DNA from: Entomortierella parvispora E1425 | Lineage: Eukaryota > Fungi > Mortierellomycota | Length of the DNA stretch: 64,000 nucleotides | Assembly (NCBI GenBank): GCA_020891255.1 | Contig: BQFW01000004.1 | Location: 1,798,001 to 1,862,000 of the forward strand | Direction: 5' to 3' | Shown here: piece after piece, positions 1-64,000 of the stretch | Layout of the letters: the number at the start of each line of letters is the position of its first letter | Position numbering within the stretch: position 1 is the first letter of the stretch | Notes under the pieces: generated by a model | Seen by the model: the letters and a program-made list of their open reading frames with translations, nothing else | Databases searched by the model: none | What the model was told of the DNA's origin: nothing | Position numbers and translations under genes: made by a program

Positions 1-149
1 GACGCTTGACTACTGCAAGATTCTTTATTTATTGTCTTTCGTTTCGTCTTGTTCTCAAAATGTTGGCAATCAATCAATACACAAAATACAACGAACTCTC
101 AAAACTGTAAAAAAACTGTAGAATAGAGAAACACACCTGTTAGAATTCA

Positions 150-690
150 ATGAATCCTTCCTTGCACCGTTACTACAGAGTCCGGTGCAGAAGGAACTGC
201 CATCTTCAATCAAGTGGATGGTTCTTTCAAGTGCCCATTTTGCGGGTTAACTTTGACCACTAAATCAAGAGGACCGAACTCCTAAGCATCAGGACGTCCC
301 ACCACTATCATCGCCCGGAGCTTGTCACTGATTCCTCAAAGCCCCGTCATTCCCTCAAGTATCCCCGGAAATGCCCAAAGACATCTCCTATTGCTGTACC
401 TATATTCTTTCACAGAACCTCAGGAATGGGAGTCAACTCTCGCTTGAAGGGTAACAGTCGAATGGGGGGTAACAAAATACCCGAAAGACACATGCAACAC
501 GGACCAGTGGCCAAGACCAATGAAACACATGTCCACGCAAACGTGCCCGTTCTGCTATCACTTTATCAGACTAGTGAGAGCGCGGACCATCAGCGGCAAA
601 ACCAAGCTTGCGCAAGTACATGGAGTTGTGTAATGTTTGAATCCTGATTGCACTTCGTACAGATGTAGCTACAGCCAACGAGGTCGTGAC
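150..690 (+). mobile_element. Degenerate TnpB/Fanzor-like RuvC nuclease C-terminal remnant (pseudogene)
   Basis: Frame 264-524 reads ...PIAVPIFFHRTSGMGVNSRLKGNSRMGGNKIPERHMQHGPVAKTNE. After a +1 shift (extra A near 525), frame 529-690 reads MSTQTCPFCYHFIRLVRARTISGKTKLAQVHGVV*CLNPDCTSYRCSYSQRGRD, with TAA at 631-633. The order NE / CxxC...CxxxxC / RD matches RuvC-II Glu, zinc finger and RuvC-III Asp of TnpB/Fanzor proteins. A second in-frame stop lies at 261-263, and no RuvC-I was found in the window. Confidence 0.65.
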
Positions 691-1251
691 AACGACGAAG
701 AAAAAGACTAAGGAAATGATGAAGTTCGGGAGATACAGCTCAATATGACTCTTTGTCATAAATGTTCATTTCTCTGGATCGATTTACAAGAGACTCTGAA
801 CAAGAAGACAACGACTTGTGCACCAAGACTACAAGATCAAGATGCTAGTAGTGATTACAAGAAACCGCTGAACTGGGCTCGTAACTGAATGCGCTATCAG
901 CATCCCTGACGGAGGGTCAACTTTCTGTGGCGACCAAATCGCAGTCGAGAAGGGCCCCGTCGCAGCTATCCCATATCGAAATAACCGAATGTAACATAGA
1001 TACTGGAAGTAGAATACTAACCCGGTGAGTTTATAATATAAGGGAGATGTGGGAGGAGACACCTGAGTAAAGAGGAGTGGAACGACGATGTATGTTGAGA
1101 ACAGTGAAGAATATCCCGCGTCCAGCACAAATTGTATCTAAATACGTCACCGTATTCCGCTGAATCGTGTTTATATCAATACCTTTTCAAGTTTTAGTGG
1201 CAACTTTTTTTTCCTTGCAACCTTCACCCAAGACCAGACAACATCACCCTC

Positions 1252-3107
1252 ATGGACAGCGACTCGGACTGCGATGCGGTCGCAATGAACATTCAAGGAG
1301 GAAATGCAAGCCAGGCGAGGACATTCTCGCTCGAAAACCTCCCGGCCGAGTTCGTCTCATTCCTCGCGAAGAACGAGATCGACCCGGCTATTTACACTGT
1401 GATAGACTTGCCGCGCTATGTGCGCCTGAACCCTGATCCACATCTGACCATCACCCCTCAGGAGTTGGAGAAGCAGCTGGGGACTAAAGTTGAACCTGTG
1501 CCAGGTCTGGAGGCATTTTGCAAACTGAGTGGATCCGTCAAGTTGAGAAACTGTCAAGCGTAAGTCGCCCTTGGCTGACACTACTCTGGACGATCGGACA
1601 AAGAGTATGTCTTTGTCACCACCAGACTAACAGGTCTTTTACAACACATGAATCTTAGTTACAAGGATGGAAGGATCTTTGGGATGGATCTCAGTTCAGG
1701 AATCGCTGTCTATGCTCTGGATGTGCAGCCCGGAGAGCATGTTCTGGACATTTGCTGTGCCCCAGGTAAGTTCAACGATTTGCTTCAGGATCGAAATCGC
1801 AACGAGGGATTCAAACTATTTACATATGTCTTTTCTTTTGATCTTATTTAGGTGCCAAGCTCTGCATGGTTGCTGGCTTGCTGACAAACTCTGGAAACGT
1901 CTGTTCGGATCGGTCGCGTGCCAGTAACCAGTTGCAGATGGATATCACAGGCACGGTCACTGGAGTCGACATTTCAGCTCATCGACTCTCGACCTGCCGC
2001 GCCTTACTGAAGCGTCACCGACTGCAGCAGTGTGCACGACTCTTCCAAGCAGACGGCACGACGTTTAGTGTCATGAGACCCAGTGCACTGGATGCGATCC
2101 GTGCACGAATCATGGCTGGAATTGCAAAGTCAAAAGCAGAGCAACAAGCACAGAATACCACCCAGGGGAAGCGATCACTCGACGACAGTGATGATTACTC
2201 TGGTATTGACTCTGGAGCTCAATGTGGCAACGGCGGTGCATCTTCATCATCCCAGGCTCGGCAGCAGTTTCACACAAACTATACCCCAGATGCAGACAAC
2301 TCTGTGAAACGCCAAATGTTATCAGGACTGACCCCTCAGCAGAGAGAGGACCAGGAGCGAGGTCATGTCTTTAATGGAACAGAGATCCCTCCCAGTCAAG
2401 GAAAGGTCGTCCCATTCTACGCGCCCAAGATTTTGAGAAACGACCCTCAAACGCAATCAGAGAGCTATAAGTATGACAAGGTCATTGTTGATGCAGAATG
2501 TAAGTAGAGTTGGATTGCCAGTTTATCCCTGAGAGAGAGATTCGCTGAATGGCCAGGATGAAAGCGACCTAGGATCTAACGATTCGTGATTTCAACTGAC
2601 GATCTACTTTTAGGCACCCACGATGGCTCAATAGCACATATCCTCAAATACGAGACCTGGGGATGGGATAGTTTTCACAAAAACTTTATGGCGCAAGATA
2701 GACTGGACTCTTTGGCTGACCTTCAACGAGGCCTCCTTATGAATGGCTTCCGATTGACAAAAGCAGGAGGTATCGTGGTCTATTCCACCTGCTCTCTCTC
2801 CAGAGCTCAAAATGAGGATGTTGTGGCGTGGTTCTTGGCCAAAATGCAAGGTAGAGCCGTCTTGGAACCATTACCCAAACATGCTCTGGGCATCCCCACA
2901 GCCAACTGCAAGAAACCTTGCCGTTCAATCGTAGCATCAGCTTTGGGACTTCAGACGGCAGATGACGGATCATGGCAGGGCTCCGCAGAACAAGAGGCGG
3001 AAATGGAACAGTTTCAGAACCATGTCATGGATATGTGTTTGCGCTATGATCCTTTGGCCAGTCATACCAGTGGGTTCTTCCTTGCGCGGATACGAAAAAT
3101 TGCCTAA
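1252..3107 (+). CDS. NOL1/NOP2/Sun-family RNA m5C methyltransferase (4 exons: 1252-1559, 1659-1765, 1852-2499, 2614-3107; 518 aa)
   Basis: VLDICCAPGAK SAM-binding motif, DAEC|THDGS (motif IV, split by an intron) and VVYSTCSLSRAQNEDVV (motif VI), ending in SHTSGFFLARIRK. The GT-AG joins sum to 1557 nt, in frame. Confidence 0.9.
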
Positions 3108-3597
3108 AATACAGACAAAAAAATAAAAAAAGATTTTTCATTTTTGCAAGCATCTTCCACGCTGCATCGCGTGTCAGACATTTCGTCCGCTAAGCACTTT
3201 GTGCTCCTGGGAACAATTCCAGACTCTGGAAAACATCCACACGATAAAAAAAAAAAAAAGATAGGTGTCAACGGTTTTTTTTCAATTGTATTTTTCAGGC
3301 AGAGCCGCTCGCCATCTTTGTACCCTACAAGTCACAGCAATTGGCCACAGGTTCATACAACTAGAATAAAAACGAAGAGAGAGGGAAAGTTCCGGTAGAT
3401 AAAGAATGGATGAAGAGGGTGAAGGAAAAAGATATTACGGAAGGGGGGTTGGAAAAAAATATACATGCAGAGAGGAGGCAGAATTTCAGCCCCTCGGATC
3501 TCAACATTGACAGCTAGGCAAGGTTATTTAAAGATGCGGTAGATAATGCAAATAGATGGAAGGAGGAAATGAGGAGGGTGGGAAGATGGTTGACCTC

Positions 3598-4831
3598 TTA
3601 GATCTCCTTCTCAGCGACCTTCTCCTGGGCGTAGGCGGCAGAAGGTTCCTCAGCACGACGAGCAGCAGCAGCGCGCTTGCCCTTGAACTTGAGGAAGAGG
3701 ATAGCGCCAATGACACCGAGCCAGTAGACGCAGTAACCGGTGATGGTACCGACGGAGGCAATGTTACTCCAGCCCAAGATGGAGTTCAAGAAGGCGTATC
3801 CACCGGCGTTGGGGTCGTTAGGGTTACCCCAGCTCAGGGCCCAGACGTTGCCACGGGGATCGTACGAACCGGCATCATCGGCATCGCCTCCAACAATCTT
3901 GTTCCATTTGTCCATCTCGTAAGCCTGGATGGCTTTGGCAAACAAACCGGCGGCGATCAAAAGCAAGAAACAGGTCGAGGCAACAAAGAAGCGGTGAAGG
4001 GTCAAGCGACTTCCTCCACGGTAGATCAAGAAACCGACCAAGGCACCAGCCAACAATCCAGTAATAGCAGCCAAAGGAATCGACTTTGCCTCAGTTTCGA
4101 ATGTAACCTATTTAGAGAGAAGGGAGGGAAAACGCGTTAATGATGCTGTTGGAAAGACATTGGGGCGAACAAGAGGTGAGGTATTAAAAGACATGTCGTT
4201 TGACTTACACCACCAACAAAGATCATGGCCTCCAAACCCTCACGGAGAACAGTGATCATGGGCAAGATCAAGAGAGCGTACTTGCCAGAGCGGTTGGTCA
4301 TGCTCTGGTTTGTATCAATGTTGTCCATCTGTGCCGACAACTTTCCACGCCACTTCTCCTGCATGTCCTGAGACTTCAGCATGGCCAAGGCCATGATGGT
4401 GATCATGATACAGGCAATCAAGGCGAAAGATCCCTCCCACAACTCTTCACTGGTCTGGAAAACGTTCTTGGCAACGGTGTTCCTATTAGAGATGACAAAA
4501 GATAGAGATGGTGAGTTTGAGGGAACGTTAAATGGAAGAAAGGGAAAAGACTAGGCGAAGGAGTTGGGGAGGCGCATGCAGTAATGAATGTGTGTCGATG
4601 GTGCAAGGCAAGTGCTTACCAAATAGCGATAAACGCTCCTCCGATAATTAACGAGATGATAAGACCGATGGCAACACCGATCCAGACGTGCCAGCGAAGG
4701 CGGCGGTAGAGTGCTGGGTCATCAACAATGACTTGAGAGATGAACGAGAGCAAGACCGAGACAATAATGGCTGCCTCGGTCGTCTCTCTGAACATAATAA
4801 AGAAGATGGGTGCTGAGAAGACGGATCCCAT
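3598..4831 (-). CDS. FTR1: High-affinity iron permease Ftr1 (3 exons: 4831-4620, 4482-4209, 4107-3598; 331 aa)
   Basis: Two RExxE motifs (FRETTEA, LREGLEA), multiple hydrophobic segments and the SILGW motif. It is divergently paired with a Fet3 ferroxidase. Confidence 0.96.
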
Positions 4832-5257
4832 TGTGAATATATATCTCTGTGGATGGAGGAAAGGTGAGAGTAAGGAGAGAGAGAGATGGAAAGACCCTTG
4901 GTGTTTAATAAAAGTTAATGATTAAACAGGGTAGATGGAGGAAGGCGCAAGAAGGGGGAGAGCGTAAAAACTGAAGAGAAAAAGAGAGAAGAAAAGAAAA
5001 AAAAAAAAAAAAAAAAAGAGATCAAGAGGAGGGGGGAAACATAGGGCATCGACTTTATAAGAAACGAGTGATACATCTACATCATCAGATTAAGGTCAGC
5101 GAGGGCCAAAAGTGGGCGAGATCTGGGATGGGGTGTTTACCAGGGAACGGTGCAAAGGTGGAAGGTGGGCTGGGCCGGGTATTCCCAGACTGGCGGACTC
5201 ACTGGCCCATTGACTGAGTGGGGAGTGAATGAATGGATGGGCCATTCACTTTTTTCG

Positions 5258-5769
5258 ATCTGATAAACGACTCGCCCCAACTGTCGACTCTACTGTACAA
5301 TATTTTACCTTTTGGTGTTTATCAGATCCAGAGTCAGCTTTTTTTTTTTTTTTGTCTTTGTTCGTTTGCTCTCAAGAAGCAAGTGAGAGACACCCAACCT
5401 TTACCTTCCGCTTTGGTCGGTTCAAGACAACGGGCGGTCTCGCCCTTGCCCATTGGAGCCCAGCCTAAAGGTGAGTTTGGAGCGCTGTTTGTTTTATGAT
5501 TTTCGCCACACCAACAAACTCAGCGACTTAGTCCTTGTGCAAGGGTGCTAACTGTACGTTCCTGCACCTCTTGCATAGTGCCTTCTGTTTTACCTTTCCC
5601 CCTCGGGTTCGTTCCCTGGTGCTCTTGCAGTGGCCCCATCGCATGACGAGCTCCTTTGCCGGGGAACGAAATAAAATCCACCATAGAGGGGAACCAGGTC
5701 ACGATGGAAAGCTAAGAAGGACACAGAAGCAGATACGGTCCATACCGGGAACAAAGCTACATCTGATAA
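5258..5769. promoter_or_regulatory. FTR1-proximal cluster of three iron-responsive GATA boxes (ATCTGATAA)
   Basis: Perfect ATCTGATAA at 5258-5266 (+), 5319-5327 (-) and 5761-5769 (+). This matches the ATCWGATAA consensus of fungal SreA/Sre1/Fep1-type repressors. Confidence 0.8.
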
Positions 5770-7341
5770 GAAAAAATCGGTCATGAAAAAAATTGGAAAA
5801 ACTCTTCGTGTGCAAGCCTCTCAATCCTGGGTCCAGCGAAGTCCCGCCACTTCGAGGACAGCGTTGCTTCGTATTGGTCATCGCCAATTGCACCTCCAAG
5901 CGAACGAGAGAGGACTTACTCGTTTTTTCCTCTACTTGACTTCCTGATGCCTTCATTAGGATGTCTTGGCTCCAACATTGAAAAAAACACCGCAGGGTCG
6001 AATCTCAATGGGAAGAATTTCACCCATCTGCGGGCGTTTGCTTCCCAAACTGTGGGCGAAACATCCTGGAGGGAGAGGAGGGAGGATCTCCTCTTGTTTG
6101 CTACAAGTACTTATGACCTCGTGCATTCGCCGTTGTTTCGCGCGGTTTAATGTGAACATTTAGCTCACGACGAAATGTGCCCTTTGCCCTTACTCATTCC
6201 ATTTACCTTCTCTACGATCGGTTTCAGAAACCAGCCATCTGAGTCAAAGCTCGCTTGCGAATCCAAGGTTGGGGGTGAAAGAACGAAGAGAGACTCCGCT
6301 TGACCCAAACTCCCAACACGAAGACACATGCGGCCATTGAGCTGAGTTGGTTTTTCTTTTTGTCTTTCAGCCAGATGTGATGGTCATGGCATTTTGCAGT
6401 CAGTGCTTCTGTGTAAACTCCCGCAAAGGGAGGACAAAGAAATGAAGAAAGAGAAAAGAGATGGAAGCCTTGGAAGAACACGAATGCACCCGAGCGTCGG
6501 TTGGACAAAGAGCAAGGCGACGAAGGGCCGACCGGGTAATTCGCTTTTTTCTTCGTTTATTGGACCCACGGGTGCTGTAGAAAAGAAGAGGGCGCTAAAC
6601 CTTTTTTTTTTACGTTTGTTTGCTCCTGTCTGCGTGTGCTGTTCCTTGTGCTCGCTTCTGTTGCCCTGGGTCTGGGGTCCTCTTTTAGGCTAGAAGTTGG
6701 ACGGCGGAATCTGAATATGGCCATGTTGGGCGAGATGGGCGTTGTTTTTTGAGGTTGTCCTTGCAGACCGACCCTTTGGCTTTTTGACCCCTGTGCGCGA
6801 GAACAAAAAGAGAGATGACCCAGGCCAAAAGATTGGGACAGGGACTAGAGTCGCGCGGAAGGAGAGACGAGACGGGACTAAACTGCGCTTGACATTGAGA
6901 TTAAGAGATCTGCATCCAGCTGCGATATCTGAATGAAATGTCCACCCGACACCGTGGCCATAACTGCACACAGCAGAGTAGCCATGACTGAGTGAAGGCA
7001 AAGTAGAAAACAGGAGGAGAACTGGGGCTTAGATCTCGACTTGCAAACCCCAATTCATAAGGATAAACAACACGCGATAATGTAGGGAGATGCGTGCGCG
7101 GTGTCACCAAAACTCACTCGGTTTTTGTTAAGACAAAGGAACCAGCGAGCGGGGATGGAGGGAAGTACAATTGTCTACTGAAGAGAAGCTACTCGCAGTG
7201 AATGAATACGAATGAAGGGAACCATGGAGCTGAGGCGGGATGGCCGCTGATGGGCGTGTCAGTCAGTCAGTCCATCGACAAAGTCAGTCAGTCAGCCCGC
7301 CATGGCAGTCGATGATTTTTTTTTTCACAGGGCGGACTATC

Positions 7342-7840
7342 TTATCAGATCCTGTTGAAAAAATTTGATTTTTTTTGCGGGCCATGACTCGGGTCCACAT
7401 CTTGGGCAACCCAAAACGCAGCTGTGGCGGATGGACTGAGGACTGAATCAAGCTGAGCGGGGTCTGGATCTGAGCATGCGGCTGTCTGCCTGTTGGTCTG
7501 CTCTCGCTGGTTCTCTGAGTCCCTTTATGCCGGGTGTGTACAGCAAAGTTACAAGTTCAATACCAGGCAAACCCGTTAGTCGACCTCCTGTCGATCGATC
7601 CCTCTCCCCTCTCCGTCTGGCCAGTCTTTTCGATGGCAGTGCAAGATGAGGGTGGTGTGTGAGTAGAGAGAGAAAGAAGAGTAGAGTAGAGTAGGGGCGA
7701 GAGGAGTGAGTGAAAGAGAGAGAGAGAGGGGGGAAAGAGACCCCTTCCACACGCACACGCACACGCACACGCACACAGACACACACAGGACCGATCTGAT
7801 AAACAATACCGGCTCAATTGAATCAAGCCGCATCTGATAA
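7342..7840. promoter_or_regulatory. FET3-proximal cluster of three iron-responsive GATA boxes (ATCTGATAA)
   Basis: Perfect ATCTGATAA at 7342-7350 (-), 7794-7802 (+) and 7832-7840 (+), about 250-750 bp upstream of the FET3 ATG. Confidence 0.8.
7751..7776. repeat. (ACGCAC)4 microsatellite in the FET3 promoter, next to AG-rich tracts
   Basis: Directly visible tandem hexamer. Confidence 0.9.
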
Positions 7841-8090
7841 ACCGCCTGTTCCTTCCCCCCGGGAGTCATGGTAGAAAACGAATAAATATTGGAGCCCTTT
7901 TCGCACTCGCTGCCTTCTGGTCTTCTTCTTCTTTTCCTTCTTCTCTTTACCCTCTTTCGCTCCTCCCTCCCTCCCCTCTTCCTCCTCTCTCCTCCAGCCG
8001 TTGGATTGATTTACCCAGAAGGAGTCTCATTCACTTGAATTCTCTTTTTTCGCTCTTCTCCCCTTCAATCTAATTCCTTCCTCCATCGCC

Positions 8091-10128
8091 ATGCTTGCCT
8101 CCATCAAGAGTCTTGCCCTCGTGGCCTTGGCCTCTACTGTGGCCCAAGCCGCTGTTGTGACCTACGACTGGAACATCACTTATGTCAACACCAACGCTGA
8201 CGGTCTCTTTGAGCGTCGTGTCATTGGTGTCAACGGACAGTTCCCGTATGTTTTTGCTTTGTTTTCTTTTTCTACTTTGCTTTTCTACTTTCAAGTCTGC
8301 TTCTGCAGTCTACCCTGGGGAAACAGTTTTGTTTTGGCCCACCCCTTGTCTTGCATCCAGTCAAACTGACCCTTGTGCCCTCTTGCCGTCTTTTACACTC
8401 TAGTCCTCCTGCTATCAATGTCACCTTGAACGACACCTTGGTCATCAACGTCATCAATAACCTCGACCAACCCACTTCGCTGCACTCTCACGGTCTCTTC
8501 CAGACCGGCAACGCCCAGTTCGATGGTCCTTCCATGGTCACCCAGTGCCCCATCCCCCCAGGTGCCAACTTCACCTACACCATCCCAATTGAGCAGCACG
8601 GTACCTACTGGATCCACGGACATTTCGGTGGTCAGTATGTCGATGGTCTTCGTGCCCCCTTGATCATCCACAACCTCAACGAGACCTACAAGTACGATGA
8701 GGAGTACACCATCGCCCTTGCTGGTAAGCAAATTGTCTTTATTATTATTCTGAAAAGACTGAGAAAGAATCACAACCGCAAAGTCTCTAACCACATGTAA
8801 ACCCTTTTTTTCCCTCCTTGGCGACTTGAACAGACTGGTACCACCAGGAGCACTCTGTCATGCTGGAGCAGTACTTGTCCATCTTCAACCCCAGTGGAGC
8901 CGAGCCCGTCCCCGAGTCGGCTTTGATCAACCAGATGCTCGACCAGAAGTTCAACTTTGTCCCTGGCAAGACCTACCGTCTCCGTATCATCAACATGTCT
9001 GCTTTGGCAATGTTCCATTTCCACATTGACGGCCACGAGATTGAGATTATTGAGGTTGACGGTATCGATGTCGAGCGCCAAAAAGTCTCCAGCTTCCCCA
9101 TTACTGCTGCCCAGCGTTACTCTGTCTTGGTCACTGCCAAGGCTGATACCTCCATGAACTACATCATCCACGCCGATATGGACCCCGCCATGTTCGATGT
9201 CGTTCCCGATGAGCTGGTCTTGAACATCACTGGAACCATCGTCTATAACGAGGCTTCGCCTTTGGCCCCCGAGGAGCTCAGCCAGTGGGAGCCCTTCAAC
9301 GATGCCGAGCTCGTCCCTGTTGTTCCCCTCGCCACCCAGGCTCCTGACCAGGTCTTTGCTTTGACCGCCGCTTTCAGCGTCTTGAACGACTACAGCAACA
9401 AGGCCACCTTCAACGATATCACCTATGTCATGCCCAAGGTTCCCTCTTTGTACACTGCTCTCAGCACCGGCAACTTGTCCTCCAACCCTGAAGTCTATGG
9501 CAAGTATGCTCACCCCATGGTCCTCAAGCACAACGACTGGGTCGAGATCGTTATCAACAACGATGATCCCGGTAACCATCCTTTCCACTTGCACGGACAC
9601 GTCTTCCAGATTGTCGGACGTGGAGAGGGCAAGTACGACCCCAGCAGCGGTCCTTACCCCGGCTACTTGAACACCACCAACCCCTCGCGTCGTGATACCG
9701 TCTTGGTTCCCTCCGAGGAGAACGTTGCCATCCGTTTCCAGGCCAACAACCCCGGTGTCTGGCTCTTCCATTGCCACATTGAATGGCATTTGCAGGCCGG
9801 TCTCGCTACCACCATCATTGAGGCCCCCGAGATCATGCCCAGCGTTCTCAAGGTCGACCCCACTCACTACGAGCACTGCAAGGCTTTGGGTATTCCCTTC
9901 AGTGGAAACGCCGCCGGTAAGGAGGGCTTGGACCTCGCCGGTGCCAACCTCGGCCCCGACCCTCTTCCTGGTACCTTCACCGGCAAGGGTATCGTTGCCT
10001 TGGTCTTCACCATCATTGCAGCTCTCTTGGGTCTTGGAACTGTCATCTGGTACGCCCGTGAGGACGATGCCCAGATCGCCTCCCAGATCGCCCAGGCTAA
10101 GATTGCTCAGGAGGAGGAGACTCACTAA
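8091..10128 (+). CDS. FET3: Fet3-type multicopper ferroxidase (3 exons: 8091-8245, 8404-8723, 8834-10128; 589 aa)
   Basis: Signal peptide and four Cu-binding motifs ([25 protein letters not shown]). Acidic Fe-binding positions are retained (GAEPVP, DPAMFD, DDPGNHP), and there is a C-terminal TM helix. Codon usage is strongly biased to C-ending codons. Confidence 0.97.
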
Positions 10129-10459
10129 ATCCTTCAACATTGGAAGAAATTCCCGTTTTTTTTTTTTGAATTTTTTTTGTAAAAAAAGAGAAAGAGGATA
10201 GAGAGGGAAGGACCGCAAGCGCATGCAGTCTGATAACCTTTCCATTGCTTTTTTTTCTCTTGTCCCTTCTACAAAAAAAGAAAAAAAAACGGACGATCAA
10301 CCTACATTCTCATTTCACCCTTGTGTATTATATCGACTATTTTTTTCTTTCTATTATCATCCCCTTGCTCAGGAATACCCTCATCTTTCCTGGGCTTGCA
10401 TATATTTCTCAACCTCTTCACACTCGATCCAATAAATCATAATAATAATTACCCCATAT

Positions 10460-11882
10460 TTGATGGAACCCAGAGTCGGGCTCGGTGGGTATTGGACAGT
10501 GGATCCCTTATATGCACTGGACGATTGAAAAAAAATCTCCTTCAGTGTCTGCTTGAGCACTGCACATTGTTTTTTGTTTGGCGTATTTCGGTCTCACTGC
10601 GAACCCTGGCAGGCCACAATACTCACGAATCATAATTTTTATTCCGGAGCCTCGTCACGTCTGTAAGCTAGAACTTAGGCAATATGAAATACTCGACTTG
10701 CGATCATTGTGTTGGCTCCAACTAGATTTTGCAGTACCTCGTCGGACAAGCAGGATATGGAGATGTTGCAACGGAAACTCGAAGACATCGAGACTGGGAC
10801 CCAGCCATAGACACAGGACGAGGGCAATATATGCGCGTTGCTGCCCACATCGTTTCAAACATGACGCTGGACCCATACACTCTCACCATTCGATCAGTCG
10901 ATCAATAAGCCGCAGTAAATAAATGTGACCTTGCTCATGACACATGAACTACACTGTCGCTTTCTCGCTTCCTTTTTCTCCGCCTTTGTCTCATCAACAT
11001 CCACACGCTTTCCCAGATTGTACGCGTTTACTCCAGATTACACGCGTCCATTCGAGTGTGCTTTCAAGTCTTGCCCTCATTGCCGTCGCTGTAAGTGCCA
11101 TTCAGCCATTGCATCTGCATTGCTCTCTACTCATGGCGTGGCTTATTGTATTGTATTTTACTTCTCAACTTCGATGTAATCTTAAAATTCTTATGTCCAT
11201 TCTACAGTTCGAAAACTACACTGTTTATCCGTCGATGTCCTCCAAAAGGAAAGCCTGGGTTAAGATGGAGAGAGAGAGAGAGAGCTGCCATCTACAGTAA
11301 AAGGCCTGGCGCTTATTAGCCTGCCTCCTTTCTTCGAGTCCAAGAGAATCACTTTCTTGAGTCTTTGAGTTGTTGGCCCTTCTTTCGTTTTTGTGTAACT
11401 TGATTCTCGCTGGAAAGCAGAAAAAAGCAGATTTCCAGAGAGAATCAAAAGGTGATTCTCTTGGGCACTCAAGAAAGGAGGGCGCCTATTATTTCTTGAA
11501 GATCTCCCAAACTGAATTCAACCCCCTGTCCTACTTTGAATATCGTGGAGCCACAACTGTCGGATTGACCGCGTTACTGAACATCAAGGTACGAGCGGAG
11601 TCCCTGTTTAAAAATGTGTTGGATACATCCATGCATTTCTAAGATGTCCTTTTTTCGTGCTCACTTCTATGGGCGATCAATGACCAATACATGCAGTCTG
11701 TAAAGGAGGAATTACGCAAAACAAAGAAGGAGGAGGCGAAGAACAGGATGCTGGGACAAGGATGTTCAGGGGATGCTCACAACCCTATAATCTACACCCC
11801 AACCAAGAAGCAAAAAGCAGCCGTCTCGCAACCCCCCTCACCAAAGAAAGCTCGTCAGAGCCGACCTTCCTCGAAAAAATAG
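10460..11882 (+). pseudogene. Possible decayed coding tract of an unidentified multicopy family
   Basis: Short protein-like stretches in shifting frames (RWVLDSG...CLLEH, ILDLRSLCWLQ, NPLSYFEYRGATTVGLTALLNIK, IIYTPTKK), a GTAAGT...CTACAG intron-like segment at about 11091-11207, and many stops. No intact gene model can be built. Confidence 0.3.
11324..11481. repeat. Nested imperfect inverted repeat (foldback)
   Basis: Outer arms 11324-11352 and 11452-11481 (CCTCCTTTCTT-c-GAGT--CCAAGAGAATCAC vs its reverse complement). Inner arms 11400-11416 and 11432-11448 pair at 16/17 positions. Confidence 0.85.
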
Positions 11883-12018
11883 CGCGACTTTCCTGCACCT
11901 GATTGCCATGCAAATGCAAATAAATCAGCATGTCTTTTGTCGGAAAGAAAAATAAGATATATTGTCCTCTATATAGCTTGGCAGGACAGAAGGAAGCACT
12001 CCAAAGACATAACAGCGA

Positions 12019-15000
12019 TCAATGCAACATGGCGCCAAAGTCCATGACGTGTATCGTAGACCTATGGCCGACACGTTTTACAATGACAGCCCAACGATGC
12101 AAGCCATGGAGTGCAAATTTCACCTCGGCCGCCCGATCCAAAAATGCGACTGATCGAAGATTCATGGATTCCTCAGGCTTGAACACAGGGCGGCCTGATT
12201 TTGGCAAGACGTTGGTGCTCACAGATTCAGTATCCTCCTCTTCATCGTCAGACGATGTTGGGGGAGGAGACAAAGTCGATCCGCTGGAGAGAAAACTTGC
12301 AGTTTTGGTGGGCGTCCATGACCGTCGCGGCTCCCTCGACAATGCATTTTGCGCTTCGGCCGACACTACAAGATCCATGCTAGCAACAGACTCTGAGCTG
12401 CAAATGTCCCAAAGTTGAAGACTTGCCGTTTTGCCTCCAGGCGTCATAGTTTGACAGGCGAGGAATCGCGCCGATGCCAAAGCGGAAGAAATTGAGCTAC
12501 CAGCGTGGACAAAATAGACGAGCAGTCATCTACTCTGTTAAATGTCTATAGATCGAAAATTTTGCAACTGAAGTCAACATAACACCGTAATCTGCACTCT
12601 ACCTTGTTCCACGATATTTGTGCACTAGTTCGATCTTTGAACCATTCATGATAAAGAGGGCGCACTGATCATACTCATTCTCAAGATGATATGAAGCTCC
12701 ACTTTTTACCCCGAGGCAAATGAAAATAGGCCATTGAGAGGCGGGCAGGGTGCCCGAGGTTGCTTGAGAACCACCATTGAATGTCTGGAGAAAGTTGCTT
12801 GGGACTGTGGCAGTTACAATGACAGGCTTTAGCTGCTGCTGGGGAGAGCTTGTAAGGCGGAACGATGAGAGAATAGAGGCTAAATCGATTATGGCGGCTG
12901 GTTTGCTGCTCGACATCAAATCCCTACAAAAGAGCACCATGTTGTATTAGAAAAATAGAGGACCGTATCGATTCAAGTACGCAAATAGAGACTGGGGTTT
13001 TGTTTTACCATAGGACAATTGTCTCGCCAAAAGTGGCAACAGTCAGCGACTCTGAGTTTTTCACTTGTACAATGGACGAGGCGATCTCATTTGTGTTGAC
13101 ATGGATCAGAGTTTGAGATGGGCAAGGATTGTCAGAGCCATGTATCGTTGAGACATCGACCAAGCAGATGGATCCAGAAGAGGTCGATCCTGCAACGATC
13201 AACTTGCGATTGTCCTGTCCCTCCATAACAAAGCTGTTACAGCTCTGGGAAAATGGGGCGCCTTTCCAGAATGCGCTTGAGAGGCTGGGGGGGTCGCCAG
13301 GCACAGCTTCGTTCGTCAAAGGAACTCGCAGTAGGGTATAATTTATCATGTCCACCACTACGGCCATGGAGTCATCCGATGCAAACATGATCCGCGTGGC
13401 TGCTGAAGTCTTTTCGAGTTGAACGCGCTTCATCCACTTGCAGTCTGACAACGGGACCTTGTTCTCCAGCTGCCAGAACTGTACTTGGGCCTTTGTCTCT
13501 ACGGCTATCCACTCCTCGAGGTTACTGCAGACAGTGGCAAGAATGTTCTCCTTAAATTCGTCAAAGCACCAGACACCATCCACAAGCTTCGAGCTTTCAG
13601 TGGGCAAGACCTGTTCCTGGTCATCGCCACTTGGTACAGATTCACCGACTTCCTCAAGCAGAGAGTTTTGAAGAAACATTGGTACCGCAAGTGTGGCCTG
13701 GAGGGAGCCTTGGCTGCTTTCAGAGCATTGTGAATCAGGCACGTCTGCAAGGTCAGTGATCGATGGAGCATCAAGCCCTTGGGCGTTGCTCTTAGCTCGT
13801 TCAGCAATCACGGGCTCTTCTGGGGTTTGCTCATGTAGGCCTTCAAAATCCCTAAGGGACTCATCGTCATCTTCCACACTTGGTGGGACCTCGAAAGGCG
13901 AATCAACGTCGGGCTCCTGGCTATGTTTCCCAGATTCCTCCTTGTGGCTTTCGAGGGAGGTGCTTGTGGGAAATTCAAGCTTGAATTCAGGTATAGAAGG
14001 GGCCTCTTGAGGTTTCAGCAGTGAGTCATGCGTCGCTTCTCGAGGCTGGGTATAAGGCTTTTGGGCTTCGAATTCAACGGGTGGGCGGACGAGCTCATCG
14101 TGATGCATGAAACGGGAGTGGCTGATCGCTTCAGACGAAACATGGGAGCTGTCGTGAACCGTTCGTAGTTGGATACGCGGGCTGACAAGTCTCTCTTGAG
14201 GCGGGATGTGTGGCTGCTGCGAGGCCTCCAGTGAGTGGACAAGTATTTTTTGATGTGGCTCCTGTAATTGGACTTGAGAGGGTTGTGGCGCATGCAGAGA
14301 CGGGAGACGCAAGGGGTGAATGGACTCTTGAGAAAGCGTATGGGGGTTCGATTGTGCGTTCACTCTTGCCGTATTTATCGCGCGGTTAATGGTGGGTCGA
14401 GGCTGAATCGCATGGTCGAAATGAGGAGCTGTGCCTGTCAGTGTAAACGACCCTCGCTCAATGTGCCCGCGATTGCCGCTGAGAATATTGACAATGCTGT
14501 CACGACTGTTTGCTAAAGCCGGTCTCGGGTTGATTTGGGACCTGATGACAGCAACAGAATCTCCTTCAAGCGTCGTCCTTCGACGACCGGAGTAAGGCCG
14601 ACGAGGGTCCACGTTCTCCTTGTCGTCATCATCGTCGCTACTGCCGCCTAGTGTCACTGTACGCTTCCTGTGACCCTTCTTGCTCTCATTCTGATTATTG
14701 GCGGGCAAAGGTCGCTGTCTCTTGGCCGGTCTTTTTGTTTGCCCATCCTGTGTTTTCTTGTTGACATTCGCCTTTGGGTCCAGAACAGTTGGTCCCTTTG
14801 TCAAGTCGTCCTTTTTGTTGACATTTGACTTGGGGTTCAGAACAGTCGATCCTGTTAGTGAGAGGTCGGTTTGAGGTCGATTCGTGCTCTTGGCTCCCAA
14901 AATGGTGGGTTTTTGACGATGGGCAACATCTAGCTTGTTCACGACCTGAGAGGAGCTCTCCTTCTTAAGGCGTACGGCAGACTTGTCAAGGACTGGAATA

Positions 15001-15439
15001 TTGGCCTTGCCTGTGGCATTAGCCATGATGGTCGTCAGAGGTTTACTCGGCATGCGGGCAGTCGTATCGTTTTTGGTTTGAGCGACGGAGTGTGTTGCTG
15101 TTGAAGGGGCCTCTGCAAAGCGTTTAAGTGCGGGCACCAACGCAGCCGCCAGCTTTTGGTATTCGCTCTTTTCATGAACGGCCAGTTCACGCGTCTTGAA
15201 TATATGGATTGTACAAGGAATAAAAATAAAACAAGAATATAAGTGAAAATAAACATACGCGAGATTGGAATGACGGAGGCAGTTACTGCTGTTTGGGCTG
15301 ATGTGGTCGTCGGGCAACGGTGGTCAAGAGAGTTTGATGCTGCTGTTCCGAGGAGAAGCGAAGGTCATCATACTTGACTGATTTCGATATAATGGCGGAT
15401 ACTCTGCTGGAGAATCAGCAGCTCTGCGCCTGACGACAT
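12019..15439 (-). CDS. Large protein with N-terminal helix, long disordered middle and C-terminal WD40-like propeller; possibly PALB2-like (4 exons: 15439-15374, 15194-13009, 12923-12603, 12496-12019; ~1016 aa)
   Basis: The GT-AG joins give 3051 nt in frame and link three ORFs of the track. The C-terminal region has beta-strand-rich repeats ending VQFWQ, IVLWD and LQLWD. Confidence 0.75.
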
Positions 15440-15908
15440 GTGTCTGGTGAAGTCAAGCTGAGAGGGGAGATTGCCTGCCAGGGGCGGGATCAGCGAGGAA
15501 GGTGGATATCAGGGAATAGGGAATGAGGAGTGAGCTGAAGATGAGGTGATAGAGAAGAAAGAGAAGACGAGAGGGAATGAAGGCAACGGGAAGGAGAGAG
15601 GGAAGGAGAGCCATGGACCGACCGAAACAAAGACGCGGCGCGCGATGCGACTGCGACAGTGACGGTGGCTTGCTCGCCTTTGCCACCAACTTGTGTCTTG
15701 CTCCGAACATCCTTGCGCCACAGCTTGGAGTGTGTGTGACCTTGCAGACTTGAGCCAGCATGGAAAAAAAAGAGCGCGGAATAAAGGAGACGCAACAACA
15801 TCCTCCTTACTCATTCACTCGCTCACTCATTCTTTCCTTCTTTCCCTTCCTCATTGGTCCAGTACTTCACCTTGCCCGCCTGCTCCTCTCTGCATCGCAA
15901 TCCAAAAA

Positions 15909-17273
15909 ATGCCTTCTCACCGCGCCATCGAAATCCCTGAAGTTCTCAGCCATATCGCTACCTTCTTGCCTCCCGCTGACCTCGCCCACGCCTGCAGAGT
16001 CAGCAGGTCCTGGTTTACTGTCTTTATTGCACAGCTTTGGCGAACCCTCTCACCAGATCAATTCACGGACGGCCACCTCCTTCCATCTCTGCCGCGCTAT
16101 ACCTCCTATGTTCGCGACCTCTGTTGCGCTCGACTCATGCCCTTGGTCGATCCGGGCCCAGGACTGTCTCTTCTGACCGCGTTCACGACTCCCGAGATTG
16201 GCAAACATAGTGTTGAGCTTATCATCGCTCTATTGAGACGAAATGCCGATCTGCGAGATGTTCACCTGCGCTGCCGCCTGGTGATCGATACAGAGTACTT
16301 TTCACAGCTGATCGACACCTTGACAGGGCTGCGACACTTGGAAAGTCTGGACATGGATACACACAAAATTTCTGCCAATTTCATATTTCTCATATTGAAA
16401 GGTTTGCCAGGGCTGAAACACCTTCGCCTCGAGGAGACTAGAAAAGCGCCTAAATGGTCCCTATCACGGCCGCAGTCACCCAGCGATCCCAATCCTCATC
16501 CTCTGCTATTTGGCCTCCAAAAGCTACGGGTCGTCTGCCGTCGTCTTCCTCTAGATCCCATACTTGAAGTGGTACAGATGACACCAGATCTGAGCGCGCT
16601 GGAGATGGTGGCCCTGGGCGGGGATCAGCCATCAGACCTCAGTGCTCTCAAGAAGTTGGCACATACATTGCACGAGTCCTGTCCTAGACTCCGAGATGTG
16701 CTATTGGAAGAAGATGAGATGAGTATTCGCGATTTCTACCACTTTCTATCTTTGTTCGATTGGATCAACGTACGTCGATGGATGCCATTTCGAAGTCTGA
16801 ACTTTAGTAACAATTGTCCATCCGGCAGCGAATTACTCGATCTCGTCCTAAGTGGGTCTGAGGTTCTGCAGGACACGCTGGAGACCCTAGTGATAGATAA
16901 TCCCACCTTCACAAAGTCAAGCTCGGTCAGAGTAGTCGAAATCTTGAGTACATTTAGGAAGCTGCGAAAACTCAGCCTGGGAAAGACCACTTGTGTGATA
17001 CGAGTGGCAGACCTTTTCAACACCGTGATTCTAGATGGAAGGAAGAGAGTCAAAATACTTAAGCCTTGGGCCTGCAAGGACCTAGTAATGCTGAACGTAT
17101 GGATCGAGGGCGAATATTGCGGCTGGTGCCCTCCGGGAGTTGTGGACATCAAGGACGACTACCGTGAAGATCGCTTCTACAGGGATGGGTTTCCGCTTTA
17201 CGAACAACTGAAAGCACAGTTGGACAGTTACCGCAGACTGGACCAGAAGCAGATTAGATACACGTATTTATAG
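15909..17273 (+). CDS. F-box / RNI-like leucine-rich repeat protein (intronless, 454 aa)
   Basis: N-terminal F-box (AIEIPEVLSHIATFLPPADLAHACRVSRSWF), LxxLxL repeats and a C-terminal PWACKDLVML motif. Confidence 0.85.
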   Translation: MPSHRAIEIPEVLSHIATFLPPADLAHACRVSRSWFTVFIAQLWRTLSPDQFTDGHLLPSLPRYTSYVRDLCCARLMPLVDPGPGLSLLTAFTTPEIGKHSVELIIALLRRNADLRDVHLRCRLVIDTEYFSQLIDTLTGLRHLESLDMDTHKISANFIFLILKGLPGLKHLRLEETRKAPKWSLSRPQSPSDPNPHPLLFGLQKLRVVCRRLPLDPILEVVQMTPDLSALEMVALGGDQPSDLSALKKLAHTLHESCPRLRDVLLEEDEMSIRDFYHFLSLFDWINVRRWMPFRSLNFSNNCPSGSELLDLVLSGSEVLQDTLETLVIDNPTFTKSSSVRVVEILSTFRKLRKLSLGKTTCVIRVADLFNTVILDGRKRVKILKPWACKDLVMLNVWIEGEYCGWCPPGVVDIKDDYREDRFYRDGFPLYEQLKAQLDSYRRLDQKQIRYTYL

Positions 17274-17543
17274 AGAGCAGTGCCCACCATAGGAATGATA
17301 AACAACAGGGGTCATCTCCTTTCTGTTGCAAGGAGATTGCCAAGGAGTTCCGTTGGCAAAGTCGCGTCCTTTTTTTATCTTTCCGTCATGCGCGCTCTTT
17401 GGCAAGATACAATTTCATTAAGGGTGTAAAATCACATCCAAACCAAGCCCCCGAGGTCATGAGGCCTGTTGATCTGCCTGCATCAAGTGAGAGTGCCATT
17501 TCCCTCTTTGCGTCATCTCACTAAACGACGATCCGACCCCCTG

Positions 17544-19753
17544 ATGGCCATCACAACCCAGGACAGTACTGCCTCAGCCTCTGGCACAGAGTCAGAGACG
17601 ACCCATGCCAACACCTACAACAACAGTGCCACCGGCAACAACACTAATGCAAAGCACAAATCACGTCGCAGAAAGAAGAAGGCCCACACGACCCCTGCCA
17701 ATGGCCATACTGAAGCAGAGCCAAAGGAGGATCAAGAGGTACTGCAGGAGCTCATCGAGCTCATGATGGATTCAATGCATTAGTGGGCACAAAAAGTTAT
17801 TATAAAGACTTGCGTGTCCATGGATGAATGACTGCATGTTGTGCGATGATCAATGACTCTAACACACAATCTTCTCATGTCCTGTTTTGTTTTCTTCCCT
17901 ATAATAGCTAAAGGTTGAGGTCGAGTGGGTTGCAGAAAAGCCAATGGAACTCGCCCCAGGATTCGAACAATTCCAGGATGTATTCAAGCACTTTCAACTT
18001 CAGGATGCTGCCCCAGAGGTAAAGAAAGGATTATCAACTACGATGAACAGGCCACGTCATATTTTGTTTCTTGCGTGCAGTTTGACTAACTCTCTCTCTC
18101 ATTTTAATGGAAAAAAATATCATAGACAGAAACTGGAGACATGGAGCATGTTGAAAAGACAGAAAACAAATCGGACGCCTCAGGATCCGATTCTGAAGAC
18201 GACCCAGAGAAACAGGCTGCTAGCAAAAAGAAACTGAAGAGGTTGAATCGCATGAGTGTGGCAGTTCTGAAGCAGATGGCAAAGCACCCCGAGGTGGTTG
18301 AGTGGATTGATGTTACCTCATCTGATCCTAACCTGTTGGTTCAGCTCAAGGGATACCGCAACACGGTTCCTGTACCGGCACATTGGAGTCAAAAGCGTAA
18401 ATACCTTCAAGGAAAGCGTGGTATCGAAAAGGCTCCCTTTGACTTGCCCGATTTTATCAAGGACACTGGAATTATGGAGCTGAGAAACGCAGTCAAGGAG
18501 AAGGAAGATGCCAGCAAATTGAAGACCAAGACAAGAGAGCGTGTGCAGCCCAAGATGGGCAAGATCGATATCGACTATCAAAAGCTTCACGATGCCTTCT
18601 TCCGATACCAGACACGGCCTCGCCTATCCATGCATGGAGAGTTGTAAGTCAAAGAACCTTATCTCAAGGGCACATTCAATGCCCTTTTACTCCATCTAAT
18701 TCTTTTACTAACGACATGTCAACAACTATTTGATTTAATGTAGATACCATGAAGGAAAGGAGTTTGACGCAAAGGCAAAGGAAGTGAAGCCAGGCAATCT
18801 GTCGGAAGAGTTGATCGCAGCACTGTCTATTCCCCCTCTCGCCCCACCACCATGGCTTATCAACATGCAGCGCTATGGACCCCCACCTGGATACAAAAAC
18901 TTGAAGATTCCCGGCCTGAACGCCCCTATTCCCGAAGGCGCACAGTGGGGCTACCATCCCGGTGGATGGGGTAAACCTCCAGTGGATGAATTCAACAGAC
19001 CTTTGTACGGAGATGTCTTTGGATCTGCGCAAACTGAGGTTCAGTCGGCATACATGGAGCCAGTAGTCAAGACATTGTGGGGAGAACTGGACCCAGAAGA
19101 AGAGGAGGAGGAGGAAGAGGACGAGGAAGAGGAGGAGGAAGAGGAGGAAGAGGAGGGCGAAGAAGAGAAGGACGAGGAAGATCTCCAGGAAGGTCTTGTC
19201 ACTCCCAGTGGCATGCAGAGTGTTGCCAGCGGATTGGAGACGCCAGACGTTATCGAATTGCGCAAGGATTCCAGGAGGGCAGCAACGCAGGACGACGAGG
19301 AAAAGACACTCTACACAGTCATTCCACAAAAGCAGACCAACATTACTGGGTTTATGGGCTCACAGCATGTCTACGATCTTTCGTCCGCTACAGCATCATC
19401 ATCGTCTTCTCGAAAGGTAACTTTGTGTGTTTCGTTGAGCTAGTATTCTGTCGAGACTCCATTATTATTTTTTTGCTTAGAAGCTAACTCTGGCCCTTTC
19501 TCTCACTTTTCCATTCATTTAGCGCAAGATGGGAGAAGTCGAAGTCGCACTGGATCCTTCCGAGCTGGTCGATATGGACGATGAGACGCTGAAGGAGAAG
19601 TACGAGCACGGATTACAGGCGGCCCAACCAGAGGCTCACCGCGAAGATATGAGCGATCTCTTGGAGGAACATTTGGCAAAGAAGGCCAAGGAGAGAAAGC
19701 AGAACCAGGAAAAGAAGTCTGGCTCAAAGGACAAGGACAAGTTCAAATTCTAA
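17544..19753 (+). CDS. SF3B2: Splicing factor 3B subunit 2 (SAP145/Cus1), multi-exon
   Basis: HPEVVEWIDV, NTVPVPAHWSQKRKYLQGKRGIEKAPFDLP, IDIDYQKLHDAFF and the proline-rich PPPWLINMQRYGPPP...WGYHPGGWGKPP; C-terminal KDKDKFKF. Confidence 0.96.
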
Positions 19754-19903
19754 ACAAGAAGAGAAGTGTCCATCAAGAACGGGCTATAAAATCTGTATTT
19801 TTGAACCTCTATGGAACATCTTGATCTTTGTTGTCGTTGCTGTTTTTTGAAAGTCTATGTTTATTATCGAGGGTGTAAAAAGAATGAAGCGCCTGTCATG
19901 TAT

Positions 19904-20866
19904 CTAGAATCCGTCCGAGTCCTCGCCCTCATCATCGAGTGCAGTGGCCTTGGTGTCATCATCCAGATCAGGTTCATTCATGTTCAGAGTTCCCTTTTCG
20001 GCTGCATTCTCGGCGTCTTCCTCCTCTTCCTCCTCTTCATCCTCCTCATCCTGATCAGCATCCTCAACCCCCTTCTCTGCTTCATCGTCGTCTTCTTCTG
20101 CTGCTGAATCTTGTCCGTCTCTTGGTTTGGCATCACTGGATGACTTTCTTGCCTTTGCAGATAGAGACTCTGAATCGGAGGGCTTTCTCTTTTTGGAAGC
20201 AACGCCATCTGCTGCTGATGATGATTCTGTTTCCTTGTCCTTGCCATTCGCCTTTGCTTTGCGTGCCCTTTGCAAGGATTGATATGCTGTTGTTGTTTCA
20301 GGGTTTTGAATAGCATGTTAGCTTCTTTGAAACTTGAAAGTAGAAATGTGAAAAACGAGTTTATAGCCACATTACCTTGGAACTCCTCTTGCAACCTTGG
20401 GATAAACTCTTCCAGATCCAAAGCTTCCAGTGCCTTAAATACATGAGCACCGCTGATGGTTTTTTGTCCTGCGCTTGCTGCTTCTTCCATTGCCCTGTTT
20501 TGAGGTTACAATATAAGTTAGTCAGTCAGTGGGTTCGACAGTTTGTTACAGGCCGTTCGCAGTGGACAATAGGAAGAATAAGAATGGAGGTCGTACGCAG
20601 AGGCGAGATAGTTGATAAAAAGGATGGTGGACTTTGACAGGGCGAGCTTTGCGTTGGCTTGGACGTTGGTGTTTTCTGGTAGCTATGTTGAGGGACATGG
20701 GATGGAAGTTGCATTCGTGCATTCGTTAGGGTGTCGGCCTTTTTTTTCTCTAGAATGAGAGTAAAAAGTCAAAGCAGAATGTAATTTGCCGATGCCGTAC
20801 CACCCGCTTCATGATGCGTGTCAGTACGCTCTTGGGCAGTTCATTGTCTTCGATAGAGTTAGCCAT
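19904..20866 (-). CDS. DPB4: DNA polymerase epsilon / CHRAC histone-fold subunit Dpb4 (POLE3), multi-exon, acidic tail
   Basis: Exon 1 (20866-20801) MANSIEDNELPKSVLTRIMKRV, then LPENTNVQANAKLALSKSTILFINYLASA and KTISGAHVFKALEALDLEEF. Confidence 0.88.
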
Positions 20867-20973
20867 TGTTGATGTGGATTAAGAAGGGGATGGAGAAAAG
20901 ATGCAGGGACAGGACAGGACTTGGCAGGACAGAGATGGAGTCAAAAAAGAGACTCTTGACCTGCACGTCGTGG

Positions 20974-21080
20974 ACGCGACGGCGATTTGTGTCTGTCAAC
21001 AGAAAAGCCACCCTCCTGGACCAACTGGGATGGCCCTCTTTGACTGGCGCCACCATTGTCTCTTTGCTCCAGGCACGCGT
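20974..21080. promoter_or_regulatory. MCB-like cell-cycle boxes in the DPB4/SLD5 bidirectional promoter
   Basis: ACGCGA at 20974-20979 and ACGCGT at 21075-21080, within a 363-bp interval between two replisome genes. Confidence 0.45.
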
Positions 21081-21229
21081 ATCCTGTACTCTTCCCTGCC
21101 TTTCCTCTTTTCTTTCCTCTCTTCTTTCGACATTTCATTGCTGCAGACAACCGAGCAGTTGGCCCAGGACCAGGACAATACACATTTCAGTTTCACAGCC
21201 AAAGGACCAACACCTCTTTCATTTCACTC

Positions 21230-22476
21230 ATGTCCGACTATGATGATGACATGCTGCACGGCGGCTTCGGCGCACAAATACCCTCTGTAGAACCAGAAGC
21301 CCAGATAGATCCATCCCAATATCTCCTGCACCTGACACAGGCCTGGATCAACGAACGTGCTGCCCCGGATCTGCTTCAATATGAAGAGGACAGTGTGACA
21401 AATCTCCTTGCTCGGATCGAAGAACAGGTACCTTCAGCGCAAAGGATCACAACAACCAATCAAAGAAAGAAAGGCGGGAAAGAGACTATCTTTCAGTCCA
21501 TCCTCTTTCCTTCCCCTTATACCGTGCATAGATCTTACGAAATTAAGATCTCTCTATACGTTTGCTCTATGGATAGACCGCCACCATTGACGAACTAGAC
21601 TCAGGAACAGAAACGGCCATGATCATCTCTATTCTTTACCAAACGGAACTGGAGCGCGTTAAATTTGTCCTTCGAAGCTACCTCCGGACACGGATATCGA
21701 AAGTATGTGCCTCTCTCTCCCCTGTGGCATTTGAAAAGTGAGGAGGCTCTCTCCAAGTTCCCGAGAATGGATGTCATTGGAAAATTGGTAAAAGATTAGA
21801 GTGCCATTTTGACCACATTTTTCCTACTTCCACACCCGTATTCTCGGTTTTAGCTTGAGAGATATTGCACATTCATCCTCGCAGACCCTAGCTCACGGCG
21901 GAGACTCTCAAGGGCAGAAGTAGCATATGCCGAGAAGTACTGTGATCGTTGTCTGGTGCCGATTTTGCGATGGTCCGAAAGAATCCAGAGCAACTGAGCT
22001 AACACGCCTGACAATTTTGCCCACCTTCCATAAGTTACCTTAGGGCCACGACGCAACACTATCACAACAGTTTCCTGTCGTCTCTCCCACCCTCGGTTCA
22101 ACCTCAGGATCTTGAAGTGTTTGATCGGAAATTGAGCATGGGTAAGGAAAAATGAGAAAAAGACACCAAAACAACTGTTCTGAGTAGTCAGTTAGATCTA
22201 ATCTCGCTTGTCCACACAGTTTCCCAGCCACCACTTGACGAGGCTGTCTTTTTCAGAGTCGTAGCCGACATTGGCGATTTCCAGATTAGCGAGTAAGTTC
22301 TTGTGTCCATTCGATTTTAACATGGAGCCCGCTCTATTCCGAACATCAATCTAACCCTTTCTTTGCTCTGTTTTTTCAGAGAGGACACGTTACTTTTGCA
22401 GCCCGGTCAGATTTATATCCTTCGTTACAGGACCGTTCGTGTTCTTCTTCAACGGGGACAGATTGAGCTCATCTAG
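21230..22476 (+). CDS. SLD5: GINS complex subunit Sld5 (GINS4), multi-exon
   Basis: AWINERAAPDLLQYE, YQTELERVKFVLRSYLRTRISK|LERY, PPLDEAVFFRV and IYILRYRTVRVLLQRGQIELI. Confidence 0.93.
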
Positions 22477-22691
22477 ACCGGAATGTGTACAATTAAAAAA
22501 GCAAGTGTTTTTTTTTTACTTGAGATATTATTTTGGCGACTTTTTTTACTATTTCTTTCCAAATGGAAGCAAAGTGCGCTTTCCTTCGTTTCATTCCATT
22601 TGATTATCTTTGGTGAGTAGGAGAAGATGAAGTAGAAAATATGAAAATGAGGAAGGCAAGAGTGGCCGGAAGAAACCCTATGGAGGTCGAC

Positions 22692-25600
22692 TCATGAACT
22701 GCTACCACCTCGGATACTATTCATGAACGACTTTCCACCAGAGGATCCAAAAGTCTTTGCGGCTGATACTATCTTGGGCGTGCTCTGGGCCCGTTTAAGC
22801 TTGGCTGGGTCAAATGCTCCATTGTAACGAGATGAGGATGTTGAGGACGATTTCGAAGAAGTGTGTTGAGAGACCAAACTGGGCGATGTTGGAGGCGGAC
22901 CTGCTCCATTGCTCTGGTAAGGTGAATAGGACGAGGTGCTCGAAGCATCTGTAGACGAGGCCGGGGTTGTGTATTCGGAGGAAGGCGGGTGATACTGTTG
23001 ATATTGGTTCTGAGTGCCGCCGTTGACATGGTATCCATTCGCAGAACCATAGTGCGGTTGTCCAGAAGTAGCCACCGCTGCCGCTGCCGCGACACCGTTC
23101 GTGTATACGTACGATCCGCTCGTAATCCGTTGGCCATTCAAACTGGCTGGGTCCTGGATCTGAGTCGGACTCCGTGGTCCCTGATTCGAATAAAGGGGTG
23201 ACCCGTTGGGGCTTTGAGCTTGCACTGGCGCGACTCCTGATCCAAAGAGAGAACCAAAACCGCCGCCACCCTGTAATTGCTGCTGCCGGCTAGCCATTTG
23301 CTGATGGATCAACTCTTGCTGTTGAGTATGAGGCAAGAGACCACCATAGGAATCCAGATCCCCAGGTCCGAGTCCATTGGACTGTGATGAAGGCGCCATC
23401 AACGGGCTCTTCAAAGAGATGGACGCCTGCATCTGCTGCAGCTGCTGCTGCGCCCATTGAAGTGGTGCGATCGTGCTCATGTCCATATCCCGCGATTGGT
23501 AAAAGAGAACATATCCTGATCCAAGCTGTGCAGAGTCACCGAAGTATTTGGGAATATCGCTTTCGTCGATGGACTACAACCATGTCAGAAAAAAAAATCA
23601 AGAGTTAGAAACCAGTTAGAGAAATGGGTTGGCTGCAGATGTTCTTCATCCCAAAGCAGTATCGGATCCCTCACCTCTACGGTTTCGTCATCAAACAGTA
23701 ACCAACGATCGTTATGCTTCACGACGGCAACATAATGTCCATGGTGTGGCCCACTTCCGACATGCACCACAAACGCGTTCAGATCGTAAATCCTGTCTGG
23801 GTCTTCCATGTCATCAACCGTGTTGAATAGTCGCAACTCCATAGGGAACAAGACGCGGTAGGACAGCTTGACGTATTTCTGCAGTGCTTCTTGGTACTTG
23901 AATCTCTTCAAGTGAAGGCATAGAATATTTGGCAAAACTTGAATTTTCATCCTACAAGACAGGAAAAATCAAAAGTGCGCAGTTGTTGTAAGTATCTCAA
24001 TTCCACAGCCATGTTTAGGCCCTCATCCGTACTTCTTTCCTATGCAAACAACAACAGCACAAGTGGTTAATGGAACAAACCTTTTTTCGGCTTCTTGAAG
24101 ACCACAGCACTCATCGCAGTAAAACTTGTCCTTGTGGCAGAGCATCTCTGATGCGGAAAATTGCCTCAAGCAGCTGGTCACAGACGAATTCTGTTCGATA
24201 TCCAACGAAAGATCCATGAAAGATTCCGCTCGGTTGGTCGTCTAGAATGTTCAAAAACATAATTCGTTTTGGCGTTCAGTCGGGGAAAGTTTCTTCTAGA
24301 GCCCTTGCGATGTACAAAGGTCTTTCCTCCCTCCCAACCTTCTCTTTTTACCTTTTCACAAGTCAGGCACTTGATCTCGTTCGTAAGCTGGCCCTCAAAA
24401 AGCTTTTGAACCCACACCTTCTCTTTGGGTTTTGGTATCGTGCTCTCTGATTGAATCGAGGACCGGTCCCCAATCGACTCTGTACCTTGACCATTGCCAT
24501 TTGCGCTTCCACTGGACGAGACAGTGTTGACATCTGCTCCATTCACTTTGATCCTGACTTCATCACCACCAGCCAGCGTCATGGCCACTTCCTCTGATGA
24601 TCCTTTGTGGCCACTCATCCCGCCGTTCAACTGTGCTCCACCATTAACACCGTTGGAGATGATCTTTGGAAGATGTTCCTCGAGTTCTTTCTGGCTCCGC
24701 TTATAGTCCGCTTCAATGTCTTCTGTGATGGTGCCAATGATAAACATTAAGAACTCATGTGCGTCCTGGTGCATCGAACTCCTGAATAGCTCTAAAAACA
24801 AAAAAGAACAATAGGCAACTTATTTCAGTACTGGAGTTCTCTTGCCATATCGCGCACCTCATTTTTTTCCTCGTTTGTTGAAAACCTCCATCAAGCCTCG
24901 TGGTGCAACAGTTATTGTGAAACTACACATCACTTACCATTCTCCTTTTTCACCTTTGCTACAAAGGCAGTGGGCGTAAAGACCTGGGTCTTTCTGGAGT
25001 GGTTTTGAATTCGTTGAAACAGGTCCTGTAAACAAAGAAACATGGATTCCTGTGGAGCTGAATCAGGATCGGGTCCACCGCCATTTGCCAAGAGCACGCC
25101 AACAATGTTCCTTTGTGTTGGACCAGCTCCTGCAGAGACACTGCCGTTGTTATCCCGTTGCAAGTTCTTTCCTGAGGCTGCAGAGAGTGTTCCACTGGGC
25201 GACATTACCGATGACGGTGCACCTCCGGGTGATTGGGATGCGAAATAAGAGGTTGGTGCATTAGGGCCAAAAGACGGCGTCATTGGACTCAGGGGATAGT
25301 GCGAGACCATGGGGCCTGCGCTCCCACTCTGGTAGGCCAAGACGCATTCTCGGAACGGGCGACAATAATAGAGTGCCTGCAGGATCGAATTGCAGTAACT
25401 AGAAGGATCACAGGGGGAGGAGAGGAGGGACAACGCGAGGGTTAGTGTCCACAGATGGTGTCCATTCCATTACCTCCAAACCGCTTTAGGCAAGCAGACG
25501 TTTCTCTTTTTCTTTTTTCCTACCAGGTGTTTCCAAACTAGTGGGAGTGCGTGGAGCAAGTTCATGGAGAAGGACGAGCAATCGGTCGACAAGACAGGGT

Positions 25601-26034
25601 TGAATAGAGAGCATGGATGAGAGCAGATGCGCGTAAGTGAAAGAACAGACGCGGCATTTTTGTGTCTTGCAACGCGGTGTCTGAGAAGAGAAGCAATTGA
25701 GCAGCCTTGTTGTTCTGTCCAGTCTTGTCCTGGTTTGCATTTTTTTTGTCAGCTCTGTTCTGGTTTGTATCCATGATCGACGTCCTTGCTCAAGCACCCT
25801 CCCGAGGTCGTCCTGTAGTGCCGATGAAAAAGTTCTCCTGGCCACTGCCTAACCGCCTGTGTTCTGACGTTCTTTCATTGTTCTCTCTCCCACGTTTCCA
25901 GGTGCTGAGCTTCAAAATGTAATAAACTCGACTGTTCGACAGCCTGGACACAAAGTCCACGCATGCGCCTCTGGACGACTTACATTCTCAAGACCAATCG
26001 GGACATCATTCATCATCGGCTTCTCTGGTTGGGT
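22692..26034 (-). CDS. Ubiquitin C-terminal hydrolase, USP12/USP46 (CreB/Ubp9-13) type, with a long Q/S-rich C-terminal tail; 5' end uncertain
   Basis: The Cys box is assembled as PIGLEN | FGNTC | [11 protein letters not shown] across exons 26034-25984, 25537-25524 and 25418 onward. Also [40 protein letters not shown] and the His box [14 protein letters not shown]. Confidence 0.93.
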
Positions 26035-27086
26035 CTACAAACAAAAGGCGAAAGACGCATTAGTCTCTCTATCCTTCTTTTTTTTCCCTTTGTCCTCCCG
26101 CTGGTTCTTCCATGCTCAGAGTCGCATTGCATTAAAAGAAAGCCGGGGGGGAAAGAATGGCAGCGGATGAGAGTCGATAGAGCCGACAGCTCGGTCGACA
26201 CTAAAAGTCAGGCAGAATAGACGGATAGTCAAACAGAAAAACAAGGCCCTTTCTTGTTTTCGCTTTGGTCCTGCTCAAAACTGTCAACGACAACCGTTTG
26301 AAAGGGGCGAGGTGTTGGTTCAAGGTCCTGACATTGTTGCAATAGGCTGGTCTGCACAGCATAAACAGTCTGCCTTCCATTGAGAAGCACTGTCGGGTCA
26401 GAGAGGAAAGAGAATGAGGGAATGTAAAGAAGCTGGGAGAAGACATACTACGCCCATCCATTTGAGTAGAGCCATGCTTGCAAGTGAGGACAAGGACCGG
26501 CTGCAGAGGTCAGGTCAGACAGAGATGCAACCCACGAAAGGTTGGGGAGGTCAGGCGAAAAGAGTGGGGTCAAAGTGGCAAGGGAATACGGACTTTGGGT
26601 TGAAGGAAGAAGGAAGAAGGCAGAAGGAGTTCAAGAAAGGGAGAGAAGAAGAAGGCAGGAAAGCAATGCAAACGACAGAGTGAGTGGAGAAAGGAAACGA
26701 CAGAAGAGGTGAGAGACCAGAAGTGAGGAAAAGGAAAGGAACACTCTTTTTTCATTTCCCACCTTTGCACTCGTGGAGAAGGCAGAACCGTCCCGTCTCG
26801 CTGGTCCTGTTCTCCCCGCCTCGAATGGAAGCCCCGTTCAATTATAGATCGGTTTCATTGGCTATGTTCTCTAATTGCACAGTCGACGAGAGCTCCCTTT
26901 TCGCTCTTTTTTCCCCTTCAAAAGAAACGGCACCCCCACAGGAATGTTGTCGTGTTGTCTTGCTGTCTTTCGTGACAATCCCTCGAGGGCAGAGGTTAGG
27001 GGCAAGGTCAATAACCAGGTCTGGCCGGTACTGAGATTCTATCTGCTTGCCCTGTTCCGTTCTTTTCTGTGGTGCGGTGAGGTTAA

Positions 27087-27090
<4 letters not shown>

Positions 27091-27122
<32 letters not shown>
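27091..27122. repeat. (GT)16 microsatellite
   Basis: Directly visible. Confidence 0.97.
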
Positions 27123-27126
<4 letters not shown>

Positions 27127-27288
27127 CTGTTTTGCACACACACTCGCTCGTTGTATCCCGACAGGGGTCATTGACCAGTCCTCAATCGATCGTCTTTGTT
27201 CAGCCTCCTTTACTCTTCTTGACAATCATAGTAAAGGTTTCCGTTTAGTTGCTGAGGAAAGAATAAAAGATAAAGAAATTACTGTAGA

Positions 27289-29444
27289 CTACATAATCGT
27301 ACACTTCTCGCTGCCCTTGTCGCCCTTCTTCGCATCTACAGGGACACCTTCCAGACGCTCCGTTGCCCGCTTGTCACCTGCCAACGAAGCCTTCTTGTAC
27401 CACTCGATGGCCTGCTCCATGTCCTTGCGTGGACCAATGCCAACCTCCGTGAAGTAGCCCATTGCGTAAAGGGCTTTAGGCAAGTCCTTGTCCGCCGCTC
27501 TCTTGGCCCAGATGTAGGCCTCTGCGTCGGATTGAGGGAGGATTCCCTGTGATCCAACCAAGTACCACGCCGCCAATGCGAAACACGCCTCTGGATGCTC
27601 CTGCTGTGCCGCCAATGTGTAATAATGAATTGACAGTCGTGGGTCCTGTTTGCATCCCAACTTGCCATATTCCCAACACTCGCCCAACCGGAACGCAGAG
27701 GCAGCATGGCCGAGCTCTGCTGCCTGTGAATAGAGAGAGACTGAATACTCTGGGTCCACAAAGACAATATTTTCAATTCCACGCTCATGCAATTGAGCCA
27801 GCTCATAAAGCGCAAAAGGGAACTCTGGTGTCGCTGCTTGAGAGGATCGCTTGAGCCACTTGACTCCGTCGCGAGGCGAGATCACGACACCGAGCTCTCC
27901 GTACAAAGTGACCACGCCCAATCTCCACATTGCTCCAGGATGATTTGCAGAGGCAGCTTTCCTAATAGGCGGAGGTGGGAAGAGGCAGGTCAGTCAGCTG
28001 TGTTGAAACAACGATAAACGTGGCAAGAGAGCAAGTCTCTTTGTCGTTTGTTGTTTTGTCCCTTTTGAGGCTGTCCTGGATTGGTGTGCCCAAGAGAGCA
28101 TCCTCCCTGTTGTTTGTCGGTATATTTTTTTCATCTGCGCGTGTCGAAGTCAACGTTCAGGGAACGTGGCAGGACCGCGTTTGTCCTACACACAACAAAT
28201 GGGTCTCATTTCTTTCTTTTTGGCGAAGTGATGGGCCAATTCTCAAAAGAAGCTCCTTCTGATATGTTCTGTCTGTCACTCTGCTCCATCTGTCTGTCTG
28301 TCTGATCAGATCGATCCATCGGATCAGACGGGGGATACGTCAGTCGACTGATCGGCCATCGGTCATCAGTCTTCTTCAGCCCGATCTGACCTTCTCCTGT
28401 CCTCCTGTCTCCTAGCCAGCTGTGTTGCCCTGTCCCCCTGCCCTGTCCTGTCCTGCCCTGTCCTGCCCTGCCCTGTCCTGTCTTCGCCCTGGGCCCCCTT
28501 TTCTCCTGAGGGTTGACCCAATCATTCGGGTGTGGTAAACAGGTCAACGCCAGATATAACACACACACTCCTGAGACGATAGATGGCCAAGGGTCTTTTT
28601 TTCTCCGTGTTGGCTGCAGCTGAATCGGAACGGAGAGAGAGATGAGAGATGAGAGATGAAGCATGTACCTGTAGAACTGGACCGCCCTGGCATTATCCTT
28701 GCGAGTTCCCAAACCCTCGTCATAACACCGTCCGGTTCGGTATGCAGCATCGGGATGTCCATGTTTTGAGGCCTGGACCCAAAGGGGGAAGGCCTTGTCA
28801 AAGTCAGGCTTGCCTTTTGCAAACCCAGACGCGAAACATTCTGCCAGGTAGTGCTGTGATTCCGCATGGCCGTTCGTGGCGAGCTTGCGCAGAAGCTTCA
28901 TGGCCTCGTCAAAGAGTTCTGCCCGTGTCTGAGGATCCTCCAGAGGTTTACCCGCGTCAATCATGAAGGCCGCAAACTCGAATTGAAGTTCTGGGTCGTT
29001 GGTCTTTTTGGCATTCTGGCGATAAAGCTCCAGTGTCTGGGTATAGGAAAGTAGCGTGGCCTTATGGCCGGGCTTGAGATGGGAATGAGACAGGACAGAT
29101 TGGTCTTGACCATCCGCTTGCTGTTGCTGGTACATCAGCTCCTGTTCATACTGCTGCTGTTGGTGCTGTTGGAAGAGCTGCTGCTCATACAGGTACTGCT
29201 GCTGTTGGTGCTCCTGCATCTGCATGAACTGCTGCTCGTCCATCTCATGAGGCGACATCATCTCTACTGGGGCCTGGGGCAGGTCCTCCTGGTATGAAAA
29301 GGAGCCGTCCTGTGGCGGACTGTCGCTATGGTCGTAGGAATTCTGGTGATGCTGATCTGGTGAAATGACAGTAGGGTCCTGGTCATGGGGATGAGAATGG
29401 GGCATTGATCCGTTCTGGATCGTTGGAGAGACACTTGCGGCCAT
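27289..29444 (-). CDS. CHS4: SEL1-repeat chitin synthase activator (Chs4/Skt5 family); 2 exons 29444-28669 and 27961-27289
   Basis: Q-rich N-terminus, TLELYRQNAKKTNDPELQFEFA and repeated SEL1 units (AxxGHxxAxYxxGxCYxxGxG). C-terminal CaaX box KCTIM. Confidence 0.88.
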
Positions 29445-30210
29445 GGGAGGACTGTGCGGCGGAAGGGACGGCAAGAGAGGGATTGACTGTACGACCTGAC
29501 TGTGCGACTGCAATGGGTCTGTTGTTGTTGTGTTGTTGTCGGTTGTCTGCTGTGCCTGTTTGGTACTGGCGGTGTCGAAGGGGAGAAAGAGAGCGAATGT
29601 CCTTGGTTGTTGCTGATGCCTGTCTTTTGGAACTAAGCAGGAAAGAAAGAGGGGGAAAGGGACCAGCGGTGTGGGTGGAGGAACAAGATGTCGAAGATAA
29701 TGGGCGGTTGCTGCAGTGCAGAGGAGACAGAGAGAGAGACGGAGGAAGGGAACAAGAAAAAGAAGCGGAAAATGGAACGAGAGGAAGCGCAAAAGAGTTT
29801 GGGAGATGAAAAATAGAGATAGGATACATTTGGGACAGATACATCATAATTGCTGTTGTACACCCACCCAACAACTCGCTCGCTCACTCTTCCATTCCGT
29901 CTCTCCTTTCCTTCTCCTCATCCTGCTCATCCTTCTCCAGGTCCCTGCATACTGTATGTTCGCAATCTCTTGCCAGCTCCTGACGTCCAGGGGGCCAGGA
30001 CTCGAGGGAAACGGGGGCACGTCTGGTTCGAGTCCGCCGTCACCCGCCAATGACAACGTGCTCTCTATACATGCTTGAGACCCCGCCGTACTCAGAACGA
30101 ACCGGGCACCGAGATCCGGACGAGCTTCATTATGTCTGATCTGTCTGTTTGCTTGGCCCCGTGAAGGTTGCTCTCTGTTGACATTGTGCAAACACCAGGC
30201 AAACTGCTCT

Positions 30211-30235
30211 AAAAAAAAAAAAAAAAAAAAAAAAA
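30211..30235. repeat. Poly(A)25 tract (similar tracts at 4997-5017 and 37417-37438)
   Basis: Directly visible homopolymer. Confidence 0.9.
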
Positions 30236-30426
30236 GATCTCTGGATGGAAGAGTTCGTTCCGCGGGTTCTTTGCGCGGTGGTACGAGGATAATTCATCAC
30301 TGGAATGCAGCAATTGCTTTTCTTTTCTAGCATTCTCCGTTGCTTACGATGTTTTGAACAAGAGTGTCGATCGCTGGGCTGGTGTGTGCCCCTTTCACTT
30401 TTTTTATTGAGCGATGGCGATGCTGC

Positions 30427-31965
30427 TTACGCAGCGGACTTGAATGGCGGGCGAGATCCAAAGATGGTGCTGCCAACACGGATATTGGTCGATCCTTGGA
30501 TGAGCGCCTGTTGGAAATCGTCACTCATTCCCTACAAAAGCGTCAAGTTCAATTGCTTAGCAAATGTAGAAACTGAAAATGAAAGCAAACCAAACTCCAT
30601 TATGATGACATATAGACTTTGTCACTTACCATGCTCAATTCCAAACCGTTCAATTTCAGAGATTCCTCGACATCAGATCGGCATTCATTCAAAATCTGTG
30701 GTTTTGGCATGCAACGCATGTTAGGGTCGTTCAGCAACTTTGACACATACCAGCAGAGTGCCCGCTCTTACCTTGAAATCAGGGTTCTCTCCGTTCTCTA
30801 GTGCTGGGTTGGGAGAACCAATGGTCATAAAGCCTGCAAGCTTCAAATGTGGACATGTCGATACCACATGCCGAGCGACCTCCAGGACATCGTTGGGAAG
30901 CATTCCACTCTTGGCTAGATCGGCAATAACAAAGAATAAATGCCAGATCACTTTGCTTTAGTGCGTTGTCGACACAAGAAAACACATGAAGACGCGCCGT
31001 TGACTTTTTTCCATACTTTCTTCTCCACTCGTATTCACTTGTAAAAAGATGCGAAGAGGCTCAGGTCTGGATGCTGAAGTACAAGCTTTATCCAGAGTTG
31101 ACGCTTTCTTGCTGCTGTCCACCGTCTCCACAACATAGAGATTGGGAATGGCTATCGTAACGTTGGGGAGTTTAGTTGGTTTACCTGCCAACCAGTTCAG
31201 AAAATCAAGAATGTTGATCTACAGATTATTTACCAGCGACGATTTTGCACTTGTTGGACTGTAATGAGCCAATGAAGTGCCATTGGATATCGCTTGGCAG
31301 CTATGAAGATCCATACCCCTCTCTAACATCAGTCGTCGGATGCCAAAAATACTATTGACGCGATACATGGAACTGACTGGGCGAAACTCACCTGCTTGCT
31401 CTTTTCTTCAAGTTCTTGCACCTATTGAAGGAGGATGTGATCCATTCATTGGTCAGCGATTCACTGTGCAACCTGAAGCAATTGCAATCGCATTTTTTTT
31501 CCAAGTTAGATCAATTGCGATCTCTTACATAGTTCTCTCCGAAATTACGGTGCCCTGCCTTCTCGTAGGTTGCCAAGATATCCGAGGCAGGCTTCAGCTT
31601 ACTGACCGCCACCAATCGCGCCTTCAGTGAACGATGAAAGAGGAGCGCAAATATCACCGGTCAGATTTACGTTTCGCTGAAGAGACTGTTTCCAATTGTG
31701 AAAAGGTGCGCCTGTGTTACCACAGTGCAACAATACCCACCTGCTGGGCCGCGGCTCCTTTGCTGTGGAGGACTGTTTCCATCTTGGACCGCACTCCCGA
31801 CAAGTTCTCGGTAAGCTCTTGGGCACGTTCCGCAGTATAAGACAATGTCATTTTGGCGATCTTGGAGGTGATGGAATGCGAGGGAATGATTCGACAGGAA
31901 GCAGTAGATGAGGCTGATAAGAGTGTTGTCGTTGGCTTGAGCAGCGACAGAAGGCGAATAGACAT
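30427..31965 (-). CDS. PLPBP: Pyridoxal-phosphate homeostasis protein (PLPBP/PROSC/YggS), multi-exon
   Basis: ARLVAVSKLKP (PLP lysine), GHRNFGENY|VQEL, WHFIGSLQSNKCK, QVNTSGEESK, AGFMTIG and MGMSDDFQQALIQGSTNIRVGSTIFGSR. Confidence 0.95.
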
Positions 31966-32950
31966 GGGACTCTAGAGAGATTAGGAGAGCATCGACAATT
32001 GTCTTTCTTGCTTCTCCACATGCCAACGGCCGATGTCAAGAGAAAAAAAAAAGAAAAAAAGGTCACGTGCAGATCGCGACTTTTTTTTTTTCCCCGCCTC
32101 AACCGCACAAAGACGCGTCCCTTATCCATTTCTAAAGGAGTCGGCTGGGACAACAGTTGCAGTGCACTTGACATGGTGCAGAACAAGAAAGCAGCTTTTT
32201 GACCCGAATGAACGTGGGTCCTTTGCAAACCCGGGGGGCGTCCACTCCGTAACCAGCAAGCGACGCCCTCGCGCAAATAGTGGTCAAGAGACTTTTTACG
32301 TCTTGAATGATATGTACCTAAAAAAAAGGTGAGCTTGTGTTTTTCCTTGTTTTCCAGAATCTATGCAGTCTTCGAATTATGAGGGCTAGTGGAGGGAGAT
32401 ATTTGTAGAAGACCAAAAAAAAAGATGAGCATACCGGATACTGTGGAGATTCTTACAGCATCAAAGCTGTCGTCATGAAGCATGAAGGCTCTTCCCCTTC
32501 TATCTATTATCGGCCATTTTTCACGAGACAGAGAGTCAGAGCGAATGGCGGTAAAATAATTCCAGGGTCCCCAAGCGATAGCGGTTGGCCCTTTTGTCTC
32601 CTCAATATATAAGTACGCTTTTGCCTGTTGCTTGAATGCGACAAAGCACAGAACGGGGTTGTAATTGTGGAGGGTTGACGCTTTCTGAAAAATGATCCAG
32701 CAATATGGATAATATCCAATGCATTACAAGATGCAATTGTGCAGTCAGGGTCTAGTGTGCCTGCATTGATGAAAAAGGGGCAATGGGCTTTTTCTTCAAA
32801 TGAGTCCAGAACACGCCGTACATCTAGGATGTAGTCTAAAGTGCATCAAACATGGGATGACTAAGAGACCCGCTAGTTCCTTCTTACCTGTTTGCTCAGT
32901 TGCGGCGAACAAGCGGAGCTTTGTCAGTTTTTTGATCCTTTGGTTCTTTG

Positions 32951-32974
32951 TCTGTCTGTCTGTCTGTCTGTCTG
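32951..32974. repeat. (TCTG)6 microsatellite
   Basis: Directly visible. Confidence 0.92.
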
Positions 32975-34718
32975 TCCATTCATTTTGGATCAATGAATTT
33001 TTTAATCTTTTTTATTGTTGACTCCGAAACGAGATTCCCCCTCGCCAACAGAGCATCCAAAGCGACCAGGCTTCAGAGCAGATCAGCTATGTTCTTTTTT
33101 GCTTGATTTTCTTTTTGGTGCTCCTCTCTTGTTCCTTCGGCATTTGAATAAGCACCCCATGGGCGACCAGAAACTCTTTTTTATTTTTGTACATGAGCAG
33201 CAAACTCTCGAAAAAGAAAAGGCAATTGAAGCCTCCTTCTTCTTTGGTCTTAGGTCTCGAGATAGGATAATGATGTGCACACCCAAAAAAAAATCAACAA
33301 CAAAAAAGCTCAACGTAGACTAAAGACGAATAACGACCAGCACGGAAAAACAAAGGTCAGTTAGAGAAGCGAAGCGGGAATTCGGCCCATGGGACAGAGG
33401 GAGAGAGAAAGAAAAAGAGAAAGGACGGGAGCGCCATGTTCCTTAAATGTCGTGTTTGAAACTGAGAGGTGGGGATGGTGCAGGGTCAGAAACATGAAAA
33501 CAAGACATTGCTTGCAGGAAGAAAAAAAAAACATCGGATCCGCCCAATGGCCCAAGATTACACTTCGGGACGCGACCTTTGTTTGTTGCTCTGACACCAG
33601 AAGTACACACGGACTCAGAGCGTCTTCAAAAAAAACTCTTCCTTTCGCCCCTTTGGAGGTACATGTACCCGCGCAGGTATGTATCACTGATAGAGGAGAA
33701 TGGGTAGATTCACAGCCAAAAAGGAGACTCTGCTAAAAACAGGCAGGGACTTTCGCCGAACTGAACAACAGCAGAGCACGCTTGCGGTTCAATGGCTACC
33801 AGTAGCCAATGCACAGAGGGGAAAATAAGAATGGAGGGCCGACGACCTTTGACCCAACCTTGAACAATAATCTTGTTATGACCAACCGACTCAACGGCCA
33901 ACCGCAAAGCCCGCATCTTGTGCCCAGTCCCACGCTACTCATTATTTGACGGTTGCAGAGTTTCAAATCACCTTAATCTCAACACCTCAACATCTCAAGG
34001 GAGAAAGCAGATTGGGGAGAGAGCTGGTAAACAGGTACACCACAATACCGCACCGCCGCCGCTTCTGCCGAGTCTGGTTGATGGCCCATGGACCCGACCC
34101 TGGGTACTGATCCTCGGGGAATGCGGAGGGTAGAGTGTAGCCCTTCTTTCTCTCTTTCTTGATTACAACTCTTCCCCACCTTTATCAGCATCGCTACTCC
34201 TACCCCCACTGTGCAATCCCATATCATTGACATCATCACCAAAAGCTCTTTACCTCCCTTCACCTGCCTCGCACTCTCTCAGATTCACCCATTCATTCAT
34301 TCAGCCATTCAGCCATTCACTTTCTCTGATCAAGCAGCCGCTCATTCACCCCAAAACTGAAAAAATTATTCTTCTCGCATCGATTCTCAGTCACCTCCTC
34401 CTGCCCTTCCCCTGCAAACTCACTCCTGTGACAACAACAAAAGCAACAGCAACGACAACAGTAACCCCAACAGCTCGTGCCGACACTCTTTTTCATTTTC
34501 TGCTTCCGACCTCATATTTCACCTTCCCTTGGTCTCATTCCGCCCAGACCACCCACCCTCTTTTCGTCATCCCGTCTCTGGTGAATTTTGTGTGACACGG
34601 GCCATTCAGGAACAGACCGACCAAAAGACAACACACGAGTTCCCGTAACCGGAAGGACACACCGAACCAACCCCAGATCCATCTTCATCCACCCTTCTTT
34701 ACAACAATCTCCGACAAC

Positions 34719-37291
34719 ATGCATGTTCTCATCGTGGGTGGTGGAATCGGTGGCCTGATGCTCGGCTTGATGCTCGAGCGAGCCAATATCGACTATGAAA
34801 TCTTGGAGAGATCCCCAGAACAGCGCCCTCTCGGCAGTGCCATTTCCTTAGGCGGCACAGTCCTAAGGGTATTTGAACAACTAGGGTACGTCAGGATGAG
34901 ATGAACATCTGAGAGGACCAACCATGAGGAGTTTTTACTTCACGACAGTTGCTCGCACTCGACGAACGCCATAGATGGTTTCTAAAATGAGACACGCGCT
35001 TCCTTTTCCTTTTTTTTTCTTTTTTTTTCTGACTATTTAGTCTCCTTGAAGATATCGAGAGGATATCAAGACCTACAGCACGATTGGAACTTTTGAAAGA
35101 GGACCTAAGAGTCATGGGCCACCTTGATTTGAAGCACTTCCGAGAACGATATGGATACAGCAACGTGGTGATGGCTCGTCCGGACCTGCACGACGTCTTG
35201 GTAAATCGTATCCCAGCTGGGAAGCTCCACATGGGCAAACGTGTCCTATCCTCGACTCAGTCAGAAGACGGGGTGTTGGTCCGGTGTCAGGATGGCTCTT
35301 CGTATAGTGGTGATATCTGTGTAGGCTGCGATGGAGCGTACTCGTCCATTCGACAGCTACTCCACAAGAAGATGAAGGAAAATGGCGTACTTCCCAAATC
35401 AGATTCGAAACCACTCAAGTTTGATCAAAACTGTGTAGTCGGCATCACCAATGAACTCAGTCCGGAAAAGTACCCGGTGCTGAAAGGGGACTCTTGTACC
35501 CTGTATGGCATCATGGGAAAAGAAAAGCCATACATCGTAAGTCTTTTTTTTTTTGTTGTTTTTTTTTACAGCAGCTTTTTCATCTGACGGGATTGACGCT
35601 CATTTTACCGATGGGTAATTGAATTTATCACTAATGTGGCATATTCCTGTTTGTTGGGCTCCATAGATGTGGCTCGTTCCTGTTGTGGGCAACCGGTTCG
35701 CATGGAGTATCGGAGGTAGATTATTGGATTCAGAGATGGGGCAGGATAATGTGAGGAGTTTCTCGTTTGCAGAATGGTGGCCCGAGCTGTCGACCGAGGT
35801 CAGCGATCTGGTTCGGGACTATGCTTTACCAGAACTCTATGATTCCAGTCAGTCCACAAGCACAGGTGATGCTTCCTCGACCATGAGCGATACACATAGC
35901 TGTCATAGCAAAAGCGCTGCCAGCACAACGAGCTCGCGCTCGAGTGAAGCTGATGGCGCTGACTACCAAACCTCCTACTCCTCCACAACCACAACCACGA
36001 CGAAGGGCTCGTCGTTGTCCTCCTCAAATCCTCCAAAGCTTCTCCCCAGACGCAAACGACAGCCGCCACCGGCCAAACCAGGGACTGTGGCAGAGATCAT
36101 TGACGCGACGCCACAAGATCGGATCTCCAAGGTGATGCTGGAATCAAAGTTTTTCAAGGCCTGGTACTACGAACGAACCGTACTACTCGGAGACGCGTGT
36201 CACAAGGTGCTTCCTTTTGCAGGGTAAGGGATAAAACAAACTTGAGATACAACGGCCCTGTACTACGATTGGGGAATGTGCCTTATTAACCTTTCTAATG
36301 TCTCTTTGGTGACCCCTTTCTTTTTTTCAGGCAAGGAGCTGTTCAGGCCATATTGGACGGTATCTCGCTCGCGAATGCTCTGTACGATATGAAAACCAAC
36401 TCTATGGACCACATCACCAAGGCCTTCAAGCGGTATACCAGCGAACGTATGCCCATGTCTAAGAAGGCCGTCCTTGGATCTCAAACGTTTGGCAAAGTCC
36501 TCGATGTTCAAGGTCCCATCCCCGATTTCATTCGCAAATACTCTTTCAACCATGTTCCATCCTGGCTGCTAAGACTGAGCTCGGACAAGCTGCATCACCA
36601 TCGACCCCAGCTCACGTACCTGCCCATGGTACCAGACCGGGGAACGGCCGCTGCCCAAGTCCAGGAGTACTCTCCAAAATACTTGAAACGCCTGGAGGAA
36701 GATCGAAAGGCGTTTCAAAACCGACAGCATTCGCTATTTAGCGCGAAATCTGCACCGTCCTTGCCCATACCCGCCAAAACAAGCACAAAAACAACAATGT
36801 TGGACCACGAAACGAGGATGGTGGGACGTGCACTCGAGCCAGAATCAGAACACGTGGGAGATCGTCTCGTCGTTCATATCCACGAACCACGCAAAGCACA
36901 CCATTCCCCGTCTTCCTCCTCCAAACATCGATCGCGTTCCCTGGTGTCGCAAAGAAGCTTTGTGAACTTGAATCTGGACTCTGAAGTTCCTCCCCCCTTG
37001 CCAAAGGAGGCAGCGCCGCGTCATCACCCCGATATCTATATTCAACTTCATCCAGAATCAAAAGCAGGGGTGATGGTAGGTAACATTAGTGCCTCAGCCT
37101 CCACCGCCAGCTCACCTTGCTCCACCCCCACATCGTCAACTTTTTCGTTCACGGGACAGTCAACCCACCTGAGTGAAGACACAGCACGACAGCCAAGACC
37201 AAGGAGACGTACGCTGACTTTGCAAAATGGTAAACCTCAGCCCTACTCAAGGACCTCTTCCAGAGAGCCTGTCTATGCTGTAGCAATATAA
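34719..37291 (+). CDS. FAD-dependent monooxygenase (group A flavoprotein, salicylate hydroxylase/UbiH-like), 4 exons, with an S/T-rich insert and disordered C-terminal extension
   Basis: VLIVGGGIGGL (GxGxxG), VGCDGAYS (DG motif) and VLLGDACHKVLPFAG|QGAVQAILDG (GD motif). Confidence 0.92.
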
Positions 37292-38723
37292 AGAGTCGAC
37301 ATTAAAAAAGAAAAAACAGAACGGCACCACTTCTTTTGGTTGAGATCCAATATGTCATGAGGGACCTTGACGTAGGTCATTCAATTCACCCGCTCTGACG
37401 CGTCGATTTTGGGGGCAAAAAAAAAAAAAAAAAAAAAACACAACAAACTACTGCAAATCGGAGTGGAAATCAAACGGGTCCAAGTCTCACTTCCAACATC
37501 AACATCGCCGCGATCAATTGCTGCAACATTGATGCAACATTGCCACACGCGGGGAAAGGTGGGCAGAGAGAGGAGGTTGAAAGTTGTGCCGCGTTTGTGT
37601 GTGTGCGTGAGAATGTGGGTACCAATGCAGAAACGGTTTTTAGACCTTTGTTGTTGGGAGGGTGGGAAATGGGCTTTGTTGCCTTTTGCAATCAAAAAGA
37701 GAAACCAAATCTGCAACTCAAAAAAAAAAGCTTTAACAAACAAGGTGATTGATAAGTTACGGTTCCCCGCTGGAAGGGCAGTGTGTGGTGAGGAACCTCT
37801 TTCTCTCTCTGGCTCCCCGGCATGTGGTTAGGAAAAAGAAGGATGCAGTGGAAAAGATTGGCACGGCAGCCTGAGAGCCAGGTTCTCAAAACAAAAGAGA
37901 GCACTGGTAAATCTTTTGATCGGATCGACCCTGAGCACTGCTTGAAATGAAAGGGGGGGGAGAAAAGGGGGTCGTTTCCCGAGGGTGGGGGAGGAAATAC
38001 TGCCAGCCTCAATGTTGTTGCATCACCTTCGTCTTCGGCCCTGAGAGAGGGCTTGGAAGAGGGATCTTGTCTCCTCAGCCTGTTTGCCATGGGCCAGAAG
38101 GTCCAACCCCCGAGGACAGGGCAAGATAGAGGAGGCTCAAGTCAACAGCCTTGCTGCTTCTATTCTGTCCAGGCAGGTGCCGAGTAGATTGTGCCCTCCC
38201 ATTCCCGAGCAACATCATCATCGCCATCGCCTTCAGAAATTGTGTGGTAAATATAGAATCGGATTCCCGACAACTTTTTTATTTTATCTCTTGCTCGTAG
38301 CTCATTGCTCCGCAAGAAAGGGACCGGCGCATGGCAATCTTCTGTCTCTAATTTGCGCCCAGTCTCAACCCTCGGCTTTCGCCCTGCCTGTGCACGATTT
38401 CCCTGCCCTCTTGCTCTTTTCTCTTTCTTCCCTTCTTTTCTTTTCTTTCTCTGCATCCACTCCCATATCTTTCATTACTGCCCCGACACCATCTAATACC
38501 CTTGCCTGTTTATTGATCACAAAGCAACCCCTGTGGCACCAGCACCATCAGCCCTTTACACAAACAAAAGCACAGCTCACCTCCACATCGTCAACAATCA
38601 ATAACGGCAAATCCTGGGTCGCAAACCTTCACACGCAGCCTTGTTTACCTAAAACCAAGCATCACTCCCCTTCTCGCGTTTCCTTCTCCTCATCCCATAA
38701 AACTCCCCTGACTTTTTCACAAG

Positions 38724-40511
38724 ATGGTACAACTTACGCTGCCATTGCTCGACAACACAGACAACGAAAGTGGTAACGCCACGGATCCCAATTGCGATCC
38801 GTCTCAATCCATTTACAACAAAAAATACTGCATCAAAGATTTCCTGTTTTGCTCAGACGACAACCCATGCCCATCCAAGATCCCCTGTGTGGATCGAGTG
38901 TGCCAATGTCTGCCCAATACCAAACAATACATCACCCTGACACCTTTGCCCGTCCGCATGTACACCATCGGATGCAACTTCAACACGAAACGAGACACGG
39001 CCACATCCTGCCGCGATTACGAATACGGGGTCAGTGGCACCTGTCTGTTGAACTATTGTTCCAGTGAGGTGCCCTGTTACGCCGGCAACTGTGATAACAA
39101 GAACAATGTCTGTGTCAACATCACAAGTGCTCGCCAGACGTTGCCGACCAGCAACAATGCACCGATTACGCTGGGAGACGATCCGTTCGGGACGAACAAG
39201 GAAGGAATCAGTCCAATCTTGTTTGTGCTCATGATTTGTGGAGTCATCGTGGCTTTGGCCCTAGTGGGCTGCATTATCCGGACTACCATGCAATGGACAA
39301 AGTCCTCTGTTGCTTGGGCCTCTGGAAGCAAGAACAAAAACTCCGATTCTATGACGGATGAGAAGGACAATGAAGGCAACCCTTCCGCAGGTGCGGCAGC
39401 GAAGGGACCGCGTGAGATGTTGCAGGACGAAGAGGGTGATGGAAATGCACCAGCGATCGTCAGGGTGCCCTCCAAATTCACGGGTCGACACTACTTGCCC
39501 TCACCACCCGTCATGTTCTCGAATGAGATCTCTCCCTTTTCCTCTCCTTTGCCGTCGCCCCGATTCTCGCCATACTCGCAACCAAACCAGAGTCAAGTCA
39601 GCAGCAATCACTCTCTCATGAACCCTTTCCGTCAACCAGCGAACCCGCCCTCGGAAGATGCCTCGACAGCAAGGTCTATCGAATTGAACGATAGAAGCCG
39701 TCCTTCTACCAGCTCTAATGGATCTACGCACGACGCGGCTCATATACCCGGGAACGAGAGCAGCATCCAAGGACCCGAGATTTTAAACGGCGGTACTGAT
39801 CTTCGGATAGCCCGGTCCCAGACTCTCTCACGCGATTTTACCACCACACCAACTGCACTCATGCCACCAGCGAACCGGCGGATAGGAGGAGGACCTACGA
39901 CCCTTCAAAAGAGTTCGTCCATGTTGCAGTTGGGATCAAGGCCTGCCCCTCCACCTCCCTCACCCTTATTGCACAAATCGCGGTCTAATCTGAGCTCAGC
40001 TCCGCGATTCCCAGTCTCGGCGCCACTTCCCTCTATTCCAGGCGACTCACAACAGCATCAGCCGCCACAGCACCAACTTTCGCGGTCATCGACAGTGATC
40101 ACTTCTGCGGGTCTTCAAGGGCCTTCGCCCTCGCTGGACTCCATCATTGGATTCTCGACAAACAGCAACAGCACAGGCGGTGGTGGTGACCAGGAGCAAA
40201 AGCATCACAACACCAGTGCAGATTTAACATCTGTGGTGTTAGACTCTTCGAGCTCCTTGAGTCCTTCGTTGCACTCGATCACAAGTGTTGGTGGTGGTCC
40301 TTCGATGCCTATGCTCCACTCTGCTGAAAGGCATCCTTCGCTTACTGTGCCAGCTAGGCACTCGATGTTGAAACACAGTGCGTCCGTGCCCCAGATGATG
40401 TATGCATCGTCTTCACCGGTACCTGTACTGGGAGGTCCTACTAGCCGCAATTTGCCCGCTGGGTTCGCTTCGTCTCCCATCGCCAACTCGGAGGAGCGTT
40501 TCCGGTCTTAA
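38724..40511 (+). CDS. Single-pass membrane protein: 14-Cys N-terminal domain, TM helix and long S/P-rich tail (595 aa, intronless)
   Basis: 595-codon ORF. Cys spacing C-x5-C-x5-C-x4-C (CSDDNPCPSKIPCVDRVC) recurs in similar form (CSSEVPCYAGNCDNKNNVC). TM helix ILFVLMICGVIVALALVGCII. Confidence 0.8.
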   Translation: MVQLTLPLLDNTDNESGNATDPNCDPSQSIYNKKYCIKDFLFCSDDNPCPSKIPCVDRVCQCLPNTKQYITLTPLPVRMYTIGCNFNTKRDTATSCRDYEYGVSGTCLLNYCSSEVPCYAGNCDNKNNVCVNITSARQTLPTSNNAPITLGDDPFGTNKEGISPILFVLMICGVIVALALVGCIIRTTMQWTKSSVAWASGSKNKNSDSMTDEKDNEGNPSAGAAAKGPREMLQDEEGDGNAPAIVRVPSKFTGRHYLPSPPVMFSNEISPFSSPLPSPRFSPYSQPNQSQVSSNHSLMNPFRQPANPPSEDASTARSIELNDRSRPSTSSNGSTHDAAHIPGNESSIQGPEILNGGTDLRIARSQTLSRDFTTTPTALMPPANRRIGGGPTTLQKSSSMLQLGSRPAPPPPSPLLHKSRSNLSSAPRFPVSAPLPSIPGDSQQHQPPQHQLSRSSTVITSAGLQGPSPSLDSIIGFSTNSNSTGGGGDQEQKHHNTSADLTSVVLDSSSSLSPSLHSITSVGGGPSMPMLHSAERHPSLTVPARHSMLKHSASVPQMMYASSSPVPVLGGPTSRNLPAGFASSPIANSEERFRS

Positions 40512-40616
40512 TCCATGATCTTAATCCATCCTCCTTCTCCTCTCCCACTTTCCAACTTTACCAACATCCGCGTCCCATCTTCCCTTCCTCTCCCAATAAT
40601 TACCTACAATAAACAT

Positions 40617-42731
40617 TTAATATTCTTTGAATGAGCAACTAAACTTGATACCAGGTCGGAGCTGCTTCAAGGTATAACATCCAAGGGCCATCTGATGATC
40701 CATGCTGTGACCCTTACTATCCTTCACCTGTCCAAAAGTAAAGTTTATCTCCTGCATCCTCGACCAAGTTTGTTGTCCTTGCACCATGATGAGAGGTGAT
40801 GTTGGTAGCAATTGCGATGGCAACGACGGCAACGACGATAATGACGATAATGATGACAACGACGACGATGATGACGACGATGACGACGACGAAACTGTAG
40901 GTGTCTCTAGTGAAACTCCTGTCCATCCTGTCAAGGTTTCTGGAGGTTGAAGTCGAAACAGTTGGGCTTCAAGACACGCCTCAATGTCGAAATAGTTCCC
41001 ACAAAACTCGAAGTCTTGAAGACCGTCGACCATGGGAACCACTCTTGTAAAATCATCACGGTATCGATTCTGCTTCTGTTGCTCTTGACGCCTATCCCTT
41101 GCGGCAGCTGACACACTATCCGAGACGGTGAGGGATCGAATCCCCTGCAGAGCGCTCTCCAGAGAACTAACCATCCACTGGGGAGTGGGAGACCTTGCTT
41201 CGTCGAGGGATTGAGTCATCATCCATACAAACTGGGACTTGTCAAATTCGAGCTGACCATAGGAAAAGGACAGTTCTGTATGAATTGAGAGGCGCTCCAG
41301 AAATTGAAGACGTGTCAAAAGACATAATCCACTGTCCAAATCGAATGCCTGGCATTGGCTCATTGACAACGACAAGTCCTCTAGTTGAGGACAGACCCGA
41401 CTGATATACCCAAAGACATGACCACTCCAGACCATTGGCCTGGAGCCAAGTCGCATGGACAACGTCTTTAACCCACGACAGGCCCAAAATTTCGTATTGT
41501 CATCTAGGTCCCACATCACTTCCGAGGACCAAATAGTCCTACCCGCTTTCAAGTGCTGCAATTGTGGCGACGCGCAAAGGTATCGGTGCAGTAATCGGTC
41601 TCGAATTGGGTCAAAGTCCTCCGGTGCACTGACCTGCCTCTGATTATACAGCTCGAGGGACGTCAACATATCCTTGGCTCTTTGGAATGCCAGACGACTC
41701 AACATTGAGCCGGCAACGGCACGTCGGCAGTCGATACCAAGGGAGGTGACACGTGGGAAGAGGTCTAAAGGGATATGGTTCTTTTCTTCAATGCGATGGT
41801 GAAAATGAATCGTATCCAACAGCACACAGTGTTCAGAAAGTTGTTTCCAAAATTCTCTAACCACCTCCTGATTTGTAAAGACATCCACGGCGCCCCAAAC
41901 GGGCGAAGAAGGCATGGCGTCATAAATGAACTCTCGTAGGTTTTTTAGATGAGGCAATAAGCGTATTAGGGCATGGAGGGTGAATTTCGCATTGTCGAGA
42001 CGCAAAGACTTCAACTGGTGTTCAGCAAGTTCGTTGTGTACTACAGCGCTGTCATAGATGGGTCCAACGAGATAATGAGCATGATGACACGTTTGGTTGT
42101 AAGATATCGAAAAATAACAGAGACTTGGGCAGAAGCCCAAGATTTCCTTGGAAACAACAAAGTGATCTCCATTTGGCAAATCAATCGAGAGTCTCGTCAG
42201 GGTCGATGGATTGAACCATCCAAGAATTGTAAGGTGATCCGACCACCAGTGTTGCAGATTCAGGTTGAGAGCTTGGATCCTGAGTCGCGTCCTCCTTGGG
42301 AAGCTGGCGCCGTTATTGCTGTTTTGGTTCTTGGTGGGATTGGCATCCCCATTTTCCTCTTGGGGACCTTTGGTGATATTTGACAAGGCTTGGGCCAGGA
42401 GTGCGCTTGTCTCTTCCCATTTTGTTACCTTCAAGAGATTGTCCGTTGGAAGGTATTGATACGATGACCGCCCAGCACTGTCAGCAAGGGTTAATTCGTC
42501 GGCCCAGGACAATCTTTTTTCGAAATGCTTCCAGGAGCTTCTGCGGCTGTCCAACAGTAGGTGATAATGGATTCGTCCGGTGGCGACCTGATACCATTGG
42601 CGATTGACGAACGAGGCGGTGTGTTTGAGCGAGTATTGACTTAGGAAGGAGAAGATGCGATCCAGAGTCTCGTCGATCTCAAGTGGAGAAGACCTGGCTG
42701 ACCTCGTAGACATACGAAGCGTGGTTGACAT
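40617..42731 (-). CDS. F-box / RNI-like protein (intronless, ~704 aa)
   Basis: F-box-like SPLEIDETLDRIFSFLSQYSLKHTASFVNRQW, LxxLxL repeats and the WACRGLKTLSM motif. Confidence 0.82.
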   Translation of the reverse strand: MSTTLRMSTRSARSSPLEIDETLDRIFSFLSQYSLKHTASFVNRQWYQVATGRIHYHLLLDSRRSSWKHFEKRLSWADELTLADSAGRSSYQYLPTDNLLKVTKWEETSALLAQALSNITKGPQEENGDANPTKNQNSNNGASFPRRTRLRIQALNLNLQHWWSDHLTILGWFNPSTLTRLSIDLPNGDHFVVSKEILGFCPSLCYFSISYNQTCHHAHYLVGPIYDSAVVHNELAEHQLKSLRLDNAKFTLHALIRLLPHLKNLREFIYDAMPSSPVWGAVDVFTNQEVVREFWKQLSEHCVLLDTIHFHHRIEEKNHIPLDLFPRVTSLGIDCRRAVAGSMLSRLAFQRAKDMLTSLELYNQRQVSAPEDFDPIRDRLLHRYLCASPQLQHLKAGRTIWSSEVMWDLDDNTKFWACRGLKTLSMRLGSRPMVWSGHVFGYISRVCPQLEDLSLSMSQCQAFDLDSGLCLLTRLQFLERLSIHTELSFSYGQLEFDKSQFVWMMTQSLDEARSPTPQWMVSSLESALQGIRSLTVSDSVSAAARDRRQEQQKQNRYRDDFTRVVPMVDGLQDFEFCGNYFDIEACLEAQLFRLQPPETLTGWTGVSLETPTVSSSSSSSSSSSLSSLSSLSSLPSLPSQLLPTSPLIMVQGQQTWSRMQEINFTFGQVKDSKGHSMDHQMALGCYTLKQLRPGIKFSCSFKEY

Positions 42732-43211
42732 GCGGAGAAAAGGGAAAAGGTGAAGAGGAAAGAAAGAGAAAAAGGGCAAAGAGAAGATAGGGGAGGACAA
42801 AAAAAAAGATCATTAAAAAGCACTGCCGCCCCTAGCTATCTCCTTTCTCTGCAAGTGACGCTTTTGTCTTTCACGTTTGCATAAAAAAAAGGCCTGTCTC
42901 CTCACTGCAGAAGCAAAGAAAGGATGTCTCTGCATTCTACGCGCGCGTTTGTTCCTCATGAACCGTTCATGAACGTTCATGAATGCATCTCGTTTTTTTA
43001 TTTTCTGCAGACGCGTCTGCGCCTCGTTATGATTGGCAGTCCAGTCGAGAAGAACGAAAGAACGTCTGAAAGGGGACAGCGAAGATTCTCTTTTCCCCCC
43101 ATTCCCTCATTTCCGCCATTCCCTTCTTCTTGCCTGTCGCTCTGCTTTCCTTTCATTCTCCCCTCTCCTTTCTCTCTTTTCTTCGCTGTTGTCACATTCC
43201 TCATTGGCATC

Positions 43212-44553
43212 ATGTCTCTCAAGGCCACCGCAAAGGAATTCGTGCCATCCTTCGGAATCCAAGCACCTTCCTCTTCTGCCGCAGGATTGGCACCTGGAAG
43301 ACCTGTTGCCGCTATCGGGACGACACCTGCGACTGTTGACGCTGTTGACAACAGCACACGGACCCGATCCACCAAACCCGTCACTGCTTTGAAGGGACTT
43401 CACCTCGAACAACACCCCCAACCACAAATGCAACAGCAGCACCGCCCGCAACAGCAACACGGTACTCTTTCAAAGGGGGAACCTACTCAGAAGAAACAAT
43501 ATCCAACATCTGCGGGCACATCGAAACATGATCGGATACCAGGAAAGGATGCTACTGCCCATTCAAAACGAGGACAGAGATCTCAACAGCAGCAGCAATC
43601 ACACCCGCCTAATCCAAGACAGCAACAGGATCAGATCGGGAAACAGCCGTCAACATCGCACGAACCTTTTCAATCCAGATCTCAACAGAATCGTCCTTCT
43701 GGCACACGAAAGGAAAGATCTTCGGAAGAAAAAAGCTTCCCTAGTCATGATCGGTCAAAGTCAACAGTGGCATCGACAACCACTGCAACCGGACCGAGCA
43801 GCACTGCAGGAACTACATCAGGATCAGGGAATACCTCTACAACCGCATCCAGGCGTTCAGGATCAGCTTCAACCAAGGGAGCTGCGCGGAAAGGATCGCT
43901 CGATCTAACAGGAACTAGACAATCAGGCCAAAATTCTTCCACCACCACCGCAGCAGCATCTTCATCCTCCCCATCAGCCGCAGCCTCATCTACATCGAGC
44001 GTCATTCCCGGGATGGAGCCTACTGCTTTTATTTGTTTAACGGACGTGATCCAACCTGTCCGACATGTCGTGAAAGATGGCGTCTCGACCATGGAGCAAG
44101 GGTCAGACGCATATTTAGATTGGGTATGAGGGCGGATCGGTTGAAAGACCAAGCATGTCCCTTTGATTTGAGAGTACAGTTTGACTGACACAGATATACT
44201 CGACAAACTGATACTGGACCATAGGTTATACGGTCTCTCAAGGAACATGAGGAGATTACTTTGATTGGAATGGACGCTGCCATACCTGATATCATTTCCC
44301 TTGTTCTGAGGGCAGGAAAACAGGGAATAGGATACCAAGGTAACAAACATGTGCATGGACGATTTTCATGCAGCTGAGTTAATTCCTGATCCTAACGACG
44401 CAAACATTTACCCGGTTTATCCGAACCATGACAATAGAAGTGCGGACGTTCACGACACAAGATGGTCTTGGAGGCAACAAGAGTTGTCTCCAGTTCAGAA
44501 TACAAAGAGGTCAAGGCTATATCGCTTTGGAGAAACGTCCTCCGCGGTCATAG
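43212..44553 (+). CDS. PAM2-motif protein with a C-terminal Alba-like domain (3 exons: 43212-44123, 44225-44339, 44438-44553; 380 aa)
   Basis: N-terminus MSLKATAKEFVPSFG (PAM2-like). Spliced C-terminus DAYLDWVIRSLKEHEEITLIGMDAAIPDIISLVLRAGKQGIGYQEVRTFTTQDGLGGNKSCLQFRIQRG. Exons sum to 1143 nt, in frame. Confidence 0.78.
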
Positions 44554-44695
44554 AAATAAAAAAAAAAAGAAATCTCTCTATCCCGCCTGCACAGTTGTCC
44601 GCTGCTCTTTTGAAATGTGATTCTGTGGTGTGCAAAGATTCTGTATTGTACAATGCTGGCTGCTCGTCTATATGCTTTTGTGAGTCCTGATAAAA

Positions 44696-45645
44696 TTACA
44701 TGATGGCCTCCTTTCCGAAAGCCCAGATGGCAGCAATAGCCGCGCAAACTCCTCCTGCAGATCCAGCGGCACGAAGACCGGCTGTAGTGAACAAGAATAA
44801 TAAAAAGAGGCAAGGAAATAAGCGGTTAGACCCCATCCTATTGTATCACTATCCCCACACTCCATTCATAATACAACATGACAGATCAACTATCTTACCA
44901 GTGGACTTGAAAACGGCACCAGTCACGGCACCGGCAGCAACAGAGTTCCAAGGATCATAAGTGCCGCGTGCTCTACCAATAGCTCCATTCACACCGTTGT
45001 ACATCAAGGCTACATTTTGTTTCAATATAGAATAGAAGTCCAACGGTCAGTTCAGTTTCATATTAAACGAGCATATCCTGATACTCTCGGGGTAGAAATA
45101 AAGGAGGTTTCCTTACCAAGAATGGCAGCAGAGTTGCCGATGAAAGGTCCACGACGAGTCATCGAGTTCAAGACAGTGTTGAGACGGACCTTGAGGGCAG
45201 GGCTTGGTGAGGAGCGAAGACCCTCGTAGAATCCAAAGGCACCTCCAGCACTCAAAGCTAAGACGATGAGAAGGCAAGAGGAACGAGGATGAGTTCAGAC
45301 GGCCCTCTTCATATTTGGACGCTGATCTGGCCATCTTTTTACAAAAAGAAAAAGAAACTTACCACTGACATAGGCCACACCGGTACCGTAGAGAAGATCA
45401 TCAGACCAGCCTCTGCTGGGGATGATACCTCCGTTGGAGCCAGTGATGCCATCCATATCATCGTCATCCAAAGAGATGTAGTCGAGACCACCACCAAGGC
45501 CAGCCAAGGGGTGGAGTCTAGTGGGGTCGTATGCGGTGTTGGAGAGGAAAGAGCTGACGGTATCGCTGGGGTTGAAGTCCTCCTGGCTAGTGTAGATGGG
45601 CTCGAAGGAAGTCTCCTCGTCCTCGATGTTGGAATGCGACGACAT
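44696..45645 (-). CDS. TIM23: Mitochondrial inner-membrane translocase Tim23, multi-exon
   Basis: YDPTRLHPLAGL, IIPSRGWSDDLLYGTGVAY, KVRLNTVLNSMTRRGPFIGNSAAIL and DPWNSVAAGAVTGAVFKST|AGLRA. Confidence 0.95.
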
Positions 45646-46311
45646 GGCGGTTGTGTTGTTGAGAATGGATGTGGGGATGGATGTCGAGGTCGAGTGACTG
45701 AGTGGCGAACTGGGCTGATCAACTCTGGTTGTTCCTGGAGACCTTTCGGGGGAGAGCGAGGGTGTCCAGCGGAGGAGGAGGAAGGAAGGGGTGGGGAAGG
45801 AAAGAAGGGAGGGAAGGGAAGAGAAAGAGAGAGAGAGGGAAAAGAGTCAACGGAACACACTCGACTCAGGCACCGCTCGCTCACACTCACTTTGTCTCCG
45901 CACCGAAAAGAAGCCTTCGGAAGGAGCAGATCGAGGCCAGCGAGGATTCGCCAAATTGGACGTATCGCAGTCACTCTGCCTTTTTTTTGTTATTGTCACG
46001 TACAGTTCACCTTTTTTGTGATGTACGTCCATTCTGCAAAGTGTCGGCATCACATGACCGCCGATCTTCGTTCGGCCCGCCGCCCGTGGACCGGACGCAT
46101 TGGCTGGCTTCTGCTGGTTCACTCTCAAACTCACTCTCCCCGCGTGTCAACGTTCGTTTTCTGTCATCGGCTCCCCTTCTTGCTTCTTCCGCCTCTTCAT
46201 TCTTTCTTGACTCTCATCTCTGCTTCCCCCGACCCGCCTTTGTTGCACCACCTTCACCTTCTCTCATCTCTCATCCTTCCCAGTCAAAGACCCGGCATCT
46301 TCTCCCATTCC

Positions 46312-47804
46312 ATGTCAAGTCCCTCCAGCTCTTCGCCCGGTGGGTCGCACACCGCAAACTCCGCAGAGAGGTCACACACCACCCCATCCCCAGCCGTGGG
46401 CCCTGGGCTCTCGGCCCCAGGGGTCTTGCAACCAGCAGCCCCAAAGTTCAAGCTCTCTCTCCCAAGTGCCTCCCAGCCTGATATCAGTAAGATCTGTACC
46501 CGCACTTTGGTCCAGGCTTCATAGAACGATACTAATTCCTAGCACCTTGCCTGTTTTTTCGTAGTTCGAGCCAACCAGAAGGATAGTTACTACCAGCAAA
46601 TTCTCAAAGATCAGGTCAAGGATGCAGTGCGAGAGATATTTGGTAAAGATCCATGTTTGGAAGAAACCAATTGACCCCCAAAAATCTATATTCTAACCAC
46701 CAGCAACTATTTGTAGGCAGCCGCAGGCAACACATGTACCAGACAGAAGTCGATGTCTTTTCGGATCTTTGCTACTATTCGTTGACAACACTTCTCGGGA
46801 CCCAAACGTTGGGCGAGGAATACTGTGATATCATGCAGATCAAGAGCTCGTCCAGCACTTTTCCTTCCCTTCCTGTAAGATCCTTGGCTCCTCGTTCTTG
46901 TCTAGTAGACTCTGGATACTAACTTACCCTTGGCTTCACCCGGCATTAGCGACGATCTGCTCTCGTCTTCTGGCATGTGCTAATTCCGTACATTTATTCC
47001 AAGGGATCACAGGAACTTAGACGGAGGACAAAACCCCAGCCAGCTCAACGTCCACATCACCATGCCGGCCACCGCCTGGACGCCACACTTTCAGAAGAAC
47101 AACCTCCAAGGGAACCTTCGCCTGCATTGATCAAGGCAAAGGCCTTTATTCACAATTGGCTTCCAACGCTCCAAAATTTCTTCAAATCCCATGGTCATTC
47201 GGCCCACTTGGCGGTCTTTTACTTCTTTGGCGCGTACTACAGCTTCTCAAAGCGTGTGACAGGAATCCGGTATATCTTCAACAGGAAGCTGTCGCCTGGT
47301 GAGGAGAGATCTGGATATGAAGTATTGGGAGTCTTGATTGTCATCCAATTAGCCATTCAATTTTATCAATGGAGACGACAGCTCGCGGTAGACGCGCAAG
47401 AAAAGGCTTCCGCAGCAGCTCTCCAAGCAGGCAAAACTCTGGCAGGAGAGGCAGTTGCTGTCGAAGAGGAGAGCGAGGAGGAAGAGGAGGAAGAGGATTT
47501 TACGCAGACGGCGGCCGAAATCAATATTAGAAAGTGCACGCTCTGCTTGGACCCAAGGACAAACACGACCGCTACACCCTGTGGACATTTGTTTTGCTGG
47601 ACCTGCATTCGTGAGTGGTGCCAAAACAAGGTAAACATCCATAACCATTGACGTCCTCGCTGCTGACCGATATCTACCACATCTTTTTACTGACCATACC
47701 TCGATTTTTCTCTCCACGATTTTTCTCTCTAGCCTGAGTGCCCTCTCTGCAGGCAGCATGTGCAGATCTCGGCTCTTCTTCCTATCTATACCAAGCTTTA
47801 TTAA
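46312..47804 (+). CDS. PEX10: Peroxin Pex10 (Pex2/12 N-domain plus C3HC4 RING), multi-exon
   Basis: ASQPDI|IRANQKD, GTQTLGEEYCDI and the RING CTLCLDPRTNTTATPCGHLFCWTCIREWCQNK|PECPLCR. Confidence 0.95.
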
Positions 47805-47928
47805 TTAAACAAAAAAAAAATCGCGTAGGGATCACGTGCCACTTTTGCTTTTTTTTTTTGTCACGTCCCCCCTCACATTGCTCTTTTTCATGCACTCCCA
47901 TCAAACAACAGGAACAGGAACACCGACC

Positions 47929-50900
47929 ATGGAGAATGCGGATCAGATTGCACAGGCCGTGGAGGCTGTCGTAAGACTGCTCCTTCAACAGGAATCGGCT
48001 TCTGGAGAGAAAATGGACCTAGACCTGGATTCGGGCACTTCTGATGAACAAGCTGCTCAGGAAGCACGGATAAAGTCTGCTAGAGAATATTGTCTCCGGA
48101 TTCTTGGCAGGTACGACCCGTGGACATAGCTGGACTTTATCGTACCCTGTACCTGATGTCTTGTGAAAGGATATATTCGCTCACTGTTTTTACTCTGTTG
48201 CATGGATATAGTCGAATGGCTCCAGCAGTTGTTGCAGATGATATTCATATCTCAGACCTCATCAAGAAGAAGCGTGAGTCCATAGAGCGGCGGAACCATA
48301 TAGAACGGCTGGACAAAAGAATCGTTGACACTTAAATTCTGGATTTGCCTCATTTTAGTCATGCGAGTCGACAGCACTTCAACCAAAGCGGTTCGCTTTT
48401 CACATCTTTATACCAAACTGTCGGCGTGTGTACGTGAGAGAATAGTGGTATATTGTAAGGTCAACACAAACAATTACTTAGGATTAACATGAATTTGTTT
48501 TTCACCGCCCCCAAATAGACCGTTTTGAACAAGAAATGGTCCGTCTTGTACTTCCTTTTGGCCTTGAGCGACCAAACCTCTGCGGATTCATTGGATCACA
48601 GGACAAATAACCAGCCACTATCATTTTTGGGCCTGCAAACTCTGGATACTAAACGCACAAGGGAACGGACAAGGACAGAACAATCAGATACCACTATGGC
48701 GGCGCATTCACGACATGGTTCACTCCACATTCCCCCCCAGTCCTCCAGGGCGGCACCTTACACCAACCTTCTCAACGAACAAGCGAGAAATCCTCAACAA
48801 CAAGAAGTTGCAGAGGCTGTGCTTCTGAGAGACCTGATTTTCATTTTCCAGGGGATTAATGGAAAGAGTATCAAATTTGGCACAGAGTCAGGATCCTGTG
48901 TAATCGATTCTTCTGTAAGCAAACCCATCCATGTGTCTAAACGATGGGGTTCGCATGCTACATAGAGGACTAATTGCTCCATTCTTCTTTTTGTCCTAAT
49001 AGCTTAATGTCTCGAAATCTACTCGAAGTCTGGTCAATCGCCTGACTGAATTGGGCTGGCTGTACAAGAAGATCAGTCAATACGTAGACTCCACGCTAAA
49101 GGAAGGAAACGCTGGACTTGTTGGTCAAAGTTTTTGTTCTGCACTGCACCATGAGCTTGTAGAGTACTTTCGGCTAATCGCAGTACTGGAGGCACATATT
49201 GCAAAGGACGCAGACACGGATGGCTCATCTGGACTATCACTGAAGAGGCTGTTAGTTTGGACTCAAGATTCATTGCAACGTCTTCGCCTCATGTCGGTTC
49301 TGGTTGAATGCTGTCGAGGTAAACACTAGGGACCTTACGCAGCCTTAAGATCCGCTGTCCCTCTATTTTTTCACTGATATAACGCTTTTTTACTCTCGGG
49401 AACATAGACCTCCAGGGAGGAGCACTAGTTTCAATGGTTCACGACTATACACAGCACGGAGATCCTTTAATTCAACAGTTTATCAGTCATATGCTGGAGC
49501 GAGTTTCGGCTCCATTTTACGTCATGCTGCAACAATGGATTTATAAAGGCGAACTTGAGGATCCTCGGACGGAATTCTTTATCGCCGTTGACCCAGAAGT
49601 TGAGGAAGAGGACATGTGGCAACGAAAGTACTTTATTCGAGAGGAAATGTTGCCAGCATTTATAGGAAAGCCCCTTGCCAAAAAGGTAACTCCACTTGGG
49701 CTGATGATGCCTGGCTGTTGTCAAGTAGGATACCCGTTAGCGAATCTCTTCTCTAACCTTTGATTTATAGATCCTCTCAATAGGAAAGTCGATCAATTTT
49801 TTGAGACACAAATGCGACGACTCGGAATGGTTCCTTGAGAACCACGGTGTAGGAAAGAGTAAGAAAACCATCGACCTCTTCAGGCAGTTACCGTTTTTAC
49901 TAGGATAACAGGCTAATCCTTTGACACTCGTTTATTTAGCATTGAAATATGGCGACATCGCGGAACTTGAGGGCTCGATTGATGCTGCATACGTTGGTAC
50001 CAGTCAACGACTGCTATTCATGTTGAAGACAAAGTTCAAACTGATGGATCATCTTACAGCTATCAAAAGATACATCTTACTGGGTCAAGGCGACTTTATT
50101 CAACATTTGATGGAATCTCTTGGGTACGGCTTCATCTCATGAATGTACGTGTAGCTCAAAATTCATGGAGAACAGCCTCTAACGCTCATCGTAAACCATG
50201 TAGGACCAATCTGTCGCAACCAGCCAACATTCTCTTCCGGCACAATCTTACTGGAACCCTGGAAACTGCTATCAGAAGCTCAAACGCACAATACGACGAT
50301 CCAGACATTCTGCGACGACTGGATGTCCGTTTACTAGAGATTTCACCTGGCGACAGTGGCTGGGACGTGTTCAGTCTGGATTATCATGTGGACTCGCCCA
50401 TTAACACGATTTTCACACCCGTGGCGATGCACCAATATCTGAAGATGTTTAACTTCCTTTGGCGACTGAAGAGAGTGGAATACGCCCTCTCTTCGGCCTG
50501 GAGACGGCAGACAACCAGTGCTCGTGCTATCCGACCCATTCTAGGTACGAGACGACGCATGTGTTTTGTGAAGGCTATCACGCGTCAATGTAAAGTACTA
50601 ATACATTTTTCTGCGTCGTCACCAATTCACTCACTCCCTTTAGAACTCGTACCAGAGCTACATCAATGCAGGATTGTATGCGGCGAGATGATTCACTTTG
50701 TATACCAACTTCAATACTACATTCTTTTCGAGGTCCTTGAGTGCTCGTGGGACGAACTCCTGAAGTCGATTGAGAGCAAAACAACGGATCTAGACTCGCT
50801 CATTGAGGCGCACTCCAAATATTTAGGGGATGTCACCTCCAAGGGTTTACTGGCTGTGTCACACGATGTCAACATGATGCCACGGTTACTGGAGTTGCTG

Positions 50901-51290
50901 GCGACGATATTGGACTACAAGGTGGCTCAGGATAATTTGTATAACTACGCAATGGCTGAGATTGAGAGACGAGAAAGGTTGGCACAAACAGCCGATCGCA
51001 GGACGCGTCATGGCCAATGGGGTCTTACGGACCAAGACGAGACGTTGGACAGGATTCCGGACGAGCAATTTGAGGAATTAGTGCCAGGTCTCTTGAGAAC
51101 ATTGAATGAGTATTCAATGCAATTCAAGCGCGAGCTCTCGGACCTCCTGATCACGCTGTCGGCCGATGGGGACTCGGACCTACGTTTCTTAAGCTTCCGA
51201 TTGGACTTTAACGAGTTTTATTTGGGATCACTGAAGGGAGCGACGGCCCCTAATCCTCAGACAAGGACTCCTACATCTTCGCGGTCATGA
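47929..51290 (+). CDS. SPC98: Gamma-tubulin complex component 3 (Spc98/GCP3), multi-exon
   Basis: YCLRILG|SRMAP, NKKWSVLYFLL, LLRDLIFIFQGING, ELGWLYKKI, GLVGQSFCSAL, IKRYILLGQGDFIQHLM, FRHNLTGTLETAIRSSNAQYD and GWDVFSLDY. Confidence 0.95.
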
Positions 51291-53786
51291 TGAAGTGTTA
51301 GTGATGCCAAATAAATTGCTGTGGCACATATAATCCCTTCCGCATGGTGCATTTGTTATCAGATATGGTGGGTACGCTTTGGGCATTGTGCATTTGCTGT
51401 TCTGCTGTTCCTGAGAAGAGGGGATCAAACACTGGTCACTACCCCTGCATCGCAGCGTGGCCATGGCGGTGAGGGGACATTTCGTCACTATTTTTTCTTC
51501 TTTTTTGTGTCATGACAAAACCTCAACTCAGACCGGTGCAGCACAGAGAGAGTCAGGCGCATCGTGAGTCAAATTTCAGGACGATGTGAATGGAGGCAGG
51601 GGCGGGCAAGGAGAAAAAGCTACCTGCTGCTTACCGAGGCATCAATTTGATTTGTTTTTGTTTCCGGTTCTACTTACCAACTCAAGATGACGAAAGGGGC
51701 GGGGGCACTGCACCTATTGAACCTTCCACAAGCGAGCAACGAAAAAACATAACATAATTTATATCATAGGGGCTGGGAGGAGAAGAGGAATGCCTTTCCC
51801 AGAACTGAGGTGACTGGGTCGCATTGATCTTGCTTGGTATGCGTCGACTGTTTTGAAATTCAAAAGTTGTTTATTTCTTTTTATTGGTTGGTTCCTGACC
51901 CGTGGTTGAATGCACATGCCAGGGACGAACGGACGAGAGCGAGTTGGATGGTCAAGATTTCGAGCACACTTCAAAGTCGCGGCCCAGGCGGGAGCAGCAA
52001 CGAAACAAACCCCTGCTGGACAATTGCATTGTTGAGACTTCTTTCTTGCTCTAGGGAAGAATGAGTGTTTGGATTGAGAAGAATCCTCACGAGTCCTCGC
52101 CTGCTCTGAGTGGATAATGAGCCTGTTGTTGTGCTGGTTGGTCTTTATTCACCTTCGCCCACTTTGTCCCTGCCTCCACTTATCTCTCGAGCGTTTTTTG
52201 AGAGCGCAAGGCAAAGTGACCGATGGTTTGGTATGACAGAGAAAGGAAAAAATGGGCATATGGGACAGAGCTCTAGCGTGAATTCTTTGTGGTCTTTGGG
52301 CGCTTTGGGCCCTTGGGCGGGTGGTCAATTCTCTCTTGTGGAATTTCCTGATGGGGACGAGGGAGAAACGAGCCATGCGTTTCTGGAAGAAGGTTGGAAC
52401 TTGGAGAAAAACGTTGACGAGAGACAGCTGCAATGTCTGTACCGGGAACCATACCTTTGCAAATCTAACTCTACGCACATGCTTCCGCCTTTCGCGTCAT
52501 TTTAAATGTCAACTCTGTTCTACAAGTCGGAAGAGTGAAATGGAGAATCTCCGAGTGGATAACTCGTGCACAACAGAACAGTTTCACTCTACGAGAATGA
52601 GTGTCTTGGACCCCCTCTCCTATCCCGAAATAAACAATTGCTTGACGACGAACGGGTGTTGAACGTTTTTTTATTGTGGTTGTGGTTGTGTCTGCCTGCA
52701 TGCAAATAAATTGCTTTCCCGCCTTGCCCTGCCCAACTCCTCTTTTCGGAAGCATCTATGCGACTCCAACATGGGCCACAGTAAGATCTATCGAATAGGG
52801 GTTTAGCCGCCGGATGGATGTAATTTAGGCTAGTTGGATTCCCAAGGGAAGGCTGAAATGATGAGGAAAACAAATGGTGGAGAATAAGGAAGCGCCGAGT
52901 CGGATGTGGAGAATAGTAAAAGCAGCTCATGAGGCTCTTGATAGATTTATTATCTATGCGGGTAATGGTACACGAGCATGCACGGCATCTGGGGCAGGTG
53001 CATGATCGAATGCACAGAAACCGCCGGAAGATATTTGTCTCGAGTAATAGGCGCGGCTGAACCTCAAGAGGGCGGCGCATGGCAATGGAGTGGAAGTAAG
53101 ACGAAAAAAAAAAAAGATTTCCAGTGGCGCCGAGCAGCCAAATGAAATGAAATATGATGCTTCTTTTTCGAACCCTTCTTTTTATTTCTTGATGGATCCT
53201 ATAACAGAACCAATAATGGCTGCGGAGAGGAATGGTTGAATGGCAGAAGGAAAAGGGTAGGAGAGCAAACGATAGAGGAATGAGAACAGATGAGCAACAC
53301 ACCCCTCCAAACATCTACTTCCATCTCAAAAGAGAGAGGGAAGGAGACGCGTGTTGATTGCTTGAATCAAATTTTGTTGTTCTCTATCCGGGCGCTTTCC
53401 ACGATGTTTTCACCGGGGGAGGGCTGGAGGTAATCAATTCAATACCAAGGAAAAACAAAATGAGCGGAGTGCTCTCAAGGGAAAAAAAAGTGGCACGCAA
53501 CCACCACACTAAAGGCGTCGAGCCATCATAGCCAATCTCGTTCAATCGCAGTCGGAGGCACGCACTCAGCAACCCAGACAACCCCTCCCTGAAGTGGGCA
53601 GATTGCGCCTGTGTGTGGCAACCATCAAATGCCAAAGGGAACAGTACACCCAAAAAAAAAATTGGACAGGGGCCATCGCCACACACTCCCAACCGTCGAA
53701 TTGCGATCGCTTCTTTGGCCTGTGGCCCCCAATTTAATAATATTCATGTGCAGTTCCAGGGACCCAACACCTTCAAATGCCGAGGG

Positions 53787-53793
53787 TATAAAA
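53787..53793 (+). promoter_or_regulatory. TATA box candidate for the first AA11-like gene
   Basis: TATAAAA about 270 bp upstream of the ATG, followed by a pyrimidine-rich leader. Confidence 0.35.
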
Positions 53794-54064
53794 CGTTTGA
53801 TACACACGCCCTGTTCTTTGCATCTTGTCTCCTGTCTCTTCAGCCTCCGCACCCCTTCCCTTCTTCCTCCTAACCATCCTTCCTTGGCAGCACGCCAAAC
53901 AACATCCTTCCTTCCTACCTCTCTCTCTTTCTCTCTCTTTTGCCTCAACCGCAGCACTCCTCTGCACTTCCTCTGCACGTCCTCTTCATCTCTTTCGTCC
54001 ACACTCACCACAACTCACCGTTCACCGTTCACCCTTCTACCACCCCCCACAAAAAAGAATCACA

Positions 54065-54814
54065 ATGAAGACCTCCGCTCTCGTCAGCAGCGTGTTCATC
54101 GCCGCCAGCACTCTCCTCTCGGTCCTCTCCACGACCTCGGCCCACATGGCCATCTCGAACCCCCCCGCCCAGGCTGGTCCTTGGACAAAAGATCTCAAAA
54201 GCGACGTCCATGCCTGGATTGGTTACGAGGGCAAGAAGTTCCCTTGTGGTGGATACAAGAAGGGACCCGTCACGACCTACAGAGCCGGTCAAATCATCCC
54301 TGTCCGCTTCTGGACCTTTGGTGTCGACTACAAGAAGTTCCCACCCAAGGCCGGCCTCAAGCCTTCGCGTCATGGCGGTGGAGCCTGCGAGTTTTCGCTT
54401 TCCTATGATGGTGGAAAGTCGTGGAAGGTCATTGGTCAGTACACAAAGACCTGCCCCGATATCTACTATGAATGGCCTGTTTTGATCCCCAAGAACGCGC
54501 CCTCTTGCAAAGACTCGAACAAGTGCCTGTTTGCGTTCTCGTGGACCGCCTATGCCACCAACCAGTTCTACCATCACTGCGCCAACGTGATCATCAATGG
54601 TGTCAAGGGTGGCAAGTTGCCTACCTTGGAAATGACCGTTGTCGATGTCAAGCAGTTGAAACAGAAGCAGAACACCCATGCCAAGGGTGATGCCAGGGGA
54701 GGCAGGTCCTCTGGTCCCGACCGTCGCGAGAAGCAAATGAGCACCAACGGCTACTACGCCGCTGGAGGCGGTGCCGGAAACCACGGTATCGACCTTGGTC
54801 TCGTCCGCAGATAA
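54065..54814 (+). CDS. Secreted histidine-brace protein, AA11-like lytic polysaccharide monooxygenase (intronless, 249 aa)
   Basis: Signal peptide ends TTSA|HMAISNPP, placing His at residue 1. Also FPCGGY, RHGGGACEFSLSYD, WKVI...CP, IP, FSW and QFYHHCAN, matching the AA11 layout HM..P / FPC / HGGGSCQ / EMYMNCA. Confidence 0.8.
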   Translation: MKTSALVSSVFIAASTLLSVLSTTSAHMAISNPPAQAGPWTKDLKSDVHAWIGYEGKKFPCGGYKKGPVTTYRAGQIIPVRFWTFGVDYKKFPPKAGLKPSRHGGGACEFSLSYDGGKSWKVIGQYTKTCPDIYYEWPVLIPKNAPSCKDSNKCLFAFSWTAYATNQFYHHCANVIINGVKGGKLPTLEMTVVDVKQLKQKQNTHAKGDARGGRSSGPDRREKQMSTNGYYAAGGGAGNHGIDLGLVRR

Positions 54815-55353
54815 AGAAGTCCTTTTTGCCTTTCTCGTCTGCTCTCCTTGAGTCCCTGAGTCCTGACCCTGACACCTCGCTTTTCTGTATTTTTTTTTCT
54901 TGAGATTCCCTTGTTGTCATGTATTTTTTTGCTGTAGAACCTTGCACATCCACCCTCCATATAGAAAAAGAAAAAAACTCACGAAAAAAGTTGTGAAATA
55001 TACCTTTGTCGTCACTTTCTCTGCTGGATAGAGAAGGGGATTTTTGTTGTCTCTCAACTGTAGCTCGTTTTTTTTTTTTTATTGTGTCCATAGTCGTTCA
55101 GTGTTCTTCAGCAGAGAGTTGAGCTTCTTTCTAACCTTCAATTAAAAATCCTTGATACCTCTCATCCTCTGCGCCATCATCAACAAAAATCCTTGACGTC
55201 CAGTATTCATTTTTTGTATTTTTGTTTTTGTGGTAGTTGCTTCGGGAAGATTCAGCGTGTATGTTGCGATTTTTCATTTTCTCTCCTCTCATTTGTCTTC
55301 ATCCTCATCAATGGGCGTCGCTATCTGCTAGTCCTTGTAGCCATCATTGTTCC

Positions 55354-55395
55354 TGTTGTTGTTGCTGTTGCTGTTGCTGTTGTTGTTGTTGTTGT
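55354..55395. repeat. (GTT/GCT)n trinucleotide tract (CAG/CAA-type on the minus strand)
   Basis: Directly visible; not part of a supported ORF. Confidence 0.85.
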
Positions 55396-55787
55396 GCTGA
55401 GATCACAGAAAAAGCAAGGCATCGAACCATAGCTGCACTTGGCCGAAGCCTATGATGGCAGACAGAATTGGGTCTCCAGGCTGCGTGATGACCGTCTGTC
55501 GTCTTTTCTGAAATTTTCTCTCCGACAATTTGCGCAAGAAAAATTTTGTTCTGGTACATGCAATTTATGCGAAAAAAAATAGAAAGCTATTTTCAAGATA
55601 TCTCGCCATCCCCAAGAGCAATCTTCGATCTGAAGAGCTTTCTGAGATCTACAGAGCGGGATCTACTTGAATACGGGTCCCAAAATGGCGAAAAGAGCCC
55701 GTAGACTGTTTGTCAGAAAGTGGCGAACAGTCATGGGTATATAGACACACAGAAACATCATCATTCAACAAACAGCTTCAAAGCCTA

Positions 55788-55860
55788 GCCCGGTTAGCTC
55801 AATCGGTAGAGCGTCAGACTCTTAATCTGAAGGTTGTGGGTTCGACCCCCACATTGGGCG
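55788..55860 (+). tRNA. trnK-CTT: tRNA-Lys (anticodon CTT), intronless
   Basis: GCCCGGT/ATTGGGC acceptor stem, D arm TAGCTCAATCGGTAGAGC, anticodon stem TCAGA-CTCTTAA-TCTGA and T loop GGTTCGA, followed by T-runs. Confidence 0.98.
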
Positions 55861-56338
55861 CTTATCTTTTGCTTTTGCCTCTCCGGGGTTGGCCCCAGGT
55901 TCCCAGCTTTTTACTCCCTAGGACTCGAGAGCCGCTACGATCCCAACTGCTACAAGACCGTAGTATTTTTTTGATCTGTGCGGATATGATAGTTTGTGTA
56001 ACCACTTTTTCGCTACGTTGGCAGCCCAAAGCAGCGTTCAATTGTGTGTTCTTGCTCAGCCCCCATCTCGAAATGGATATTTTTTCTTGTTTGCACCTTC
56101 GACTCTCGGGTGGAAGCTGCAATGGATTCTGGATGCTTCTGCCGTTGATGAAAAGAGAAAAAAGAGAACAAGCATCTTCAGTAAAGTTGAATAATTTCCT
56201 TTCTTGTAGAAACAGTCAATGAATAGGAACGCTTTCCTCTGTGCCCCTCTCTTTCTCTTCCTATATCTCTTTCCTTTTCTTTCTTTTTTCTTTGGCAAAC
56301 CGGCGACATCCTACATCCTACATTCAAGCATTTCAACC

Positions 56339-57863
56339 ATGCTTCGAGCAACAACCTTCAACTTTCCTCGTGTGATGGCCCCACTAAAGCCAGTGTCGAT
56401 GGCAAGTCCCGAAGATGAAACTCTTGCCCAAAACTCAAAGACACTCACAGTCTAACAGTAACCCTTATTTTATTTCATTTTATTTCACCTCTATAGTCCA
56501 CTGCTGCTCCTTCGCGCTTGCTCCTTGCGCGAACATACGCGACCCGAGGCAAAGACCAGACCTGGGCTGGGAATACGGGTGCTCGAAAGTCGTTGCCTAT
56601 GAACACTGTAATCAGCTTCTTGCTTCCTTGCACAAAGCCAAAGCGGCTCTCCACTCCACTCTGCCTTCGACAACTCTGACTCTTTAAATCTTCCTCTCCT
56701 CTGTATTTTTAAAAAGATCATCAAATTCGTCCCACAACAAGAGTCATGGATAGTCGAGCGCATGGGTCGATTCCATCGCGCTTTGGAGCCTGGGATGCAA
56801 GTTCTTGTGCCCATCCTTGACAAAGTCAAGTATGTTAAAAGCCTGAAAGAAGTTGCCATCGAGATTCCAAGCCAAAGTGCCATCACGCAAGGTAGTACTC
56901 TCGAAAGTAGTAGGACAAGTCAAGGCAAAGAAAAAAAAAATCAATTGACAGGGGTTTGGTCTCGTCTTTTTTTCACGTAGACAATGTCACCTTGGATTTG
57001 GATGGAGTCCTCTACTTTCGGGTTGTGGATCCCTATAAAGCCTGCTATGGTGTCGAGGATGCCGAGTTCTCGGTGGCCCAGCTGGCACAGACAACCATGC
57101 GTGCAGAGATTGGTCAGATGACGTTAGATCGAACCTTGGCTGAGCGAGCCCATCTGAATGCCAACATTGTCGAGGCGATCAACACTGCAGCAGCCGACTG
57201 GGGAATCCAGTGTCTTCGTTATGAGATTCGAGATATTCATCCCCCTCCAAGGTGGTTGAGAGCATGCATCAACAGGTTTCGGCCGAACGAACCAAGCGTG
57301 CTCAGATCCTGGACTCTGAAGGTAGACTAATATCACATTAGTAGCGGTGGAGCTAGTCGGTCCGTTTATTGATAGCCCCAACCGCACTTTTCCCTTCAAA
57401 AGGCTCGCGCCAGGCGGCCATCAATGTAGCAGAGGGTCTGAAGCAATCCACGATCCTGCAGTCAGAGGCTGACAGAGCAGAGCAGATCAACAGAGCTTCT
57501 GGCGAGGCCGAGGCCATTCTCTTACGCGCCCAGGCCAGTGCGGAAGGGATTCGTCGAATTGCTGATGCCATTTCCAATAATCCAGGCGGACATCATGCCG
57601 TGTCTCTTACAGTCGCAGACAAGTACGTAGACGCTTTTGCGCAGCTTGCCAAGGAGACAAATACCCTGATACTGCCCGCTACTGCAAATGATGCCGCTGG
57701 AATGGTGGCCCAGGTAAAGGCAAAAAAAAGCCAAAACTTTCGTCTTTCTTTGTCGAGTTCATGAGTCGAATTCATTGCTGAAATCCCTCCACTCCATGCT
57801 CTTTAGGCTTTGACCATTTATGATAATATCACCAGGAAGCGAGATATTACTCCTCCTGTCTAA
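56339..57863 (+). CDS. STOML2: Stomatin-like protein 2 (SPFH/band-7, mitochondrial), multi-exon, with an apparent -1 frameshift near 57247
   Basis: LPMNT|IIKFVPQQESWIVERMGRF, AIEIPSQSAITQ|DNVTLDLDGVLY, LAQTTMRAEIG and WGIQCLRYEIRDIHPP. The expected KVVESMHQQVSAERTKRAQILDSEG lies in a shifted frame. Confidence 0.9.
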
Positions 57864-58075
57864 GCACAGTCCTTTGAAGACCATGAGGAGGCTTCCGTTT
57901 TGAAATCTTCCTACGATCCAATAGTCCTAGCGGATAAATTTCCATTTGATAAAAAAAATCCTGATGCCTAGCGCCGAGAACTACTAGCATTGCTGTCGTT
58001 GTGTGTATGGTCAAATCGAACATCTTCGTTTTATTGCCACAAACATACCGAAGTGCAATATTTTCGGATGGCTTT

Positions 58076-58782
58076 TTAAGAAAACCAACGATGGCCGCAT
58101 GCTCTGTTGCAGCAAATATAATACAACGTCATCTTCATTTCCGCACTGGATCCTTGTGCTTGGAAGAAGACGGCCTCCTCGTGTCCACAAACTGCGCAAC
58201 GCATCCTGGTTCTTGGCTATTTGAGGAGAGGATGGTGTTAAAATGAGATTGATAATTCTTGGTCCTGCTTTTTCCTCTATCGTTGTCTTTGCGTTAATCA
58301 ATTTGCTGACAAGTAGCTCATACCAAAGTGGGGTCTGTGCTGAGGTCCTGAACAAGAAGCGTTTGTTCACTGCAGATCAAAAAGAGACAAAGAAGAGAAA
58401 AAAGAGGTGTCAGCACAACCGAGAGAGTTTTGCTTGACCAAAGGATCTTCAAGCCAATGATCCGCAATATCGAAATTTCTGCATAGTCCACATTACGCTG
58501 GTGCATGGACAATCTCGTTCCTGTATACGCATTGGTTGTCTGCCTTTTCCTGGTAATCACAATTCCTGCAGGCAAACATGAGATCTCTCTTTGTTACATC
58601 GGGGTTCGACCTGTCCTCTCGTGGGTACAACAAGTTGTTGCTAATGAAACGACAAGTAGAGAACGATGCAGAAGCGTGTTAGATCTTGTAATGCCCGCCA
58701 GATGTCTTGTCGACAATCCCGAGTCCAGAAAAGTCCTTGTCCTTCGTCAGTACCATTCGGAGCAGTAGAGAAAAGAAGGCAT
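58076..58782 (-). CDS. RPB9: RNA polymerase II subunit Rpb9 (4 exons: 58782-58754, 58640-58497, 58369-58324, 58216-58076; 119 aa)
   Basis: Spliced product [20 protein letters not shown]...[24 protein letters not shown]...[27 protein letters not shown]...[16 protein letters not shown], with two zinc ribbons. It is not represented in the ORF track. Confidence 0.95.
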
Positions 58783-59598
58783 AATGAAGGCTATGAGGAT
58801 GGAAGGCTGGAAGGATGTGAACTCGGCTGCACTCGAGGGAGAACAAGAGGAATTGAATTCTCAAGATGGCATCAGCAGCGCACTTCTGAAGTTCTGAGAA
58901 TGAGGATACTTCAGATATCACGTGATCCGATCTGCCGGTGTCCAATTGATCGCGAACAAGGTGAGGAATGATGCTGACAAAGTCTGTGCATCAGCGCGAT
59001 GAGGCGTGATGAACGAGCGACGAGAGAAAGAGGGAAGGACGAAACATAGAAGAAAGAATGACAACATGAGTCCCGTAGAGGAGATGAATGGAGAGTGAAG
59101 GTGGTCCAGCAAACCCTCCTTCTGGAGAAAGGATCAGCCGCTGACCAAGACGACCAAGACACGGTCGCTGTTCTCTTTACGAGAGGGAGATGAAAGAAAG
59201 TTGCGCCGATGCATGGCCATCAGCCGAATCTCAATCACCCCACCCCATCCACATCGCAACTCAGCCTCGGCTCCTCTGTGCTCTCTGCTACCCCATCGCC
59301 TGCATCGGTGCCGATCGCGATCGGCGACCAATTCTCTTGAATAATCTCCAATTGGTCATTTCAAGGTTTCCAAGGCTCTGTTTCTGTGCCTCTGTTTCTG
59401 TCGTTTTGACATTTCTTTCCTTTCTCTCTCTTTCCCCTTCTTTTTTTCATCCTCATCCAGCTCCTCATTCCATTCCCTTGCCCCTATCATCGATAATAAC
59501 CGACCTCTGGCCGCCCATCTCGACTCAAAGAAGATAGACGTTGCCATCACATACCCCACACTTACACCACTGAGCAACAGTTCACGTCTTCAACCATC

Positions 59599-60396
59599 AT
59601 GGACTTGCTCAATTCTCCACACATCCCGCCATCACTGATCGGCGCTCTCACAGTCTATCCTCTACTTTTCGGTACCCTTGGAAGGATGCCAGCCATCAGG
59701 GCGATTCTGCCTCCTAAAGCCGATACCCAGAAGCAGTACCATCTTTGTAACAAGATCGTTGCCTCCGTTCACTCGACCATCATGACCATCTCTGGATTGT
59801 ACCTCCTTCTGTCTGTGGATTGGACCAAGAACGACATCTCGACGTACAAGACAGCCATGACCCCCTTCCTCGTTGGTCTCGAGCTCGGCTACTTGACCCA
59901 AGACACCGCCTTTGAGTTTTACCAGCGAGCGCAGTTTGGAGTGGGCAGCAACTTGATTCTCTTTCACCATGTGGCTGTTATCCTCGGATCTGTCTACTAT
60001 CTGTATGCGCTCACCCTCACCAACCCCGGACCTTACTTTATCGGCATGCTCTCGCTCATGAACATGAGCACCCCGATCCTCCACTTCCGCTGGGTATTAC
60101 AGAGCAGAGGAAGGACCTTTGTCAACTCAAAGTTGAAGCGGTTTATCGATACAGCATTGATGGTCACCTATTTTTGGTGCCGCATCTTTGGCAACTGGTG
60201 GATGGGTGTGGCGATTGGAGCCAAGCTGGGCATGTCCTGGTATGAAGCTCCCATGCACATTGGCAAGAAGTTCACCATTACCACCACAACTATGTTTTTC
60301 ATGAATGTTGTATGGTGGTTGATCCTTGCCAAGCAGTGGGTCAAATCCGTCAAGGGCTTTTACTTCTCCAAGCACTCTGCCAAGAAATCAGAATAG
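59599..60396 (+). CDS. TLC (TRAM/LAG1/CLN8) domain membrane protein, TMEM56/TLCD-like (intronless, 265 aa)
   Basis: KIVASVHST, LGYLTQDT, LILFHHVAV, MSTPILHFRW and TYFWCRI; C-terminal MNVVWWLILAK and a KKSE ER-retrieval-like end. Confidence 0.85.
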   Translation: MDLLNSPHIPPSLIGALTVYPLLFGTLGRMPAIRAILPPKADTQKQYHLCNKIVASVHSTIMTISGLYLLLSVDWTKNDISTYKTAMTPFLVGLELGYLTQDTAFEFYQRAQFGVGSNLILFHHVAVILGSVYYLYALTLTNPGPYFIGMLSLMNMSTPILHFRWVLQSRGRTFVNSKLKRFIDTALMVTYFWCRIFGNWWMGVAIGAKLGMSWYEAPMHIGKKFTITTTTMFFMNVVWWLILAKQWVKSVKGFYFSKHSAKKSE

Positions 60397-60889
60397 AAAA
60401 GGCTGTCAGTCGCCTCACGCCTCCCCTTTGTTTTTCAACTCATCCCTCCTCCTCCTCCTCCTCCCCCTCGTAATCTTTCCCTTTCTTTTTCTGCCAATAA
60501 ACCTGTAGATTTTTCAGATGAAGTCATACTTGCCAATCTTTTTGAATTTGTTATGACCTTTTTCATGGTAGCTTCGCCCAGTAGTGTTACTCGGACTTGT
60601 ATTCCACCGCACGGGTGCTTGCTCCCAACTACTCTAACCATGGGGGCTAATAGGCTCCAAGACGGATCAGAATGACTGACTAAAGAGCAAATGGACAAGG
60701 ATAGAAACAGGAGCGGTATTCCAGTTTAGTTACTGGTGGCATCAGAGGGCTTTACTGATGAACGAGCTAGAAAAAGGTTGGAAGCATGTCTTTGACGCCC
60801 ATCGCCCTCTCTTTCTTTCCAGCTATCCTTCATTTCTTTTCCCTTACTCCTTACTACCTCCCACCTGCAATCTTGACCTCAACACAAGC

Positions 60890-61902
60890 ATGCCTGGTTC
60901 CTTGTCGCCCAAGCAATGGTGTCCTTCCAAGGGTAGTGGTTTGCTGTTTGTAACTATGCTCTTGGCCACAGCTCTTACTGCTATCGACGCGCACATTTCG
61001 ATGATCTATCCTCTACCGAGAGGTCACCCTTTCAATCCAAACACGTAACAGATTTCTCAATTCAAAGTCCCGGAAGCCGCGCGTTCCCTGATGTTACGTC
61101 GACACTCGACTCATGTTATTCTCTGTACGAACAATAGAGGATTTGTCGATTACAATTGCCGGGATGCCCCTCTATACGATGGCTGTGGTGGTGGTGTGGG
61201 AAAAACGTTCCCTTGTGGAGGGTATCCACCTGATACCAAAGTTGTTCAATCGTTCAACGCAGGGGAAGTTATCAATGTTCGGTTTGGAAACGCGCAATAT
61301 GGATCTCCTGGTCAGCCGGAGCTCACTCCTTCGTCCAACCAAGCGCGACATGCTGGTGGACTGTGTGAGTTCAGCCTGAGCTATGACCAAGGAAGAACCT
61401 TTGGCGTTTTTGCAAGATACCACGGATCCTGTCCTGATATGTTTTACGACTGGCCAGTCCGTCTTCCCGCCAACCTCCCGTCCTGTGAGAGTTGTATCTT
61501 TGGTAAGGAAAACAAAGTGGTGACGATTGGCTCTCTTGTTGTCTCAACTCCCTGTAAAAAAATTAGTTGGCGCTAACACAGTTGCCTACTCATGTCCTAG
61601 GCTGGAGCTGGATCAACGCTGCAGCAACACAGGCAGAGTTCTACATGGGTTGCGCAGATATCAAGATTGTTGGTGCGAGTGGCAATGGTGGAGTACTGCC
61701 TCCGGAGATCGCAAACGTCCCCTTGAGGCAGGCCAACATGCCTGGCTATCCTTACTATCACGCTAGTGGAGACCAGTTTGGAAACACGAGGAGCAATGGA
61801 CCCAGCGCAGAAGAAGTTGATGTCAACATGAAGAGTCTTACAGGTGGGCCTGACAATACGTTCCAACCCCGTTACAAACGAAAGCGAAGTGCTCGAAACT
61901 AG
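60890..61902 (+). CDS. Second secreted histidine-brace AA11-like LPMO (3 exons: 60890-61044, 61138-61502, 61601-61902; 273 aa)
   Basis: AIDA|HISMIYPLPRG, FPCGGY, RHAGGLCEFSLSYD, SCPD, WPVRLP, GWSWIN and EFYMGCAD. Exons sum to 822 nt, in frame. Confidence 0.8.
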
Positions 61903-62083
61903 TTTTTTATTCAAGAAATATTAAACGATATACACGTGATTCCTGAAACATTGTATAGTTTCTATTCCATATTTTATTGACAGAAAACAAAAAACAAAAA
62001 AAAAAATGCATTCCTCATCCATGCTTAGCTTTGATCCGCACCATCATTCGGCCACTCCATTATTTCCACAGCCATCACCAACC

Positions 62084-62767
62084 ATGTCATTATCAATATC
62101 AGATACAGCTGCGAACGTCGCTACTTCTTGTTTGTCCCCTAAAGCTGACGCTGCTACCGCTGACACAGACTCCAATATCACCACAGTAGCTTCGCTGCGC
62201 CCAGAAGAGATCGAGTATTTCAAGAAACATTACCCAGACTATGACGAAGAAGAGTCCGAGTTCCCGCTTTGGATCGATGGGGTCGACACTACCTACGCTC
62301 CTTTTATCCCAACATCGACTCGCCGTGTCCTTGTAGCCCTGGAGATGGCCCATATAAACTCTACGGATCGAGTACTGGACGTTGGATCAGGGGATGGCCG
62401 CTTTTGTTACGCAGCCGTGTCATTTTTCGGCGCCCAAAAGGCCATTGGTATCGAATACGAGCAGGATCTGGTTGACAAGTCAACAGAATTAGCCCAGGGT
62501 TTGGTCAACGAAGGAAAGATTACATTCTTGCAAGCGGATCTGACCAACTGGCGGGAATCATCCACGATGTTGTCCAAGGAGTGGACCGTGATCATTGTCT
62601 TTCTCTCACCAGAGGGTGGCTCCGATATGGAAGAATGGTTGATTCAGGAGTTTGAGCGCGGTGTAAGGATTGTGGCTTTGGTGTTTGATCTCAAGCATCT
62701 GAAAGGCTTGCATTGTAGTGTAGAGGATTCCCAAGAAGGAATATGGATCTATGAGAAAAAGCCGTAG
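62084..62767 (+). CDS. Class I SAM-dependent methyltransferase, FAM173/ATPSCKMT-like (intronless)
   Basis: APFIPTS, VLDVGSGDGRF, AIGIEYE and ITFLQADL. Confidence 0.8.
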   Translation: MSLSISDTAANVATSCLSPKADAATADTDSNITTVASLRPEEIEYFKKHYPDYDEEESEFPLWIDGVDTTYAPFIPTSTRRVLVALEMAHINSTDRVLDVGSGDGRFCYAAVSFFGAQKAIGIEYEQDLVDKSTELAQGLVNEGKITFLQADLTNWRESSTMLSKEWTVIIVFLSPEGGSDMEEWLIQEFERGVRIVALVFDLKHLKGLHCSVEDSQEGIWIYEKKP

Positions 62768-63444
62768 GCAACGCTAGTCCATGAAAGCACGAGTCTCCGG
62801 GTCAGCAGGCCACCAAAATTTCTTTGAGGAAGATCTCAAAGTCGACAGATAGACCATGGTAGCACACAACATAAAATGGCCAAGAAAACAGCAAACTCAA
62901 TTTTTGAGCAACGGGAGAACTCTTGCCTCTCATCCTTGAATCTGAAGGTTGTTCTGAGGCACCTTCCCTAGATCTACATCACATTTATCTGGCAAAAAGG
63001 ATGTTCTCTCTCTCTCCTTCTCTTTCTCTCTCTCCCAGCTCCCTCCTTTAGCTACGCAAGGATCGAATGTAGGGAATTCAAACATATCTCACGCCGTTTC
63101 CTTAGACCATATTTTTTCGACGCGTGGAAGAGAACTGTGGAAATGGACGAGCGGCGTTTTGAGGCCTTTTTTTTTATGCTTCAGCTCACAGGACCCAAAA
63201 TGAACAAGAAATGCAGCGATGCACGCGAGTTTGTTGCCCTGCCTTGCGAATAGAGCCATCCGTCAACCATGAATTGGTCCAACCTTCCTAGCCAAGAGAC
63301 GAATCGGGGATCACCCGGAAGTTAGACGGAGGGCGGCGCGGAACATGTGGGCCTTAAAAGGACATTGCACGTTCTGGAAAATAGCCACCCTTGTCTCTTC
63401 ATTCGCACCCATCCTCATTGCATCGTCGCATTCGCCAACTCGAC

Positions 63445-64000
63445 ATGAGCTCCTTTATTATCGAAACAGCTCTGGATTCAAGCAGCCCACATGAAATTCA
63501 TTTTATTGGACCAGCGAACGGTGAAGTCAAGCAGCAGGTGACGGGAAAGGTGAATCTTGTCGTCTTCAAACCAGTGCAGTTGAAACAGCTTTCTGTCGCG
63601 TTCTTGGGAGAAGGTAATCCAGCTCTCTTGCCCCCTCCTCCTCTCTACCTTCCTCTCACATACACACAACATTCTTGTAGACTGAGTGTTCAAGGCCACT
63701 GACTGTTATTTGCTTTGCAATTGCTCAGTCACCGTTGACTACCCCACCTTGGTTGTGGTAGCCAGGAGCGACCCTGTTCCAATTAGCAAAGTGGATTTCA
63801 ACGCCATTGATACACCCACTCAGTACAAACCAGGCACCTATTCCTACCCATTCACGTTATCTCTCCCCAGCGACTTGCCTACGACCGAGAGCGCGAAACT
63901 AAAGGATGGATCCATCTGCTGGAAGTACGAAATTCAAACGTGCGCTGTACCTACTGGATTATTTCTGCGCCGTAAAATGATTCGTGAAGAAGTGACACTG
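63445..64000 (+). CDS. Arrestin-fold (alpha-arrestin-like N-domain) protein, 3'-truncated by the window edge
   Basis: VTGKVNLVVFKPVQLKQLSVAFLGE, then after an intron YKPGTYSYPFTLSLPSDLPTT...ICWKYEI. Confidence 0.75.

What the first reader, a model, noticed from the sequence alone, without database searches (positions are those of the whole stretch)
12019..15439. Possible fungal PALB2-like protein (N-terminal helix plus C-terminal WD40 propeller)
Seen: spliced 1016-aa model with a short helical N-terminus, about 550 aa of disordered sequence and a C-terminal beta-propeller-like region. Established: this is the architecture of animal PALB2, the BRCA1-BRCA2 bridge, which is not generally recognised in fungi. 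Comparison with human PALB2 from memory: N-terminal EKSEYQKLAAAL vs LKREYSKTLARL; EIASSIVQVKNSESLTVATFGETIVLWDL vs [30 protein letters not shown]; ARFL...ASLQLWDI vs GRFL...GTIAIWDL. Inference: a remote PALB2 orthologue would push the BRCA2-loading module back to the opisthokont ancestor. The similarity may instead be generic WD40.
Basis: inference. Interest (0 to 1): 0.7.

Follow-up and report, generated by a model that had tools for sequence, protein, structure and literature searches.

The report
Possible fungal PALB2-like propeller scaffold
This is a real four-exon gene of the soil fungus Entomortierella parvispora whose protein has the layout of the human BRCA2 partner PALB2, and whose predicted C-terminal propeller matches PALB2's best of all solved structures, but only by a tie-level margin and with no sequence-level support, so the PALB2 reading is plausible and unproven.

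Summary
A minus-strand four-exon gene at 12019-15439 encodes exactly the annotated 1016-aa hypothetical protein EMPS_03152 of Entomortierella parvispora. It has a conserved ~50-aa N-terminal module, about 500 aa of low-complexity sequence with short conserved motifs, and a C-terminal seven-bladed beta-propeller (AlphaFold2 pLDDT 76.5).

The PALB2 reading is partly supported.
- **For:** An exhaustive structural search of 48,161 PDB representatives ranks the human PALB2 WD40 domain first (3eu7_A, Z 23.1). A PALB2_WD40 cluster gives the best query-normalised TM-score in the ESM Atlas. The genome has BRCA2 and no other PALB2 candidate.
- **Against:** The structural lead is about 1 Z, which counts as a tie with RbBP5 and Apaf-1. 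Foldseek ranks generic WD40 proteins first. No member matches Pfam PALB2_WD40. Family profiles hit only canonical WD40 proteins, weakly. The N-terminal module does not match PALB2's coiled coil. Relatives are found only in Mortierellaceae.

New here is a family-wide ABBA-like, KEN and D-box-like cassette that suggests APC/C control, plus tandem TLPxPxFL motifs.

I put PALB2 orthology or equivalence at about 0.4. Profile-profile comparison and complex modelling with BRCA2 could not be run and would decide it. The scan had not noted this before.

The parts
12019..15439 (-). Whole coding span of the gene (start codon to stop codon), 1016 aa, equal to NCBI EMPS_03152 (P0001)
15374..15439 (-). Exon 1 (aa 1-22)
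   Evidence: donor GTATGA
13009..15194 (-). Exon 2 (aa 23-750 plus two bases of codon 751)
   Evidence: acceptor TTCAAG, donor GTAAAA
12603..12923 (-). Exon 3 (last base of codon 751, aa 752-857, two bases of codon 858)
12019..12496 (-). Exon 4 (last base of codon 858, aa 859-1016, stop codon)
15111..15439 (-). Conserved N-terminal module, aa 1-50 (spans intron 1). Family consensus SGAEMLVLQQxIKQYI..QTRxLTxHELxEFEKIKExLLPxLLRY, with a nearly invariant Pro at aa 43
   Evidence: no Pfam or PDB match
14613..14621 (-). KEN box (K214-E215-N216), found in this region in all 22 family members checked
13710..13742 (-). Acidic SQ/SE cluster VPDSQCSESSQ (aa 507-517); S510 is nearly invariant and S513 invariant in the family
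13671..13694 (-). Single degenerate copy (TLAVPMFL, aa 523-530) of the family motif T[LF]P[MA]PxFL, which occurs in 1-5 tandem copies in other members
12022..13580 (-). Seven-bladed non-canonical beta-propeller, aa 561-1016 (spans introns 2 and 3)
12133..12351 (-). Low-confidence loop between blades 6 and 7 (aa 907-979) carrying the conserved STLSPPP motif (aa 931-937, 12259-12279)

Best explanation
The gene encodes a nuclear scaffold protein built like PALB2. It is most likely a very diverged PALB2 orthologue, or a functional equivalent, in Mortierellaceae.

**Proposed mechanism.**
1. The C-terminal seven-bladed propeller is a docking platform for a short peptide of a partner. BRCA2, whose N-terminus in this clade carries a conserved Trp-containing motif, is the prime candidate.
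2. The conserved N-terminal ~50-aa module mediates self-association or binding of a second partner. In animals that partner is the BRCA1 coiled coil.
3. The ~500-aa low-complexity middle carries basic NLS or DNA-binding-like patches, an acidic SQ/SE cluster and tandem TLPxPxFL docking motifs.
4. An ABBA-like, KEN and D-box-like cassette would have APC/C destroy the protein in G1, confining it to S/G2, when homologous recombination is used.

**Shown here.** The gene model; the conservation pattern; the predicted seven-bladed fold; PALB2 as the nearest solved structure (within a tie); BRCA2 present in the genome; and the motifs.

**Inferred.** Every interaction, the nuclear and cell-cycle behaviour, the helical and disordered character of the N-terminus and middle, and homology to PALB2 itself.
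For: - The architecture is confirmed.
- An exhaustive VIA-align search of 48,161 PDB representatives ranks the PALB2 WD40 domain (3eu7_A) first: Z 23.1, rmsd 3.1, 290 of 313 residues aligned, 13% identity, reaching the last residue of both proteins. Rank 2 scores 21.7, and ranks 2-50 form a plateau from 21.7 to 19.7.
- It is again first in the second look, with Z 23.2.
- In the ESM Atlas shape search, a PF16756 cluster has the best query-normalised TM-score (0.57), the lowest rmsd (3.5) and 310 aligned residues among the ten family rows shown.
- BRCA2 is present (OB1 domain E 3e-35; P0048, 1872 aa) and is conserved across Mortierellaceae, with an N-terminal motif [DE]xxF[DE]xxLWxL[VI]P.
- PF16756 finds no other candidate in the 38.9-Mb genome. 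Its only weak hit is a canonical WD40 exon.
- PMC11061109 searched early-diverging fungi with PF16756. In the passages I read it reports BRCA1 and BRCA2 for Mortierellomycotina and gives no PALB2 hit.
- PMC3969565 dates PALB2 to just before the vertebrates. The 'missing partner' gap in fungi is therefore real.
Against: - There is no sequence-level link. PF16756 does not match any of 19 members, whole or in sub-regions, at E <= 10.
- Family profiles against PDB sequences never list PALB2. They weakly list canonical WD40 proteins instead.
- Foldseek puts generic WD40 proteins first, and PALB2 is not in its top 50.
- The structural lead is only 0.9-1.4 Z. The apo PALB2 entry 2w18 (Z 22.1) is level with RbBP5 (22.3) and Apaf-1 (22.1).
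- The N-terminal profile finds no PALB2 coiled coil. It also has a nearly invariant proline inside its second conserved segment, unlike the continuous PALB2 coiled coil as I recall it.
- An HMM of the BRCA2 N-terminal motif of this clade does not find the fish BRCA2 'DPDWFNxL' PALB2-binding site.
- Language-model look-alikes are other divergent propellers (DCAF17, CRT10, VID27, YIG1), not PALB2.
- Relatives detectable by HMMER are confined to Mortierellaceae.
Confidence: 0.4

Rival explanations
1. A lineage-restricted propeller scaffold unrelated to PALB2. Its main role would be in an APC/C-controlled cell-cycle process, as an APC/C substrate or a pseudosubstrate-type regulator. The PALB2-like layout would be convergent, since an N-terminal partner or oligomerisation motif joined to a C-terminal WD40 domain is a common design.
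For: - An ABBA-like motif, an almost invariant KEN box and a cyclin-B-like D-box ([RK]xxLGxxTN) lie within about 50 residues of each other in most members.
- Relatives are found only in Mortierellaceae among 1.84 billion representative proteins.
- No sequence link to any known family.
- The structural scores for PALB2, RbBP5, Apaf-1 and WDR91 are within about 1 Z of each other.
Against: - E. parvispora itself has lost the ABBA-like and strict D-box motifs and keeps only KEN, so the cassette is not essential to the family.
- From my own knowledge, I know of no APC/C regulator with this architecture.
- PALB2 is still the single best structural match in three searches.
Confidence: 0.33
2. A substrate receptor of a cullin-RING ligase (DCAF-type). 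The N-terminal conserved module would dock on DDB1, as the helix-loop-helix of DDB2 and CSA does, and the propeller would present substrates.
For: - A DCAF17 cluster (score 0.89) and CRT10 clusters (0.84-0.89), CRT10 being an Rtt101/Cul4-linked protein by my own knowledge, are among the language-model look-alikes.
- The N-terminal conserved segments plus a C-terminal propeller fit the general DCAF plan.
Against: - These look-alike scores lie in the range that shuffled sequences also reach.
- No WDxR motif follows the conserved LWD repeats.
- About 500 aa separate the N-terminal module from the propeller, whereas in DDB2 and CSA they adjoin (my own knowledge).
- No DCAF structure is among the top 50 structural matches.
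Confidence: 0.1
3. A fast-evolving orthologue of another known propeller protein that scores nearly as well structurally, such as RbBP5/Swd1, Nup37, UTP18 or WDR91.
For: RbBP5 scores Z 21.7-22.3, Nup37 21.4, UTP18 21.1-21.3 and WDR91 20.7-21.6. All are within 1-2.5 Z of PALB2.
Against: - Those families normally place the propeller at or near the N-terminus, or lack the long N-terminal low-complexity region (my own knowledge).
- Identity in the structural alignments is lower for them (6-11%) than for PALB2 (13-14%).
- They are slowly evolving families. Their true orthologues should be recognisable by sequence, and this protein is not.
Confidence: 0.07

Closest known systems
Human PALB2 (FANCN); WD40 domain PDB 3EU7 / 2W18; Pfam PF16756
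   Same: Overall plan: a short conserved N-terminal module, hundreds of low-complexity residues with basic patches, and a compact seven-bladed non-canonical propeller that ends at the protein's last residues. PALB2 is the best structural neighbour of the predicted propeller (Z 23.1-23.2, rmsd 3.1-3.2, 93% of the PALB2 chain aligned). BRCA2 is present in the same genome.
   Different: No PF16756 match and no HMM-level similarity. The N-terminal module contains a conserved proline and shows no match to PALB2's coiled coil. It has a 73-residue loop between blades 6 and 7 carrying an STLSxPP motif, an ABBA-like/KEN/D-box-like cassette and tandem TLPxPxFL motifs; to my knowledge none of these is described for PALB2. 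ChAM, the MRG15-binding region and the KEAP1 motif could not be compared.
RbBP5 / Swd1 (COMPASS) propeller, PDB 5OV3, 6W5N, 6E29
   Same: A compact seven-bladed propeller. It is the second-best structural match (Z 21.7-22.3, rmsd 3.3).
   Different: In RbBP5 the propeller is N-terminal, followed by a tail (my own knowledge). Identity in the structural alignment is only 7-9%. No sequence similarity was detected.
Canonical WD40 repeat proteins (G-beta, WDR5, mLST8, RACK1, dynein IC2, Cdc20)
   Same: The fold. Blade 4 carries a WD-repeat-like '...SLxLASFGxxxVLWDL' motif that produces the weak HMM hits. These proteins are Foldseek's top matches.
   Different: Pfam WD40 (PF00400) and the family-specific propeller models do not match above noise. 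VIA Z scores are 2-3 units below PALB2.
APC/C degron cassettes of BubR1/Mad3, Bub1, Acm1, cyclins and securin (ABBA, KEN, D-box)
   Same: The order and spacing of an ABBA-like [ILMF]x[IV][YF]xD motif, KEN, and [RK]xxLGxxTN within about 50 residues in most family members. The comparison with the published consensus motifs is from my own knowledge.
   Different: It is attached to a C-terminal propeller. It is partly lost in E. parvispora itself. No functional test was made.

Membership tests
PALB2 | C-terminal seven-bladed WD40-type propeller ending at the protein's C-terminus | tested here: met
   AlphaFold2 model with pLDDT 76.5 and 28 strands in 7 blades. It aligns to PALB2 residues 856-1186 up to its last residue.
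PALB2 | Match to Pfam PALB2_WD40 (PF16756) at or above the gathering score of 27 bits | tested here: not met
   No hit at E <= 10 for the exons, the whole protein, 15-19 orthologues or their sub-regions. The whole-genome scan does not ring at this locus.
PALB2 | PALB2 is the nearest structural neighbour, clearly above other propellers | tested here: inconclusive
   Rank 1 in two VIA-align runs (Z 23.1 and 23.2) and best TM-score in the Atlas. The margin is only 0.9-1.4 Z, 2w18 scores 22.1 in a tie with RbBP5 and Apaf-1, and Foldseek prefers generic WD40 proteins.
PALB2 | Sequence homology shown by profile search, reciprocal search or profile-profile comparison | tested here: not met
   - Profile-versus-sequence searches found only Mortierellaceae relatives.
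- PDB profile searches list other WD40 proteins and never PALB2.
- Profile-profile comparison (hhalign) could not be run, because no PALB2 sequence was available by reference.
PALB2 | N-terminal coiled coil that homodimerises and binds the BRCA1 coiled coil | tested here: inconclusive
   A conserved ~50-aa N-terminal module exists. It has no Pfam or PDB match, including to PALB2 coiled-coil chains, and it contains a nearly invariant proline. Binding could not be tested.
PALB2 | Binding of the BRCA2 N-terminal peptide in the pocket between blades 4 and 5 | not testable with these tools
   - No complex prediction was available.
- Context: BRCA2 is present, with a conserved N-terminal LWxL[VI]P motif.
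- That motif's HMM does not detect the fish PALB2-binding site.
- Conservation is spread evenly over the blades, 0.42-0.61 per blade.
- The pocket location is taken from PMC12686622.
PALB2 | ChAM chromatin-association motif and MRG15-binding region in the middle of the protein | not testable with these tools
   There is no Pfam model for them and no PALB2 sequence by reference. The family has basic patches and conserved short motifs. A resemblance I recalled between the RRRTT...VAVIRSQI stretch and ChAM is confined to the two or three closest species and is therefore probably chance.
WD40 / beta-propeller superfamily | Seven four-stranded blades with N-terminal strand closure | tested here: met
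   Model topology. More than 680 PDB representatives score Z >= 8, and all the top ones are propellers.
APC/C substrates | KEN box and D-box in a low-complexity region | tested here: inconclusive
   KEN is present in 22 of 22 members. A D-box-like motif follows 12-18 aa after the KEN box in 13 of 22, but not in the E. parvispora protein. Function was not tested.

The most novel reading that the evidence does not exclude
The family is the true PALB2 orthologue of Mortierellomycotina. The BRCA1-PALB2-BRCA2 bridge would then predate the split of animals and fungi, and would have been lost or become unrecognisable in Dikarya. In this lineage its abundance would be gated by an APC/C degron cassette rather than by the KEAP1/CUL3 route of vertebrates.
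Probability: 0.35. Interest if true: 0.75.

Novelty: new variant of a known kind. Interest (0 to 1): 0.5.

Why it matters
PALB2 is held to be a late, animal-only addition to homologous recombination. PMC3969565 dates it to just before the vertebrates, and PMC8683258 notes that no C. elegans orthologue is known. BRCA2 and BRCA1, by contrast, are far older. How BRCA2 is recruited in organisms that have BRCA1 and BRCA2 but no recognisable PALB2 is an open question.

A PALB2-like partner in an early-diverging fungus with an animal-like repair gene set would make that question testable in a culturable fungus. It would also show that PALB2 escaped detection through fast sequence drift.

If the protein is not PALB2, it is still an uncharacterised, clade-wide propeller scaffold with an unusual degron cassette. 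That would be of modest interest.

Tried and rejected
**Sequence searches that found nothing useful**
1. Pfam scans of each exon, the whole database protein, 15-19 orthologues, blade sub-regions and the N-terminal module gave nothing above noise and never PF16756 or LisH.
2. PDB sequence searches with the single protein and four family profiles gave only weak canonical WD40 hits or random hits.
3. An exhaustive HMM search of 1.84 billion representatives, and a word-indexed search with a 19-sequence profile at E <= 10, found Mortierellaceae only, with no bridge to other fungi or animals.
4. ESM Atlas language-model look-alikes for the domain and for the whole protein were divergent propellers at chance-level scores. 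An unnamed Ascomycota 'WD40 repeat-like' cluster of 628-aa proteins shared 173-181 of 256 features and could not be followed up.

**Modelling and context checks**
5. The first AlphaFold2 run, on three sequences, was too poor to use (pLDDT 48).
6. An HMM of the Mortierellaceae BRCA2 N-terminal Trp motif, run against fish, plant, chytrid, Mucorales and basidiomycete BRCA2, gave no hit at the vertebrate PALB2-binding site.
7. Per-blade conservation showed no hot spot at blades 4-5.
8. The only PF16756 hit in the genome (C1:723934, E 0.2) is a canonical WD40 exon.
9. The neighbouring genes are a FET3-type multicopper oxidase, an F-box protein and an SF3b145-like protein, so there is no repair context.
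10. The single ACGCGT (MluI cell-cycle box) hexamer near the gene lies inside exon 2, not in the promoter.
11. The ChAM-like RRRTT...VAVIRSQI stretch is conserved only in the closest relatives, so I rejected it as evidence.

**Not run**
All whole-protein work used P0001, the identical database protein returned by the search tool, and the exons were searched singly by reference.
Full report
**1. What is there**

On the minus strand of the window lies a four-exon gene. Its exons are 15439-15374, 15194-13009, 12923-12603 and 12496-12022, with the stop at 12021-12019. The three introns are 179, 85 and 106 nt long and have GT..AG ends.

I searched the exons singly by reference and did not join them myself. 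The word-indexed protein search with exon 2 returned P0001, 'hypothetical protein EMPS_03152 [Entomortierella parvispora]', 1016 aa. All four exon translations are exact substrings of it, at residues 1-22, 23-750, 752-857 and 859-1016. Orthologues align without breaks across the exon 2/3 and 3/4 junctions.

The organism is a Mortierellomycotina fungus. The window is contig 4, 1798001-1862000, of a 38.9-Mb assembly.

**2. The family**

An exhaustive HMM search of 1.84 billion representative proteins with the C-terminal domain found 33 proteins at E <= 0.001. The full-length ones are about 960-1140 aa, with the domain at the C-terminus. Every hit that carries a name, either itself or through a cluster member, is from Mortierellaceae: Entomortierella, Mortierella, Linnemannia, Podila, Dissophora, Gamsiella, Modicella, Haplosporangium, Lobosporangium, Actinomortierella and Benniella. 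All are annotated as hypothetical. A second search with a 19-sequence profile reached no further. Identity between genera is only 20-35%, so the family evolves fast.

**3. Anatomy**

*a. N-terminal module.* Residues 1-50 are a conserved block with the consensus SGAEMLVLQQxIKQYI..QTRxLTxHELxEFEKIKExLLPxLLRY. A nearly invariant proline sits at position 43. The block has no Pfam or PDB match.

*b. Low-complexity middle.* Residues ~55-550 are poorly conserved but carry short motifs shared across the family:
- basic KKRPK/KRRR patches;
- an ABBA-like [ILMF]x[IV][YF]xD.EN motif;
- a KEN box, present in 22 of 22 members (K214-N216 here);
- a cyclin-B-like [RK]xxLGxxTN motif 12-18 residues after the KEN box in 13 of 22 members, though not in E. 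parvispora;
- an acidic EIPxS[QE]xS cluster (VPDSQCSESSQ here);
- one to five tandem copies of T[LF]P[MA]PxFL, with one degenerate copy here.

*c. Propeller.* Residues 561-1016 fold as a seven-bladed propeller in an AlphaFold2 model built on 27 family sequences (pLDDT 76.5, pTM 0.76). The N-terminal strand closes blade 7. A 73-residue low-confidence loop between blades 6 and 7 carries an STLSxPP motif found in all 22 members. Pfam's WD40 models do not recognise the domain.

**4. Is it PALB2? Structural evidence**

VIA-align against 48,161 PDB representatives, a search that does not depend on Foldseek, ranks 3eu7_A first. This is the PALB2 WD40 domain with the BRCA2 peptide. It scores Z 23.1 and rmsd 3.1, with 290 of 313 residues aligned, 13% identity, and model residues 10-461 matched to chain 856-1186. 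RbBP5 follows at 21.7, and ranks 2-50 form a flat plateau down to 19.7.

A second look at Foldseek's best 1000 chains again puts 3eu7_A first (Z 23.2). There, however, other RbBP5 chains reach 22.3, Apaf-1 reaches 22.1, and the apo PALB2 entry 2w18 scores 22.1.

In the ESM Atlas shape search, a chordate PF16756 cluster is one of the ten family rows listed. It has the best query-normalised TM-score (0.57), the lowest rmsd (3.5) and 310 aligned residues. Foldseek itself ranks G-beta, mLST8 and WDR5 first, and PALB2 is outside its top 50.

My reading is that PALB2 is consistently the best or joint-best structural neighbour among several hundred propeller families. A random divergent propeller would seldom achieve that. 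The margin is still too small to prove specific kinship.

**5. Is it PALB2? Sequence evidence**

None was found.
- PF16756 does not match the exons, the whole protein, 15-19 orthologues or their blade sub-regions at E <= 10.
- Scanned over the whole genome, PF16756 gives only one weak hit (E 0.2), and that hit is a canonical WD40 exon.
- Family profiles against PDB sequences give weak hits to WDR24 (E 0.007), dynein IC2, RACK1, B55, COP1, NEDD1, Cdc20 and Tup1. All of these centre on the WD-repeat-like blade-4 motif, and PALB2 never appears.
- The N-terminal profile hits nothing related.
- Language-model look-alikes are other divergent propellers, at scores that shuffled sequences also reach.

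However, the competing hits are all insignificant too, and the sensitive test, profile-profile comparison, could not be run because no PALB2 sequence was obtainable by reference.

The blade-4 similarity (IV.W[DN]L preceded by a small or Thr-rich strand) is what any WD repeat shows. A ChAM-like stretch that I noticed (RRRTT...VAVIRSQI) is conserved only in the two or three closest species, so I discount it.

**6. Context**

The genome encodes BRCA2 (OB1 domain E 3e-35; P0048, 1872 aa, named as such by NCBI). Mortierellaceae BRCA2 N-termini share several motifs: CPxHxxGHPT, [DE]xxF[DE]xxLWxL[VI]PxxFRP, RKRRxSxPS and DxNPFxV. The Trp-containing motif is the kind of short hydrophobic segment that could dock on a propeller. 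However, an HMM of it does not detect the fish BRCA2 'DPDWFNxL' site that corresponds to the PALB2-binding motif.

PMC11061109 reports BRCA1 and BRCA2 in Mortierellomycotina and lists PF16756 among its search models. In the passages I read it reports no PALB2 hit. PMC3969565 dates PALB2 to just before the vertebrates, and PMC8683258 notes that no C. elegans orthologue is known. I found no paper claiming a fungal PALB2.

The neighbouring genes are a multicopper oxidase, an F-box protein and an SF3b145-like protein. They give no functional hint.

**7. Mechanism and odds**

The best specific explanation, at about 0.4, is a very diverged PALB2-type scaffold. Its propeller would dock a partner peptide, with BRCA2 the prime candidate. 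Its N-terminal module would bind a second partner or the protein itself. Its middle would carry nuclear-targeting or DNA-binding patches and docking motifs, and APC/C degrons would limit it to S/G2. The fold, the motifs and the presence of BRCA2 are shown. All the interactions are inferred.

The main rival, at about 0.33, is an unrelated clade-restricted scaffold whose defining feature is the ABBA-like/KEN/D-box-like cassette. Lesser rivals are a DCAF-type ligase receptor (0.1) and a drifted member of another propeller family such as RbBP5/Swd1, Nup37 or WDR91 (0.07).

**8. Verdict**

Architecture and structure point to PALB2, while sequence methods do not.
- Because a defining feature (PF16756 membership) was tested and not met, I do not file the protein as a PALB2 family member. 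I describe it as PALB2-like in plan and fold.
- It is an uncharacterised variant of a known kind, a WD40 scaffold.
- Interest is moderate (0.5). It would rise to about 0.75 if profile-profile comparison or complex modelling confirms the PALB2 link.

Noticed in passing
window 14613-14621 (KEN) and orthologues P0004-P0047, about residues 140-280: Most family members carry an ABBA-like [ILMF]x[IV][YF]xD.EN motif, a KEN box and a cyclin-B-like [RK]xxLGxxTN D-box within about 50 residues. This looks like an APC/C degron or pseudosubstrate cassette. E. parvispora keeps only KEN.
   Followed up: partly
window 13671-13694; orthologues about residues 390-580: The short motif T[LF]P[MA]PxFL, followed by acidic residues, is repeated 1-5 times at a spacing of about 16-50 residues (mostly ~20) in the family; Gamsiella has five copies. 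The binding partner is unknown.
   Followed up: partly
L003 4318-4690 (G000:C2:2478317-2478689); P0048 residues 1-220: Mortierellaceae BRCA2 proteins share four N-terminal motifs: CPxHxxGHPT, [DE]xxF[DE]xxLWxL[VI]PxxFRP, RKRRxSxPS and DxNPFxV. As far as I know none has been described. The Mucorales BRCA2 (P0097) starts with an acidic 'DDFLDDWGDL' stretch that resembles the fish 'DPDWFNxL' site by eye only.
   Followed up: partly
window 15693-17270 (+): The divergently oriented neighbour is a 526-aa open reading frame with an F-box-like domain (E 6e-09). The rest of it looked leucine-rich-repeat-like by eye and was not checked.
   Followed up: no
window 8860-10125 (+) and 18141-19440 (+): A FET3-type multicopper oxidase (Cu-oxidase domains) and an SF3b145/Cus1-like gene (DUF382 plus PSP) flank the locus.
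   Followed up: no
window 11022-11047: Two ACGCGT (MluI cell-cycle box) hexamers lie 20 bp apart, downstream of the gene's 3' end, between it and the multicopper oxidase gene. The window as a whole has 14 such sites against 6.7 expected.
   Followed up: no
ESM Atlas (no coordinates): An unnamed Ascomycota cluster, 'putative WD40 repeat-like protein' (628 aa, 52 members), shares 173-181 of 256 language-model features with this protein. That is at the level the tool associates with same-family hits, so it could be a dikaryan relative. It could not be retrieved.
   Followed up: no
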